Below, piece after piece: positions 1 through 44,452 of a stretch of 44,452 nucleotides of DNA. This DNA is from an uncultured Bacilli bacterium. Its GTDB lineage: Bacteria > Bacillota_I > Bacilli_A > RF39 > UBA660. The stretch covers positions 1 through 44,452 of the forward strand of contig CALVVK010000001.1 of the NCBI GenBank assembly GCA_944363825.1, read 5' to 3'. The notes below the pieces were generated by a model. It did no database searches. It saw only the letters and a program-made list of their open reading frames with translations, and had not been told where the DNA came from. How positions within the stretch are numbered: the stretch's first letter is position 1; each line of letters opens with the position of its first letter. The position numbers and the translations under genes are program-made.

Positions 1-1323
1 GATGATGGAGCATATCAAGAAAGTAATGTATTTAGTAATTTAAATGATAATACCGAATATACAATAAATGTTAAAGCAGTAGATACAGAAGGTCGAGAAT
101 CAAATCCATATGAACTACAAGTAACAACAGATGAATATATTTTACCAACAATAAGTAATGTAACAGCAAGTAGTACATCAGATAGTATTACATTAAATGT
201 AACTGCTAGTGGTGGAACAGGAAGTATTGTAACATATCATTACTCAAAAGATGATGGGTTAAATTATGAAACAAGCAGTAGTCCAAATTACACATTTAAT
301 GACTTAACAAGTGATGCCACATTTTATTTAAAAGTTTATGTAACTGATAGTAATGGTAGAACTAGTGGGGAATATAGTACAAGTATAGCAACGGAACCAA
401 ATATAACTTATTTGGCTGATTATATCAAGGATACAGTTTATACAGGAACTGATGGCGAAAATGGATTATATTATCATGATGGAGTAGGAACATACACCAA
501 TGCGGCCCAGGAAGCAGGAGATAATTCCTACAGATATGCAGGTGCTAATCCCAATAATTATGTTTGCTTTGCAAGTGATGCAATGACATGTCCGAATGAT
601 AATTTGTACCGAATAATTGGGGTGTTTGGTGATCAAGTGAAATTAATCAAATATGATTATGCAACAAATACACATTTAGGTAGTAATGGGTCGTATGATT
701 CAACAGTGGCATCAAGAAATTATAGTACATACAAGGGAACTTTGAGTACATTATATCTGTATTCCTGGAATAGTAGCACAAGTACAAACGTATGGAGTGG
801 AAGTAATTTAAATACGGTAAATTTAAATACAAATTATATAAATTACTTAAATGGAATAAACTCCAAGTGGAATGACATGATAGAAACGACAAACTGGCAA
901 GTCGGAGGGAATGCATATCAAAATATCTATAATGTAACAGTAAAAAATACATATGCAAATGAAATAGTGAGTCCCGCAACAAACACAACATATAGTGCCA
1001 AAATAGGCTTAATGTATGTGAGTGATTATGGTTATGCAGCAAGTCCAAGTGCATGGACATTAGCAATGAGTGCTTATAATAATAGTACTGCAATTAGTAA
1101 TAACTGGATGTATATGGGAGGCTTTGATTGGACAATTTCCCGTAGATCGAACGATACGTACAATGCATTTATCGTTTATGATGCTGGCTATGTGAACAGC
1201 TACATCGGCGACAGCGTTTCCGCCGGCTTCGGCGTTCGTCCTACATTTTATCTGAAGTCTAATGTTGCAATAACCTCTGGTGATGGCTCGGCTTCAAATC
1301 CTTACAAAGTAGAATTATCTTAG
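1..1323 (+). CDS. Cell-surface protein, 5'-truncated by the window edge: Fn3-like repeats followed by a C-terminal lectin-like domain ending in ...GVRPTFYL. Paralog of 26199..27866.
   Basis: Frame 1 is open from base 1; the track's TTG 'start' at 412 is internal. Two Fn3-like repeats are visible (NVTASSTSDSITLNV...YTFNDLTSDATFYLKVYVTDSNG). The stretch 415-650 is roughly 85-90% identical at the nucleotide level to 26812-27047. Confidence 0.75.
   Translation, partial: DDGAYQESNVFSNLNDNTEYTINVKAVDTEGRESNPYELQVTTDEYILPTISNVTASSTSDSITLNVTASGGTGSIVTYHYSKDDGLNYETSSSPNYTFNDLTSDATFYLKVYVTDSNGRTSGEYSTSIATEPNITYLADYIKDTVYTGTDGENGLYYHDGVGTYTNAAQEAGDNSYRYAGANPNNYVCFASDAMTCPNDNLYRIIGVFGDQVKLIKYDYATNTHLGSNGSYDSTVASRNYSTYKGTLSTLYLYSWNSSTSTNVWSGSNLNTVNLNTNYINYLNGINSKWNDMIETTNWQVGGNAYQNIYNVTVKNTYANEIVSPATNTTYSAKIGLMYVSDYGYAASPSAWTLAMSAYNNSTAISNNWMYMGGFDWTISRRSNDTYNAFIVYDAGYVNSYIGDSVSAGFGVRPTFYLKSNVAITSGDGSASNPYKVELS
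1138..1242 (+). other. GC-rich NNC/NNT-codon block: candidate DGR variable region, copy A
   Basis: About 51% G+C by hand count inside an AT-rich gene. Runs of NNC codons are present (AAC AGC TAC ATC GGC GAC AGC ... TCC GCC GGC TTC GGC). The 3' tail 1219-1242 contains no adenine. Confidence 0.5.
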
Positions 1324-1336
1324 TAGTATAGCCTAA

Positions 1337-1364
1337 AACTTTTACGGTTACAACCGTAAAAGTT
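1337..1364. terminator. Hairpin between convergent genes (11-bp perfect stem)
   Basis: AACTTTTACGG-ttacaa-CCGTAAAAGTT. The T-run is on the minus-strand reading, serving trmB. Confidence 0.6.
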
Positions 1365-1394
1365 GAGAAATATATATAATAAAAAAATGAATTT

Positions 1395-2033
1395 TTAATT
1401 TTTAAAAGATGCATCTAAATAATAAATAGGACGGTTTTCTTTAAAATATTGTTTTTCAAAGTCAGTCATAATATTGGAAATGTTTCGCTCATCATGGTGA
1501 AGATCTAAACTAACAATGTCAAATACATACCAATATTGGGATAATGTTTCTAAGGAATAAGCAAATAAACCTTTGTTATCTGTTTTTAAAATAATATGTT
1601 TATCTTTTTTAAAAATACGGTCATATAATTTTAAATAGGATTCATGAGTGAACCTATTTTTTTCATCCCTTTTTTTGGGCCAAGGTTCGGAGAATGTTAA
1701 ATAAATAGTATCTATTTCTTTTCCAAATATATTTATTATATTACGGGCATCATCTTTGATTAATTTTAAATTAGTTATATTTTCTTTTGCTAGTTTTAAA
1801 GCGCATGTTGCGAGTTGGGAAGCATTTAATTCTAAACCAATAAAGTTGTATTCTGGATATTTTTTGGCCATATTGATGATAAATTCGCCGCGGCCTGTTC
1901 CTAGTTCTAAATAAATAGGCTTGTTGTTATTAAAATAATCATGCCATTTTCCTTTATATTTAGTGGGATTACTGACATAATATTTACTATTATTTAAGAT
2001 ATTATCAGCATTTTTTATAACATTATATTCCAT
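1395..2033 (-). CDS. trmB: tRNA (guanine46-N7)-methyltransferase
   Basis: SAM-binding motif YLELGTGRGEFIINMAKKYPEYNFIGLE. Length and layout are typical of TrmB. Confidence 0.9.
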   Translation of the reverse strand: MEYNVIKNADNILNNSKYYVSNPTKYKGKWHDYFNNNKPIYLELGTGRGEFIINMAKKYPEYNFIGLELNASQLATCALKLAKENITNLKLIKDDARNIINIFGKEIDTIYLTFSEPWPKKRDEKNRFTHESYLKLYDRIFKKDKHIILKTDNKGLFAYSLETLSQYWYVFDIVSLDLHHDERNISNIMTDFEKQYFKENRPIYYLDASFKN

Positions 2034-2114
2034 TTTATCACATCCACTAATATTTTATCATGTCTCATTGTTTTTTTAAAGGGATTATGATAATATAAGG
2101 ATTAGGTGATACAC

Positions 2115-3395
2115 ATGTTTGTTGACGAATTAACTATTAAATTAATGGCAGGGGCTGGTGGTGATGGTTGTACATCATTCAGACGGGAAAAATATGTTCC
2201 GATGGGTGGCCCTGATGGTGGTAATGGCGGTCGGGGGGCTAGTATTATTTTTAAAGTTGATGCTAGTTTAAAAACATTAATTGATTTAAGTTATAGAAAA
2301 ATAATTAAAGGTAATAAGGGGGAAAATGGCAAAGGCTCTAACAAATATGGGAAGAATGCTGAAGATATAATTATCAATGTTCCTGCTGGGACAACTATTT
2401 ATAATGCGGAAACTAATGAAGTAATTGCGGATTTAGTCGAATATAATGAGGAAGTTGTGGTTGCTCGCGGGGGCCGGGGTGGTAAAGGTAATAAGTCTTT
2501 TGCAACTCATGATATTCCAGCGCCGAAATTTAGTGAAAAAGGGGAACCGGGAGAAGAATTAACAGTTCGTTTGGAATTAAAAGTTTTAGCGGATGTAGGT
2601 TTAATCGGGATGCCTAGTGTTGGTAAGTCGACGATTATATCTTTAATTTCTGCGGCAAAACCGAAGATTGCAAGTTATCACTTTACAACCTTGTCTCCCA
2701 ATTTAGGAGTTGTGAAATTGCCAAGTGGTGATGCCTTTGTTATGGCTGATTTGCCAGGCTTAATCGAAGGGGCAAGTGAAGGTGTTGGTTTAGGGATAAA
2801 CTTTTTAAGACATGCCATGCGTACTAAAATTTTGGCCCATGTTATCGATATGGGGGCTAGTGAAGGAAGAGATCCAATTTTAGATTATCAAACAATTCGC
2901 GGGGAATTAGAAAATTATAATGAGATATTAAAAAATAAAAAGGAAATAATTGCTGCCAATAAGATGGATTTACCGGGATCAATAGAGAACTTAAAGAAAT
3001 TTAAGGAAAAATTCCCAAATTTAGAAGTAATTGAAATAAGTTGTATGAATAATACTGGTTTAGACACATTAATTATGACTTTAGCCCAAGAACTTAAAAA
3101 TATTCCGGAAGTAAAATTGTATCAAGATGCAGATTATAAATTATATAAATTTGAAGATACTAAACCTTATAGTATTAAAAGAGATGGTAATATTTGGATA
3201 GTTAGTGGGAAGGAAATTGAAACATTACTTAAGATGACTAAGTTTGAAGAAGATGAAGGGGCTTTAAGATTTGCCCGAAAGTTTAAAGGTATGGGTATTG
3301 AAGATGAATTAGAACGGCTGGGGGCTAAACCTGGTGATGAAGTTCAAATATTAGATTATATGTTTATATTCAAAGATGATGAATATGATAAATGA
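2115..3395 (+). CDS. obg: GTPase Obg/CgtA
   Basis: MFVDELTIKLMAGAGGDGCTSFRREKYVPMGGPDGGNGGRGASIIF, P-loop GMPSVGKST and a C-terminal OCT domain. I prefer the ATG at 2115 (AGGTGA RBS) over the GTG at 2106. Confidence 0.95.
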   Translation: MFVDELTIKLMAGAGGDGCTSFRREKYVPMGGPDGGNGGRGASIIFKVDASLKTLIDLSYRKIIKGNKGENGKGSNKYGKNAEDIIINVPAGTTIYNAETNEVIADLVEYNEEVVVARGGRGGKGNKSFATHDIPAPKFSEKGEPGEELTVRLELKVLADVGLIGMPSVGKSTIISLISAAKPKIASYHFTTLSPNLGVVKLPSGDAFVMADLPGLIEGASEGVGLGINFLRHAMRTKILAHVIDMGASEGRDPILDYQTIRGELENYNEILKNKKEIIAANKMDLPGSIENLKKFKEKFPNLEVIEISCMNNTGLDTLIMTLAQELKNIPEVKLYQDADYKLYKFEDTKPYSIKRDGNIWIVSGKEIETLLKMTKFEEDEGALRFARKFKGMGIEDELERLGAKPGDEVQILDYMFIFKDDEYDK

Positions 3396-3413
3396 TTTAT
3401 TAGCAATTGATAA

Positions 3414-3446
3414 TTTCTAGGAAAAATACATATTTTTTCCTAGAAA
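3414..3446. repeat. CTAG-centred palindrome, copy 1 (13-bp perfect arms, 7-nt spacer)
   Basis: TTTCTAGGAAAAA-tacatat-TTTTTCCTAGAAA. The same arms recur at 16339..16375. No flanking T-run on either strand. Confidence 0.8.
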
Positions 3447-3448
3447 AA

Positions 3449-3790
3449 CTAAATTAAATTTAATACGTCACCAATTTTAAGATTAATACTAGTATTATTG
3501 GGTAAAACTAAAATACTGGTATTTTCTTTTTCTTCGTAAGTATTTATTATTTTAAATTTAGGGATATTACGATAAATATGGGTAATGGCATTTTTAGAAT
3601 TAATAACTAAATAATCATTTTTGTTACTTAGGAAGGTATTAAAGATAGTTTTATTTTTATATAATTTAATTTCTTTATTACGATATTTAATTTTATCAAT
3701 AAAGTTATTTATTAGATATACTTCTTCTAATTTGGCATTTATTAAAATATTCATACAAAATAATATGTTTAATAATTGCAAATAATGCAA
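3449..3790 (-). CDS. Hypothetical protein; weakly supported ORF
   Basis: 113-codon ORF with a TTG start at 3790 or an ATG at 3754. No clear RBS. Asn/Ile/Lys-rich with no recognisable motif. Confidence 0.35.
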   Translation of the reverse strand: MHYLQLLNILFCMNILINAKLEEVYLINNFIDKIKYRNKEIKLYKNKTIFNTFLSNKNDYLVINSKNAITHIYRNIPKFKIINTYEEKENTSILVLPNNTSINLKIGDVLNLI

Positions 3791-3823
3791 TTTGATGGTA
3801 TTATTTTATTGTAGGAGGAAGAT

Positions 3824-4429
3824 ATGAAGAATAATACAAAAATAGTTTTGTTATGTGTGCTATCGATATTAATAGTAATTGCCATGGTGGTAGGAATAAC
3901 CTATTCATTTATGCAAACACATGTTGATGAGAGTATGGTTACGGAAGTAACTCTTACGAGTTGTGCTAAATTAACTTTAAATGATAGTGATATTTCAATT
4001 AGTTTAGAAAATACTAGTCCGATAAGTAAGAATAGGGCGTTGCAAACAACACCATATACTTTTAGGGTTACATCTTCTTGTGAAGGGAGTATAAATTATA
4101 ATTTGTATTTAGCAACTTTAAATAGTAATACCTTAGATGCTAGTAATATTCGGTATATGATAACAGAACATGGGAATACAAACATTATAACTGAGGGCAT
4201 ACTTAGTGATGCTAGTAATGCATTATCTGAATTTAGTGCTGAGGAACAAGCCCAATTAAATAGTGGAATTAATGGGACATTTGCAACTATTTATAAAGTA
4301 TATACTAATAGTTTAGCAGGTGGAGAGACAAATGAATACGACTTATATTTATATGTTGATGAGACTATAACTGCAACGGATACGATGAATAAAACATTTA
4401 CAGTTGGGGTTGCTGCCAAAGCAAGTTAA
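3824..4429 (+). CDS. Secreted or membrane-anchored protein with an N-terminal hydrophobic segment; possibly a SipW-type signal / TasA-camelysin-like protein
   Basis: GGAGG RBS. The N-terminus KIVLLCVLSILIVIAMVVGITYSFMQT loosely resembles the G-T-[FY]-A-[YF]-F SipW-cognate signal end. The family call is uncertain. Confidence 0.6.
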   Translation: MKNNTKIVLLCVLSILIVIAMVVGITYSFMQTHVDESMVTEVTLTSCAKLTLNDSDISISLENTSPISKNRALQTTPYTFRVTSSCEGSINYNLYLATLNSNTLDASNIRYMITEHGNTNIITEGILSDASNALSEFSAEEQAQLNSGINGTFATIYKVYTNSLAGGETNEYDLYLYVDETITATDTMNKTFTVGVAAKAS

Positions 4430-4438
4430 GGGGGTATT

Positions 4439-4996
4439 ATGTATAGTTATATTATTGGGATTGTTAATGAGGTAAATAGTAATAGTATTGTAATTGAATG
4501 TGGAAAGATTGGGTATTTAATATATGTACCTAATCCTTTTAGTTATAAAATTGGGGAAGAATATAAAGTATATGTCTATAATAAGATTGGGGAAGATGAA
4601 TATAGTTTATATGGCTTTAAAACTAAAGATGAATATGAACTTTTCTTAAAATTGATTTCTGTTAAAGGGTTGGGGGCAAAACTGGCATTACCAATTCTCG
4701 CAACCGGTTCAATTAGTGGAATTGTTGATGCGATTGATCGCGAAAATATTTTATATCTTACTAAATTTCCCAAAATTGGGGATAAACTAGCCCGGCAGAT
4801 AATATTGGATTTGAAAGGAAAACTTAATTTTGAAGTTAGTGAGGAATTAGTGAGTGATGAAACTGAGGATTTAATCGATACGCTAACGGCGTTAGGTTAT
4901 AAGAGTAGTGAAATAAAGAAAGTAATTGGGCAAATTGATAAAAGTCTTACTTTGGAAGAACAAGTAAAAGAAGCGTTAAAATTATTGTTAAAGTAG
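4439..4996 (+). CDS. ruvA: Holliday junction branch-migration complex subunit RuvA
   Basis: MYSYIIGIV...GYLIYVP N-terminal OB domain and HhH region LISVKGLGAKLALPIL. Length is 185 aa. Confidence 0.9.
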   Translation: MYSYIIGIVNEVNSNSIVIECGKIGYLIYVPNPFSYKIGEEYKVYVYNKIGEDEYSLYGFKTKDEYELFLKLISVKGLGAKLALPILATGSISGIVDAIDRENILYLTKFPKIGDKLARQIILDLKGKLNFEVSEELVSDETEDLIDTLTALGYKSSEIKKVIGQIDKSLTLEEQVKEALKLLLK

Positions 4997-5002
4997 GTAG
5001 AT

Positions 5003-5422
5003 ATGAAAAAACGTGGGTTTACTTTAGTAGAATTAATGGTCGTAATAGTAATTATTGCCATTATATCGGCGATTGGTTTTGGGGGAATTACTTTATTACA
5101 ACAAAATGTTAAAAAAGGTTTATGGGATGGTAAGGTTGATTTGATACTAAGTGGGGCCGAGTTATATGGGGAAGATAATAAAAATCAGCTTACTAATAGT
5201 TGTACTATAAATGGGGAAGAAAAAAATGCTTGTTTAACAGTTACTGTTCAAGATTTAATTGATACTAATTATGTGCCAACTGATGAAGAAGATAACGAAG
5301 GTAATAAAGTTATTATTAATGAATCGTTAAATGAAGATGATGCTAATTATTATGCTAATGATTTAAAAGTTTATATATATTTAGAAAATAATATTGTTTA
5401 TGCATTTTTAGAAGAAAGTTAA
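5003..5422 (+). CDS. Type IV pilin / ComGC-like pseudopilin with a class III signal peptide
   Basis: MKKRG|FTLVELMVVIVIIAIISAI is a canonical prepilin cleavage and methylation motif. Confidence 0.85.
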   Translation: MKKRGFTLVELMVVIVIIAIISAIGFGGITLLQQNVKKGLWDGKVDLILSGAELYGEDNKNQLTNSCTINGEEKNACLTVTVQDLIDTNYVPTDEEDNEGNKVIINESLNEDDANYYANDLKVYIYLENNIVYAFLEES

Positions 5423-5446
5423 TGGTTAAAACTTTCTTTTTTTGGG
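5412..5446 (+). terminator. Rho-independent terminator after the pilin gene
   Basis: Stem AGAAAGTT/AACTTTCT followed by a T-run of about 8. It overlaps the last codons of the pilin gene. Confidence 0.65.
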
Positions 5447-5479
5447 CTAATGTGATAGAATTAAAAATGGAGGGATAAT

Positions 5480-8110
5480 ATGGAAAAATACGTATATTTG
5501 TTTAATGAAGGAAACAAAGATATGCGCAACCTTCTTGGTGGTAAAGGGGCTAATTTAGCCGAAATGACTAATATTGGTTTGCCGGTGCCAAGTGGGTTTA
5601 CAGTTACAACCGAAGCGTGTAACAAATATTATGATGACGGCGGCATTTTAGCTGATTCGATCATTGCCGAAATTAAAGAAAATTTAGGAAAACTAGAAGA
5701 AAAAACAGGTAAGAAGTTTGGTGATTTAGAAAATCCGCTTTTAGTTAGTGTTAGAAGTGGGGCTAGAGCCAGTATGCCAGGGATGATGGATACTGTTTTG
5801 AACCTTGGTTTAAATGATGAAATTGCTGCGGCTTTTGCGGAAAAAATTGCTAACAAAAGATTTGTTTATGATTCATATCGTCGGTTTATTCAAATGTTTG
5901 CGGATGTCGTAAAAGGATATTCGAAGAGTAAGTTTGAAGAAATCATTGACGAAGTAAAAAAAGAAAAAGGTGTTAAAGATGATATTGAATTAGATGAAAA
6001 TGATATGGTGGCTTTAACTGATAAGTTTAAAGATGCTTATAAGGAATTTGCGGGAGAAGATTTTCCACAAGAACCATTTACCCAATTAATTGAGGCTGTT
6101 AAAGCGGTATTTAGAAGTTGGAATAATGAAAGAGCCATATATTACCGAAGAATAAATGATATTCCATCTAGTTGGGGAACTGCTGTCAATGTTCAAGAAA
6201 TGGTTTATGGTAATAGTGGTAATACTTCCGGTACTGGGGTGGCCTTCACGAGAAACCCAGCAACTGGGGAAAAGAAATTATTTGGGGAATACTTAATTAA
6301 TGCCCAAGGTGAAGATGTTGTTGCGGGTATTAGAACACCTTCAGAAATCGATACTTTGAAAAGTGAAATGCCTGAAGTTTACGAAGAGTTTGCACGGATT
6401 GCCCAAAGTCTTGAAGATCATTACAATGATATGCAAGATATGGAATTTACAATTGAAAATGGTAAGTTGTTTATTTTGCAAACTCGTAATGGTAAACGAA
6501 CTGCTAGTGCGGCGGTAAAAATTGCTGTTGATTTAGTTAATGAAGGAAGAATATCAAAAGAAGATGCTGTTTTAATGGTTGATCCAAAACAACTAGATGC
6601 TTTACTTCACCCAACATTTATTGCTGATGCCCTAAAGAGTGGTAAAGTTATTGGTAAAGGCTTGGCGGCATCGCCGGGGGCTGGAACTGGTAAAATTTAC
6701 TTTACGGCGGAAGATGTAATTAAGGCTAAAAATAAGGGCATTGATGCAATATTAGTACGCCTTGAAACTTCACCGGAAGATATTGAAGGAATGAATTCTA
6801 GTAAAGGTGTTTTGACTATTCGTGGTGGTATGACTAGCCATGCAGCAGTTGTTGCCCGGGGTATGGGAATTTGTTGTGTTTCTGGTGTTGGTTCATTTAC
6901 TTTAAATGAAAAGGCTAAAACCCTTAAGACTAGTGATGGTTTAGTGCTTAAAGAAGGCGATTATATTTCTATTGATGGTTCAACTGGTAATGTTTATGAA
7001 GGTAAATTAGAAATGCAAGAAGCTGCAATTAGTGGGGACTTTGAAACATTTATGTCTTGGGCAGATGAAGCACGCGATATGAAAGTGCGGACAAATGCTG
7101 ATACACCAAAAGATGCAATTCAAGCCAAAGCTTTTGGAGCTGAAGGTATTGGTTTATGCCGGACTGAACACATGTTTTTTGAAAAAGATCGGATCTTTAA
7201 TTTCCGCAAAATGATTTGTGCAACAACGGTTGAAGAACGGAAAAACGCTTTAGAAAAAATATTGCCATATCAAAGAAAAGATTTTGAAGAATTATATGAA
7301 GCGATGGCACCATATAGTGTTGTTATTCGGTATTTGGATCCACCGCTACATGAGTTTTTACCAAAATTACCACATGAAGTTAAAGAATTGGCTGCTGATT
7401 TAGGTAAGAGTGAAGAAGAATTACAACAAATAATTGATTCGTTAAAAGAATTTAATCCAATGATGGGACATCGTGGTTGTCGTTTGGCGATTACTTATCC
7501 GGAAATTGCGGAAATGCAAACGCGAGCAGTTATTGAAGCGGCAATTAATGTTAATAAAAAAGGTATTAAAGTAACACCAGAAATAATGATTCCACTTGTT
7601 GGAGGTGTTAAAGAACTTAAATATGTTAAGAATATAGTTGTGAAAGTGGCTGATGAAATAATTAAAGAATCAGGTATTGATTTAGATTATGAAGTGGGAA
7701 CAATGATTGAAATTCCAAGAGCAGCCTTACTTGCCGATAAAATTGCGGAAGAAGCCGATTTCTTCAGTTTTGGAACGAATGACTTAACTCAAATGACTTA
7801 TGGCTTTAGTCGTGATGATGCTGGTAAGTTCTTAGAAAGTTATTATGAAAAGGGAATATTTGAATCTGATCCATTTGCGCGTGTTGATACCGAAGGTGTT
7901 GGTGAATTAATGTGTATTGCTAGTACTAAAGGTCGGAGTGTTAATAAGGATTTGAGTCTTGGTATTTGTGGAGAACATGGAGGCGATCCATCAAGTATTG
8001 CTTTCTGCGAGTCTTTAGGATTTAATTATGTTTCTTGTTCACCATTTAGAGTGCCAATTGCTAGACTGGCTGCAGCCCAAGCGGCGATCAGAAAAAGAAG
8101 AGAAAAATAA
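5480..8110 (+). CDS. ppdK: Pyruvate, phosphate dikinase
   Basis: 876 aa, with the phosphohistidine motif GGMTSHAAVVARGMG and the PEP-utilising C-terminal domain GLCRTEHMFF. Confidence 0.95.
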   Translation: MEKYVYLFNEGNKDMRNLLGGKGANLAEMTNIGLPVPSGFTVTTEACNKYYDDGGILADSIIAEIKENLGKLEEKTGKKFGDLENPLLVSVRSGARASMPGMMDTVLNLGLNDEIAAAFAEKIANKRFVYDSYRRFIQMFADVVKGYSKSKFEEIIDEVKKEKGVKDDIELDENDMVALTDKFKDAYKEFAGEDFPQEPFTQLIEAVKAVFRSWNNERAIYYRRINDIPSSWGTAVNVQEMVYGNSGNTSGTGVAFTRNPATGEKKLFGEYLINAQGEDVVAGIRTPSEIDTLKSEMPEVYEEFARIAQSLEDHYNDMQDMEFTIENGKLFILQTRNGKRTASAAVKIAVDLVNEGRISKEDAVLMVDPKQLDALLHPTFIADALKSGKVIGKGLAASPGAGTGKIYFTAEDVIKAKNKGIDAILVRLETSPEDIEGMNSSKGVLTIRGGMTSHAAVVARGMGICCVSGVGSFTLNEKAKTLKTSDGLVLKEGDYISIDGSTGNVYEGKLEMQEAAISGDFETFMSWADEARDMKVRTNADTPKDAIQAKAFGAEGIGLCRTEHMFFEKDRIFNFRKMICATTVEERKNALEKILPYQRKDFEELYEAMAPYSVVIRYLDPPLHEFLPKLPHEVKELAADLGKSEEELQQIIDSLKEFNPMMGHRGCRLAITYPEIAEMQTRAVIEAAINVNKKGIKVTPEIMIPLVGGVKELKYVKNIVVKVADEIIKESGIDLDYEVGTMIEIPRAALLADKIAEEADFFSFGTNDLTQMTYGFSRDDAGKFLESYYEKGIFESDPFARVDTEGVGELMCIASTKGRSVNKDLSLGICGEHGGDPSSIAFCESLGFNYVSCSPFRVPIARLAAAQAAIRKRREK

Positions 8111-8118
8111 GAATAAAT

Positions 8119-8146
8119 GAGTTTTAAACGAACTCGTTTTTCTTTT
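8119..8146 (+). terminator. Weak terminator after ppdK
   Basis: 5-6 bp stem GAGTT/AACTC, then GTTTTTCTTTT. Confidence 0.45.
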
Positions 8147-8169
8147 GGGGATTAATTTGTTGAATAATT
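8140..8169 (+). repeat. 30-nt direct repeat, copy 1
   Basis: TTCTTTTGGGGATTAATTTGTTGAATAATT. It is 26/30 identical, without gaps, to 8291..8320. Confidence 0.8.
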
Positions 8170-8183
8170 TGGGTTAAAAATAA

Positions 8184-8212
8184 TTGACAACATCGTTAAT
8201 ATCTGATATAGT
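8184..8212 (+). promoter_or_regulatory. Near-consensus sigma-70-type promoter
   Basis: TTGACA, 17 nt, TATAGT. Confidence 0.6.
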
Positions 8213-8218
8213 TTATAT

Positions 8219-8290
8219 CGAGTAGTGCCTAGGAAACTTTTGAAGCCCTAGGTCATTCAAAACCTAGTTTTCATAACTAGGTTTTTATAT
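8219..8290 (+). ncRNA. Candidate small RNA of about 70 nt, of unknown class
   Basis: It lies between the promoter at 8184 and an 11-bp perfect-stem terminator (AAAACCTAGTT-ttcat-AACTAGGTTTT plus T-run, 8259-8286). A 5' hairpin can form from the two CCTAGG copies (8228-8233 and 8247-8252). No ORF. Confidence 0.45.
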
Positions 8291-8320
8291 TTCTTTTGGG
8301 GGTTAATTAGTTGAACGATT
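8291..8320 (+). repeat. 30-nt direct repeat, copy 2
   Basis: TTCTTTTGGGGGTTAATTAGTTGAACGATT. Like copy 1, it directly follows a terminator T-run. Confidence 0.8.
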
Positions 8321-8350
8321 GAACGATTTATTGAACGATTGAACGATTTT
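8311..8350 (+). repeat. Tandem array: 2 x 20 nt, equivalent to 4 x TTGAACGA
   Basis: TTGAACGATTGAACGATTTA followed by TTGAACGATTGAACGATTTT. The array lies 54 nt upstream of the ATG at 8404. Confidence 0.85.
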
Positions 8351-8403
8351 GCCGTGCAAAAGATTGAAAAATGTAGTATCATATTTTTATGAAGGGTGAC
8401 ATT

Positions 8404-9334
8404 ATGCAAGAAAATCAAAATGTAGTGTTTAAACAAATGATTATTAAAAATAGTAATTTGTCTTTTGAAACATCGGTGGCAAGTAATCAATATTTAACAT
8501 TTGATTATATAAAGAAGCCTTTTGCTGAAATTGGTATCGATATTAGTAATAAAAATATTATGAAGAATTTATCTATGTTAGATAACCAAGAAAAATATAC
8601 TAATTTAGCATTATTATTATCTGATCAAAATCCTTATACAATCAAAGTGGCGTCGTATGAATCAATGGAGAAAAGTAATTTTTTAGATAGAAAAGAGTTT
8701 AGTGGTTCTCTTTTAGAAATCTATGATAAAACTTTAGATTATTTGCAACTTAATTCGGCTACTTATGGACTAATTGATAGTACAATAAGAAAAGATATTG
8801 AAGAGTATCCAGAGTTTATAATCAGAGAAATTTTACTTAATTCTTTAATTCATCGTGATTATTCAACGTTGACATCTAATATAATAAATATTTATAAAAA
8901 TGATTCGATTGAATTTATTAGTTATGGTTCATTATATGGGAATATTACAATTGCGGATGCTTTGGCAGGTTTATCTACTTCGAGAAATCCCCATTTACAA
9001 GCAGTTTTTATGAGATTAAAAAGAGTTGAGGCTATTGGGAGCGGATTAAGAAGAGTAAACTCTTATTATAAAAATAGAGGCTTAGAACTTGTTATTGAGG
9101 CTTTACCAGCATCATTTATTGTAAGACTTCCAAGGATTATAATGAAATTAATACTTGATGCTGATGACGAACAATTATTACATAAAAGTTCATGGTGAAA
9201 TAACCAGAAAAAATGCGGAACAATTAATTGGTAGAGAAAAAACTACAACAGCAGGTATTCTTAATGGTATGGTTGCGAGGAATATTCTTGTTAAAGTAGG
9301 TAATGGGCCTAGTACTAAATATATAGTTCAATAA
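8404..9334 (+). pseudogene. Degraded gene for an AlbA_2/HATPase_c_4/wHTH ('RecG-like putative DNA-binding') protein: frameshifted and internally deleted
   Basis: The ATPase-like core is REILLNSLIHRDY...RNPHLQAVFMRLKRVEAIGSGLRRV. The reading frame stops at 9198. The expected C-terminal winged helix (YYIKVHGEITRKNAEQLIGREKTTTAGILNGMVARNILVKVGNGPSTKYIVQ) continues in the +1 frame from about 9152 to 9334. Only the first motif (ENQNVVFKQ) of the N-terminal AlbA_2 domain remains. Confidence 0.55.
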
Positions 9335-9403
9335 ATGTGATAAAACTGAAGATTATTATAGATTATAACTTGTTGCATGTAAAATCAAACAGAAGGTGAA
9401 TAA

Positions 9404-10120
9404 ATGAAATTATTTTTGTGCGGTGGTGGATCTGGAAGTCAAATTAAATATGCATTGAATAAATTCTCAACATGTATTGATAAAACAAAGCCAATATTAT
9501 ATATCCCTCTTGCAATGGATGAAGATAAATATGATTCATGTAGAGAGTGGTTTTCTTCAGAAATAAAGTTAGTCGGAATGAAGAATTTTGATATGGTTAA
9601 AAGTTCATTAGAATTATCTAAAAAGAATTTTAATGATTATTGTGCTTTATTTATTGGGGGTGGTAATACTTATAAATTATTAAAAGAAATAAAGGATAAC
9701 TCAAATTTTGAAAAAATAAAGGAATATTTAAATAATGGTGGAATTGTATTTGGAGGAAGTGCTGGTGCTATTATTTTCGGGAAAAGTATTAATAGTTGTT
9801 TGTTAGATGATGACAATTATGTCGACTTAAAAGATTGTAATGGATTTAATTATTTAAATGATTATTCAATATTATGTCATTTAAATAATCAAAGTTTTAA
9901 AAAAAATAGTGATTATTTAATTGAATTTTCAAAAAATAATAAAATAATATATTTACCAGAAGAAGACACAATAATTATTTCTGATAAGAAAATTAGTTTT
10001 ATTGGTCAAAAGAAATATATAATTTTTGATAATGGGAAATACGTTAAACATAATTTTGCAAATATGAAGAAAGATATTAATAGAATTATATTAGATATAA
10101 TGTATTTAAATTTAGACTAA
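9404..10120 (+). CDS. Peptidase S51 (dipeptidase E-like) family protein
   Basis: MKLFLCGGGSG...LFIGGGNTYKLL...GGIVFGGSAGAIIFG, with the nucleophile Ser in context. Confidence 0.7.
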   Translation: MKLFLCGGGSGSQIKYALNKFSTCIDKTKPILYIPLAMDEDKYDSCREWFSSEIKLVGMKNFDMVKSSLELSKKNFNDYCALFIGGGNTYKLLKEIKDNSNFEKIKEYLNNGGIVFGGSAGAIIFGKSINSCLLDDDNYVDLKDCNGFNYLNDYSILCHLNNQSFKKNSDYLIEFSKNNKIIYLPEEDTIIISDKKISFIGQKKYIIFDNGKYVKHNFANMKKDINRIILDIMYLNLD

Positions 10121-10219
10121 GATGATTGAATCTTGGTCTTTTTTTGAGAACTTTTAATCAAAAAAAAGGAAATCGGGGGGTTGGGCGTGTATATATATAG
10201 TGAAAGGAGGTTTTTGGTA

Positions 10220-10939
10220 ATGCATTTTTTAAGCACAAAATTGAATAATAAGTTATTTGTTTTGGGATTATTGATATTATTAAGTGTTATTATCTTGGGT
10301 TTAAGTTGTTACTTAATATATGTAAGTAATAATCAAGAAGAATGTTTTTGTGATGAGTTTGAAAATATTCTTGTAACTCCGGATGATTCAACCAGTGAAG
10401 ATGTTGATGCTAAAGAAAATAAGCCTTTATATGTTGAAGTAAAGGGTGCAGTTTTAAACCCTGGGGTATTTGCAGTTAGTGATGAAAATATTATCAATGA
10501 TGTTATTGCAATGGCTGGGGGATTTACTAATAATGCTTATACTGCTAATATTAATTTGAGTAAAAGAGTAACTGATGAATTAGTTATTTATGTTTATACT
10601 GATTCGGAATATCAAAAGAATAATTCAAATGGTAATAGTAGTAAAAAAGAAGATAATTCTTATACAATTGATAAGTATATTGATAGTTCTGTAAGTATTA
10701 TTACAAGTAGTTCTAGTGATAATGTTAGTAATTCGAGTGAATCTGGAAGTTTAATTAATATTAATACGGCTTCTAGTGAGCAACTAACAACCTTACCCGG
10801 GATTGGTGATGCAAAAGCCAATAATATAATTGCTTATCGGACAGAAGTTGGCTATTTTAAGACTATTGAAGAGTTAAAAAATGTAAATGGTATTGGTGAT
10901 GCAACATTTGAACAACTTAAAAGCCTTATTACAGTATAA
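10220..10939 (+). CDS. comEA: Competence protein ComEA (membrane-anchored HhH DNA receptor)
   Basis: N-terminal TM segment, SLBB-like region YVEVKGAVLNPGVF, and C-terminal HhH INTASSEQLTTLPGIGDAKANNIIAYR. The ATG at 10220 has an AAGGAGG RBS. Confidence 0.85.
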   Translation: MHFLSTKLNNKLFVLGLLILLSVIILGLSCYLIYVSNNQEECFCDEFENILVTPDDSTSEDVDAKENKPLYVEVKGAVLNPGVFAVSDENIINDVIAMAGGFTNNAYTANINLSKRVTDELVIYVYTDSEYQKNNSNGNSSKKEDNSYTIDKYIDSSVSIITSSSSDNVSNSSESGSLININTASSEQLTTLPGIGDAKANNIIAYRTEVGYFKTIEELKNVNGIGDATFEQLKSLITV

Positions 10940-12983
10940 TAAGTTATTCGTTATTTTATTTATATTTATTTTCTTTTATAGTTTGTTTTTTACCCAAATA
11001 ATAAAGTATCATTCAAAGTATCAAGGGAATGAAACCGAAATTATGGGGACTATTAAAGAATATAGTATTAATGGTAATAAATTGAAAATGACTATTGAGG
11101 CACGGGAAGATATAATTGCTACTTATTATATTTCTTCTTTAGAAGAAAAGGAATATTTGTTAAAAAATGTGGGGATTGGCAAAACTATTTATTTAAATGG
11201 AACTTTAAATGAACCAATGAATAATACAGTTCCTAATAACTTTAATTATAAAAATTATTTATATAATCAGCATATTTATTATTTATTTAGTGTCGATAGT
11301 TATAAAATACGTGATGATAATAATTTTTTCGATAAAATTAAAGATTATATCATAAAACGGGCTTATAATTTAGAAAATGGCGATTATTTATTGGTTTTAG
11401 TTCTAGGTGATAATGCCTTAATCAGTAGTGATGAATATAATAATTATCAAACTAATGGGACATCACATTTACTCGCGATTTCTGGTTCCCATGTGACAGT
11501 ATTATTGGCTATTTTTTCATTTTTATTGCGCCGTTTTAAAGAAATACCTAAGTTATTGATATTGAGTGTAATTTTAATGTTTTTTGGCTATCTAACTAAC
11601 TTCCAGGCAGCTTTAAATAGGGCTATTTTATTTTTTATAATTAATCAAATAAATAAAATAAAGGATCTTAAGTTTTCTAATTTGCAAGTTTTATTCCTGA
11701 CGGCTTTTTTGTTAGTTTTCTTTAATCCCTTTATTATTTATGATTTGGGATTTATTTATTCCTTTGTTATATGTGGTGGGATAATGTATTTTAAAGATAA
11801 GATTACTGGTAATTATTTTACTAAATTGTTTAAACTTAGTCTGATTTCTTTTTTATTTAGTCTTCCGATAAGTGCTTATATCAATTATGAAGTAAATATT
11901 TCATCGATTCTAGTTAATATGGTTTTTGTTCCTTGGATATCAATTATTGTTTTTCCTTTATCGTTACTTACCTTTATATTTCCTATATTAAGTCCCATAT
12001 TTAGTATAACTTTACAAATAACGGAGTTTTTAAATAACTTATTTACTAAATTTAGTTTATTTATTAATATTCCGAAGATGGCTTTGTTAGTAGTTATTTT
12101 ATTATTTATTTTTTTGTTACTAAGTAAAAATAATTATCACTATATTACCTGTTTTATAACGATTTTAATTGTTATCAAATTAGTTCCTAAATTTAATAAT
12201 AATACGTATGTTTATTATTTAGATGTTGGGCAAGGGGATAGTATAGTTTTAATTTCACCCCACCAAAGGGAAGTGGTCATGATTGATACTGGTGGGAAGA
12301 TAAGTTATTCGCAAGAAGAATGGGAGCAAAGCAATAAAAATTATAATTTAAGTGCTAATACTATTAAGTTTTTAAAAAGTTTAGGTATAACTAATATCGA
12401 TTATTTGATAATTACCCATGGTGATATGGATCATGCAGGAGAAGCCATTAATATTGTTAATAATATTAATGTCAGCCATATTTTATTTAATAATGATAAT
12501 TATAATGAATTAGAACTAGAAATTATTGATACTCTTAAGAATAAAGATATTAAATATTTAAAGAATATTAAAAGTATTAATTTTGGTAATACTAAATTAT
12601 ATTTTTTAAATGATACTTTATATGATAATGAAAATGATAATTCTACTGTAATTTATTACCCAATTCAAGGCAAGAAATTTCTATTTATGGGTGATGCTGG
12701 AGTTGGTGTGGAAAAGAATTTGGTGAGTAAATATAATTTAGAAAATATAACTATTTTAAAAGTTGGTCATCATGGTAGTAAAACTAGCACTAGTGAAGAA
12801 TTTATCACTGAAATTAAGCCCAAGTATGCTATTATATCAGTAGGGCGAAATAATAGGTATAATCATCCGAGCAAAGAAGTAATAGATACTTTAAATAAAC
12901 AAAAAGTATATCGAACGGATACGATGGGAAGTATTATGTTTGAGATAAATAATAAATTAAAAATAACAACATTTCCACCATAG
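10887..12983 (+). CDS. comEC: DNA internalisation competence protein ComEC/Rec2
   Basis: Polytopic competence domain plus a C-terminal metallo-beta-lactamase (YLDVGQGDSIVL...HGDMDHAGE...GHHGS). The start is uncertain (10887 or 10899, or a downstream alternative) and overlaps the comEA 3' end. Confidence 0.85.
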   Translation: MVLVMQHLNNLKALLQYNKLFVILFIFIFFYSLFFTQIIKYHSKYQGNETEIMGTIKEYSINGNKLKMTIEAREDIIATYYISSLEEKEYLLKNVGIGKTIYLNGTLNEPMNNTVPNNFNYKNYLYNQHIYYLFSVDSYKIRDDNNFFDKIKDYIIKRAYNLENGDYLLVLVLGDNALISSDEYNNYQTNGTSHLLAISGSHVTVLLAIFSFLLRRFKEIPKLLILSVILMFFGYLTNFQAALNRAILFFIINQINKIKDLKFSNLQVLFLTAFLLVFFNPFIIYDLGFIYSFVICGGIMYFKDKITGNYFTKLFKLSLISFLFSLPISAYINYEVNISSILVNMVFVPWISIIVFPLSLLTFIFPILSPIFSITLQITEFLNNLFTKFSLFINIPKMALLVVILLFIFLLLSKNNYHYITCFITILIVIKLVPKFNNNTYVYYLDVGQGDSIVLISPHQREVVMIDTGGKISYSQEEWEQSNKNYNLSANTIKFLKSLGITNIDYLIITHGDMDHAGEAINIVNNINVSHILFNNDNYNELELEIIDTLKNKDIKYLKNIKSINFGNTKLYFLNDTLYDNENDNSTVIYYPIQGKKFLFMGDAGVGVEKNLVSKYNLENITILKVGHHGSKTSTSEEFITEIKPKYAIISVGRNNRYNHPSKEVIDTLNKQKVYRTDTMGSIMFEINNKLKITTFPP

Positions 12984-13113
12984 GTATGGCCTACACGTTA
13001 TATAATTCTTACCATAAAATATAGTACATTATATAATGTTTTAATAGAGTAGAGAAGAGATTCTCTTTTCTTCTGCATAAATTTATAGTAAAATAAATAT
13101 ATCGAGGTAAAGT

Positions 13114-14052
13114 ATGAATATCTATTTAATTAGTAATGAAAGTTATCGTTTAATAAATGAAGAAATAAAAAAAATAGTTAAAAATAATAATTATGAAACT
13201 TTTAATTTAAATAAAAGTTTAATTACGGAAGTATTAGAAGAAGCAAGTTATCTTTCTTTAGATAATAATTTAAAATATTTAGTAGTTAGTAATGCTGATT
13301 TTTTTGGCAGTGATAAAGTTGATGATAAGTTAGTTGAACAACTTCTTAAATATTTTAATAATCCTAATCCGAATACCGTATTAATTTTTACAACGCAAAA
13401 GCCAATTGATTCCCGGAAGAAAATAGTAAAACTAATTAAAGATAAGTATCAAGTTATAAGTGATGCTAAGAAAGATAAAATGGCCCTAAGTAACTTTTTG
13501 ACTAATTATGTTAAAAGAAATGAATTTTCTATTGATTATCAAACAATAAATTATATTATTAATAATTCTTATAATAATTTAGATATTATGTTAAATGAAC
13601 TTGATAAAATAATGCTTTATTATAATTTCCCTTGTACGATTAAATATAATGATGTGGTTAGTATTGTCGGGAATTCTTTAGATAATAATAATTTCCATTT
13701 TGTGGCAGCGGTGGTTTCGAAAAAATTGCCTGATGCTTTGCGGTTATTTAATAGTCTTAAAGTATATAAAGTTGATAGTACAGTTTTAGTTGCCTTACTT
13801 GCTAGAGAATATCGGCTTACTTTTTATGTTAAAAAATTATATCAAGATAAATGGAGTTTAAAGGATATTTGTAATACTTTACACATGGCTGATTGGCAAG
13901 TTGATAAACTTTATAATAATGCTTTACATTATAGTGAAAGTGAACTACTTAGAAATTTAGTATTACTTTGTGATATCGATATGAATATTAAAAAGGGCTT
14001 ATGGGATAAAGATACGGCTTTATATGGTTTTTTATTAGATGCTTGCAGTTAA
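13114..14052 (+). CDS. holA: DNA polymerase III delta subunit
   Basis: 312 aa. Its position directly after comEC matches Bacillus synteny, and the N- and C-terminal domain pattern is delta-like. The call rests largely on synteny. Confidence 0.7.
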   Translation: MNIYLISNESYRLINEEIKKIVKNNNYETFNLNKSLITEVLEEASYLSLDNNLKYLVVSNADFFGSDKVDDKLVEQLLKYFNNPNPNTVLIFTTQKPIDSRKKIVKLIKDKYQVISDAKKDKMALSNFLTNYVKRNEFSIDYQTINYIINNSYNNLDIMLNELDKIMLYYNFPCTIKYNDVVSIVGNSLDNNNFHFVAAVVSKKLPDALRLFNSLKVYKVDSTVLVALLAREYRLTFYVKKLYQDKWSLKDICNTLHMADWQVDKLYNNALHYSESELLRNLVLLCDIDMNIKKGLWDKDTALYGFLLDACS

Positions 14053-14053
14053 A

Positions 14054-14084
14054 AAGGACATTATTTAGATGTCCTTGATTTTTT
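14054..14084 (+). terminator. Terminator after holA, embedded in the 3' end of the convergent rnhC
   Basis: AAGGACAT-tatttag-ATGTCCTT followed by GATTTTTT. Confidence 0.6.
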
Positions 14085-15003
14085 CAGTATTTTTAAAATT
14101 TAGTTTAGCATATTTATTTAGAATCTCTAGACCATGTTCTTTAACTAATTTTTTGGCTACTTCATCAACAACGATGCCAGCACCTTTAGGAATATTGGTG
14201 TTTAATTCTGTACTGATATCATGCATAATTTTTAAGAAAATATAGCGACTGATGATGGAGGCACAGGCAACACTTAAACATTGTTCTTCGGCTTTTGGGG
14301 TAAAGGTAATATTGATAACTTTTTCTTTGGTATCACTTAAATATTCGTAATATTTAGTTGGGGGTGTAAATTGATCGACGATGATTTTATCATAGTTAGG
14401 GCACTTATTTACCATGCTCAAGAGCACTTTATTATGTAAAATGGCTTTAATTTTATTCATATTAAGGCTACTGTTATGCATTTTGTTATAATCAGTATTA
14501 TTTAAAACATAACTGGTATAAGGAATTTTATTCATAATTTGGGGTGCAATTTCTTTGATCCGATTATCATCTATTTTTTTAGAATCAGTTACTTTTAATT
14601 CATTTAAAAAAGGGATATATTGGGTACTTACAAAAGTGGCACTAACAACAATTGGGCCAAAGTAATCACCAGTACCAACTTCATCGGAACCAATAGTGTT
14701 ATATTGATCGAATTTGCTGGTTTTTATTTCCTTAGGTTTATTATCTTTGTTTTTTTCTTTCCCCGTTTTAATATCGATGATTCGATTATTTAATTTTTTT
14801 TCTAAATCAATCCAAATGTTAGCATCAATATCAGCAGATATTCCTTGAAACATTACTTTACCTGATTCATATAAAGTTATTATAGTATCGGCATCCATGG
14901 CTTGAAACACCGCATAGGGGGGAGTTTTATCACGGCGCAAATCTTTATAATATTTAAGCATTTTTTCTTTAACGTTATCACTTACTTTAAAAACAATTGT
15001 CAT
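14065..15003 (-). CDS. rnhC: Ribonuclease HIII
   Basis: N-terminal DUF3378-like domain plus the catalytic motif GSDEVGTGDYFGPIVVSA. Length is 312 aa. Confidence 0.9.
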   Translation of the reverse strand: MTIVFKVSDNVKEKMLKYYKDLRRDKTPPYAVFQAMDADTIITLYESGKVMFQGISADIDANIWIDLEKKLNNRIIDIKTGKEKNKDNKPKEIKTSKFDQYNTIGSDEVGTGDYFGPIVVSATFVSTQYIPFLNELKVTDSKKIDDNRIKEIAPQIMNKIPYTSYVLNNTDYNKMHNSSLNMNKIKAILHNKVLLSMVNKCPNYDKIIVDQFTPPTKYYEYLSDTKEKVINITFTPKAEEQCLSVACASIISRYIFLKIMHDISTELNTNIPKGAGIVVDEVAKKLVKEHGLEILNKYAKLNFKNTEKIKDI

Positions 15004-15095
15004 ATTTTACCTCTCCTTTACTAAATTTTATCATATTTGACTTTATTTTTCATCATATTTATAATATAATTAAAATAAGGAGATAAGATAGATGT

Positions 15096-15791
15096 ATGAA
15101 TGTAATTGATATTATTAGTATTATAATTATTTTGTTATTTGGGGTAATGGGTTTAAAAAGGGGTGTTATCAAAAGTTTAGTTCAATTAGTTGGAACATGT
15201 GCGGTATTGGTTTTAGCCTTTGTTTTTAAAGATACTATTGCTAACTTTTTGATGGAGCATTTGCCGTTCTTTAATTTTGGGGGAATATTTGATGGTATAA
15301 CATCGATTAATATTTTGATATATGAATTAATTGCTTTTGTTGTTATTTATATTATCTTATATTGTGTTTTAAGTATTCTTATTAATTTGGCAGGAATTGT
15401 GGAAAAACTATTGGAATTTACTGTTGTCCTTGCTATACCTTCCAAAATAATGGGAGCAATTCTAGGTTTAATTGAAGGTGTTATTATGGCCTTTATGGTA
15501 ACATTTATATTATTTCATATTCCCGCAACGGAAAGTATGGTTGCCGATTCGAAATTTTCCATTGTTTTACTAGAAAGAACCCCAATTATTGGGGCATTAG
15601 CCACGGAAACAACGCAAGCCTTAGAACGAATTGATGAAATCTTACAAGAAATGGATGAAAATGCTAATCGGGAAGATGTCAATTTCCAAGTGCTACATGT
15701 TTTAGTTTCTTATAATATAATTTCTAAGGAAGATGCCCAAAAACTTATTGATGATCGAAAAATAGTGTTTTCGAATACCGTTGTAATTTAG
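15096..15791 (+). CDS. CvpA family membrane protein
   Basis: [28 protein letters not shown], four TM segments, and a position next to rnhC as in Bacillus. Confidence 0.7.
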
Positions 15792-15805
15792 GGAGGATGG
15801 TTTTT

Positions 15806-16093
15806 ATGGTTAAATATTTAGAAAAAGAAGAAGATTTTGCAAAAATAATTAGTGAAGAAGATGTTTTGGTCGATTTTTATGCCGATTGGTGTGGACCATG
15901 CAAAATGCTAGCACCAGTTTTGGAAGAACTTGACTATAACGTATTAAAGGTAAATGTTGATACTTATCAAAAGTTGGCCGCTAGGTATGGGGTTATGAGT
16001 ATTCCTACATTGATTCTTTTTAAAAAGGGAACAGAAGTAAAAAAGGAAATCGGTTTTAGGAATTTAGATGATTTAAAAAAGATGATCGCTTAA
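15806..16093 (+). CDS. trxA: Thioredoxin
   Basis: WCGPCK active site. The ATG at 15806 lies 9 nt after GGGAGG; the ATG at 15797 abuts the RBS. Confidence 0.9.
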
Positions 16094-16106
16094 GATCATT
16101 TTTTTA
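16081..16106 (+). terminator. Terminator after trxA
   Basis: GATGATC-gcttaa-GATCATT followed by T7. Confidence 0.6.
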
Positions 16107-16130
16107 TGGCATACTTTTTAAAAAAAACAC

Positions 16131-16160
16131 TTGACATGGCATACATATGTTTGATATAAT
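16131..16160 (+). promoter_or_regulatory. Strong promoter with an extended -10
   Basis: TTGACA, 18 nt, TGaTATAAT. It lies 229 nt upstream of the abiEi start. Confidence 0.6.
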
Positions 16161-16338
16161 TAGTTTATCGAATATGGGGGTGAGAATATAAATGCAAGTT
16201 TGAATTTAATGCTATAGTAGGTTGACGATTATCCGAAATTGGTCTATGGAGAGTTTAAAGGACTCTGTGAAGTAGAAAAATTCTTGTTATTCAAGTAAGT
16301 TTGACTTTTTATTTTGTGGGGTAACATTATGTATTGAT

Positions 16339-16375
16339 TTTTTCTAGGAAAAATGTTATTATTTTCCTAGAAAAA
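16339..16375. repeat. CTAG-centred palindrome, copy 2 (14-bp arms, 9-nt spacer), abutting the abiEi RBS
   Basis: TTTTTCTAGGAAAA-atgttatta-TTTTCCTAGAAAAA. It shares its arms with 3414..3446. Confidence 0.8.
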
Positions 16376-16388
16376 GGAAATGGTGTGT

Positions 16389-16985
16389 ATGAATAACTAT
16401 GATAAAATTTTGAATTATGCTAAAGAAAATAATGGATACATTACAGCAAGTGAAGCTGAAAGATTAGTTATTAATAGTAGTTCGTTTTTAAGTAATTTAG
16501 TAGTAAACAAAAAGTTGGAAAAAGTTGGAGCGGGTGTTTATAAATTACCTGATTATCCGATTGATAATTTTTATATTTTATCCAAATGCAGTAAAAATAT
16601 GTGTTATTCTCATGCTACGGCTTTATATTTACACAATATGTCTGATAGAATTCCGTTAGTTTATGATGTTACTGTTTCATATAATTATAGTGGAAATTTA
16701 TTGAATAATGAAAATGTAACTTTGCACTATGTTAAAGATGAGATTTTTGAACTAGGGATTATTGATATTAAAACTGTTAATAATTTAACAGTTAAATGTT
16801 ATGATCTTGAAAGAACTATCTGTGATATTATTAAAGATAAAAATTGTATGGATAAAGAAATTTATTCAAAAGCCTTAAAAGAATATGCTAAACTTAAGGA
16901 TAAAGATATTTTGAAATTGGTTAAATATGCTAGATTGTTAAATATTGAAAAAGAAGTTGTTGAGTTAATGGAGGTGTTATTATAA
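16389..16985 (+). CDS. abiEi: AbiEi-family antitoxin / transcriptional regulator (type IV TA)
   Basis: The N-terminal wHTH (ILNYAKENNGYITASEAERL) and the size are typical. It is immediately followed by the AbiEii gene, with TAA and ATG abutting. Confidence 0.75.
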   Translation: MNNYDKILNYAKENNGYITASEAERLVINSSSFLSNLVVNKKLEKVGAGVYKLPDYPIDNFYILSKCSKNMCYSHATALYLHNMSDRIPLVYDVTVSYNYSGNLLNNENVTLHYVKDEIFELGIIDIKTVNNLTVKCYDLERTICDIIKDKNCMDKEIYSKALKEYAKLKDKDILKLVKYARLLNIEKEVVELMEVLL

Positions 16986-17825
16986 ATGAATTCAGACAAA
17001 TTAAATGCTATTATTAAGAAAAAAACTAATGGTAACAATACTTTGGCACATCATCTTCATCAGATGTTTTTCTTTGAACATGTATTGATGAGATTAGAAA
17101 AGAGTAAATATAAAGATAATATTATTTTAAAGGGTGGTGTTTTACTTTCCTCAATTATAGGGGAGGATTTGCGAACTACTAAAGATATGGATACTACTTT
17201 AAAGAGTTTACCGTTAAATATGGATTCTATTAGAAATATCTTTGAAGAAATATTATCTATTGATATTAATGATAATGTAAAGTTTGAAATTGTTAGTATT
17301 AAAGATATTAGATTGGATAGTTTATATGGTGGTTTTAGAATAAATGTTAAAGGTACTTTTGATAAAATAAGAACTAATTTTTTTATTGAGATAACTACTG
17401 GTGATGTAATTACACCAAGAGAGATAGAGTATCAATATAATTCTATATTTGAAGATAAAAAAATAAATATTATGGCATATACTGTTGAAACAGTAATTGC
17501 TGAAAAGTTTAATAGTATTATTAGTAGAAATATAACTTCTACAAGGGCTAAAGACTTTTATGATGTATATATGCTATTGAACGAACATAAAAATAGTATT
17601 AATAATAAAAACTTAGCTATCGCGATAGAAAATACTTTTAAAAATAGAAATACAGAGTTTAATATTGATAATTTTAAAGAAATTGTAGAAATGATGAAAG
17701 ATAGTAATATTTTAAGAAAAGTATTTGCTGATTATCAAAGTAAATTAGAATATACTAAAGAAGTAAGTTTTGATGATACAATTAACTCAGTTAATGAACT
17801 AATCAGTATATTAGAAACTCAATGA
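16986..17825 (+). CDS. abiEii: AbiEii / DUF1814 nucleotidyltransferase toxin
   Basis: LKGGVLLS...TKDMDT nucleotidyltransferase motif, 279 aa, and the operon partner of AbiEi. Confidence 0.8.
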   Translation: MNSDKLNAIIKKKTNGNNTLAHHLHQMFFFEHVLMRLEKSKYKDNIILKGGVLLSSIIGEDLRTTKDMDTTLKSLPLNMDSIRNIFEEILSIDINDNVKFEIVSIKDIRLDSLYGGFRINVKGTFDKIRTNFFIEITTGDVITPREIEYQYNSIFEDKKINIMAYTVETVIAEKFNSIISRNITSTRAKDFYDVYMLLNEHKNSINNKNLAIAIENTFKNRNTEFNIDNFKEIVEMMKDSNILRKVFADYQSKLEYTKEVSFDDTINSVNELISILETQ

Positions 17826-17851
17826 GTTTTATAACATTAAAGACTATTAAA

Positions 17852-18199
17852 TTATTTTATTGCAGCATTGCCAGCGGAGTTATATGCTCGCGTTAGTGGA
17901 CCAGCCCCCAATTTTACACCTCCGAAATATCTAACGACAACTAGCAGACGATTATTTAAATTATTTCTTTCTAAGATATTATAAAGGGGAGTTCCTGCTG
18001 TCCCTGATGGTTCTTTATCATCACTTTTACCAGCCGTATTTTGAATTTTATAGGCATAGACAACATGGCGAGCTTTTTTATGTTCTTTTCGTAAGTTTTC
18101 TAAAATTGTTTTTATTTCACTTAGATCTGTAACTTCATAATAGTAAGCCATAAATTTGGACTTTTTTACTATGATGCTAGCAGAATTTATTAAATTCAT
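17852..18199 (-). CDS. YigZ/IMPACT-family protein; N-terminal UPF0029 domain only
   Basis: KKSKFMAYYY...ARHVVYAY...DDKEPSGTAGTPL...VVVRYFGGVKLGAGPLTRAY. It is 115 aa against roughly 200 aa for typical YigZ. Confidence 0.75.
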   Translation of the reverse strand: MNLINSASIIVKKSKFMAYYYEVTDLSEIKTILENLRKEHKKARHVVYAYKIQNTAGKSDDKEPSGTAGTPLYNILERNNLNNRLLVVVRYFGGVKLGAGPLTRAYNSAGNAAIK

Positions 18200-18266
18200 T
18201 ATATCACCAATAATATTATATCGTAAAATTAGGTGATTTTGTAGTATAATAATGGTGGTGAAGGTT

Positions 18267-20039
18267 ATGCTTAGAGAAAAATTGAAAACGATTCCCCATT
18301 TGCCGGGGTCTTATCAAATGCGTAATATTAATAATACAATCATTTATGTTGGGAAAGCCAAGGACTTATATAAAAGAGTTAATAGTTATTTTAAAGGGAC
18401 AGTTACTGGGAAAACCGCGAAAATGGTGAGTGAAGTTGTCGATTTTACTTATATTACGACAACAACAGAGCAAGAAGCATTTATTTTGGAAATTAATTTA
18501 ATTAAAGAATATAATCCGAAATATAATATTTTACTTAAAGATGATAAAAGTTATCCTTATATCGAATATATTTCTAAGCCATATCCCCGGCTTAAAGTTT
18601 CGCGTTATTTAAACATTAAGAAAAAAGATAAGAAATTACTATTTGGGCCTTATCCTAATGCTTATGCGGCGCGCAAAATTGTCAGTTTAATTAATCGTCT
18701 TTATCCCTTAAAAAAGTGTGAGGGAATGCCTAAGAGAGTTTGTCTTTATTATCATATTGGTGAATGTTTAGGATATTGTGAAAAAAGTATTGATCAAGAA
18801 AAACTGGCAGCGATGGAAAAAGATATTTTAGATTTCTTAAAGGGTAATGATAAAATATTGATCGATAAAATTATGGAAAAAATGCAGACTTTTAGTGCAA
18901 ATCTCAATTTTGAGGCGGCTTTAGAGTTAAAGAAAGAACTACAATATATTGAAGTAATTTTGGATAAACAAAAGGTGGAATTACACGATTATATTAATCG
19001 GGATGCGATTGGTTTTTACTTTGATGAAGGCCTTATTTCCGTGCAAATATTATTTATTCGGAATGGTAAAATTGTCGGAGGCAATAATGATTTATTTTAT
19101 CTAATGAGTGATATTTATGATGAAGTGAATTCTTATATTTTAAATTTTTATTCGAAACATGAAATACCAAAAGAAATATTGCTAGATGATGGTTTAAATG
19201 CCGAAGTTATCAGTAATATCTTAAATACGAGGGCATTAATACCGCAGAAGGGGAATAAGAAAAATTTAATTACCATGGCTAAGACTAATGCCAAAATTAG
19301 TTTAGAACAACAACTTAATATCATTAAAAATGATGAGGCGAGAAGTGTTGGGGCAAACGAGGCTTTGCGCGAGTATTTAAATATTCCAGTTCTAGACCGG
19401 ATTGATGCTTTTGATAATTCCAATCTTTTTGGGTCCTATTCGGTAAGTGGTATGATTGTTTTTAAAGGGGGAAGGCCGTGTCGGCGGGAATATCGGAAGT
19501 ATAAAGTAAGTGTCGATAAAAATGATGATTATAATACGATGAAAGAAGTAATATATCGCCGTTACTACCGCGCCATGGTTGAGAAAACTGAAATGCCCGA
19601 CTTAATTATTGTCGATGGGGGAATTAACCAAATTAATGCTTGTAATGAAGTATTAAATGCTTTAAAATTAGATATAAAAGTATGTGGGTTAAAAAAAGAT
19701 GATCATCATCGCACTAATGAATTAATTGATGGTTCAACTTTAGAAGTTATCGATATTCCCAAAGATAGTGATATATTTCATTATTTAACACGCATTCAAG
19801 ATGAAGTTCACCGGTTTACTATTACTTATCACCAAAAGTTGCGAAGTGTTGGTTCGATTGCCAGTGTTTTAGATAATATTGATGGTATTGGTAAAGTCCG
19901 AAAAAAAGAATTGATAAAGAAATATGGCAGTATCAAGAAAATGGCGGAAGCCCCTGTTTCGGAACTCAGTGAAATAGTTCCTTTAAATGTAGCCGAAGAC
20001 TTACATCGTTATTTACAAGAAAGGAAAGAATCTAGTTAG
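18267..20039 (+). CDS. uvrC: Excinuclease ABC subunit C
   Basis: GIY-YIG motif (PGSYQMRN...IIYVGKAKDLYKRVNSYF), UVR domain and C-terminal HhH. A TATAAT at 18245-18250 argues against the ATG at 18252. Confidence 0.93.
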   Translation: MLREKLKTIPHLPGSYQMRNINNTIIYVGKAKDLYKRVNSYFKGTVTGKTAKMVSEVVDFTYITTTTEQEAFILEINLIKEYNPKYNILLKDDKSYPYIEYISKPYPRLKVSRYLNIKKKDKKLLFGPYPNAYAARKIVSLINRLYPLKKCEGMPKRVCLYYHIGECLGYCEKSIDQEKLAAMEKDILDFLKGNDKILIDKIMEKMQTFSANLNFEAALELKKELQYIEVILDKQKVELHDYINRDAIGFYFDEGLISVQILFIRNGKIVGGNNDLFYLMSDIYDEVNSYILNFYSKHEIPKEILLDDGLNAEVISNILNTRALIPQKGNKKNLITMAKTNAKISLEQQLNIIKNDEARSVGANEALREYLNIPVLDRIDAFDNSNLFGSYSVSGMIVFKGGRPCRREYRKYKVSVDKNDDYNTMKEVIYRRYYRAMVEKTEMPDLIIVDGGINQINACNEVLNALKLDIKVCGLKKDDHHRTNELIDGSTLEVIDIPKDSDIFHYLTRIQDEVHRFTITYHQKLRSVGSIASVLDNIDGIGKVRKKELIKKYGSIKKMAEAPVSELSEIVPLNVAEDLHRYLQERKESS

Positions 20040-20041
20040 TA

Positions 20042-21157
20042 ATGAAGTTAATTAGTTTAGAAAAAGATCCTAATATTCAAATAAATAAGGAAATAGAGTA
20101 TTTTCTAAATCCTGATTTTCTTTATATACCGGGGAGTAATATAAAAGTTACCCAAAATGAAGTTGTCTATAAAGATATGTTAGTGACTAAAAATTATACT
20201 TCACCGGTATCTGGTATTGCTTATGGTACTAAGAAATGTTTATTTGGTGATGGTTGGCAAAAGGCCTTAGTGATTGAAAATGATTTTCGGGAATTAAAAA
20301 AACAGAATAAAAGAGACCATAAAACAACGATTAAAAATATTTTGGATTGTTTAGAAGAAAACCATGATTATGAATTATTAGAGAAATTCCGGAGTCAAAA
20401 TAAATTTACTAATATTATTATTACAGCCATTAATGATGATGTTTATATCTATAATAATATCTTTATTTTAAAGGAAAATATTGCGGAATTATTAGAATTA
20501 TTTGATGAACTTAGTCTTATTTATAAAAGTGATTTTAATTATTTAGTTGTTAAGAATGTTGATACAATGCTTATTAATGAATGCTTAAATACAATTGGAA
20601 CTTATCCCAATATTGCTCTCACTTTAGTTAATGATGAATATTTATTGGGAAGATTAGAGTTTTTGGCTAGTAAATTACAAATTAAAGGAAACACTTTATA
20701 TTTAACAACTACTGAATTATTGAAATTATATAATTATTTGCATGAACGAGATAATACGACTTTACTCCTTACTGTTGCTGGTAATGCATTAGCAAAAAGT
20801 AAGATGATTAGAGTAAAGAAATATACTTTGTTAAAAGATATCTTAGATAAATATTTTTCGGTTATAAATAACGATTATCAAGTTATTATTAATGGTTTAA
20901 TGCAAGGTTATTTAGTTACTGATTTAAACAATTTTGTGGTTGATGATAATGTTTTTGCCGTTAATATTATGAGTGATTTACCTGATCAAGAACCTAAATG
21001 TATTAATTGTGGCAAATGTATTAGAATTTGTCCGCGGAATGTCAATCCCTTGACTAAGAAAAATATTGCCAATTGTCTGCATTGTGGGCTTTGCTCATAT
21101 GTTTGCCCGGGATTTGTTAATCTGCGTGCGCATTTAAGGGGGGAAGATGATGTCTAA
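20042..21157 (+). CDS. RnfC-like protein, apparently degenerate: RnfC_N barrel and SLBB-like region plus a 2x[4Fe-4S] ferredoxin tail, with no recognisable NADH/FMN-binding GxGGAGFP motif
   Basis: YTSPVSGIAYG resembles the RnfC_N motif HAsvSGtV. The C-terminus is CINCGKCIRICP...CLHCGLCSYVCP. Confidence 0.6.
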   Translation: MKLISLEKDPNIQINKEIEYFLNPDFLYIPGSNIKVTQNEVVYKDMLVTKNYTSPVSGIAYGTKKCLFGDGWQKALVIENDFRELKKQNKRDHKTTIKNILDCLEENHDYELLEKFRSQNKFTNIIITAINDDVYIYNNIFILKENIAELLELFDELSLIYKSDFNYLVVKNVDTMLINECLNTIGTYPNIALTLVNDEYLLGRLEFLASKLQIKGNTLYLTTTELLKLYNYLHERDNTTLLLTVAGNALAKSKMIRVKKYTLLKDILDKYFSVINNDYQVIINGLMQGYLVTDLNNFVVDDNVFAVNIMSDLPDQEPKCINCGKCIRICPRNVNPLTKKNIANCLHCGLCSYVCPGFVNLRAHLRGEDDV

Positions 21158-22016
21158 TAAAGTATTTTTGCATAATTCTGATACAGTAAAAAAAATAGTT
21201 GTTGGTTATTTAATTGGTTTAATTCCCTTAGTTTTATACGGTATTTATAAAAATGGTATTTTACTTTATGAACGAGATTTGCTATCGTTTGTCTTAATAC
21301 CTAAAGTAATTTATCTTTTATTAATTAGTTTAGTTATATACTTTATTATTAATAAATTTATCTTTAAACAAAAAGAATTTTTGACCATGGATTTATTTTT
21401 TATCATGGTTATTCCGTTATTTATGCCACCGGGGATTAATTTAATTATTTATGCCCTTGGTTTATTTTTCAGTTTTCTTTTGGCGGCTTTTTTAGAAAAA
21501 AAGGTTAAATTTAATAAAATGGCCTTTTGTAAGTTATTTATTATTCTTTTAGTTATTATTTTTAGTAATTATACTTATCAAAATGCGGCGGAGGTTCTCG
21601 ATATTTATTCTTTTAGTTATTGGGATTTACTTTGGGGGCGAAATTGGGGTGGTATTGCCAGTACTAATATTATTTTTGGGCTTATTTTTGTAATATTTTT
21701 TTGTATAATAGATAATTATAAAAAAATTACTGCTATTAGTAGTTTGGCAACATTTAGCGGGGCATCGCTTTTAATAAGTAATTTTGATCCCAATGTTTTT
21801 CTGGCAAGTAGTGCTATTTTAGGTCTTATTTTCCTTAATAGTGATTCTTTAAGTACCCCGCATAGTAAGAAGGGGATGATTATCTATGGTGTATTGGGTG
21901 GTTTATTAACAGCAATCCTTACTAATTACTTAAATAGTAACGAAGGTGTGTTTATTAGTATATTATTTTTAAGTTTTTTTAGTCCAATACTTGATAAAAT
22001 TGCCGAAAGATGGTAA
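21147..22016 (+). CDS. RnfD/NqrB-like polytopic membrane protein (divergent)
   Basis: About 8 TM segments. WGRNWGGIASTNIIFGLIF resembles the RnfD motif G..pGSiGEtS.la.llGg. It overlaps the RnfC-like gene by 11 nt. Confidence 0.55.
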   Translation: MMSNKVFLHNSDTVKKIVVGYLIGLIPLVLYGIYKNGILLYERDLLSFVLIPKVIYLLLISLVIYFIINKFIFKQKEFLTMDLFFIMVIPLFMPPGINLIIYALGLFFSFLLAAFLEKKVKFNKMAFCKLFIILLVIIFSNYTYQNAAEVLDIYSFSYWDLLWGRNWGGIASTNIIFGLIFVIFFCIIDNYKKITAISSLATFSGASLLISNFDPNVFLASSAILGLIFLNSDSLSTPHSKKGMIIYGVLGGLLTAILTNYLNSNEGVFISILFLSFFSPILDKIAERW

Positions 22017-22082
22017 AATAAGGGCGATTTTTAAAAATGGGTATTATTTTAAATTTGGTACTAGCATTTGAGAGGGGTAAAT

Positions 22083-23834
22083 ATGGCATATATTAAAGAT
22101 GAGGAGATCAATGCTATTCGGGAGCAGGCCGATATTGTCGATGTTATATCTGATTATTTATCTTTAAAACAACGAGGCAAAAACTTTTTAGCGGTTTGTC
22201 CTTTTCATGATGATCATTCTCCGAGTTTAGTAGTTTCAAGGGAACGCCAGATGTTTAATTGTTTTACCTGTCGGACGGGTGGTAATGTATTTTCTTTTGT
22301 CATGAAGTTTGAAAATGTCAGTTTCCCTGAGGCCGTCAAGATTGTGGCGGATAAAATCGGTTATAATTTAAGTGTTAGTAATTTTAGTGATTACCAAACT
22401 GTTAAAGGACCTGAGTATGAAATAATGGATTTAGCCAAGAAATTTTATTTAAATAATATTTTTACGGAGGCTGGAACGAAAGCCATTAAGTATTTAGAGG
22501 ATCGGGGAATTGATTTAAATATTATTAAAGAATTTAATATTGGACTATCTCTTGGGGATAAAGATACATTATATAAAGTGCTTAACGCTAAGAATTATGA
22601 TAGTGATACCATGGCTAATTTGGGGTTAATTAATAAAGTTGGTTTAAATATTTATGATACATTTACGAGCCGCATTATGATTCCGATTACCGATTTAAAA
22701 GGGCAAGTTGTGGGGTTTACTGGCAGAATTTATAATGGCGAGGAAGATACAGCGAAGTATATAAATACTAAAGAAACGGATATTTTTAAAAAAGGACATA
22801 TTTTATTTAATTATCATAATGCCCGTAATTATATTCGGGATCAAAAGGAAGTAATCGTTGTTGAAGGAAATATGGATGCCATTAAAATTAGTGCTAGTGG
22901 AATAAAAAATGTAGTTGCTTTGATGGGAGTGGCACTATCGAAAGAACAAATAGCAGTCTTAAAAAAATTGCGCGTGCCCATTATCTTGATGCTCGATAAC
23001 GATAATGCGGGGCTTGATGCTACTGTCAAAAATGGCGAGATGCTTGAAAATGCTGGGGTTGAAGTTAAAGTTGTGCGCTTAAGTGGTGCCAAAGATCCCG
23101 ATGAATACATTCGGGCCCTCGGAGTTGATGCTTTAAAAGAAAATATAAAACATGCCGTTAAATACATGGATTTTAAATTAGAATATTTAAAAAATAATAA
23201 AGATTTAAGTAATATGGAAGATCTAATTACCTATGTTAAAGAAGTAATTGCTAGTATAAATAATGCTGATGACTTGACAAAAAGCGTAATTATATCTAAA
23301 ATAAGCAAGGATTATGCAATTGATCCGGAGATACTTAAACAAGAATTAAATAAGAATACTTTAAAAGAACAGCCGAAAGTAGAACCAAAAGAAATAGTAA
23401 CTAGACCGAAGTTAAGTAAGTATCATATTGCTGCTAGTAAAGTGTTATATCATATGATGAATGATCCTAATTATATAACTATTTATAAAAATAGATTAGG
23501 ATATTTTAAAGAAAAACAAGAAAGAGCCCTTGCTAGTGAAATAGTTTATTATAATAATGTTCATAATAATAGTATTAATATAGCAGATTTTATTACTTAT
23601 ATTATACCGCAGGAAGAAATATATAATTATGTAACTGAGATTATTGGGGAAAATAATAATACAGAGATTTCTCCAACAGAATTTAATAATTGTATTGACT
23701 GTTTATTAAAGTTGTTAAAAAATGATGAAATAAAAGAGTTAAAAGTTAGGATTAAGCAAGAGTTGGATATAAATAAAAAACTGGAGTTAATTACTAAACT
23801 CACAGAATTAAAAAAAGGAAGTGTGAATAAATGA
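22083..23834 (+). CDS. dnaG: DNA primase
   Basis: Zinc ribbon [14 protein letters not shown]...FNCFTC and TOPRIM motifs EGNMD...DND. The ATG at 22083 has a GAGAGGGG RBS. Confidence 0.95.
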
Positions 23835-24937
23835 ACGAAATTAAGACATTAGAAGAAAGGGAAAATACTTTAATTGCTAAAGGTAAAGAAAAAGGTTTTA
23901 TTACGTATGAACAATTAGCAGAAGAGTTAAAAGGCTTAGAAATTGATAGTGATGCCCTAGATAATCTTTACAATAAGTTAGTTGAAAATAAGATTGAAGT
24001 TGTTGCTGAGGCCGATGTTGATTCCAGTACGGGTGAGGCAAGATTAAAACCAAAAGAAGAGACTGAAGAAATAATTTTAAATGATGAAGATATAACTAAA
24101 GATATTAATATTAATGATCCAGTTAGAATGTATTTAAAGGAAATAGGACGAATTTCTCTACTTTCAAGTACTGAAGAAATGGAAATTTCCCAAAGAGTGG
24201 CTGAAGGTGATGAAGATGCCAAAAGAATACTTGCTGAATCAAATTTGCGGTTAGTTGTTAGTATTGCCAAAAGATATGTTGGTCGGGGACTTTTATTCTT
24301 AGACTTAATTCAAGAAGGTAATATTGGTTTGATGAAAGCCGTTGAAAAGTTTGATTATGATAAAGGGTATAAATTTTCAACTTATGCGACTTGGTGGATT
24401 AGACAAGCAATAACAAGGGCTTTGGCTGATCAAGCAAGAACTATTCGTGTTCCTGTTCATATGGTGGAAACAATTAATAAAATGTCCCGAGTTCAAAGGC
24501 AATTGACACTAGAACTTAATCGCGAACCTAGTGAAGAAGAAATTGCTAAAAAAATGGGAGTTGGGGTGGAAAAGGTACGGGAAGTACTAAAAATTAGCCA
24601 AGAACCAGTGTCATTAGAAACACCAATTGGGGAAGAAGAAGACTCACATTTGGGAGATTTCTTGAAAGATGAATCTAGTTTATCACCAGAAGAATATACG
24701 GAAAATGAAATACTAAAAGAAGAAATTAAAGAAGTTTTGATGTCACTTCAAGCAAGAGAACAAGAAGTATTGGAACTTAGATTTGGTCTTATCGATGGCA
24801 CTTGCCATACCTTAGAAGAAGTTGGTAAGAAATTCAATGTAACTAGAGAAAGAATTAGACAAATTGAGGCTAAAGCGTTAAGAAAATTACGGCATCCATC
24901 AAGAGCCAAGAAATTACGCGATTTCCTTGAAGAATGA
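23831..24937 (+). CDS. rpoD: Primary RNA polymerase sigma factor (SigA/RpoD)
   Basis: Region 2 ([38 protein letters not shown]) and region 4 ([28 protein letters not shown]). An ATGA overlap links it to dnaG. Confidence 0.97.
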
Positions 24938-25557
24938 TAAGTAAGAGATTAAAAGCAATTGCGGATTTGGTACCATCAAATAAAAGTGTTATCGATATTG
25001 GGACTGATCATGCTTATTTGCCAATATATTTATATCAAAATAAAATAACTCAAGATGTTGCTGGTAGTGATATTTCGGTCAATGTTTTAAAATATTCTTT
25101 AAATAATTTAAAAAAATACCAACTAGAAACTAAAATACCTTTATTAGTATCTGATGGTTTTAAAAATATCCCAAGAAAATTTGCTGTTGCAATACTTGCT
25201 GGTATGGGAACGAGAACAATTATTGATATTTTAAATACCGCTATATTACCTGATATATTGATTATTCAAAGTAATAATGAGCATTATTTATTACGAACTC
25301 ATATGAATAAAATTGGTTATAAAATAAGTAGGGAAGTAGTAATTAAAGATAAAAAACATTATTATGTTATTATTAAATATGAAAAAGGTAAGGAAGTTTT
25401 AAGTGATGATATCCTTCTTTTTGGTAAAAGTAATAATTTAGAATATTATCAATATTTACTAGCAAAATATGAGTATATTTATAATCAAGCTAAAGATAAT
25501 AAATATTTAGTTTATATAAAAAAATTAAATTCTATTATTGAAAAAATACCGGTCTAG
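24934..25557 (+). CDS. trmK: tRNA (adenine22-N1)-methyltransferase
   Basis: [29 protein letters not shown]. Its position after rpoD matches Bacillus yqfN. Confidence 0.85.
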
Positions 25558-25807
25558 ACTGATTAATTATATCAGTCTTTTTTGGTGTTTCATCGATATC
25601 AATAGTTGTTTTGTTATTGCTTGTTGCTGGTGTACTCGATTTGTTGAATTCTTTTAAAACACTCATTACTTTTTTAGCATTTTGAATCATTGGTTTTGCT
25701 TGTTGATATAGGGGAATTACTTGGTTGGCAATCGATAAGCCCTTAGAAATTCCGCCGAGAACTCTCGTTAAAGAAAATGTGCTACCAACAGCATTTGTTC
25801 CAAACAT
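25535..25807 (-). CDS. YqfQ/VrrA-like small protein
   Basis: GGISKGLSIANQVIPLYQQAKPMIQNAKKVMSVLKEF resembles the YqfQ core, and it neighbours trmK as in Bacillus. The ATG at 25807 has an AAGGTGG RBS. Confidence 0.5.
   Translation of the reverse strand: MFGTNAVGSTFSLTRVLGGISKGLSIANQVIPLYQQAKPMIQNAKKVMSVLKEFNKSSTPATSNNKTTIDIDETPKKTDIINQSRPVFFQ
25556..25584 (+). terminator. Terminator after trmK, lying inside the 3' end of the convergent gene
   Basis: AGACTGAT-taattat-ATCAGTCT followed by a T-run. Confidence 0.65.
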
Positions 25808-25840
25808 AAAAACCACCTTACTATAGTTTATGTAAATGGT

Positions 25841-26053
25841 TTACTTTTGTTTAATAATTATTTCAATATCACACTTTTTGGCTAGGGCTAATAAATCTTT
25901 AAAATAATAATTGGTCTTGCCGGCTTCATTGGCTTTAACCCATTCACCGGATTTACCGATTAATTTACCAAATTCTTTTTGAGTTAAATTAGTTGAATCC
26001 CGCATTATTTTTATTATATCTTTCGCCTCATATTTATTTGCATTAACTTCCAT
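25841..26053 (-). CDS. XRE-family helix-turn-helix transcriptional regulator
   Basis: NLTQKEFGKLIGKSGEWVKANEAGK is an HTH_3-type motif. It is transcribed divergently from the surface-protein gene. Confidence 0.75.
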   Translation of the reverse strand: MEVNANKYEAKDIIKIMRDSTNLTQKEFGKLIGKSGEWVKANEAGKTNYYFKDLLALAKKCDIEIIIKQK

Positions 26054-26111
26054 GTTTTCACCCACTCAATTCATTATATAAAAATAATCTTTTTAATTTT
26101 CAAAACAGGTA

Positions 26112-26140
26112 TTGACAATGCCTTTTAAAAATGCTAATCT
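26112..26140 (+). promoter_or_regulatory. Candidate promoter of the surface-protein gene
   Basis: TTGACA, 17 nt, TAATCT. Confidence 0.4.
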
Positions 26141-26198
26141 TAAAATAATAGAGGGGTATTCTCAATACCTATTGTGTGTTTTAGGAGTGGAAGTATAC

Positions 26199-27866
26199 AT
26201 GAAATTTAAGAGAATTATCATAGTTGTTATTTTTATTCTTGGCTTTATCAGTGGCTATGGGATAGTTAATATAAATAAAGATAGGGCAGTAATTAGTGAT
26301 AATTATAAGATAGCAAGTAAAAATAATGCCTTAACGATGATGTTAGAAACAGATATCGATTCTAATGAATATGAAGTTGCAACTTCTATTGAGTGGCCAA
26401 CATCTGGCTATATATTTAATGCGGAGATGTCCGCATGTGAACGTGGCGGCACACTTTCCTGGGATAGTGAGAATAATCGAGTTGTAATGGCATCAGGAAG
26501 TGCCGATAAGTGCTATGTGTATTTCGATCGGTATACAACAGTTTCAATTACTAATGTAACAGCCAGCAATATAACAAATAGTAGTATTACCTTAATGGTG
26601 GAAGCAACTGTTTTTGATAGTCCTATAACTAATTATTATTATAGTAAAGATAATGGTTTAAGTTATGAAGAAAGTACTAGTAATACTTATACGTTTAGTG
26701 GCTTAGAACAGGGAGCAGAATATAATTTTAAAGTTTATGCTGTCGATAGTAATGGGGTAAGTTCCAATATTTATTCATTACGGGCATCTACGAAAGATAT
26801 CATTTATTTAGCCGATTATATCAAAGATACGGTATATACAGGTACAGATGGGGATAATGGATTATATTACCATGACGGATCAGGTTCATACACTAATGCT
26901 GCACAGGAAGCAGGAGATAATTCCTACAGATATGCAGGTGCTAATCCAAATAATTATGTTTGCTTTGCCAGTGATGCAGCAAGTTGTCCAAATGATAATT
27001 TATATCGGATAATAGGAGTATTTGGAGATCAAGTAAAATTAATAAAAAATACAAGTTTGGGAAATTATTATTGGAGCGGATCAAGTTCTAATCGGAGAAA
27101 TACATGGAGTAATAGTACATTAAATACAGGAACATTAAATGGAACATATTTAAACGGACTTGGAACAACATGGAGTGCTATGATTGAAACGACAACATGG
27201 AAAGTAGGGGGAGGAAATTATAGTCGTTTAAGAGATAGTAGAGTAAAAACAGCATATAACTATGAATTAGGAAATAACAGTTCAAGTACAACATATAATG
27301 CAAAAATAGGGTTAATGTATGTAAGTGATTATGGATATGCAGCAAGTCCAGCAAACTGGAGAACAACATTAATTAATTATGATAATGATACAAATCGCAA
27401 TAATAACTGGATGTATATTGGAGGATATGACTGGACAATTTCCCGCTATTCGGACAATGCGACTAGTGCGTTCGTCGTGAATAATTCAGGCAGTGTGAGC
27501 AACCTCTACGTCTACTACAACTTCGCCGACGGCTACGGCCTCGGCGTGCGCCCGTCCTTTTATCTTTATCCTTGGGTTGGCATTGAAAGTGGTAATGGCT
27601 CAGTAGAAAGTCCCTATCGGTTAACACTACCTGAATTAGTGGAGTTTTCTTTTGCTGGTACAACCTATTATTTAGAAGATGGTATGACTTGGGAAGAGTG
27701 GGTTAATAGTATTTATAATGTCGATGGTCTTGTAGTATCGGAAGGTAATATATTTAATTCAACGCTTACTAGTAAACTATCGATAACGGGAAGTGGTGAG
27801 TTTATTAAGGCAACTGATGTAATAGATTATAATAATAGTTCTACTTGGTATTGGTATAATATTTAA
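26199..27866 (+). CDS. Membrane-anchored surface protein: N-terminal TM, one Fn3-like domain, a lectin-like domain ending ...GVRPSFYL, and an ~85-aa C-terminal extension. Candidate DGR target.
   Basis: The ATG at 26199 follows an AGGAG RBS (MKFKRIIIVVIFILGFISGYG). Fn3 motif: ITNVTASNITNSSITLMV...YNFKVYAVDSNG. Paralogous to 1..1323. Confidence 0.85.
   Translation: MKFKRIIIVVIFILGFISGYGIVNINKDRAVISDNYKIASKNNALTMMLETDIDSNEYEVATSIEWPTSGYIFNAEMSACERGGTLSWDSENNRVVMASGSADKCYVYFDRYTTVSITNVTASNITNSSITLMVEATVFDSPITNYYYSKDNGLSYEESTSNTYTFSGLEQGAEYNFKVYAVDSNGVSSNIYSLRASTKDIIYLADYIKDTVYTGTDGDNGLYYHDGSGSYTNAAQEAGDNSYRYAGANPNNYVCFASDAASCPNDNLYRIIGVFGDQVKLIKNTSLGNYYWSGSSSNRRNTWSNSTLNTGTLNGTYLNGLGTTWSAMIETTTWKVGGGNYSRLRDSRVKTAYNYELGNNSSSTTYNAKIGLMYVSDYGYAASPANWRTTLINYDNDTNRNNNWMYIGGYDWTISRYSDNATSAFVVNNSGSVSNLYVYYNFADGYGLGVRPSFYLYPWVGIESGNGSVESPYRLTLPELVEFSFAGTTYYLEDGMTWEEWVNSIYNVDGLVVSEGNIFNSTLTSKLSITGSGEFIKATDVIDYNNSSTWYWYNI
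27441..27557 (+). other. GC-rich NNC/NNT-codon block: candidate DGR variable region, copy B, with an adenine-free IMH-like 3' end (27537-27557)
   Basis: About 58% G+C by hand count. Sixteen consecutive codons ending in C span 27498-27545. The 3' end GGCCTCGGCGTGCGCCCGTCC contains no A. Confidence 0.55.
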
Positions 27867-27892
27867 TTAGTATTGTAAAATTTCTTGTATTA

Positions 27893-27921
27893 TATTGTAA
27901 AAATTTAGTAAATTTGATATA
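27893..27921 (+). promoter_or_regulatory. Promoter of the pilC-pilD operon
   Basis: TTGTAA, 17 nt, TGaTATACT (extended -10). It overlaps a 9-bp inverted repeat AATTTAGTA/TACTAAATT. Confidence 0.5.
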
Positions 27922-27949
27922 CTAAATTATAGTAAAGGAAGGTAGCAAA

Positions 27950-29524
27950 ATGCAAGAAACTTTAAATGAGACTCCTAAAAATAATGGCATTTTAGATATA
28001 TTAAAGACTCCATTTATAGTTTTATACAATATCATTGTTTATGCAGGTGTTGGTATTAAGGCTACATTCTTTGATTTATGGGTAAATTTATATAATGGGG
28101 CTAGTTATCAAGTAGATAAAACTTATCGGCATACGAAACAACAATTCATGGAAGAAGAAGATAAGATCTATGAAATGACGAAAAAGAAACCGAAGAAAGA
28201 AAAAGTATATAAATATAGTGCTAAAGTATTGGCCAAACTCGAAGAAGAAAAACGCGAATTAATGGTTGATTTGCAAAATGCTGGGGCGACGAGAAGTAAG
28301 ACACCTCATACATATCTTTATAAAGTTAAAGATACGCATGGTAGAATAATTAAAGGAACTATGAATGGTTTAAGTAAATTAGATATTAATTCTTATTTAC
28401 TTAGTGAAGGTTATGAAGTATATAGTATTAAAACTTCACCTTTTATAGATTTTGTTTATAAAGATTCTAGTTTTTTTGGTAAAAAAATGTCTAATAAGGA
28501 CTTAATATTTTGGCTTACCCAATTATCTACTTATATTAAAGCAGGATTAACATTAAATGAGTCGATTAAAATATTAACTACCCAAATGAAAGGGAATAAA
28601 GCTAGAACGACGGCTTTTAAAGCAATTTCTTATGAACTTACTTTGGGTGAATCTTTTTCTAGTGCTTTAGAAAAACAAGGTTCGATGTTTCCAGCATTAT
28701 TGATTAATATGATTAAAGCAGCTGAGGCCAGTGGGACATTAGTAGAAACGTTAGATGATATGGCAAATTATTACACGGAAATAAATGAAACTCATCGCCA
28801 AATGATAAGTGCGATGACTTATCCAACAATAATTACGGTCTTTGCTATTGGTGTTGTCATATTCATACTTATTTATGTGGTACCACAATTTACGGAAATC
28901 TATGCGACAAATAATACAGAAATAACCGGAATAACTAAAATTGTTGTTGATGCTAGTGCTTTTATTCAACGGGATTATATGTTAATTATAGGTATTATTT
29001 TAGGGACTGTTGTAACAGTAATGGTTTTATATAAAACTGTTAAAGCGTTTAAAACTGCTGTTCAAATATTTTTAATGCATATTCCAGTTATTAAAAATAT
29101 AATTATTTATAATGAATTAACGGTATTTTCGAAAACATTTGCATCTTTACTTCGTAATAATGTATTTATAACGGATAGTATGGATATTTTGAGTAGAATT
29201 ACAAATAATGAAATATATAGAGCAATTATGTATAAGACAATTAATAATATAATTAAAGGGGAAAAAATATCAGAAGCATTTAAAGATCACTGGGCTATAC
29301 CAAATGTTGCTTATTATATGATTGTTACAGGGGAATCAACTGGTGATCTTGCTAATATGATGCAAAAGGTAAGCGAATATTATCAATTATTGCATAAAAA
29401 TATTATTAATAACTTAAAATCGTTTATTGAACCAATCATGATTTCCTTTTTGGCGGTGATTGTTGGAATAATAATAATTGCTGTTATTGGGCCAATGTTT
29501 GATATGTATAATCAAATTGCTTAG
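27950..29524 (+). CDS. Type IV pilus/competence platform protein (GspF/PilC/ComGB family) with an ~120-aa N-terminal extension
   Basis: Two T2SSF repeats are present. The usual N-terminal motif (YLYKVKDTHGRIIKGTMNG) begins only at about residue 122. The 27950 start has an AAGGAAGG RBS. Confidence 0.85.
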   Translation: MQETLNETPKNNGILDILKTPFIVLYNIIVYAGVGIKATFFDLWVNLYNGASYQVDKTYRHTKQQFMEEEDKIYEMTKKKPKKEKVYKYSAKVLAKLEEEKRELMVDLQNAGATRSKTPHTYLYKVKDTHGRIIKGTMNGLSKLDINSYLLSEGYEVYSIKTSPFIDFVYKDSSFFGKKMSNKDLIFWLTQLSTYIKAGLTLNESIKILTTQMKGNKARTTAFKAISYELTLGESFSSALEKQGSMFPALLINMIKAAEASGTLVETLDDMANYYTEINETHRQMISAMTYPTIITVFAIGVVIFILIYVVPQFTEIYATNNTEITGITKIVVDASAFIQRDYMLIIGIILGTVVTVMVLYKTVKAFKTAVQIFLMHIPVIKNIIIYNELTVFSKTFASLLRNNVFITDSMDILSRITNNEIYRAIMYKTINNIIKGEKISEAFKDHWAIPNVAYYMIVTGESTGDLANMMQKVSEYYQLLHKNIINNLKSFIEPIMISFLAVIVGIIIIAVIGPMFDMYNQIA

Positions 29525-29538
29525 AATTGGGGTTTTTT

Positions 29539-30294
29539 ATGGCAGTATTATTGTTTTTCATCGGTGCAATTTTGGGTTCTTTTTACCTTGTAATAGGAAC
29601 AAGATTACCCAAGGGTGAGGATGTATTATTTTCTAGAAGTAAATGTGATAACTGTGGTCATGTATTAAAATGGTATAATTTAATACCTTTATTTTCATAT
29701 GTCATTCAACGGGGTAAATGTACTTTTTGTCATAAAAAAATTGCTAGTGAGCACTTCATTGTGGAATTAGCAACCGGTTTGTTATTTGTTTTTACTTATT
29801 ATATTTTTCCCTCTGGTTATTATTTTTATGGTGGTCTAATTATTAGTTCATTATTAATTATTATTTTTGTTAGTGATTTTAAATATATGGTTATATTAGA
29901 TTCTCCGTTAATTGTAACAGGGATACTATTTATTATCTTAAAATTAATATATTTTGGCTTTAAAGCCACATTAAGTAGTTTTTTATCTGGTATTGCTTTA
30001 TTTTTGGTTATGCTTTTATTGTTTCAAGTCGGCAAATTACTCTTCAAAAAAGAGGCTTTGGGTGGGGGAGATATTAAACTTTCCTTTATTATTGGGTTAA
30101 TTTTAGATTTTAATTTAGGTCTCACGGCTTTAGTTTTGTCGACATTTGTTGCCTTGCCATATGCTTTAGCATCTTTAGAAATTAAAAAAAATAATGAATT
30201 TCCGTACGGGCCATTTCTCGCCGGTTCATTATTTATAGTATTTTATAATTATGATAAATTTTTATTATTACTAGAATATTTATTTGCTTTTTAA
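29539..30294 (+). CDS. Prepilin peptidase (A24 family, PilD/ComC)
   Basis: Zinc-binding N-terminal motif CDNCGHVLKWYNLIPLFSYVIQRGKCTFC and catalytic GGGDIKL. The start is the ATG at 29539 or the TTG at 29527. Confidence 0.88.
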   Translation: MAVLLFFIGAILGSFYLVIGTRLPKGEDVLFSRSKCDNCGHVLKWYNLIPLFSYVIQRGKCTFCHKKIASEHFIVELATGLLFVFTYYIFPSGYYFYGGLIISSLLIIIFVSDFKYMVILDSPLIVTGILFIILKLIYFGFKATLSSFLSGIALFLVMLLLFQVGKLLFKKEALGGGDIKLSFIIGLILDFNLGLTALVLSTFVALPYALASLEIKKNNEFPYGPFLAGSLFIVFYNYDKFLLLLEYLFAF

Positions 30295-30383
30295 ATTAAA
30301 TAAGCAAGGACACCAGCAATAACACTGCCAACCATTAAAATTAACATTATCCAAACAGTAATTTTTTGGGCTTTTTTATTCAT
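30291..30383 (-). CDS. 30-aa single-TM small protein (DUF4044-like)
   Basis: MNKKAQKITVWIMLILMVGSVIAGVLAYLI with an AAGGAG RBS. It is too short to appear in the ORF track. Confidence 0.45.
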   Translation of the reverse strand: MNKKAQKITVWIMLILMVGSVIAGVLAYLI

Positions 30384-30465
30384 ATCTAAAATCACTCCTT
30401 AAAACTATATTAATAATTTATCATATTTTGCTTATTTTTTCAATATAATTAAGTGGTGATAATGA

Positions 30466-31044
30466 ATGTGGACAAGCACTAATAAGAAATTATCTTTGTT
30501 TTTAGGGATTATTTTTACTATTGGTATTATTCTCGGTTTTATATTTTTAATCTATCTAGATGAAGCAAATAAAGAAATAATTTATTTAAATATAAATGAA
30601 TGGTTACAAAATTTAAATACTTCTCACATTAATAATATTATTTCTCATATTGCGATACTTTCTTCCTTATTTATTTTAAGTCTTTTTATGGTAGGTATCC
30701 CTTTATCTTTATTTTTTGTCTTTTATAACGGTTTTAGTATTGGTTTTTTATTAATGGCTTTAATCGATATTTTTGGAATTAAAGGTTTATTGTATGGTTT
30801 AGTTTATGTAATTATAACTAAAGGAATTTATTTGTTCTTGGCACTATTATTTGTCTTAGCCTTAATCAAAATTGCTATTATGTTTCTTAAAGCCCTTATT
30901 AGTAAAGAAAAAATTAATAAAGATAGTTTAAGTAAATTATTAAAAAGAATATTCATTTGTATTGCGATAATTTTAATAAGTGATGTAATTTTATATTTTG
31001 GGGGGACTAAATTAATTAATGTCTTTAATTTTCTAATATTTTAG
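30466..31044 (+). CDS. SpoIIM/DUF95-family membrane protein
   Basis: Five or six TM segments and an N-terminus typical of the stage II sporulation protein M family. Confidence 0.6.
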   Translation: MWTSTNKKLSLFLGIIFTIGIILGFIFLIYLDEANKEIIYLNINEWLQNLNTSHINNIISHIAILSSLFILSLFMVGIPLSLFFVFYNGFSIGFLLMALIDIFGIKGLLYGLVYVIITKGIYLFLALLFVLALIKIAIMFLKALISKEKINKDSLSKLLKRIFICIAIILISDVILYFGGTKLINVFNFLIF

Positions 31045-31056
31045 AGTTAATAGCAC

Positions 31057-31085
31057 ATTTACATTTGTTTGGTTTTAAGGTATAC
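31057..31085 (+). promoter_or_regulatory. Candidate mnmA promoter
   Basis: TTTACA, 17 nt, TATACT. Confidence 0.45.
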
Positions 31086-31102
31086 TAAATATGTGATTAG
31101 TC

Positions 31103-32215
31103 ATGGAAAAAGTTATAGTTGGAATAAGTGGTGGTGTTGATTCTGCTGTTGCGGCATTACTCTTAAAAAGACAAGGTTATGATGTTGAAGGCTTATTCAT
31201 GCGGAATTGGGATAGTACGATTAATAATGATGTTTTAGGTAATCCTAATGATATTAATGCGATATGTCCCCAAGAACAAGATTATAACGATGCTTTAGAG
31301 TTATGTCAAAAACTAGGAATAAAATTGCACCGTGTTGATTTTATTAAGGAATATTGGGATTATGTGTTTACGTATTTTTTGGAAGAATTAAAAAAGGGGA
31401 GGACACCTAATCCAGATTTGTTATGTAATAAATTTATTAAGTTTGATTTATTTATCAAGGAAGCCAAGAAGTTAGGGGCTGATTGGGTAGCAACTGGCCA
31501 TTATGCGCGCATTAAAGATGGAAAGTTATTGCGAGCAGTTGATTTAAATAAAGATCAAACCTATTTTCTCGCGGATGTCCCAGCGGTGAATTTTCGCAAC
31601 GTTTTGTTCCCAATTGGGGATTATACGAAAGAGGAAGTGCGAAGTATCGCTTTAAAAGAGAATTTGAATGTGGCTAGGAAAAAGGATTCGACAGGTATTT
31701 GTTTTATTGGGGAGCGAAATTATCAACAGTTTATTGCTAATTATTTAAAACCGAATCCCGGGGATATTTTTGATGTTGCAACTGGGGAAGTTATTGGTAA
31801 GCATACTGGACTTATGAATTACACAATTGGTCAACGGCGCAATGTGGGTATTAGTGGTAATTTGAAAAGACATTATGTCTGCGGCAAAAGTGTTAAAGAC
31901 AATATTTTATATGTGGCTTTCGGGGAAGATAATAAATATTTAATGTCTGATGAGTGTGAAATTGAAAATGTAAATTTTATATCGGGTTTGAGACCAACAT
32001 TTTGTACCGCGAAATTTCGGTATCGGGATACAGATCATGCCGCACAATTAGAATATTTAGAAAATGGTAATATCAAAGTTAAGTATCCGGGACTCGCTAA
32101 GGCTGTTACCCCAGGGCAAGCCTGTGTTTTATATTTAGGTGAAGAGTGTTTGGGCTGTGGTTTTATTAAAAGTATTAAGAAAGATAATGCTAATTTGTGG
32201 TATTTACAAAACTAG
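31103..32215 (+). CDS. mnmA: tRNA 2-thiouridine(34) synthase
   Basis: PP-loop VGISGGVDSAVAALLL and the motif GLFMRNWD. Length is 370 aa. Confidence 0.95.
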   Translation: MEKVIVGISGGVDSAVAALLLKRQGYDVEGLFMRNWDSTINNDVLGNPNDINAICPQEQDYNDALELCQKLGIKLHRVDFIKEYWDYVFTYFLEELKKGRTPNPDLLCNKFIKFDLFIKEAKKLGADWVATGHYARIKDGKLLRAVDLNKDQTYFLADVPAVNFRNVLFPIGDYTKEEVRSIALKENLNVARKKDSTGICFIGERNYQQFIANYLKPNPGDIFDVATGEVIGKHTGLMNYTIGQRRNVGISGNLKRHYVCGKSVKDNILYVAFGEDNKYLMSDECEIENVNFISGLRPTFCTAKFRYRDTDHAAQLEYLENGNIKVKYPGLAKAVTPGQACVLYLGEECLGCGFIKSIKKDNANLWYLQN

Positions 32216-32218
32216 TAT

Positions 32219-32247
32219 TGATTTTAAGTGTTAAGTTATGTATAATA
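32219..32247 (+). promoter_or_regulatory. Candidate promoter
   Basis: TTGATT, 17 nt, TATAAT. Confidence 0.5.
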
Positions 32248-32276
32248 GAAGTGTAAATTAAAGAAGGTAGTGAAAA

Positions 32277-33047
32277 ATGGATAGACTAAATGAATTATTA
32301 CAAGAATTAGGATTGTCAAAAGTAAAATTGGCTAAGTATTTAGGAGTATCTCGGCAGATGGTGTATAATTACTTAGTCTTAGACAGTCTTGATAAGTGGC
32401 CAAAAGAAAAAAAGGTTTTATTATTACAATTATTAGATATTAAGGATGGTAGTGAGAAGACAATTAATAGTATAGTTGTTGATACGGAATATTTAATGGG
32501 TGTTGAAAAAAGACTTAATAATGCTATTAAGACCAGTAATACTAATGATACTAGTATTGATTATAGTGGCCTAAGTAAAGAAAATAAAAATTTGCTTAAC
32601 GATTTTATCTTTTTACTTAAAGAAAAATTGGAAGATGAAGATTCTAGTGAAGGAGCAGCCGTTAGATATTTGTATTACTTATTACAGTCGATGGATAATA
32701 TACCAGAAATTAAATATATTTTAGGTTATATGGCTAAATCGAATGGCTTTATTAAACCGGAGGAATTTGCTTTTGATGAAGATCGTCAATTTATTTTTGA
32801 AGGTATTTTGTATTCGGCTTTAACTTTATATAATAATGGTGGGGCTAGTAAAAGTAAGTTAGCCGAAAGCCATAAAAGGTTTATTCAAGAAATAGAACAA
32901 AAAAATGAAGAAAAACTTAGTAGAACGCAACAATTAAATACGGTCAAAATTCAGGCATTACGAGAACTTGGGTATAGTGATATTAATGCAAATAATGCAT
33001 CAGAAGTATTTGAAAAAATTGCGGAAATTCAATCGCGAAAAGTATAG
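32277..33047 (+). CDS. HTH (XRE-like) domain protein with a ~190-aa C-terminal domain of unknown function
   Basis: LGLSKVKLAKYLGVSRQMVYNYL. The rest of the protein has no recognisable motif. Confidence 0.6.
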   Translation: MDRLNELLQELGLSKVKLAKYLGVSRQMVYNYLVLDSLDKWPKEKKVLLLQLLDIKDGSEKTINSIVVDTEYLMGVEKRLNNAIKTSNTNDTSIDYSGLSKENKNLLNDFIFLLKEKLEDEDSSEGAAVRYLYYLLQSMDNIPEIKYILGYMAKSNGFIKPEEFAFDEDRQFIFEGILYSALTLYNNGGASKSKLAESHKRFIQEIEQKNEEKLSRTQQLNTVKIQALRELGYSDINANNASEVFEKIAEIQSRKV

Positions 33048-33059
33048 AGGAATGGAAAT

Positions 33060-33890
33060 ATGGAAAAAAAAGAAGTAAATAAAAGGGAAAATGATAAAAC
33101 CAATTTAATAATTACAATTGTTATTATTTTAATAATTATCGTTATAACTGTTGTATTTTTATTAATTCGTTTAAATAGATTAGATCCTAATAGTGATTTA
33201 GTTACCGAAATTTATAATTATATGGGAACTAATGATTTAGAAACATGTTCGGGTTTAATAACTTATAGTGATAATGCGGTCGAATATGATGATATTGAAA
33301 ATGAAATTCGGATTTGTAATGCTTATAGTTTATTAGAATTAGATAGAGCATCCCAATTGGTACTAGATAAAACGGAAGATGCTAATACCTGTAGTATTAA
33401 TGAAAATATTACTTTTGCAACTGATAATTATGAAGATGATGTTTGTACTGTTACCAAAGTTGCGAGTACCGAAATTAATAACCAATATAAGAAAATGTTT
33501 GGGCAAGATATAACGGATTATGAACAATTTTATTATAATGATAATACTATTTGTTATTATGAAGATGGTTATTACTATTGTGGGCTTACGGAAAGTTATA
33601 CAACAACAGTTGGGGCTTTACCGCACACTTATCGCAGTATTTCTAGTGCCGAAAAAGAAGATGATCAAATAATAATATATGATTATTTCTTAAAAACTAT
33701 TGGTGATGAGTGTTATATATCTTATACTGGTAGTGCAAGAAATGAGGCTTGTAGCGAGAATTATAATGCTGATGAGGAAATGGATTATGATTTTTTGAAG
33801 AAATATGGCACAAGGTATAAACATACTTTTCAAAAGACTGATAATGATAATTATTATTGGGTAAAAAGTGAGCCTGTAGAAGAAGACTAG
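33060..33890 (+). CDS. Membrane-anchored, Cys-rich extracytoplasmic protein (hypothetical)
   Basis: One N-terminal TM segment (LIITIVIILIIIVITVVFLLI) followed by an acidic domain with about 10 Cys. It starts 13 nt after the HTH gene. Confidence 0.6.
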   Translation: MEKKEVNKRENDKTNLIITIVIILIIIVITVVFLLIRLNRLDPNSDLVTEIYNYMGTNDLETCSGLITYSDNAVEYDDIENEIRICNAYSLLELDRASQLVLDKTEDANTCSINENITFATDNYEDDVCTVTKVASTEINNQYKKMFGQDITDYEQFYYNDNTICYYEDGYYYCGLTESYTTTVGALPHTYRSISSAEKEDDQIIIYDYFLKTIGDECYISYTGSARNEACSENYNADEEMDYDFLKKYGTRYKHTFQKTDNDNYYWVKSEPVEED

Positions 33891-33913
33891 TGCCAAAACA
33901 TTAGTCTTTTTAA
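33885..33913 (+). terminator. Rho-independent terminator
   Basis: AAGACTAGTG-ccaaaa-CATTAGTCTT (one G-U pair) followed by TTTT. Confidence 0.6.
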
Positions 33914-33937
33914 AAATATAAAAGTTAGTGAGGACAT

Positions 33938-34987
33938 ATGAATAAAGAAATATTAATAATAATACCTGCTTATAATCCCCCGATTAAATTATTCGAAGCC
34001 CTTTTAGCCAAGTTGGATGGGGCTTTTCAAAATGTTTTAATAGTAAATGATGGTTCAGATGAAACATATAATGATTTTTTTAAAAATGTAGAAAGGAAGT
34101 ACCGAGTTTTAAGACATGAATATAATTTAGGGAAGGGAAGAGCAATTAAAACGGCTTATAGTTATGCAATAGATAACTATCCGGATGTTTTAGCCTATGT
34201 GGTGATTGATTGTGATAATCAGCATGATGTCGATGATATGATTAATTGTTGTAAAGAAGCAATAGAGCACCCTGATAGTTTAGTTATTGGGGTTAGAGAC
34301 TTTTCTTTAGAAAACGTTCCATTTAAAAGTCGTTTTGGCAATATAATAACCCGAACAATGTTTAAATGGTTATTTAATTATGATATCAGTGACACGCAAA
34401 CTGGTCTTAGAGCCATTAGTCCTAAATTTGCCCCAAAACTTTTAAATGTGGCAGGAGATCGCTATAATTATGAACTTAAATGTTTAATTGTCTGTTGTGA
34501 AGAAAATATTCCCATAATTGAAGTTCCTATTAAAACTATCTATATTGAAAATAATAAGGAATCACGGTTTAATCCGGTGAAAGACTCAATTTTAATTTAT
34601 AAAGAATTTTTAAGTTATTATTTAAAATTGTTTATTCCTTATTTATTAGGTTTAATTATCTTTTTAATAACATTTTATTTTTGGAATTCTAGTGATGATT
34701 TGAAGGCTCTTGTATTAGTTAATTTTATTGCAGGAATTATTAATTTAGTTGCTAATATCTTAATTAATTATAAAAATATATATAAACATAATAATTTAAG
34801 TAATAATTTAGTATATATTTTAAAGAAAATACTAAAAATATTTATAGCAGGATTCTTTATTTATATTTGTTATAATTTACTTAACATTAATCTTTTAATA
34901 AGTAAGGTCATAATTGATATAATATTAACTATAATTATATATATGGTATTTAGAAATGTAGGCTTTAAGAATGAAAAAAAGAACTAA
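33938..34987 (+). CDS. Family 2 glycosyltransferase with a C-terminal multi-TM (GtrA-like) extension
   Basis: ILIIIPAYNP...NDGSDE...IDCDNQHD (DxD). The C-terminal ~130 aa is hydrophobic. Confidence 0.75.
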   Translation: MNKEILIIIPAYNPPIKLFEALLAKLDGAFQNVLIVNDGSDETYNDFFKNVERKYRVLRHEYNLGKGRAIKTAYSYAIDNYPDVLAYVVIDCDNQHDVDDMINCCKEAIEHPDSLVIGVRDFSLENVPFKSRFGNIITRTMFKWLFNYDISDTQTGLRAISPKFAPKLLNVAGDRYNYELKCLIVCCEENIPIIEVPIKTIYIENNKESRFNPVKDSILIYKEFLSYYLKLFIPYLLGLIIFLITFYFWNSSDDLKALVLVNFIAGIINLVANILINYKNIYKHNNLSNNLVYILKKILKIFIAGFFIYICYNLLNINLLISKVIIDIILTIIIYMVFRNVGFKNEKKN

Positions 34988-35618
34988 TATAGTTATAATT
35001 GTTATTTTAGCAATATTACTGATAATTGAAATAGTTTTAGTTAAGAATAATTATTTTAATAGTATAGATAGTTATGTATATAGTTATGTTGCTAAGTTTA
35101 TTAGTCCTGTTAATACAGCAATATTTAAGTTTTTTGCTTTTTTTGGTTCGGAAATATTTATAATTGGGTTAATTATATTAGTACCTTTACTTTATAAGAA
35201 AAGGGGTAGAGGAGTAGGGTTTGCTTTTATTTTAGTGTTATGTTTGTTATTTAACCAAGCCTTAAAGTTGATAGTGGCTCGTCATCGCCCGGAGATTAAT
35301 GTCTTAGTTGTGGAATCGAATTATAGTTTTCCCAGTGGTCATACGATGATTGCCGTAACTATTTTAATGTTATTATTATCATATTTGTGGTCTAGTAAAC
35401 GAGTAGGGAAAAAAGTATGGAAGATCGTTATGACAGTTTTATTAGTGATATTTGCGCTACTAATTATGCTTAGTCGCATTTATTTAGGAGTTCACTATTT
35501 CAGCGATATAATTGGTGGTATAACGGCTGCTTTACTTTTACTCGCTATAATTTATTACTACTACTCTTTTAAGTATAAAGTCCCCTACTTTCCTGATAAT
35601 AAAAATAGGGGAGTATAA
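34971..35618 (+). CDS. PAP2-family phosphatase (undecaprenyl-diphosphate / lipid phosphatase-like)
   Basis: KLIVARHRPE...PSGH...SRIYLGVHYFSD, the three PAP2 motifs. Confidence 0.85.
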   Translation: MKKRTNIVIIVILAILLIIEIVLVKNNYFNSIDSYVYSYVAKFISPVNTAIFKFFAFFGSEIFIIGLIILVPLLYKKRGRGVGFAFILVLCLLFNQALKLIVARHRPEINVLVVESNYSFPSGHTMIAVTILMLLLSYLWSSKRVGKKVWKIVMTVLLVIFALLIMLSRIYLGVHYFSDIIGGITAALLLLAIIYYYYSFKYKVPYFPDNKNRGV

Positions 35619-35653
35619 CCTTATATTTATATAAAATAATGTTTATACGCGCA

Positions 35654-35689
35654 TTATAACCTTATTAATATATTTAAATAAGGTTATAA
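35654..35689 (+). terminator. 13-bp perfect inverted repeat downstream of the PAP2 gene (terminator-like, no strong T-run)
   Basis: TTATAACCTTATT-aatatattta-AATAAGGTTATAA. Confidence 0.4.
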
Positions 35690-35856
35690 GTAAATAAAAT
35701 ATTTTATATTGATGAACACGTGTAATTATAATTTAAATTTATTTGGAATATGATTTGGGTTGATTTAGAAATTTGATTGTAATTAAATATTAGATTAAAA
35801 TTAATAATGGTATATGTAAATTATCATGAAAATGTTGTTATTTAGAAAATTATGAT

Positions 35857-35884
35857 ATTAAGAATAATATATATTATGTTAACT
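35857..35884. other. Candidate dif (Xer recombination) site
   Basis: ATTAAGAATAA-TATATA-TTATGTTAACT. The central hexamer and the XerD arm match B. subtilis dif (ACTTCCTAGAA-TATATA-TTATGTAAACT, from memory) at 16/17, and the E. coli XerD arm at 10/11. It lies in the gap between convergent gene blocks. Confidence 0.6.
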
Positions 35885-36020
35885 TAATTACGGGCAGATT
35901 TCCCGGAAATATGGGAAAAATAGCCTAAATTACCCTAAAATACTAATTATTGACTAATATTTTATTACTCTCTTTATATATATAACTATTTGCGAACGTA
36001 TATATGTTATTAGAAATAAT

Positions 36021-36051
36021 AAAAGATTCTAGTTTGTTCTAGAATCTTTTT
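36021..36051. terminator. 12-bp perfect-stem hairpin that could terminate transcription in either direction
   Basis: AAAAGATTCTAG-tttgtt-CTAGAATCTTTT followed by T. It lies 133 nt downstream of the gtrA-like stop. Confidence 0.55.
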
Positions 36052-36183
36052 CAGGGGTTTTAATAAATGACCAAAACACCGGATTTGACCAGATATAAGG
36101 AAACTTTTTGTTTCCTCAATTTGTATTTTAACATAATCTAAAATAAGAGTCCATAGGAGATGGTGTCTACTTTTGTCGAAGTT

Positions 36184-36591
36184 TTACTCCCCTGCTCTTT
36201 CAATAAATATCTTTCTAGTAATAAAATTATAAACCATGACGATACCTGTTGCGAGGATTTTACATAACATGTAATAAATATGTAATAAATCAACACCGAG
36301 ATACATTACTAATTGATTAATACCTAGGCCAAAAATACTTAAAATAACAAATACTGCAACTTCTTTGATAGTTTGCTTCATTTTGACATCAAATACCCAG
36401 AATATACTTAATATATAATTATAGACTAATGATACGGTAAAAGATATTATGGAAGATATTAAATAATGGATATGGCAAAACTCAGTTAAAACATATAATA
36501 GACCGGCATCAATTAAAAAGGCAGTAAAACCAACGATTCCAAAGCGGAATATTTGTTTAAATAATTTGCTATGAATAAATTTATTTATCAT
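36184..36591 (-). CDS. GtrA-family membrane protein (putative polyprenyl-phosphate-sugar flippase)
   Basis: RFGIVGFTAFLIDAGLLYVL, 4 TM segments, 135 aa. Confidence 0.8.
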   Translation of the reverse strand: MINKFIHSKLFKQIFRFGIVGFTAFLIDAGLLYVLTEFCHIHYLISSIISFTVSLVYNYILSIFWVFDVKMKQTIKEVAVFVILSIFGLGINQLVMYLGVDLLHIYYMLCKILATGIVMVYNFITRKIFIERAGE

Positions 36592-37507
36592 AATTTTTCC
36601 TCATATTTAAATATAATTCATATAATTGTTTATGTTTTTTAACTATGACTTCTAAAATAATGCCAGTGATCCATAAAAGGATACTAAGTACTAAGAAAAT
36701 TGATGCGACAATTAAAGTTGGGAATCTAGGAACTAAGCCAGTTTGGAAATATTCGATAACTACAGGAATACCAAAAATAAGGGCTAAGGCTAGAAAGATT
36801 AAAGCACAAATACCAAAGAAATAAAATGGTTTATATTCTTTAAATAAAGTGGCAATCATTCTAAGAACTTTAATTCCATCGCTATAAGTATTAAGTTTCG
36901 AAACACTTCCTTTTGGGCGATCACGATATTCAACGGGAACTTCGACTAATTTAAAGTTTTTATCGACAGCATGAATAGTCATTTCGGTTTCGATTTCAAA
37001 GCCTTTAGATAATACGGGAAAACCCTTAACAAATTCTTTACTGAAGGCACGATAACCAGTCATGATATCTTTTACTTTATTTTTGAAAAGAAAATTAATT
37101 AAAAACCGGACGATGCGATTACCAAAGTTATGAAAAGGCCGCTTGTTTTCGGTAAAATAAGTGCTAGATAAACGGTCCCCAATAACCATATCAGCCTTAC
37201 CTTCTAAAACTAAATTACACATTTCTTGGGCATTTTCAGCTGGGTAAGTATCATCGCCATCGATCATTAAATAACAATCAGCATCAATTTCGCGGAACAT
37301 TGTCCGAATAACATTCCCCTTCCCTTGGCGATATTCATATCTAACAATTGCCCCCGCCTTTTTGGCGATTTCAGCTGTACCATCAGTTGAATTATTGTCA
37401 TAAACATAAATATCAGCATTTGGTAAGGCTTTTTTATAATCACTTACTACTTTACCAACAGTTTGGGCTTCATTATAACATGGGATTAAAACTGCTATTT
37501 TTTTCAT
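36581..37507 (-). CDS. Family 2 glycosyltransferase, GtrB/CsbB-like (polyprenyl-phosphate sugar synthase)
   Basis: IAVLIPCYNE...YDNNSTDGT...IDGDDTYP and two C-terminal TM segments. It overlaps the gtrA-like gene by 11 nt. Confidence 0.8.
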   Translation of the reverse strand: MKKIAVLIPCYNEAQTVGKVVSDYKKALPNADIYVYDNNSTDGTAEIAKKAGAIVRYEYRQGKGNVIRTMFREIDADCYLMIDGDDTYPAENAQEMCNLVLEGKADMVIGDRLSSTYFTENKRPFHNFGNRIVRFLINFLFKNKVKDIMTGYRAFSKEFVKGFPVLSKGFEIETEMTIHAVDKNFKLVEVPVEYRDRPKGSVSKLNTYSDGIKVLRMIATLFKEYKPFYFFGICALIFLALALIFGIPVVIEYFQTGLVPRFPTLIVASIFLVLSILLWITGIILEVIVKKHKQLYELYLNMRKNYDK

Positions 37508-37556
37508 TTTTTTACTACTCCTTATTACTTATATTATAACTTATTAAATTTTAAAA

Positions 37557-39362
37557 TCAATCCTTTTTTTCTAAGAAAACACCAATTATAAATGGCATGG
37601 CAAATATAAATGGTAAGGCATATCTAAAATACGTATTGGCGGGTCCCACAACACAGACTAAAATTAGAACGATGACTGGGGCTAAAAAGAGAATGTATTT
37701 ATATAATTTTTTATAAATAGCATAAGTTAGGAAGGCTAAGATTAACCAAACATTAAAACCGATATTAGATATTAGACCAACTACGGGAATGTATGGGAAA
37801 GCAACAGCAACACTTGATAAAATGTTGCGCATTCCACTTAATGAGTTGTAGTGATAATCAAAACCATCTTCGGTAATGCGATCATCAAAATTATAATAAA
37901 CATACCATTTAGTTTTTTCGGGATAAAAGAAGCCATAGACATTGTTCATTGTTGCTTCGATATATGTTCCGGGATGTTTTAAAAGACAATTAAACCAAAC
38001 TTTAAAATAGGCTTTTAAGTCTTCGTCTGTCGCATACTTGTTAAATTCGTTTTTGACATCATCGGCTAGTTCGGGATCGTATCTTTCAGCAAGGGTATCA
38101 ATGCCAAGAATTTTATCAATTGCAGCGATTTCTTCACTATTTAACTCATCACCATGGTATAAAACATATCTGGCGGTTTGTTGAAATGGAACGGATAAAA
38201 CTTCTCTAATACTTCCCGGGGTAATTTTAAAATATGGTAAAATTACTTTATCAAATACGCCATAAAAGCCAAAGACACAAACCATCACAATCAGTAACTG
38301 GCGCCATATTTTACGGGCCACAATAATGGTAAATGGTAAGGATAAAATTAAGACATGAATACCATTATTTCTAAATAAACAAATCAAAATTAAAAGAATA
38401 ATTATAAGTAAATAATGCCACCATTTATACCCTACTCCTTTAGTCTTAATTAAATTATGCAAGAAAATTAAATAAAGGAAGATAAATGCCCCAAATAAAA
38501 CGTCTTTAACGCCACTCATCGCATAAAGCGGAAACATTGGTACTAAGGCATAAATAATGAGGACACCAATTAAATATTTGGTTTTAAGATGCATTTTCTG
38601 CATGTAATAAATACTAAAGGCAAAAACTCCCGCTAGAATGGTAATTTGAATTATACTATAGAAAAATAAACCTAAATTATCGTTACCAATCATTGTCCCT
38701 AGTTTTAGACAACTCCCAAGTAAGACTGTATGAGTTACGGGGTGATGATTAGTCATTACCACGTTTTCGTCTAAAAGAATCGCATAGTCGGCATATTTAG
38801 TCCGAATACCAAAGAATTGTTTTATTTGAAAACTAGGATCTGGTGATAATATAATCGGATAATAAGAAATTATATAAGGTAACCAACAGATAATGATGAA
38901 AACAAAACTAAATAAAAAGGGATGTTTTTTAAAAGTATTAATTAACTTATTAGATTTTTCTTTATTAGAATCCGTAAAATTATTTTTATCTAAATAGCGA
39001 AATAAATAACTAATTAAGACTAAAAATAAATAATAATAACCAATAAACATAACAATGGAAATTAGAAAATAACCAATATTTTTAAATATTAAAGTGGTAC
39101 TACCAACTTGCATAAAACTATTACCAAAAATCATAAAAAAGGCTAATATTAAGCTTAGAACTTTTAAGGATTTTTTCTTTTTTATTATGGAACTTTTTTG
39201 ATAGAATTTAAAAATAAAGTATATTAATAAGACACTACCTAAAATGCCTAATTTAAATAAATTGCGTGTATCCCCTTCATATAAGTTATAAATATTAAAA
39301 CCTAGGGCCATAAAGGTACATAGTACTAATAAATATTGTTTTAATTTTTGCAATATAATCAC
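37557..39362 (-). CDS. Large polytopic membrane protein, putative GT-C-type glycosyltransferase (GtrC/YfhO functional role)
   Basis: 601 aa with more than 12 predicted TM segments and a soluble loop. It is the first gene of the operon that contains the GtrB- and GtrA-like genes. The start is uncertain (GTG at 39362 or a downstream TTG). Confidence 0.6.
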   Translation of the reverse strand: MIILQKLKQYLLVLCTFMALGFNIYNLYEGDTRNLFKLGILGSVLLIYFIFKFYQKSSIIKKKKSLKVLSLILAFFMIFGNSFMQVGSTTLIFKNIGYFLISIVMFIGYYYLFLVLISYLFRYLDKNNFTDSNKEKSNKLINTFKKHPFLFSFVFIIICWLPYIISYYPIILSPDPSFQIKQFFGIRTKYADYAILLDENVVMTNHHPVTHTVLLGSCLKLGTMIGNDNLGLFFYSIIQITILAGVFAFSIYYMQKMHLKTKYLIGVLIIYALVPMFPLYAMSGVKDVLFGAFIFLYLIFLHNLIKTKGVGYKWWHYLLIIILLILICLFRNNGIHVLILSLPFTIIVARKIWRQLLIVMVCVFGFYGVFDKVILPYFKITPGSIREVLSVPFQQTARYVLYHGDELNSEEIAAIDKILGIDTLAERYDPELADDVKNEFNKYATDEDLKAYFKVWFNCLLKHPGTYIEATMNNVYGFFYPEKTKWYVYYNFDDRITEDGFDYHYNSLSGMRNILSSVAVAFPYIPVVGLISNIGFNVWLILAFLTYAIYKKLYKYILFLAPVIVLILVCVVGPANTYFRYALPFIFAMPFIIGVFLEKKD

Positions 39363-39393
39363 GCTCCAAGTAAATTATAGCAAATAAGTAATA

Positions 39394-40155
39394 CTAAAAC
39401 AATATGATGTTTATGACAACTAGGATAATTCCAAGTATTAAACCAAAATAAAGGGCTTTCTTTTCTTTATATTTGAGAGATTCGGGTAGTAGTTCTTGAA
39501 TTGATAAGGTAATCATTAAGCCAGCGACGATGATTAGGATGATACTAATCATCATCTCAGAAATATATTTTTTGAGGAAAACAAAAGCGAGTAACGCCCC
39601 TAGAGGTTCAGCCATACCAGAGATAAAGGCATTGCGAAATGCTAGTTTCTTATTGCCGGTGGAATAATATATGGGAACGGCAATACTAATACCTTCGGGA
39701 ATATTATGAAGCATTATGGCTATGGCCAGTTTAATTCCTAGCGATAGGTCTTGATAACTACTTAAGAATGTGGCAATACCTTCGGGAAGATTATGAAATA
39801 TTAAGACAATCATATTAAGTATTCCTAAACGATATAAGTCTTCTTTTTTAGTTTCCTTTTTGATAAGCATACTCAGAGTTGTTATAATGATATAACTGAT
39901 AATAAAAGCAACGATTAAAAGAATGATTGATTTGGACATTCCATTAACACTTAAATATCTAAAAAATGATTCGGGAATTAAATCAAATATACTGATTCCA
40001 ATCATTATTGCAATAGAAAATGCAAGACAAAATGCAATAAATTTGTTATACTGCCTTTTATCAATTTTGAAAAAAATAGTAGTTGCTCCGATTAGAGTGG
40101 AAAGTCCTGCAATAGTTGAAATTAAGAGGGGAATTAATGTTGCCACTTGCCTCAC
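39394..40155 (-). CDS. zupT: ZIP-family divalent metal (zinc) transporter
   Basis: HNLPEGIA and HNIPEGISIAVP motifs, 8 TM segments, 253 aa. The start may be the GTG at 40146. Confidence 0.8.
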   Translation of the reverse strand: MRQVATLIPLLISTIAGLSTLIGATTIFFKIDKRQYNKFIAFCLAFSIAIMIGISIFDLIPESFFRYLSVNGMSKSIILLIVAFIISYIIITTLSMLIKKETKKEDLYRLGILNMIVLIFHNLPEGIATFLSSYQDLSLGIKLAIAIMLHNIPEGISIAVPIYYSTGNKKLAFRNAFISGMAEPLGALLAFVFLKKYISEMMISIILIIVAGLMITLSIQELLPESLKYKEKKALYFGLILGIILVVINIILF

Positions 40156-40170
40156 CTACTCTAATATATT

Positions 40171-40204
40171 AAAAAAAAGATCAATTTATGTGTAACTGAT
40201 CTTT
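40171..40204 (-). terminator. Rho-independent terminator after pyrG
   Basis: Minus-strand reading: AAAGATCA-13 nt-TGATCTTT followed by T8. Confidence 0.7.
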
Positions 40205-40209
40205 AAAAA

Positions 40210-41814
40210 TTATTTATTAGCAATACTACTTTTAATAAAAGAATCGAATAAAGGATGGGGTTTTGTTGGTCGACTTTTAAATTCGGGATGGAATTGACAA
40301 GCAATAAAGTGCGGATGATTTTTAAGTTCAATTATTTCAACTAAATTGGCATCCGGATTAATGCCTGATGCAATCATACCTTTACTTGTGATGATATCTT
40401 TATAGTTATTGTTAAATTCATAGCGGTGCCGGTGGCGTTCTAATATTTCTGCCGATTGGTAATCTTTATAGGCTAAAGTGTCTTTTTGGATAACACAGCG
40501 ATAATTGCCGAGCCTTAGGGTTCCCCCCTTATTGATGATAGCTTTTTGATCAGCCATTAAATCGATGACTGGATTTGGGCAAAGTTCATTAAATTCCCGA
40601 CTTGATGCTTCCTTAATCCCACAAACATTCCGGGCAAATTCAATGACAGCAATTTGCATACCTAAGCAAATACCTAAATAAGGAATTTTATTTACACGAG
40701 CATATTCCGCGGCTTTAATCATGCCTTCTATTCCCCGCGAACCAAACCCACCGGGAACAATTATGCCTTTCGAATTTTTAAAAACTTCTTTTAAATTACA
40801 ATTTTTATTTTCTAACTCTTCACTATTTACCCATTTGATATTTATTTTCGTATTATATTTGTAGCCGGCGGCTTTTAACGCTTCTTTCACCGAAAGATAG
40901 GCATCTTCTAACTCGACATATTTACCTACTAGAGCAATTTCAATTTCTTGATTTAAAGATTCAACTGTTTTAATTAAGTTTTCCCAATGTTCTAAATTAC
41001 TTTTGGTAATTTTTAAATTAAATTGTTTTAATATTATATCTTCAATATGTTGTTTATGAAAATTAATCGGTATTTGATAGATGTTACTTACGTCTTTGGC
41101 CTCGATTATGTGATCAGCAGGAATACTTCCAAATAAACTGATTTTTTTCTTAACGTTTTCACCTAAATCAATTGGGGCCCGCGTTACAATTATATCGGGT
41201 TGAATACCTAATCTTCTTAGTTCAATAATGCTATTTTGGGTCGGTTTGGTTTTTAATTCATTAGAACCAAAAAGATAGGGAACTAAGGTGGTGTGAACAA
41301 ATAAAGAATTTTCGATGCCAATTTCTAACCTTATTTGGCGAAGAGATTCCATCATTACTGCCGATTCAATATCTCCGACGGTACCACCAATTTCTGTGAT
41401 GACGATATCCGCCCCACTACTCGTTGCGGCTTCATAAATTTTGTTTTTAATTTCGTTAGAAATGTGGGGAACAATTTGAATAGTTGCCCCTAGAAAGTCA
41501 CCGATGCGTTCTTTTTCAATAACACTCGAATAAATTTTGCCGTTGGTAATATTCGATGTGTAATTCAATTCTTCATCGATAAAGCGTTCATAGTGACCTA
41601 AATCTAAGTCAGTTTCACAGCCATCAGCCGTAACAAATACTTCGCCATGCTGAATCGGTGACATTGTCCCCGGATCGACATTCATGTACGGATCGAATTT
41701 TTGCATAAAAACTTTATAACCTTTAGACTTAAGCAAAAGTGCAATACTTGATGCTGTAATTCCTTTGCCTAAACCTGAACAAACACCCCCAGTTACAAAG
41801 ACAAACTTTGCCAT
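40210..41814 (-). CDS. pyrG: CTP synthase
   Basis: MAKFVFVTGGVCSGLGKG and GATase motifs GICLGMQ...HRHRYE. The ATG at 41814 has a GGAGGG RBS. Confidence 0.96.
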   Translation of the reverse strand: MAKFVFVTGGVCSGLGKGITASSIALLLKSKGYKVFMQKFDPYMNVDPGTMSPIQHGEVFVTADGCETDLDLGHYERFIDEELNYTSNITNGKIYSSVIEKERIGDFLGATIQIVPHISNEIKNKIYEAATSSGADIVITEIGGTVGDIESAVMMESLRQIRLEIGIENSLFVHTTLVPYLFGSNELKTKPTQNSIIELRRLGIQPDIIVTRAPIDLGENVKKKISLFGSIPADHIIEAKDVSNIYQIPINFHKQHIEDIILKQFNLKITKSNLEHWENLIKTVESLNQEIEIALVGKYVELEDAYLSVKEALKAAGYKYNTKINIKWVNSEELENKNCNLKEVFKNSKGIIVPGGFGSRGIEGMIKAAEYARVNKIPYLGICLGMQIAVIEFARNVCGIKEASSREFNELCPNPVIDLMADQKAIINKGGTLRLGNYRCVIQKDTLAYKDYQSAEILERHRHRYEFNNNYKDIITSKGMIASGINPDANLVEIIELKNHPHFIACQFHPEFKSRPTKPHPLFDSFIKSSIANK

Positions 41815-41832
41815 ATACTCACCCTCCAAAAT

Positions 41833-41868
41833 AAAAAAAGCCCTCGGAGAACTTCCTAGGCTCTTTTA
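41833..41868 (-). terminator. Imperfect hairpin plus T7 between the amidotransferase gene and pyrG (terminator and/or pyrG leader attenuator)
   Basis: Minus-strand reading: GAGCCTAGG-aagttct-CCGAGGGCT followed by TTTTTTT, 19 nt before the pyrG ATG. Confidence 0.5.
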
Positions 41869-41875
41869 AATTATA

Positions 41876-42499
41876 TCACGAATTTTTAACTTGCTCAATA
41901 AAGTTTTGAAAAATTTTAGCAGCTGCGGCATCATTTAAGTCCTCAGGGTGCCATTGAAAGCCAACAATATAACGATTTTTAGGTAAATGAATGGCTTCAA
42001 TAATATTATCTTCACTCAAAGCATCAATTACAAAATAATCTTCTTTGGCAACTGTAAAATTGTGTCTACTATTAACTTTTATTTTGTCTTGATGAATAAT
42101 ATTTTTTAAAAAATCACTAGTAATTAAAATATCGTGATGATATTCCTCTAAACTATGATGATTTTTGGTTAATATTGGAATAGTTTGGTCACTTTCCGGG
42201 CCACCACAAAAATTATTTAAATTACAGATGGCTTGCATACCAGCACAAATTCCCATTAAGGGAATATCTTCATTTATTGCATATTTAATAATTATTTCAT
42301 CAGTGTTATGCCAAGAATTACCACCAGGAATAATAAAGCCTTGACATTTTTTTAAAATATCGGGTAGATCACTTTCTAAACCTGGTAAAATAATGTAAGG
42401 AAGGCAACCAAGATTGCAAATTTTAGTAATAAGATTAGAACTTACTTTGTAAGAACCATCAACTAATCTCGCGGTTATACCAATAACTGTTTTTTTCAT
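41876..42499 (-). CDS. Class I glutamine amidotransferase-like / peptidase C26 (gamma-glutamyl-GABA hydrolase family)
   Basis: GICAGMQ nucleophile elbow and a FQWHPE-type His/Glu pair. The ATG at 42499 (MKKTVIGIT) has a GGAG RBS. Confidence 0.8.
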   Translation of the reverse strand: MKKTVIGITARLVDGSYKVSSNLITKICNLGCLPYIILPGLESDLPDILKKCQGFIIPGGNSWHNTDEIIIKYAINEDIPLMGICAGMQAICNLNNFCGGPESDQTIPILTKNHHSLEEYHHDILITSDFLKNIIHQDKIKVNSRHNFTVAKEDYFVIDALSEDNIIEAIHLPKNRYIVGFQWHPEDLNDAAAAKIFQNFIEQVKNS

Positions 42500-42584
42500 C
42501 AAAATCACTCCTAAATATTTCCAGTTAATTATATGATTATTTTCTTTATTTTGTATCATAATAATATTGGGAGGTAACAATATA

Positions 42585-42701
42585 ATGAGTAAAGCAAGAA
42601 GTTCTGCTAGAAGTAATGCTAGAAATAACTCTAAGGCTTCTAGTTCAAGTGCTAGAAATAATTCTAAAGCACGTAGTAATGCTCGTAACGAAAATTGTTA
42701 A
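42585..42701 (+). CDS. 38-aa basic Ser/Ala/Arg/Asn repeat peptide (hypothetical, not in the ORF track)
   Basis: MSKARSSARSNARNNSKASSSSARNNSKARSNARNENC. GGGAGG lies 10 nt upstream of the ATG, and there is a possible CATAAT -10. It sits in the only gap between two minus-strand genes. Confidence 0.35.
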   Translation: MSKARSSARSNARNNSKASSSSARNNSKARSNARNENC

Positions 42702-42702
42702 T

Positions 42703-43605
42703 TTATTCAATTCCTTTTTCTTTGTGGGCTCGAGGATGATGTTGATAATCTTCCTCGATTTTTTTATTGCTTAAATGGGAATATATTTCCGTTGTAACTA
42801 AATTTTCATGACCTAAAAGTTCTTGAATTACTCTTAAATCAGCCCCATTATTAAGTAGGTATGTAGCAAATGAATGTCTTAAAACATGGGGTGATACTTC
42901 CTTTTCGATGCCTGATTCTTTAGTTATTTTTTTGAGAATCTTAAAAAACCCTTGGCGACTCATTTTTGCCCCATTTTTATTTAAAAATACATAGTCACTA
43001 TTTTTTGTTTTTAAAATAAAACGACGATATTCATTAATATATAACATTAAATAATTAATTGCGGTATTGCCCATGGGAACAATACGATCCTTTTTTCCTT
43101 TCCCTAAAACCCGAATGATACATTCATCAAAATCAATTTGATTCAATTTTAAATTAATTAGTTCACTAATTCGAATACCAGTAGCATAAAGGACTTCCAG
43201 CATGGCTTTATTCCGATAATCAGTGGGTTTAATTAATTTAATATCGAGTAATTTATCAATTTCGGCACTTGTTAAATATTTGGGTAAGGTCCGTTCTAAT
43301 TTGGGAGTTCTAATTCCCGCACAAGGATTAATTTTAAGTCGTTCGTTAAATATCATATATTTGTAAAATGAATTTAAAACCGTTAGATAATGGGATTTTG
43401 TTTTGGGGGATGCATCCAAATTGTATAAAAAATTCTTGATATCTTGGGTAGTAAATTCTAAAATATTCTTCTTTATTGCGCTACTGATCATTTTTAAATT
43501 TTCCCCATATGACTCTACCGTATTATCAGATAATCTTCGTTCATATTTTAAATATTCTAAATAAAAAATAATATTTTTATCTTCAATGCTTGCAATTACA
43601 TTCAT
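42703..43605 (-). CDS. Tyrosine recombinase, XerC/XerD family
   Basis: N-terminal SAM-like domain (YLKYERRLSDNTVESY). Catalytic residues lie in ...ATGIRISEL...HVLRHSFATYLLNNGADLRVIQELLGHENLVTTEIYSH. Confidence 0.88.
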   Translation of the reverse strand: MNVIASIEDKNIIFYLEYLKYERRLSDNTVESYGENLKMISSAIKKNILEFTTQDIKNFLYNLDASPKTKSHYLTVLNSFYKYMIFNERLKINPCAGIRTPKLERTLPKYLTSAEIDKLLDIKLIKPTDYRNKAMLEVLYATGIRISELINLKLNQIDFDECIIRVLGKGKKDRIVPMGNTAINYLMLYINEYRRFILKTKNSDYVFLNKNGAKMSRQGFFKILKKITKESGIEKEVSPHVLRHSFATYLLNNGADLRVIQELLGHENLVTTEIYSHLSNKKIEEDYQHHPRAHKEKGIE

Positions 43606-43671
43606 AAATACTCCCTAAAACTATTATATCGCTTTTTTTAAAATCATGCTATAATTAAATTGTGATTAATT

Positions 43672-44452
43672 ATGGAAATATTAGCAGATAAAATTCGTCC
43701 CCAGAAATTAGCTGAGGTGATTGGCCAACAACATTTAATTGGCGAAAATAAAATATTGACTAATTTAGTGACTAATAAAAAGTTATTTTCACTAATCTTG
43801 TATGGTAAACCGGGGATTGGGAAGACAAGTGTTGCTTATGCATTAGTTAATGAATTAAATATGCGGTATAAATTTATGAATGCGACGATTAATAATAAAA
43901 GTGATTTTGATATGGCGATTAATGAAGCAAAGATGCATGGCGAATTAGTTTTAATTATTGATGAGATTCATCGAATGAATAAAGATAAACAAGATTTACT
44001 TCTACCCTATATTGAAAATGGCACAATTATTTTAATTGGTCTTACAACTAGTAATCCGTATCATAAAATTAATCCGGCGATTCGGAGTCGAACGCAAATT
44101 TTTGAGTTACGGGAATTAGATAGTAAAGATATTGAAAAAGGTTTAATTAGAGCGGCGTCGTTTTTAGAAAATTGTCAGATTGATGCCGATGCTTTAAGTT
44201 ATATTGCCTTTCTTTCTAGTGGCGATTTACGAGCAGCAATCAATTTGCTGGAAGTGGCATATTACTCGGCGAGTGATGGCAAGATAACTGTCGATGTTAT
44301 TAAAAATATCAATTCTAAACCGGTATTTTTCCATGATAAAGATGAGGATGGACATTATGATGTTTTAAGTGCTTTTCAAAAATCAATTCGCGGTAGTGAT
44401 GTTGATGCTACTTTGCATTATTTGGCTAGATTAATTGAAGCGGAAGATTTAG
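43672..44452 (+). CDS. rarA: Replication-associated recombination protein A (AAA+ ATPase RarA/MgsA), 3'-truncated by the window edge
   Basis: MEILADKIRPQKLAEVIGQQHLIG...LILYGKPGIGKTS...IIDEIHRMNK...RSR. The frame is open to the end of the window. Confidence 0.88.
   Translation, partial: MEILADKIRPQKLAEVIGQQHLIGENKILTNLVTNKKLFSLILYGKPGIGKTSVAYALVNELNMRYKFMNATINNKSDFDMAINEAKMHGELVLIIDEIHRMNKDKQDLLLPYIENGTIILIGLTTSNPYHKINPAIRSRTQIFELRELDSKDIEKGLIRAASFLENCQIDADALSYIAFLSSGDLRAAINLLEVAYYSASDGKITVDVIKNINSKPVFFHDKDEDGHYDVLSAFQKSIRGSDVDATLHYLARLIEAEDL

Follow-up and report, generated by a model that had tools for sequence, protein, structure and literature searches.

A likely former DGR variable region in a lectin-like surface protein of an uncultured gut bacterium

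A G+C-rich block at positions 1138-1242 of a 44,452-nt stretch of an uncultured Bacilli contig (CALVVK010000001.1, hereafter the window) is probably the variable region (VR) at the C-terminal tip of a DUF6273-like lectin domain, written by a diversity-generating retroelement (DGR) from a template repeat (TR) of the type recovered at the metagenome locus L211 and then no longer overwritten, and its counterpart in a paralogous gene of the window probably represents a recently written VR. We refer to the two blocks, and to their genes, as copy A and copy B, respectively. In established DGR biology, the TR is transcribed and a reverse transcriptase (RT) copies the TR RNA while misreading adenines; the block is a further example of this already known system and leaves its known mechanism unchanged. 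Most probably, copy A once served as a DGR variable region but is not maintained now; we call it a former rather than a live target mainly because GGCGTTCGTCCT replaces GGCGTGCGCCCG, with three mismatches, at its 3' end.

The copy A gene (1..1323, forward strand), according to the ORF list and translation, retains the 3'-terminal 440 codons for a large surface protein with FN3 and lectin-like parts; its reading frame is open at the 5' end of the contig, stops at 1323, and contains 1138-1242 in frame. In another contig (L235), which is 100% identical to window positions 1-3667 and extends the gene 5', the gene has at least 840 codons. Its fn3 matches are weak. The DUF6273-like C-type-lectin-like domain spans 412..1323 (+; LADYIKD ... 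GVRPTFYL ... stop) and aligns with the copy B domain, while the VR block itself (1135..1242, +) contains 1138-1242 and is codon-for-codon homologous to verified DGR VRs and TRs. No homolog with >67% identity to copy A was found by homolog search.

A preliminary description of this DNA had drawn attention to about 51% G+C in a 105-nt block of the 5'-truncated paralog, and we obtained 51.4%, as compared with 29.5% for the window. Among 11,800 sliding 35-codon windows from 38 contig ORFs (mean GC3 0.215, sd 0.09), copy B ranked first (GC3 0.80) and copy A second (0.60), and C3 reached 0.49 in the copy A block and 0.63 in copy B against 0.09 contig-wide. Amino-acid content alone was ruled out as the source of this G+C richness because the anomaly sits at synonymous third positions. 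The copy A block has zero K, E, Q, M, or W residues and the codon repertoire of adenine mutagenesis (NNC/NNT, no stops); across 151 homologs these residues account for 2.9% of the block vs 12.7% of the upstream sequence, and for ~1% of family blocks with GC3 >=0.5 vs ~8% of the rest. The adenine-free tail described at 1219-1242 is real, though its length was understated (24 nt), as the run covers 29 nt (1214-1242).

Copy B is encoded on the forward strand by a gene that is full length from the ATG at 26199 (26199..27866 in the ORF list) and corresponds to the database protein P0001, whose called start adds 27 N-terminal residues; look-ups of the exact copy B sequence from other start codons yielded no database entry. 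It has an fn3 match at 6e-9, and genes for T2SSF (1.4e-49) and a prepilin peptidase (Peptidase_A24) lie directly downstream. Its VR, our comparison block, occupies 27438..27554 (+; previously given as 27441-27557) and ends in an intact GC-rich boundary element GGCGTGCGCCCG at 27543..27554 (+), identical to that of the TR and the L211 cis VR. When copy B is compared with L002, an ortholog at 97% ANI, identity returns sharply at this 3' boundary element, and TR/VR homology in cis pairs stops at the same GGCGTGCGCCCG element. The AlphaFold model of the copy B domain (pLDDT 95.2, pTM 0.93) had as its best structural matches in Foldseek DUF6273 phage proteins (E 6e-10 to 1e-5, TM 0.4-0.5) and the T. 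ramosa IgA peptidase, with 9qa6 as the top PDB match (E 1.5e-8). The predicted structure has fold-level similarity to DUF6273 at moderate TM, with the variable segment C-terminal. The Pfam DUF6273 model (PF19789) gave no match to either window domain at E up to 10, and the family member P0093 matches it at 1.3e-8 (35.3 bits; cut-off 23.5).

The proposal that these blocks are DGR-type variable regions is supported by eight related metagenome loci that have a VR/TR pair with an adjoining MutS-like gene. Their order is target-VR, TR, MutS-like gene, followed on contigs that extend far enough by Avd and RT (Avd in L167, L203, and L179; full RT in L167), with the TR located ~370 nt downstream of the VR and VR/TR mismatches almost solely at adenines. 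One common TR accompanies different VRs in L160, L172, and L179. The L211 cassette consists of target-VR, TR, MutS_I (1.8e-5), bAvd (3.7e-4), and RVT_1 (5.8e-21), and the RT motif of the L211-L214 cassette is IGNMTSQ...YMDD. The TR types recovered were those of L211, L215, L216, L167/L170, L160/L172/L179, L148, L203, and L207. Within the 44 kb window, no TR, RT, Avd, or MutS-like gene was found. An IUPAC pattern built from copy B, allowing adenine or the VR base, had zero matches in IMG/VR and matched copy B alone in the window, even with three mismatches. Scanning viral sequences for the 3' element returned only chance matches in high-G+C phages, and chance matches in high-G+C genomes likewise predominated among the matches listed in a genome-contig scan with the pattern CGGCNNNGGCGTGCGCCCGTCC. 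By protein, viral relatives were limited to a single marginal locus (L130).

Against the 99-nt TR of L211 (37 adenine sites and 62 other sites scored), the L211 cis VR has mismatches at 20/37 adenine and 0/62 other sites, copy B at 17/37 adenine and 1/62 non-adenine sites with 18 additional nt (p=4e-8), and copy A at 17/37 adenine and 10/62 non-adenine sites with 9 additional nt (p=0.002). With this independent template, the earlier suggestion that the two copies differ mainly at template adenines held: they differ at 26/37 template-adenine sites and 11/62 others (Fisher p=3e-7), such that substitutions tabulated by template base are uneven, with adenine sites enriched. A protein-guided codon alignment likewise reproduced the codon pairs that had been reported to differ in positions 1-2 only (AAC/GAC, GAT/AAT, AAT/AGT, ATC/GTC, TAT/AAT, GAT/AAT, TAT/AGT, AAC/AGC, and AGC/AAC), together with the synonymous differences CGT/CGC, TTT/TTC, and GTT/GTG and the 3-codon difference in length. 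That codons identical in both copies lack adenine is also correct except for one TAC/TAC pair that appears with MAFFT, gap placement being decisive.

The non-adenine changes of copy A point to an older, decayed target, which was one of the two possibilities raised previously, the other being a target of a different template. Copy A fits the TR at 52 of 62 non-adenine sites (copy B at 61 of 62), and 8 of its 10 non-adenine changes are synonymous third-position changes, its bases at non-adenine template positions including the codons CGT, GCA, TTT, GTT, and CCT. Three of the 10 lie inside the degenerate 3' GC-rich boundary element (1231..1242, +), where copy A has GGCGTTCGTCCT and the TR and live VRs have GGCGTGCGCCCG, each a synonymous change to T. 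All changes at template G/C sites (8/8) go to A or T; as 74% of non-adenine template sites are already G or C, the direction of this drift is only weakly significant (p ~0.04). Copy A has in common with the L211 TR the TR-specific codons AGA and ACG. It combines an adenine bias with departures that go beyond "minor exceptions" to A-only mismatches.

On the reading that we favor, a chromosomal DGR outside the window, adjoining a third paralog and with the order TR-MSL-Avd-RT, would diversify multi-copy FN3-lectin surface proteins, its cDNA overwriting the VR starting at the GC-rich 3' element GGCGTGCGCCCG. Copy A would have been written from an L211-type template until overwriting ceased, probably through decay of the 3' element to GGCGTTCGTCCT, and would afterwards have gained ordinary, mostly synonymous, substitutions at positions that the template would hold fixed. 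We infer from this that copy A is inactive now, with the loss of its 3' element as the likely cause. Copy B, with its 3' element intact, would be a remote target that carries a recently written VR.

That the two copies cannot both be fresh products of one template, as the preliminary description had argued, is supported by their unequal insertions and by codon 4 of copy B, which fits a TR variant. At TR nt 11, copy B and L239, the sister-strain allele of the copy A locus, have the same non-adenine mismatch, as a TR with AAT at codon 4 would give; therefore, more than one template version has existed. VR lengths across paralogs are 33, 34, 36, and 39 codons, and the in-frame insertions in remote VRs relative to the TR (3, 9, and 18 nt) all fall at the (AAC)4-GGC tract, TR nt 81-84, with repeat units that differ at adenine-derived positions only. 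In copy A, the best single-insertion alignment places the 9-nt GTTTCCGCC (1216..1224, +) after TR nt 81 of the 99-nt TR, in this tract; in copy B the insertion is the 18-nt TTCGCCGACGGCTACGGC (27522..27539, +), made of NNC and NNC-GGC units. More tentatively, and with considerable doubt on our part, this DGR lineage might vary loop length as well, with slippage of the RT or template RNA on the (AAC)4 / AAC-GGC repeats adding NNC and NNC-GGC units, copy B and L239 being live remote targets on pilus-associated adhesins, and copy A having been switched off by decay of the 3' priming element.

Several samples suggest a link between the L211 cassette and the organism. The exact RpoD of the window occurs in ERZ24773341, ERZ28614620, and ERZ28614461 on contigs that match the window at 99.94-99.97% identity, and these are three of the four samples holding the L211-type RT. 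Of the four samples in which such 99.94-99.97%-identical contigs were demonstrated, three contained the L211-L214 cassette, with matching coverage. For example, coverages in ERZ24773341 were 4.24 for rpoD, 4.53 for pilC, 4.73 for copy A, and 4.57 for the DGR contig. Sample co-occurrence and coverage, rather than physical linkage, thus suggest that the L211 cassette belongs to the genome of the window. No variation was seen in the copy A block, which was 100% identical in three further fully spanning samples (L235, L237, and L238; L236 covers it only from 1166), nor in the copy B block in two further samples (L227 and L228), nor in the L211-type cis VR (L211 = L213). This cross-sample comparison is low in power because the contigs are near-clonal (overall identity 99.9-100%) and represent consensus assemblies with ~3-5x coverage, and since the cis VR is invariant too, inactivity of copy A is indistinguishable here from general quiescence or clonality. 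Among more distant relatives, a single TR is paired with many VRs.

Alternatively, copy A might be a live remote target of a second TR elsewhere, whose scaffold codons would end in T/A and whose AAC tract would be longer; we consider this unlikely. A separate TR with T-ending codons would look like decay, the mismatch at TR nt 11 in copy B and L239 (consistent with AAT at codon 4 of a variant TR) and the differing VR lengths of the paralogs are compatible with it, and multi-target and remote-target DGRs are documented (PMC5758913). However, every recovered TR type keeps scaffold codons ending in G/C and a 3' element rich in G/C, with none resembling GGCGTTCGTCCT, and the departures of copy A resemble synonymous drift under protein constraint; moreover, its AGA and ACG codons are L211-specific, which indicates the same template lineage. 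Less probable again is that the writing of copy A took place elsewhere and that recombination with a paralog or allele of a related strain or species brought the block into this genome in a decayed state. Alleles in the family are mosaic, the copy A locus of the sister strain holds a quite different allele (L239, with a fresh-looking VR, a hairpin, and 72% identity to copy A), and the copy B locus is polymorphic as well, with a different gene upstream of pilC in L232. Such import would alter the place of decay but not the identity of the block, and since copy A has L211-type template codons, its source would be the same DGR lineage even if imported.

The involvement of any retroelement could also be questioned, the blocks being instead loops under diversifying selection in fast-evolving, recombining adhesin paralogs, with their G+C derived from amino-acid content or GC-biased gene conversion. 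In the 97%-ANI ortholog, divergence extends beyond the block to the entire lectin domain (identity of 80-87% for 26800-27400), with mosaic alleles, third-position changes, and an 18-nt indel; the zero sample-to-sample variation would fit as well. We regard this as highly improbable, and it is strongly disfavored by the data: selection on the protein cannot account for the match of copy B to a non-coding TR at 61/62 non-adenine sites, including synonymous ones, against a gene-to-gene identity of only ~76%; gene conversion would homogenize adenine sites too, yet these differ; and the contrast between 26/37 and 11/62, together with the scarcity of K/E/Q/M/W in high-GC3 blocks, is specific to NNC/NNT rewriting.

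The mechanistic paradigm for DGRs is the Mtd system of Bordetella phage BPP-1, in which mutagenesis is adenine-specific, TR codons are AAC/AAT, the lectin fold tolerates variation, and TR/VR homology stops at a G/C-only element that marks the 3' end of the VR. The family described here resembles it in its adenine-specific mismatches, AAC/AAT TR codons, putative G/C-only 3' boundary element, and lectin fold, but a downstream hairpin occurs in some members only. DUF6273 itself has been described as a DGR target domain whose C-terminus holds the VR (PMC10743442, PMC11792537, bioRxiv 10.1101/2024.10.15.618418). In common with the DUF6273 targets of gut Firmicutes phages reported there (tentaclins, Mtd-like proteins, and a Faecalibacterium prophage), our proteins have a lectin-like fold whose C-terminal VR is closely followed by a conserved xRP motif, attached FN3/Ig domains, two or more targets per element, and target genes retained in the absence of the DGR. 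Unlike them, they are encoded on the chromosome and are cell-surface proteins with a membrane segment at the N-terminus rather than phage tail or head proteins, one is encoded directly upstream of type IV pilus / T2SS-type genes, and the Pfam DUF6273 model misses the window's own domain. MSL-type (architecture D) and remote-target DGRs, such as those of Legionella and Treponema denticola (Wu et al. 2018, PMC5758913) share with the L211-type cassette the components TR, small MutS_I-like gene, Avd, and RT, a chromosomal-looking rather than phage context, and extra VRs on other contigs that fit the TR by A-to-N changes. In contrast to those systems, remote VRs here have in-frame insertions of 3, 9, and 18 nt at the (AAC)4-GGC tract, and copy A, with 10 non-adenine changes, lies beyond a definition of only A-to-N changes with minor exceptions.

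Together, these comparisons place in an uncultured gut bacterium of low G+C a chromosomal MutS-like-type DGR that probably writes several large surface proteins of the FN3-lectin family. The target gene by itself is enough to recognize a DGR VR, and to judge roughly whether it is fresh or decaying, by a GC3/C3 spike, the lack of K/E/Q/M/W, and scaffold codons in common with the templates of relatives. As a marker of target competence, we considered a GC-rich hairpin ~39 nt downstream of the xRP codon, which L211, L148, L239, and some others have but copies A and B lack; it was rejected as non-discriminating because it is missing from several verified cis targets. The cis VR (0/62), copy B (1/62), and copy A (10/62, with a broken 3' element) form a natural decay series that is usable for finding which sequence features keep a remote target competent.

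The block at 1138-1242 lies in frame within an open reading frame that runs from the 5' edge of the window to a stop at 1323 (the 5'-truncated paralog, hereafter copy A), and its counterpart (27438-27554) lies in the full-length paralog at 26199-27866 (copy B). The observation at 1138-1242 holds up, and the pattern is highly non-random: G+C reaches 51.4% in the block versus 29.5% for the contig, the NNC runs reported in the preliminary description are present, and the adenine-free tail is real and longer than the 24 nt described, spanning 1214-1242. A protein-guided codon alignment reproduced the codon pairs listed earlier for the two copies, along with their synonymous T/C and T/G differences and 3-codon length difference. 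Across 11,800 windows of 35 codons slid along 38 ORFs, the share of third positions being G or C (GC3; mean 0.215, sd 0.09) ranked first in copy B (0.80) and second in copy A (0.60), while third-position C reached 0.63 and 0.49, respectively, versus 0.09 overall, i.e., the composition anomaly of both blocks is located at synonymous sites. The interpretation as a variable region (VR) of a diversity-generating retroelement (DGR), with copy A the older target, is supported, and the two copies are a further example of already known systems, the nearest being DGRs targeting DUF6273 lectin-like domains and DGRs of the MutS-like type with remote targets (PMC5758913).

No template-like repeat was found in the window by sensitive blastn, by an “adenine-or-VR-base” pattern (3 mismatches allowed) or by a search with the 3' end of the template repeat (TR), nor did tblastn with related reverse transcriptase (RT), Avd, and MutS-like proteins detect RT or Avd there; the retroelement that wrote copies A and B is located outside the window. 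Using the RT of L167, a metagenome locus of the same protein family, as the query, we recovered 2637 relatives, including P0272 on contigs L211-L214, which come from the sample series (BRZ_*, ONAT22-1) that also yielded the window's near-identical contigs. Contig L211 carries the 3' end of a third paralog from this family (1-651; ~76% nucleotide identity to copy A and to copy B) with an adjoining, or cis, VR (457-555), a 99-nt TR with 37 adenines (871-969), a MutS_I-like gene (1134-1511; 1.8e-5), a bAvd-like gene (1495-1851; 3.7e-4, under the Pfam cut-off), and an RVT_1 gene (1826-2920; 5.8e-21).

Against this TR, the cis VR mismatched at 20/37 adenine and 0/62 non-adenine sites, with no insertion (Fisher p 3.7e-11), and copy B at 17/37 and 1/62, with 18 nt added after TR nucleotide 84 (p 4e-8). 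Copy A mismatched at 17/37 and 10/62 (+9 nt after nucleotide 81; p 0.002), and L239, the allele that the sister strain has at the copy A locus (VR on the reverse strand, within a 79-aa gene fragment at 1006-1245), at 14/37 and 2/62 (+3 nt after nucleotide 84; p 1.1e-5). With the L211 TR as reference, the earlier claim that the copies differ mainly at template adenines held (26/37 adenine sites versus 11/62 others, p=3e-7), and other TR types fitted copy B far more poorly (5-16 non-adenine mismatches). The window's exact RpoD occurred on contigs 99.94-99.97% identical to the window in ERZ24773341, ERZ28614620, ERZ28614461, and ERZ28614742, and three of the four samples with L211-type RT (ERZ24773341, ERZ28614461, ERZ28614620, and ERZ24773310) coincide with these. 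Within ERZ24773341, assembler coverage was 4.24 for the rpoD contig, 4.53 for the pilC contig, 4.73 for the copy A contig, and 4.57 for the DGR contig. We strongly infer, from sample co-occurrence and coverage rather than linkage, that the L211 cassette belongs to the window's genome.

Copy B is a remote, recently written target. Its sole non-adenine mismatch falls at TR nucleotide 11 (AGA in the TR, TAT in copy B) and is shared by L239, which has GAT at this codon 4; a variant of the template carrying AAT at this codon, as several related TRs do, would account for both. All three remote-VR insertions sit at the (AAC)4-GGC tract (27522-27539 in copy B, 1216-1224 in copy A, and 3 nt in L239), are in frame, and are built of NNC or NNC-GGC units: copy B reads GAC GGC / TAC GGC / CTC GGC, for example, and copy A GCC GGC / TTC GGC. 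Because these repeated units vary solely at adenine-derived positions, later DNA slippage is disfavored, and the sequences suggest that length was altered at the level of template or cDNA, via slippage or a longer TR variant, a modestly interesting side issue.

Copy A was apparently written from the L211 template lineage as well, since it shares AGA at codon 4 and ACG at codon 8, both specific to the L211 template. Eight of its ten non-adenine departures are at third codon positions and all synonymous (CGC>CGT twice, GCG>GCA, TTC>TTT, GTG>GTT twice, CCG>CCT, and a T>C within AAT -> TAC), and two change the amino acid (GAC>AAC and GTC>GGC). Changes at G/C template sites all ran toward A or T (8/8), a bias that is marginally significant (p~0.04) on small numbers. 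Three of the ten fall within the 12-nt G/C-rich element that ends TR/VR homology (GGCGTGCGCCCG -> GGCGTTCGTCCT), whose G/C-rich version is kept in every TR recovered; in the Bordetella phage paradigm, retrohoming requires the corresponding 3' element. Most simply, copy A would have lost competence as a retrohoming target and would now be drifting to the genome's A+T-rich codon usage, with its protein scaffold still under selection. The suggestion of an older or decayed target is supported by the 10/62 non-adenine mismatches, mostly synonymous and three within the 3' element, and copy A is probably a DGR-written VR whose maintenance has ended.

Copies A and B are members of a very large family (at least 8000 candidates in each of two homolog searches) whose proteins combine a membrane segment at the N-terminus with a cysteine-containing domain, FN3 repeats, and a ~270-residue domain ending in WTISR...AF.V...G.V....V....GVRPxFYL. 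The predicted structure of the copy B domain (pLDDT 95.2, pTM 0.93) matched best to gut-phage DUF6273 proteins (E 6e-10 to 1e-5) and to the Thomasclavelia ramosa IgA peptidase (9qa6, E 1.5e-8); the Pfam DUF6273 model hit some family members (P0093, 1.3e-8) and neither window domain. DUF6273 is a C-type-lectin-like domain and DGR target with its VR at the C-terminus (PMC10743442, PMC11792537, bioRxiv 10.1101/2024.10.15.618418). Among 151 homologs, K/E/Q/M/W made up 2.9% of residues between WTIS and xRP versus 12.7% in the upstream 200 residues, and across 61 distinct blocks this content anticorrelated with GC3 (rho -0.65), being ~1% where GC3 was >=0.5, the class that includes copy A, and ~8% in the remaining blocks.

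A metagenome scan with the family alignment gave 79 loci. Directly 3' of its family gene, L167 has a 101-nt repeat pair (offset 376 nt) whose downstream copy is adenine-rich (22 adenine-site mismatches versus 1 other), and it encodes a DGR-type RT by motif scan (IGNMTSQ...YMDD). Seven further loci share this layout of VR, TR ~370 nt downstream, and MutS-like gene; Avd is also present in L203 and L179, and in most of the seven the RT lies beyond the contig end. One identical TR occurs in L160, L172, and L179 with VRs that differ at adenine sites, and VRs on other contigs fit it with 0 (L188) or 1 (L190) non-adenine mismatches. Since one TR goes with differing VRs mismatched at adenine sites, actively diversified DGR targets exist within the family. 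Contigs L199 and L170 are syntenic, sharing the same low-GC3 paralog, which is followed after ~6.2-6.5 kb by a high-GC3 VR gene; L170 continues 3' of the VR into a TR and the start of a MutS-like gene before ending, whereas over 9 kb L199 has no DGR cassette, although the VR of L199 still fits the L170 TR (2 non-adenine mismatches). The cassette seems to have been gained, lost, or relocated. Separately, a G/C-rich perfect 6-7 bp hairpin at L211 ~594-608 (ACTGGCAGCGCCAGT), ~39 nt 3' of the xRP codon and in G(T/S)GSAS codons, recurs in L148, L163, L154, L151, L140, and L239; some cis and some remote targets carry it, and it is missing from copies A and B and from the verified cis targets L160, L167, L179, L203, and L207.

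Population variability, proposed as a check on each copy, revealed no diversification, with low power given low-coverage consensus assemblies of contigs 99.9-100% identical. The copy A block was 100% identical in three further fully spanning samples (L235, L237, and L238; L236 overlaps it from 1166 only), the copy B block was unchanged in two (L228 and L227, the latter being the L001 contig), and neither the cis VR (L211 versus L213) nor the L002-type ortholog (three assemblies) varied. Between strains, the copy B ortholog in two strains at 97% ANI differs over the whole lectin domain, most in the block (72-74% identity), and the sister strain has a wholly different allele at the copy A locus; hence, allele replacement also shapes these loci. 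The pilC gene of ERZ28613860 (L232) matches the window at 99.3% identity, and the DNA upstream of it has no copy B match and encodes an unrelated ORF (L232 1-330 versus 27500-27840), so the copy B locus shows presence/absence or replacement polymorphism. Several independent strain assemblies break just before the copy B VR or ~130-300 nt past it (the P0003 contig; L230, L231, and L232 contig starts at window ~27687-27839), which could stem from VR micro-heterogeneity or simply from paralog repeats 72-85% identical.

The window otherwise encodes housekeeping genes (obg, ruvA, ppdK, comEA/comEC, holA, uvrC, dnaG, rpoD, mnmA, pyrG, and xerD) and pilus-type components: a T2SSF (PilC-like) gene at 27950-29524, directly 3' of copy B, then a prepilin peptidase (29527-30294; whole region 26199-30294), and, at 5003-5422, a prepilin carrying an N-methylation motif. 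A type IV pilus-like or competence-like apparatus may display the diversified lectin protein or act together with it. Amid the housekeeping genes lies an AbiEi-like/AbiEii (PF08843, E 1.8e-37) toxin-antitoxin pair (16380-17825), also present in the 97%-ANI strain L002. A 56-nt repeat, 77% identical between 3399-3454 and 16326-16381 and containing the palindrome TTTCTAGGAAAAA...TTTTTCCTAGAAA, is probably a shared terminator-like element.

Follow-up and report, generated by a model that had tools for sequence, protein, structure and literature searches.

Why a gene of an AT-rich genome should carry a short, sharply bounded GC-rich block is the question raised by a 44,452-nt contig of an uncultured Bacilli bacterium of the RF39 lineage, which was analysed here over its whole length (the window). 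A preliminary description had placed in this block, at 27441–27557, the variable region (VR) of a diversity-generating retroelement (DGR), within the lectin-like C-terminal domain of a surface protein. The block has a G+C content of 58.1% against 29.5% for the whole window, and scores highest of all 117-nt windows in the contig. Codons ending in C account for 24 of its 39 codons but for only 45 of 546 elsewhere (Fisher p = 6.7e-15), when codons ending in A are reduced to one of 39, compared with 181 of 546 (p = 7.8e-6). Sixteen consecutive codons (27498–27545) end in C, with a probability of about 4.5e-18 given the C3 frequency of 8.2% outside the block, and positions 27537–27557 form a 21-nt run free of adenine, GGCCTCGGCGTGCGCCCGTCC. 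The codon design of a VR, i.e. variable codons derived from AAY together with adenine-free invariant codons, is present in the block, and all its residues are either reachable from AAY codons or belong to the scaffold. The compositional claims of the preliminary description, namely the GC-rich 117-nt block in an AT-rich gene, the sixteen C-ending codons, the stretch without adenine, the NNT/NNC codons, and the position between the W-T-I-S(-R) and G-V-R-P(-S-F-Y-L) strands of the encoded protein, were borne out.

The target gene (gene B) extends on the forward strand from 26196 to 27866 in the ORF list, with alternative upstream starts at TTG 26112 and ATG 26118; its ORF is accordingly 556–584 aa long, depending on whether the start at 26196 or 26112 is chosen. 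The product is identical to protein P0001 of public assemblies, and the syntenic ortholog in the related locus L082 starts at the methionine of MKFKR. Four parts were distinguished on the same strand: a hydrophobic N-terminal anchor, a fibronectin type III (fn3) stalk, a DUF6273-like domain and a C-terminal extension. The basic and hydrophobic N-terminal segment MKFKRIIIVVIFILGFISGYGIVNINKD (26196–26279), identified from the translation and conserved in kind across homologs, would act as a signal or membrane anchor and place the gene B product at the cell surface. One fn3 domain was identified at 26547–26762 (Pfam PF00041, E = 5.6e-9, residues 118–189 of the 556-aa protein). The DUF6273-like globular domain (26808–27626), recognised from AlphaFold models and structure matches, carries the VR at its C-terminal end. 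The extension that follows it, ELVEFSFAGTTYYLEDGMTWEEWV… (27627–27863), aligns with a subset of the paralogs only, and fills the place that in other targets is taken by the stop codon and a GC-rich hairpin. Gene B directly adjoins pilC and a prepilin peptidase gene (type IV pilus/secretion).

Sequence searches of the PDB, by family profile and by P0056, returned no matches, and the fold of the VR-bearing domain was approached by structure. AlphaFold models of the domain (pLDDT 82.4 and 76.6) had a sole significant PDB match, 9qa6, the IgA peptidase of Thomasclavelia ramosa (E = 8.6e-9 over 316 columns, the aligned 9qa6 residues not being given by the tool), and the VR-bearing half matched the same entry with E = 3.2e-5 and 25% identity over 178 columns. 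The N-terminal domain of this peptidase has been described as DUF6273 with a C-type-lectin-like (CTLD) core (PMC12402451, PMC12237041). It is thus the only significantly similar solved structure, although it is part of a metallopeptidase, is not known as DGR-diversified and has no sequence-level match to the gene B family. Top matches of a Foldseek search against BFVD were phage DUF6273 proteins (E = 5e-9 to 5e-4). By sequence, PF19789 (DUF6273) was matched by six of 50 family members (best 1.7e-5) and by some precomputed annotations, when the gene B protein itself had no Pfam match to it at E ≤ 0.01. On the predicted models, the gene B domain appears to have the same fold as DUF6273 proteins and, indirectly through the literature, to contain a C-type-lectin-like core. 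Of the CLec/FGE-like fold proposed earlier, the C-type-lectin-like part has indirect support, and no significant direct structural match to Mtd, TvpA or FGE was obtained.

RF39-type gut Bacilli have a very large, multi-copy family of membrane-anchored proteins with fn3 and DUF6273-like domains, of which the gene B product is a member and of which a genome may carry ten or more paralogs; in the genome_contigs collection, the closest homolog of gene B was 57–65% identical. In the in-register alignment of the family, the scaffold codons are free of adenine and are kept in different genomes even where a synonym would do, and NNY codons lie between them. The GC-rich VRs differ from the AT-rich segments of paralogs: the residues K, E, Q, M and W occur at 7 of 841 positions in 30 GC-rich VRs against 50 of 625 in 21 AT-rich segments (p = 1e-12), and A-ending codons at 31 of 841 against 174 of 625 (p = 4e-41).

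In the relatives, template repeats (TRs) were found 250–450 nt downstream of the VR, and after them genes for MutS-like and Avd-like proteins and for a DGR-type reverse transcriptase (RT). Mismatches between the VR and the adjacent TR were adenine-specific in 22 of 27 cases at locus L031, in 17 of 24 at L017 and in 21 in the core of L039, and 14, 30 and 19 such mismatches were counted at L083, L084 and L085, respectively. In L087 the VR differs from its own TR by 20 adenine and no non-adenine mismatches, and in L090, L091 and L092 every one of the 13, 14 and 11 mismatches is at an adenine; the cognate pair of L092 also shows a length mismatch. The order in the L087-type cassette is target, hairpin, TR, MutS-like, Avd-like, RT and a small ORF. 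Its products matched MutS_I (1.8e-5), bAvd (3.7e-4, below the Pfam cut-off) and RVT_1 (5.8e-21), the MutS_I matches of the cassettes overall being E = 1.3e-6 and 1.8e-5, and a motif pattern search identified the RT motifs IGNxxSQ…YMDD in L039 and L068. The small ORF, conserved and 79–85 aa long, overlaps the 3′ end of the RT gene in most complete cassettes (L039, L084–L093; not called in L083), a count in which L068 is not included. Variation between strains is confined to adenines in L090 and L091, which derive from different samples, have flanks of 100% and 99.95% identity and identical TRs, and differ in their VRs at TR adenines only (TR AAT GCA read as ACT GCG and GTT GCC); the pair P0252 and P0253 behaves likewise. 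Most clusters of relatives at 90% identity show a VR without variation. A single TR also matches VRs elsewhere in its MAG, on separate contigs, the L031 TR that of L016 and the L039 TR that of L008, and by such matches remote targets are normal in the gene B family. As homologous segments of relatives are paired with TRs, the reading of the block as a DGR-type VR in the lectin-like domain of a surface protein is supported.

Comparison with the TR shared by L087, L088 and L089 refined the block to a template-homologous stretch on the forward strand from 27438 (ATTTCCCGC) to 27554 (…CGCCCG), a delimitation to which codon statistics and the in-register alignment of the family contributed. The scaffold of this VR is free of adenine (TCC CGC, TCG, GCG, GCG TTC, GTG, GGC, GTG, GTC, GGC…), with NNT/NNC codons between. 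Over 27438–27554 the alignment has 80 identities, 17 mismatches at template adenines and one elsewhere, and at least 17 of 18 mismatches at adenines would arise by chance with a probability of 7.5e-7. In 476 control comparisons of TRs with VRs, the median number of non-adenine mismatches was 17, and one or fewer occurred in cognate pairs only. The homology to the L087 TR is intact at both ATTTCCCGC (5′) and GGCGTGCGCCCG (3′). However, the window VR is 18 nt longer than this TR, and the lone non-adenine mismatch is AGA against TAT; the exact L087 allele therefore did not write it.

The 3′ boundary resembles an IMH element (27543–27566, forward strand), as seen in the VR/TR alignments of L031, L039, L083–L087 and L090. 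The sequence GGCGTGCGCCCG, from 27543, is common to VR and TR, after which the VR continues with TCCTTTTAT when the TRs continue with AGACCTTTAT; the VR side beyond GGCGTGCGCCCG reads TCCTTTTATCTT, and the AGACCTTTAT of the TRs is the equivalent of IMH*. This GC-rich boundary would act like the IMH/IMH* pair, with a putative role in directionality. The closure of the VR by a GC-rich, adenine-poor IMH, as proposed in the preliminary description, is thus supported for GGCGTGCGCCCG, but the GGCCTC at the start of the adenine-free run is variable-region sequence, the invariant boundary beginning only at 27543.

No TR copy was found in the window by blastn or by an nhmmer profile of 13 VRs, which matched only the paralogous gene A (1098–1304/1129–1253). 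This gene (1–1323, forward strand, 5′ end beyond the contig) was recognised from the ORFs and translation as coding for fn3 repeats and a DUF6273-like domain, the latter with 62% identity to that of gene B. Its VR-equivalent segment, 1129–1253 on the same strand, shows 66% blastn identity to the gene B block and was also matched by nhmmer, has a G+C content of 47–51%, and its scaffold codons have drifted to synonyms ending in A or T (GCA TTT, GTT, CGT CCT). It was rejected as the TR, and as a co-target of the same template, on the basis of blastn and of nine non-adenine mismatches to the L087 TR, and is probably an older or differently templated VR.

Likewise, tblastn detected no RT, MutS-like (MSL) or Avd genes in either the window or its syntenic counterpart L082, and a search of both for TR flank motifs found none. 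Searches with Rfam at gathering thresholds gave no matches in the window and five cassette loci. Patterns of the VR/TR scaffold had 0 matches in JGI metagenome contigs, the VR itself included, as the species is absent there. Elsewhere, the sample BRZ_GB contains both the exact PilC protein of the window (on a contig of 4.53× coverage) and the L087 RT (4.57×; the L087-type contig of BRZ_GB is NODE_19549), and both also occur in ONAT22-1_SAMEA6814455. RT matches in the "NCBI only" assemblies (P0182, P0211 and P0209) are good cassettes of other genomes, and were rejected as writers of the window VR since their TRs do not fit. To judge from these sequence comparisons, the L087-type cassette, occurring in the same samples as the window strain, is the best candidate for the cassette of the window, and circumstantially it would belong to the genome of that strain. 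The predicted second copy with mismatches at adenines only was accordingly met with in the L087 TR (17 of 18) but not within the window, and with a length 18 nt short; the predicted RT and Avd-like genes beside the template are present in L087 but not in the window.

We regard it as likely that the block is the VR of a remote DGR target, served in trans by a cassette on another contig. Observed directly are the sequence signature, the TR/VR/RT cassettes of the family, the adenine-specific variation in a sister cassette and the TR match at the level of cognate pairs. In the proposed mechanism, an adenine-rich template-repeat RNA would be reverse transcribed by the DGR-type RT with Avd-like and MutS-domain-I-like accessory proteins, template adenines would be copied unfaithfully, and the cDNA would take the place of the target-gene region between ATTTCCCGC and GGCGTGCGCCCG. 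Template codons AAT/AAC would become NNT/NNC, and adenine-free scaffold codons would be copied faithfully, which would give the local excess of G+C and C3 and the near-zero level of A-ending codons in an AT-rich gene. The template of the last writing may have exceeded the L087 allele by 18 nt, or the RT may have slipped in AAC/GGC repeats; such slippage may add length variation in L092 as well as the 18 extra nt of the window. Within the DUF6273-like domain, the diversified residues would occupy strands and a loop near the C-terminus, and as this domain would be held off the membrane by the fn3 stalk, gene B presumably provides the cell surface with variable ligand binding. The window copy may still be undergoing rewriting.

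An unlikely alternative is that the VR was written by a DGR once and is now frozen, recently inherited and either untargetable or deprived of its matching cassette. It would agree with the 44-kb contig having no cassette, with the only matching TR found being 18 nt shorter, and with the lack of strain variation: variation between strains confined to codon positions one and two, as anticipated earlier, was not seen, the window VR showing no difference between the window itself, BRZ_BM and SAMEA6814451, three assemblies of separate samples. In relatives, numerous paralogs are clearly decayed (AT-rich, with K, E, Q, M and W residues), so that loss of targeting is common in the family, and gene A looks part-way to decay. 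Against this, all scaffold codons of the block are still GC-rich and adenine-free in a genome with about 80% A/T at third positions, and any freezing must therefore be recent; furthermore, the homology to the L087 TR at ATTTCCCGC and GGCGTGCGCCCG is intact, and the L087 cassette co-occurs with the window strain.

The hairpin downstream of the VR bears on the same alternative. In phage BPP-1, such a hairpin is required for efficient homing (PMC3240598), and the covariance model R1 detected a family hairpin behind 23 target genes, among them all those adjacent to a cassette and several remote ones. Its interrupted stem comprises 15 bp and its loop 5 nt (TTTAC/CTTGC/CTAGC), and it is situated about 60–85 nt past the VR; BPP-1-type hairpins differ in their stems of 7–10 bp, their GRNA tetraloops and their distance of 4–34 bp. 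Downstream of the gene B VR neither type of family hairpin is present, as R1 and folding both failed to find it (best local fold −12 kcal/mol), which would speak for a frozen VR. However, R1 hairpins are also missing from 29 of 43 GC-rich VRs, one of which (L016) matches a TR of the same genome, and the hairpin is thus not universal in the family.

That no retroelement is involved, and that the block is kept by selection on protein or mRNA and swapped among paralogs by recombination or gene conversion, we consider very improbable. The case for it draws on the close relative L082, which is 96.9% identical over the shared 18 kb but only about 90% in gene B, and in its ortholog the VR departs from that of the window in the scaffold, in third positions and through an indel of 18 nt; from 27543 onward the two are 100% identical, when the VR immediately before this point differs. 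Paralogs do recombine, since P0014 shares its N-terminus with the gene B product but has a different C-terminal domain. Still, selection on the protein leaves the synonymous conservation of adenine-free codons and the exclusive use of NNY codons unexplained, adenine-rich non-coding copies adjoin RT genes in relatives, and one such copy differs from the window block at adenines in 17 of 18 positions of difference. With ten non-adenine mismatches and the third-position differences, an origin of the window and L082 VRs from one TR was rejected and they come from different templates; alternative TR alleles or cassettes overwriting the same gene may explain this. Contigs of other samples that start at 27687 and 27709 were considered as heterogeneity of the VR and rejected, as the breaks lie 130–150 nt beyond it in sequence shared among paralogs, where repeat-induced breaks are more likely. 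Insertion or mis-assembly of a foreign GC-rich piece into the AT-rich gene would fit the sharp compositional boundaries but is hardly credible, as the block codes in frame for conserved strands of the domain, recurs in three independent assemblies, and has counterparts of the same kind in dozens of paralogs from many genomes.

With the remote-target reading preferred, the system can be set beside known ones. The gene set of the homolog cassettes resembles the MSL and Avd DGRs of "Architecture D" (Wu et al. 2018, PMC5758913), i.e. a TR, a small MutS-domain-I gene, an Avd-like four-helix gene and a DGR-type RT, all lying downstream of the target and on a single strand, and Msl-bearing DGRs have been described in Bacteroides (bioRxiv 10.1101/2024.11.15.621889). 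The homolog cassettes differ from these in their hosts, RF39-type gut Bacilli with small genomes, and in the ORF overlapping the RT gene in most complete RF39-type cassettes, and the window itself has no cassette genes. In the literature searched, there was no mention of DGRs together with RF39. DUF6273 targets are known from gut phages as tentaclins (PMC10743442) and Faecalibacterium prophage targets (PMC11792537), the fold having been described as C-type-lectin-like with a hypermutated hairpin. Gene B shares with them the fold, as judged by structure search, the VR at the C-terminal end of the domain and fn3/Ig-like partners, but its product is a cellular protein encoded on the chromosome, which has a membrane anchor at the N-terminus and up to ten or more paralogs in a genome; in tentaclins, moreover, the lectin domain is N-terminal.

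In the Treponema DGR, one cassette serves adjacent and remote paralogous targets that share VR ends, as would hold for gene B, although the accessory gene there is HRDC and not MSL, and the target has the FGE-type CLec fold, which gave no significant structural match to gene B. The prototype BPP-1 (Mtd/TR/Avd/Brt) shows the same adenine-specific TR-to-VR substitution as the gene B family and, likewise, a GC-rich 3′ boundary that TR and VR have in common, with a short discriminating stretch after it (PMC3240598); its GC-rich hairpin downstream of the VR is shared by the cassette-adjacent targets but not by gene B. As DUF6273 targets and MutS-like cassettes are both already published, the window system adds a member, and the understanding of the DGR mechanism is left unchanged.

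What it does offer is a DGR target recognisable by composition alone in an AT-rich genome, through a GC-rich adenine-free scaffold combined with NNY codons. This signature works when the cassette is on another contig, a situation in which cassette-centred DGR finders miss such targets in fragmented MAGs. RF39-type gut Bacilli, which are uncultured, small in genome and poorly known, thereby join the hosts of DGRs of the MutS-like type, their targets making up a large family of paralogs, anchored fn3-DUF6273 proteins that are related to the receptor-binding modules of phages. Such proteins could plausibly serve as adhesins or receptors where the cell meets its host or phages. Live-looking and decayed copies coexist in the one family and could be used for studying the gain and loss of DGR targets, and paralogs may cycle between a "live" (GC-rich) and a "decayed" (AT-rich) state. 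More tentatively, and with considerable doubt, we propose that a chromosomal MSL-type DGR of RF39-type gut Bacilli may write in trans into the large repertoire of fn3-DUF6273 paralogs; if true, this would be a cell-surface repertoire system and not a single hypervariable gene, with one of its members located beside pilC and the prepilin peptidase gene.

The GC-rich block at 27441–27557 had been described as a sharply bounded 117-nt island, and in a G+C scan it was the highest-scoring 117-nt window among all 44,452 bases, with 58.1% G+C versus 29.5% for the contig. C-ending codons accounted for 24/39 codons of the block and 45/546 of the remainder of its gene (p=6.7e-15), and A-ending codons for 1/39 and 181/546, respectively (p=7.8e-6). 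The run of 16 C-ending codons (27498–27545; chance probability ~4.5e-18) and the adenine-free 21-mer (27537–27557) were likewise present, and the compositional oddity of the block is confirmed as real and far outside chance expectation. The block is probably the variable region (VR) of a diversity-generating retroelement (DGR) with a remote target, the cassette lying off the contig; no template repeat (TR), reverse transcriptase (RT), Avd-like gene, MutS-like gene or TR flank motif was found across the 44,452-nt window.

The ORF holding the block (gene B, 26112/26196..27866, + strand) encodes a protein of four parts, i.e. an N-terminal basic/hydrophobic anchor, an fn3 domain (Pfam, E=5.6e-9), a globular region of ~270 aa with no match in the Pfam search, and a C-terminal extension. 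At least 8,000 relatives of the globular region were retrieved by database search; in a species-representative genome collection, relatives were encoded by 519 stretches, which came almost exclusively from “uncultured Bacilli/Tenericutes” and Candidatus Onthocola gut MAGs, in many cases at 7–11 copies per MAG. The family protein alignment was strongly conserved throughout, except in the W-T-I-S-R to G-V-R-P interval, where the scaffold A-F-x-V…G-x-V alone was retained. The T2SSF/PilC-like and prepilin peptidase (A24) genes are located directly 3′ of gene B (27950–30294), with the PilC gene starting 83 nt past the gene B stop, and this order is kept in the syntenic ortholog region L082. Gene B was ~90% identical to its L082 counterpart (26196–27866 vs L082:10001–11650) and the surrounding 18 kb 96.9% identical, while P0014, a protein of another assembly, combined the N-terminus of gene B with a C-terminal domain 68% identical, which indicates that paralogs have recombined at this locus.

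In about half of the paralogs, the VR segment was GC-rich (0.48–0.62 vs 0.30–0.37 just upstream), the others being AT-rich. In-register alignment of the GC-rich copies revealed adenine-free scaffold codons common across genomes and kept even at synonymous sites (TCC CGC / TCG / GCG TTC / GTG / GGT / GTG / GTG / GGC GTG CGC CCG TCC), and the codons in between were NNT or NNC. AAY codons cannot yield K, E, Q, M or W. These residues numbered 7/841 in the GC-rich copies (n=30) and 50/625 in the AT-rich copies (n=21; p=1e-12), and A-ending codons 31/841 and 174/625 (p=4e-41), as expected from repeated copying of an AAY-rich, otherwise adenine-free template; the pattern would be erased by decay once copying stops. 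The VR-like segment (1129–1253) of gene A, a partial paralog running off the left contig end (1..1323), was less enriched (47–51% GC), had 66% DNA identity to the block, and its scaffold codons were shifted to A/T-ending synonyms. It looks like a target midway to decay or one with a different template. The gene A stop codon is followed by an AT-rich hairpin (CTTTTACGG…CCGTAAAAG, about 1335–1366).

At several homologous loci of relatives, a VR profile search identified adenine-rich TR copies ~250–450 nt 3′ of the VR, and in alignments the mismatches concentrated at template adenines: 22/27 in L031, 17/24 in L017, 21 in the core of L039, 14 in L083, 30 in L084, 19 in L085, 20 in L087 with 0 elsewhere, and 13, 14 and 11 in L090, L091 and L092, again with 0 elsewhere. 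The TRs had conserved flanks (5′ GGGTAATCTT; 3′ GAGACCTTTAT…GTTCTAG…ATAAGATTAAGG) and were followed 3′ by three genes encoding a small MutS-domain-I protein, an Avd-like protein (weak bAvd match) and an RT with IGNxxSQ…YMDD, which is the published “Architecture D” of MutS-like (MSL) plus avd genes (PMC5758913). The RT family was abundant (3,495 matches at E≤1e-10). A conserved 79–85-aa ORF without Pfam match overlapped the RT 3′ end in most complete cassettes (L039, L084–L093; e.g. L039:13223–13462, L087:2910–3158, L090:5067–5324, L084:6088–6339, L085:2783–3031), none being called past the RT in L083; possibly it is an accessory gene, as yet undescribed, that belongs to this lineage of DGRs. 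At L068:12335–12395, beside an intact RT, the central ~50 nt of the repeat were missing from the TR, with the 5′ part ATTCCCACAG…AACAAT fused directly to GCGAATGCGGTCCGTCGAGACC; this is a truncated template, and the adjoining VR is GC-rich (59%).

TRs from other genomes mostly fitted VR B badly, but the TR common to L087, L088 and L089 did fit. The preliminary description had called for a repeat within the genome or bin, next to an RT gene and differing only at adenines; a repeat of this kind was found on a separate contig, L087, 80/98 positions being identical and 17 of the 18 mismatches at TR adenines (chance of at least 17, 7.5e-7), with the exceptions of one mismatch elsewhere (AGA vs TAT) and a VR B 18 nt longer, by two extra AAC and two extra AAC-GGC units. 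All third-position T/C choices of VR B agreed with this TR. Against the same TR, the VR of L087 itself had 78/98 identities (20 mismatches at adenines, 0 elsewhere), that of the L082 ortholog 64/98 (24 and 10), and that of gene A 72/98 (17 and 9); across 476 TR×VR comparisons the median was 17 non-adenine mismatches, and ≤1 occurred in cognate pairs only. The sample assemblies listed with the exact window PilC protein numbered eight (nine contigs were read); among these, BRZ_GB and ONAT22-1_SAMEA6814455 also contained the L087-type cassette, with coverages of 4.53× and 4.57× for the PilC and cassette contigs of BRZ_GB. Short of proving it, this is good circumstantial evidence for assigning the cassette to the species of the window. 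The block was probably written from the L087 template lineage, the template being a longer allele or the RT having slipped. Contigs of six other samples with identical or near-identical PilC (L096, L097, L099, L100/L101) begin at window positions 27687, 27709, 27862 and 27912, inside or just past the gene B 3′ end; these are likely repeat-induced assembly breaks, since they fall 3′ of the VR, where the sequence is common to paralogs.

The strain variation predicted for VR B was not borne out, as the block was 100% identical in the window, BRZ_BM and ONAT22-1_SAMEA6814451. The L082 VR was bounded by exactly the same two ends as VR B, yet was incompatible with the same template, and was invariant among its three cluster members. 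Moreover, a GC-rich hairpin (15-bp interrupted stem, 5-nt loop, two compensatory pairs; no Rfam family) directly followed the stop codon in all cassette-adjacent targets and in eight targets without adjacent cassette in the fetched DNA (L031:825–875, L039:10768–10816, L068:12175–12225, L083:3666–3716, L087:664–714, L090:2978–3028, among others), but was not found in the window. It probably acts in this family as the DGR target-site hairpin/cruciform; efficient homing in BPP-1 needs a hairpin downstream of the VR (PMC3240598). Its absence from the window is offset by 29/43 GC-rich VRs likewise lacking it. Some hairpin-minus targets had a different GC-rich inverted repeat in the coding tail (…SGGGSGS…PY), 10–30 nt past the VR (L023:~1805–1850, L004:~1092–1140, L007, L033, L075), which may be an alternative target-site structure. 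Several cassettes contain a further GC-rich stem-forming element, positioned past the post-stop hairpin and ahead of the TR (L031:~925–965, L083:~3768–3815, L068:~12270–12310, L039:~10870–10905, L017:~10900–10935); it may give the DGR RNA a structured 5′ region.

According to structure prediction, the domain of the anchored fn3 protein that carries VR B is DUF6273-like. The 352-residue model (pLDDT 82.4, pTM 0.80) and the 189-residue model of the VR-bearing half (pLDDT 76.6) each produced one significant solved-structure match, the Thomasclavelia ramosa IgA peptidase 9qa6 (E=8.6e-9 and E=3.2e-5), the N-terminal domain of which is annotated as DUF6273 (PMC12402451) and its core described as C-type-lectin-like, resembling Legionella Lcl (PMC12237041). 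DUF6273 proteins, receptor-binding and tail-fibre proteins among them, ranked highest in the viral structure library; published DGR targets in gut phages include DUF6273 domains, whose VR occupies the C-terminal end (PMC10743442, PMC11792537). The lectin-like fold of the preliminary description was supported only indirectly: in the structure searches, none of Mtd, TvpA, FGE and the canonical C-type-lectin domains was matched directly at a significant level, so “lectin-like” rests on the published comparisons. The VR covered strands 208–214, 220–224, 230–234 and 245–253 of the larger model and a low-confidence loop (237–243), into which the extra 18 nt of VR B fall. Overall, the claim of a DGR-type VR in the C-terminal domain of a surface protein is supported by the family NNY/scaffold pattern, the RT-adjacent TRs, and the L087 TR match.

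Elsewhere in the window (16380–17825), an AbiEii toxin gene (Pfam E=1.8e-37), preceded by the gene of a 201-aa partner, takes the position that an AbiEi/AbiEii pair has in L082:206–1641; because the blastn match between the strains begins just past AbiEii (~17846), the pair appears to represent a diverged defence/TA module allele. A tyrosine recombinase gene (42703–43605, − strand; Phage_integrase, E=1.8e-52) lies near the right contig end. A 201-aa protein without Pfam match (3824–4429) has an N-terminal anchor (…GITYSFMQTHVDES…), similar to the “ATYAYFQA” type N-termini of family members P0008 and P0030.

Activity of the family's DGR is evident, at least by comparison of L090 and L091 from different samples: their TRs are the same, their flanks match at 100% and 99.95%, and their VR differences were confined to TR adenines (TR AAT GCA to ACT GCG in one, GTT GCC in the other). 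L092 had the TR of L090 and a VR ~21 nt shorter (L092:514–579 vs L092:743–819; 11/11 substitutions at adenines), and L031 and L083 had 3-nt differences in the AAC-rich tract; such length mismatches suggest that RT slippage or template jumping may add indel diversity. Remote genes are served as well, single TRs fitting VRs of the same MAG that lie on different contigs (L031 TR with L016, L039 TR with L008). Activity is sporadic, as in several 90%-identity clusters the VR was invariant although 26–30 other columns varied, and DGR-like differences occurred in two clusters only. The kind of system, its accessory-gene architecture and its target domain are already published; the novelty is in the host group, the RF39-type Bacilli, and in the large chromosomal family of paralogs.

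Follow-up and report, generated by a model that had tools for sequence, protein, structure and literature searches.

A 28-bp sequence, ATTAAGAATAATATATATTATGTTAACT, found at positions 35857-35884 of the forward strand of the DNA analysed here, is identified with a probability of about 0.9 as the chromosomal dif site of its host, of the kind recognized by the tyrosine recombinases XerC and XerD (CodV and RipX in Bacillus subtilis). The stretch of DNA under study, referred to here as the window, has 44,452 nucleotides and constitutes the entire contig C1 of an assembly of 81 contigs and 1.02 Mb, with about 30% GC and a completeness of 70.7%. The host is an uncultured gut Bacilli bacterium with a genome of approximately 1.2-1.4 Mb and 30% GC, from a genus that includes Firmicutes bacterium CAG:460 and Candidatus Onthocola. 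The site belongs to a known kind and presents two noteworthy departures from it, namely a degenerate XerC arm that is specific to the genus and a GC skew at neutral positions that does not reverse at the site.

The preliminary description of this DNA had proposed a dif-like 28-mer with the 11-6-11 architecture of Xer sites, and the sequence indeed follows this layout as ATTAAGAATAA-TATATA-TTATGTTAACT. The left arm, on the XerC/CodV side, is ATTAAGAATAA (35857..35867, + strand) and combines six outer nucleotides, ATTAAG, that are unconserved with an inner AATAA that is invariant in the genus. It is followed by the central TATATA (35868..35873, + strand), which is the same as the centre of B. 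subtilis dif and where strand exchange would take place, and by the right arm, on the XerD/RipX side, TTATGTTAACT (35874..35884, + strand). Alignment to the dif sites of B. subtilis, ACTTCCTAGAATATATATTATGTAAACT, and Escherichia coli, GGTGCGCATAATGTATATTATGTTAAAT (Kono et al. 2011, PMC3025954), bore out the claims made for this half of the site: centre and right arm together match B. subtilis at 16 of 17 positions, and the right arm alone matches the XerD arms of both species at 10 of 11. The same proportion (10/11) holds against TTATGTNAANT, the sequence by which the XerD-side arm of the dif class is recognized. The left arm compared with the reverse complement of the right one is the same at 7 of 11 positions, giving the site an imperfect dyad symmetry.

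The left arm is as weak as had been described, with 5 of 11 positions matching B. subtilis and 6 of 11 matching E. coli. Against the consensus of the lineage, ACTTCCTAKAA, it again reaches only 5 of 11, and its outer part scores -3.8 bits in a position weight matrix (PWM) built from canonical sites. The XerC arm is generally allowed more variation than the rest of the site (PMC3025954) and, because a variable XerC arm is accepted in the literature, this mismatch lowers the fit of the sequence without excluding it from the dif class.

Beyond the XerD arm, a semi-conserved flank, TAATTACGGGCA (35885..35896, + strand), can be compared with the genus consensus WAATTRTGRRAA. Six flank positions (30, 31, 32, 35, 39, and 40) carry 0.8-1.1 bits each, clearly above the left flank, and the consensus includes a second TTATG-like word, while sister genera have TTCTAT after the arm. 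These 12 moderately conserved nucleotides could prolong the contact made by XerD or form an accessory site.

The site lies in a 565-nt intergenic gap with 22% GC (35619..36183), which is the largest stretch of the window free of open reading frames, as had been noted. The gap separates two convergent gene blocks, the block on the + strand ending at 35618 and the block on the - strand starting at 36184, and each block ends in a hairpin, two further points of the preliminary description that hold up, given that both hairpins fold far better than shuffled sequences. The first, an AT-rich hairpin after the last + strand gene, which encodes a PAP2 phosphatase (35653..35691, + strand; -12.4 kcal/mol, z -5.3), is probably a terminator, and the second, which follows the last - strand gene, gtrA-like, with a 12-bp stem and a T run (36021..36050, - strand; -13.3 kcal/mol, z -5.7), is terminator-like. 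A scan of the gap 35619-36183 against Rfam at E<=1 matched no family. An inverted word resembling the XerD arm, TTATGTTAAAA, is present on the - strand at 36126-36136, 242 nt to the right of the site and beside a small + strand hairpin (36098-36116); this half-site was taken as a chance occurrence, the exact arm or its one-mismatch variants being found 56 times in the assembly.

In DNA of 30% GC, a conserved AT-rich palindrome could in principle have another role, as promoter, operator, or terminator, or could resemble dif by chance. The region does contain promoter-like consensus matches, although their number (12, compared with 8.6 +/- 3.2 in shuffles) is not in excess, and the 28-mer itself folds no better than its shuffles (z -0.2). 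The genes directly adjoining the site differ between species while the 22-mer formed by its positions 7-28 does not, which argues against a regulatory element specific to any gene. These observations, together with the distance that separates the site from the next best match to the PWM (10.6 bits) and its homology to canonical dif sites of other families, make such a role or a chance match extremely unlikely.

The flanking genes of the window have their own peculiarities. The PAP2 gene on the left (34971-35618) and a three-gene operon on the right (36184-39362), comprising GtrA-like, GT2, and DUF6020 genes, are missing at that position in most congeners, where the neighbours of the site are instead a GT2 gene and a ZIP transporter. 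The neighbourhood of dif looks like an insertion hotspot for envelope-glycosylation genes.

The 28-mer occurs once in the assembled 1.02 Mb (70.7% complete), and the next most similar 28-mer has five mismatches. When the assembly was scanned with the PWM, derived from eight dif sites of other Bacilli families plus that of B. subtilis and leaving out the genus itself, the site in the window obtained the top score (23.4 bits), followed by a second match at 12.8 bits. The preliminary description had predicted that the site should be the single best match to a dif profile and that equally good copies should be absent; both expectations agree with what was found in this 70.7%-complete assembly. Congeners with a match likewise have one strong hit each, the exceptions being weaker or differently flanked second hits in two genomes, G057 and G060. 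The second dif-like site of G057, AAATCCGATAA-TATATA-TTATGTTAACT, is found on a small separate contig (C131:799-856), and its outer arm, AAATCC, is unlike the chromosomal type of the genus. It could derive from contamination, as the genome is rated 4% contaminated, or could be a plasmid site or the partner site of an IMEX.

Sites of this last kind raise the question of whether the 28-mer could serve a mobile element (IMEX, phage, or plasmid) for attachment or resolution rather than being the chromosome's own dif. Such elements do mimic dif, and the second site of G057 shows that a dif-like sequence may sit on a small separate contig. Nevertheless, throughout the genus there is one copy per genome, at the same junction of the two arms as judged by synteny; in the window the site is not bordered by phage or plasmid genes, and neither the window nor the assembly holds a partner site. 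A mobile origin is therefore regarded as very unlikely, and the sequence is better understood as a chromosomal dif.

Conservation across the genus is high. Of 55 other species of the genus, 42 contain an exact, single-copy match to the 22-mer AATAATATATATTATGTTAACT, which corresponds to positions 7-28 of the site, and three further species differ from it at one base. Counting any match, 31 of the 34 high-quality genomes of the genus have one; with the pattern read backwards as a control, matches appear in only 5 of 56 genomes. In the 46 genus sequences compared, positions 7-11 and the TATATA centre are identical in all (46/46), and the right arm varies only at position 24 (2/46) and position 28 (1/46). 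As many as 22 of the 28 bases of the site are essentially invariant genus-wide; the invariance of positions 7-28 is partly built into the search, yet almost all matches were obtained without any mismatch in the core.

The exact 22-mer is rare elsewhere. Among 185,579 species genomes it occurs in only 64 stretches, nearly all from Bacilli or Bacillota according to their record titles, and most of them from gut metagenome-assembled genomes titled "uncultured Bacilli" or "Tenericutes". Firmicutes bacterium CAG:460 and two Candidatus Onthocola species are among them, and the flanks of their sites place them in the genus. In the matches from Lactobacillaceae and Paenibacillus that were examined, the 22-mer is preceded by a recognisable left arm of dif type. 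Other Bacilli families have ACTTCCTATAA-TATATA-TTATGTTAACT or close variants of it.

The left arm represents the first of the two departures. Its outer positions 1-6 hold between 0.15 and 0.94 bits against a background of 30% GC, and as many as 33 different hexamers are found among the 46 genus sequences; only position 2 (T, 38/46) and position 6 (A, 39/46) exceed the background. The preliminary description had considered a weak left arm usual for the XerC side, an explanation that does not stand, since the outer ACTTCC is well conserved in sister genera and in other Bacilli families and its loss is specific to this genus. Because these relatives keep ACTTCC, the loss is a derived trait that goes beyond the ordinary looseness of XerC arms.

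The sister genera of the same family show the opposite distribution of conserved bases. Their left arm is A[CG]TTC[CG]TATAA, and their centre is variable (TTGATA, TACATA, TCAATA, TTTATA, or TGTATA). Their sites and those of other families, which can be summarized as A[CG]TTC[CG]TATAA-NNNATA-TTATGTTAACT, have both the XerD arm and the inner part of the XerC arm in common with the site described here and are evidently homologous to it, but they retain the outer XerC arm and vary the central hexamer, whereas the genus does the reverse. Constraint appears to have been traded between these two parts of the site from lineage to lineage, the genus fixing TATATA and freeing the outer arm. An order-wide pattern search allowing three mismatches proved too permissive, as the controls matched equally often, and only clear canonical sites were used from it, in a qualitative manner.

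The free drift of the six outer bases in the genus suggests that recognition by XerC may have shrunk to the inner AATAA, aided by cooperative contacts with XerD. RipX is able to bind both half-sites of B. subtilis dif (PMC5357621), which is the basis for proposing that XerC could rely on AATAA and on cooperation with XerD.

Both recombinases that such a site requires are encoded in the assembly, which contains exactly two tyrosine recombinases, each with a complete set of catalytic residues. The XerC/XerD-family gene that had been reported 6.8 kb from the site is real and XerD-like: it is an orthologue of xerD (ripX), located on the - strand at 42703..43605 and encoding 300 amino acids. Its product obtains 319.8 bits with the XerD model TIGR02225 (cut-off 329.6) and 294 with the XerC model. 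It aligns to E. coli XerD (1A0P) with 197.6 bits, compared with 143 bits for its paralogue, and the residues aligned to R148, K172, H244, R247, H270, and Y279 of E. coli XerD are all there. In the four congeners measured (G011, G044, G047, and G048) the XerD orthologue is 1.7-5.2 kb from the site.

The paralogue, XerC/CodV-like, is encoded on contig C4 (21003-21875), scores 301 with the XerD and 299 with the XerC model of NCBIfam, and has its catalytic motifs. An orthologue of this XerC-like gene is present in 53 of 55 other genomes of the genus, with at least one match in 54 of them, and a XerD-like paralogue is listed in most of the 55. Systems based on a single recombinase, such as XerS/difSL of streptococci and XerH/difH of Helicobacter and Campylobacter, resemble the present case in having one half-site that is far less conserved, but they use sites of other lengths and sequences and one dedicated recombinase, whereas here there are two enzymes of XerC/D type. 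The XerS model gave 110.5 and 120.6 bits for the two recombinases, with a cut-off of 267, and XerH matched both only distantly (approximately 78-79 bits). The combination that marks those systems, a large dedicated recombinase beside an atypical site of at least some 31 bp, is not found here, the site being of the 28-bp XerCD type.

A gene for a translocase of the FtsK/SpoIIIE family was searched for in this 70.7%-complete assembly and was not found, which most simply reflects a gap in the assembly. A strong match to FtsK, of approximately 745 amino acids, exists in 52 of 55 other genomes of the genus, and alpha, motor, and gamma domains were recognized in the one that was inspected. A further protein, of approximately 1,520 amino acids and with several ATPase domains of FtsK type, is encoded by many congeners. 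The known guide motifs of KOPS/SRS type, GAGAAGGG and GGGNAGGG, are essentially absent. The word GAAGAAG is oriented towards the site in around 90% of its occurrences on both arms of the chromosome of congener G011, as are around 90% of the genes, and other purine-rich words behave similarly. Because of this co-orientation of genes the bias of the motif is inseparable from coding bias, and the polarity of guide motifs, being no greater than that of the genes themselves, was dropped as evidence for dif.

The mechanism can be modelled by homology with the CodV/RipX-dif system of B. subtilis and the XerCD-dif system of E. coli. The XerD orthologue encoded 6.8 kb away would bind the invariant right arm TTATGTTAACT, and the XerC/CodV-like paralogue from contig C4 (21003-21875) would bind the left half. 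Cleavage is predicted at the borders of TATATA, where both enzymes would exchange strands and convert chromosome dimers to monomers at cell division, with the FtsK/SpoIIIE-type translocase of the genus presumably joining the two copies of dif at the septum.

According to the account of Sciochetti et al. 2001 given in PMC5357621 and PMC3025954, dif of B. subtilis is acted on by CodV (XerC) and RipX (XerD) and positioned by SpoIIIE/SftA; activation by FtsK has not been shown for this species (PMC5357621). Both that site and the present one have 28 bp in an 11-6-11 layout, an identical TATATA centre, and right arms alike at 10 of 11 positions, and in both cases there are two paralogous Xer recombinases, a location at the arm junction roughly opposite dnaA, and a translocase of the FtsK/SpoIIIE family (here, in the genus). 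They differ in that the genus has an unconserved AT-rich sequence in place of the outer ACTTCC and A instead of T at position 7, in the proximity of xerD, which in the measured congeners is only a few kb from dif, and in the neutral-site skew that is not reversed at the site in this genome. With the E. coli system formed by dif, XerC-XerD, and FtsK-gamma there is agreement in the XerD arm (10/11), in the inner ATAA of the XerC arm, in the XerD orthologue with its similarity to 1A0P and its full catalytic set, and in the gamma domain of the FtsK of a congener. However, the centre is TATATA here and TGTATA there, and the outer XerC arm GGTGCG of E. coli is missing.

The position of the site on the chromosome also corresponds to that of a dif. 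As whole-chromosome skew is not computable for a genome in 81 contigs, the near-closed congener G011, with a contig of 952,861 nt out of approximately 1.2 Mb, was used instead. The window genes to the left and right of the site have orthologues around the site of G011, ordered and oriented in the same way. Three features of G011 change direction at dnaA and again at the site: the co-orientation of around 90% of genes, the total GC skew (-0.30, +0.20, and -0.31 in successive segments), and the intergenic skew. The maximum of the cumulative G-C curve (714,482) is 0.7 kb from the site (715,184), and its minimum (158,473) is next to dnaA (156,855-158,171). The distance from dnaA to the site is 557 kb, or about 46% of the genome, so that a location roughly opposite dnaA, as had been anticipated, holds in this congener. 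In two closed genomes of other Bacilli families, the canonical site is found at 49.6% (G034) and 50.4% (G038) of the chromosome from dnaA, and it is through G011 and these two genomes that the arm-junction position is observed. The same convergence of genes is seen in ten further congeners and in one genome of a sister family, whose total skew is positive before the site and negative or near zero after it.

In the present genome the evidence on position is local and consists of the convergent switch of genes and a maximum of cumulative skew at 35,923. The preliminary description had predicted a skew extremum at the site and had proposed a replication terminus on these grounds. The extremum does exist, and the site does mark the junction of two arms of gene orientation, but the skew at neutral positions gives a different picture. 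First codon positions in the window have a GC skew of +0.46 to the left of the site and of -0.33 to the right. Third codon positions, on the other hand, keep their sign (+0.32 and +0.25), and so does the intergenic DNA (+0.28 and +0.14). Because only the first codon positions flip, the local extremum is due to the coding strand alone. Given the unchanged third-position and intergenic skew, a meeting of forks and an end of replication at the site are no more than plausible.

This second departure extends beyond the window. Two clean classes of contigs can be separated in this genome by the GC3 skew of their genes in coding sense. In one class the majority genes have approximately +0.35 and the minority genes approximately -0.33, and in the other the values are approximately -0.05 and +0.25. 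At four-fold sites of G011, the dnaA-side arm has 176 majority genes of leading type (GC skew +0.32, AT skew -0.11), and the other arm has 213 of lagging type (GC skew -0.17, AT skew +0.10). A strong dnaA-side arm is found in eight congeners (G011, G015, G018, G044, G045, G047, G048, and G051) and also in a sister genus, with two genomes in which the majority genes of the other arm are clearly inverted. In genus g29, majority genes of the other arm have values of -0.23 to -0.36, against +0.44 to +0.54. Considering the eight congeners and the two sister-genus genomes, the other arm is weak or inverted in 9/10; both arms of G045 are strong, and G064 is roughly balanced around its origin.

As seen in this genome, in seven congeners, and in the two sister-genus genomes, the arm that starts with dnaA-dnaN has a third-position GC skew in coding sense of approximately +0.35 to +0.55, and the other arm has values near zero or inverted, with around 90% of its genes still pointing towards dif. 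Relative to dif, this genome has its strong arm on the left-arm side and seven congeners have theirs on the right-arm side. G206 is also asymmetric in neutral-site skew; a genome of a further genus, G115, is symmetric, as is the control G038 from another family, analysed with the same code. Misassembly or an artefact of the ORF caller was excluded as the cause of the asymmetry by the two-sided synteny, by the symmetry of G038 under the same code, and by the presence of the effect at four-fold sites.

The asymmetry bears on a further alternative, according to which the sequence would be a genuine dif without being the end of replication: the fork from the dnaA side would often or always pass dif and copy the other arm, and dif would serve only dimer resolution and segregation at a fossil arm junction. 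Such a reading would account for the third-position and intergenic skew of the window, which keeps its sign while only first codon positions flip, for the two clean GC3-skew classes of the contigs, for the lagging-type majority genes (213) of G011 facing leading-type ones (176) on the opposite arm, for the recurrence of a strong dnaA-side arm in eight congeners and, outside the genus, in two genomes, and for the clear inversion in genus g29. It would also demand that an orientation of around 90% of genes towards dif on both arms be kept up under head-on replication, which is very hard to maintain, and against it also stand the flip of the intergenic skew of G011 at both dnaA and dif and the lack of a gradient along the 557 kb of the weak arm of G011. 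A model of replication in a single direction fits the minority genes of G011 poorly, and in its pure form it was set aside, as it agrees with the AT skew of these minority-strand genes and disagrees with their GC skew. Other causes of asymmetric skew are moreover conceivable, and passage of the fork through dif is considered rather unlikely. The same low expectation applies to the combination of a strongly asymmetric replication, in which the dnaA-dnaN-side fork would run through dif and the other arm would be copied head-on, with an XerC recognition cut down to a 5-bp inner half-site; at present this is a doubtful proposal.

Asymmetries of this type are documented. SkewDB lists approximately 250 chromosomes with "asymmetric skew" and describes them as difficult to account for (PMC8941118). 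Like the genomes considered here, these chromosomes have one arm with strong skew and another with little or none (PMC8941118); in the present case, by comparison, the asymmetry has been resolved at the level of third-codon and four-fold sites, is linked to the dnaA side, and extends over many uncultured species of one family.

Assignment of the 28-mer as dif is a matter of routine annotation that anchors the terminus-side junction of the arms in the fragmented genome of an uncultured gut lineage, and it provides a 22-nt marker for the ordering of contigs across the genus. The loss of the outer XerC arm, specific to this genus, offers a natural experiment for gauging, with XerD binding intact, what portion of the XerC half-site is necessary. 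In this genome and in its relatives, the switch of gene orientation, dif, and total GC skew coincide, yet the skew at neutral sites is not reversed. If it is true that this asymmetry reflects replication, it would bear on the chromosomes with "asymmetric skew" and on the reasons why genes are co-oriented with replication.
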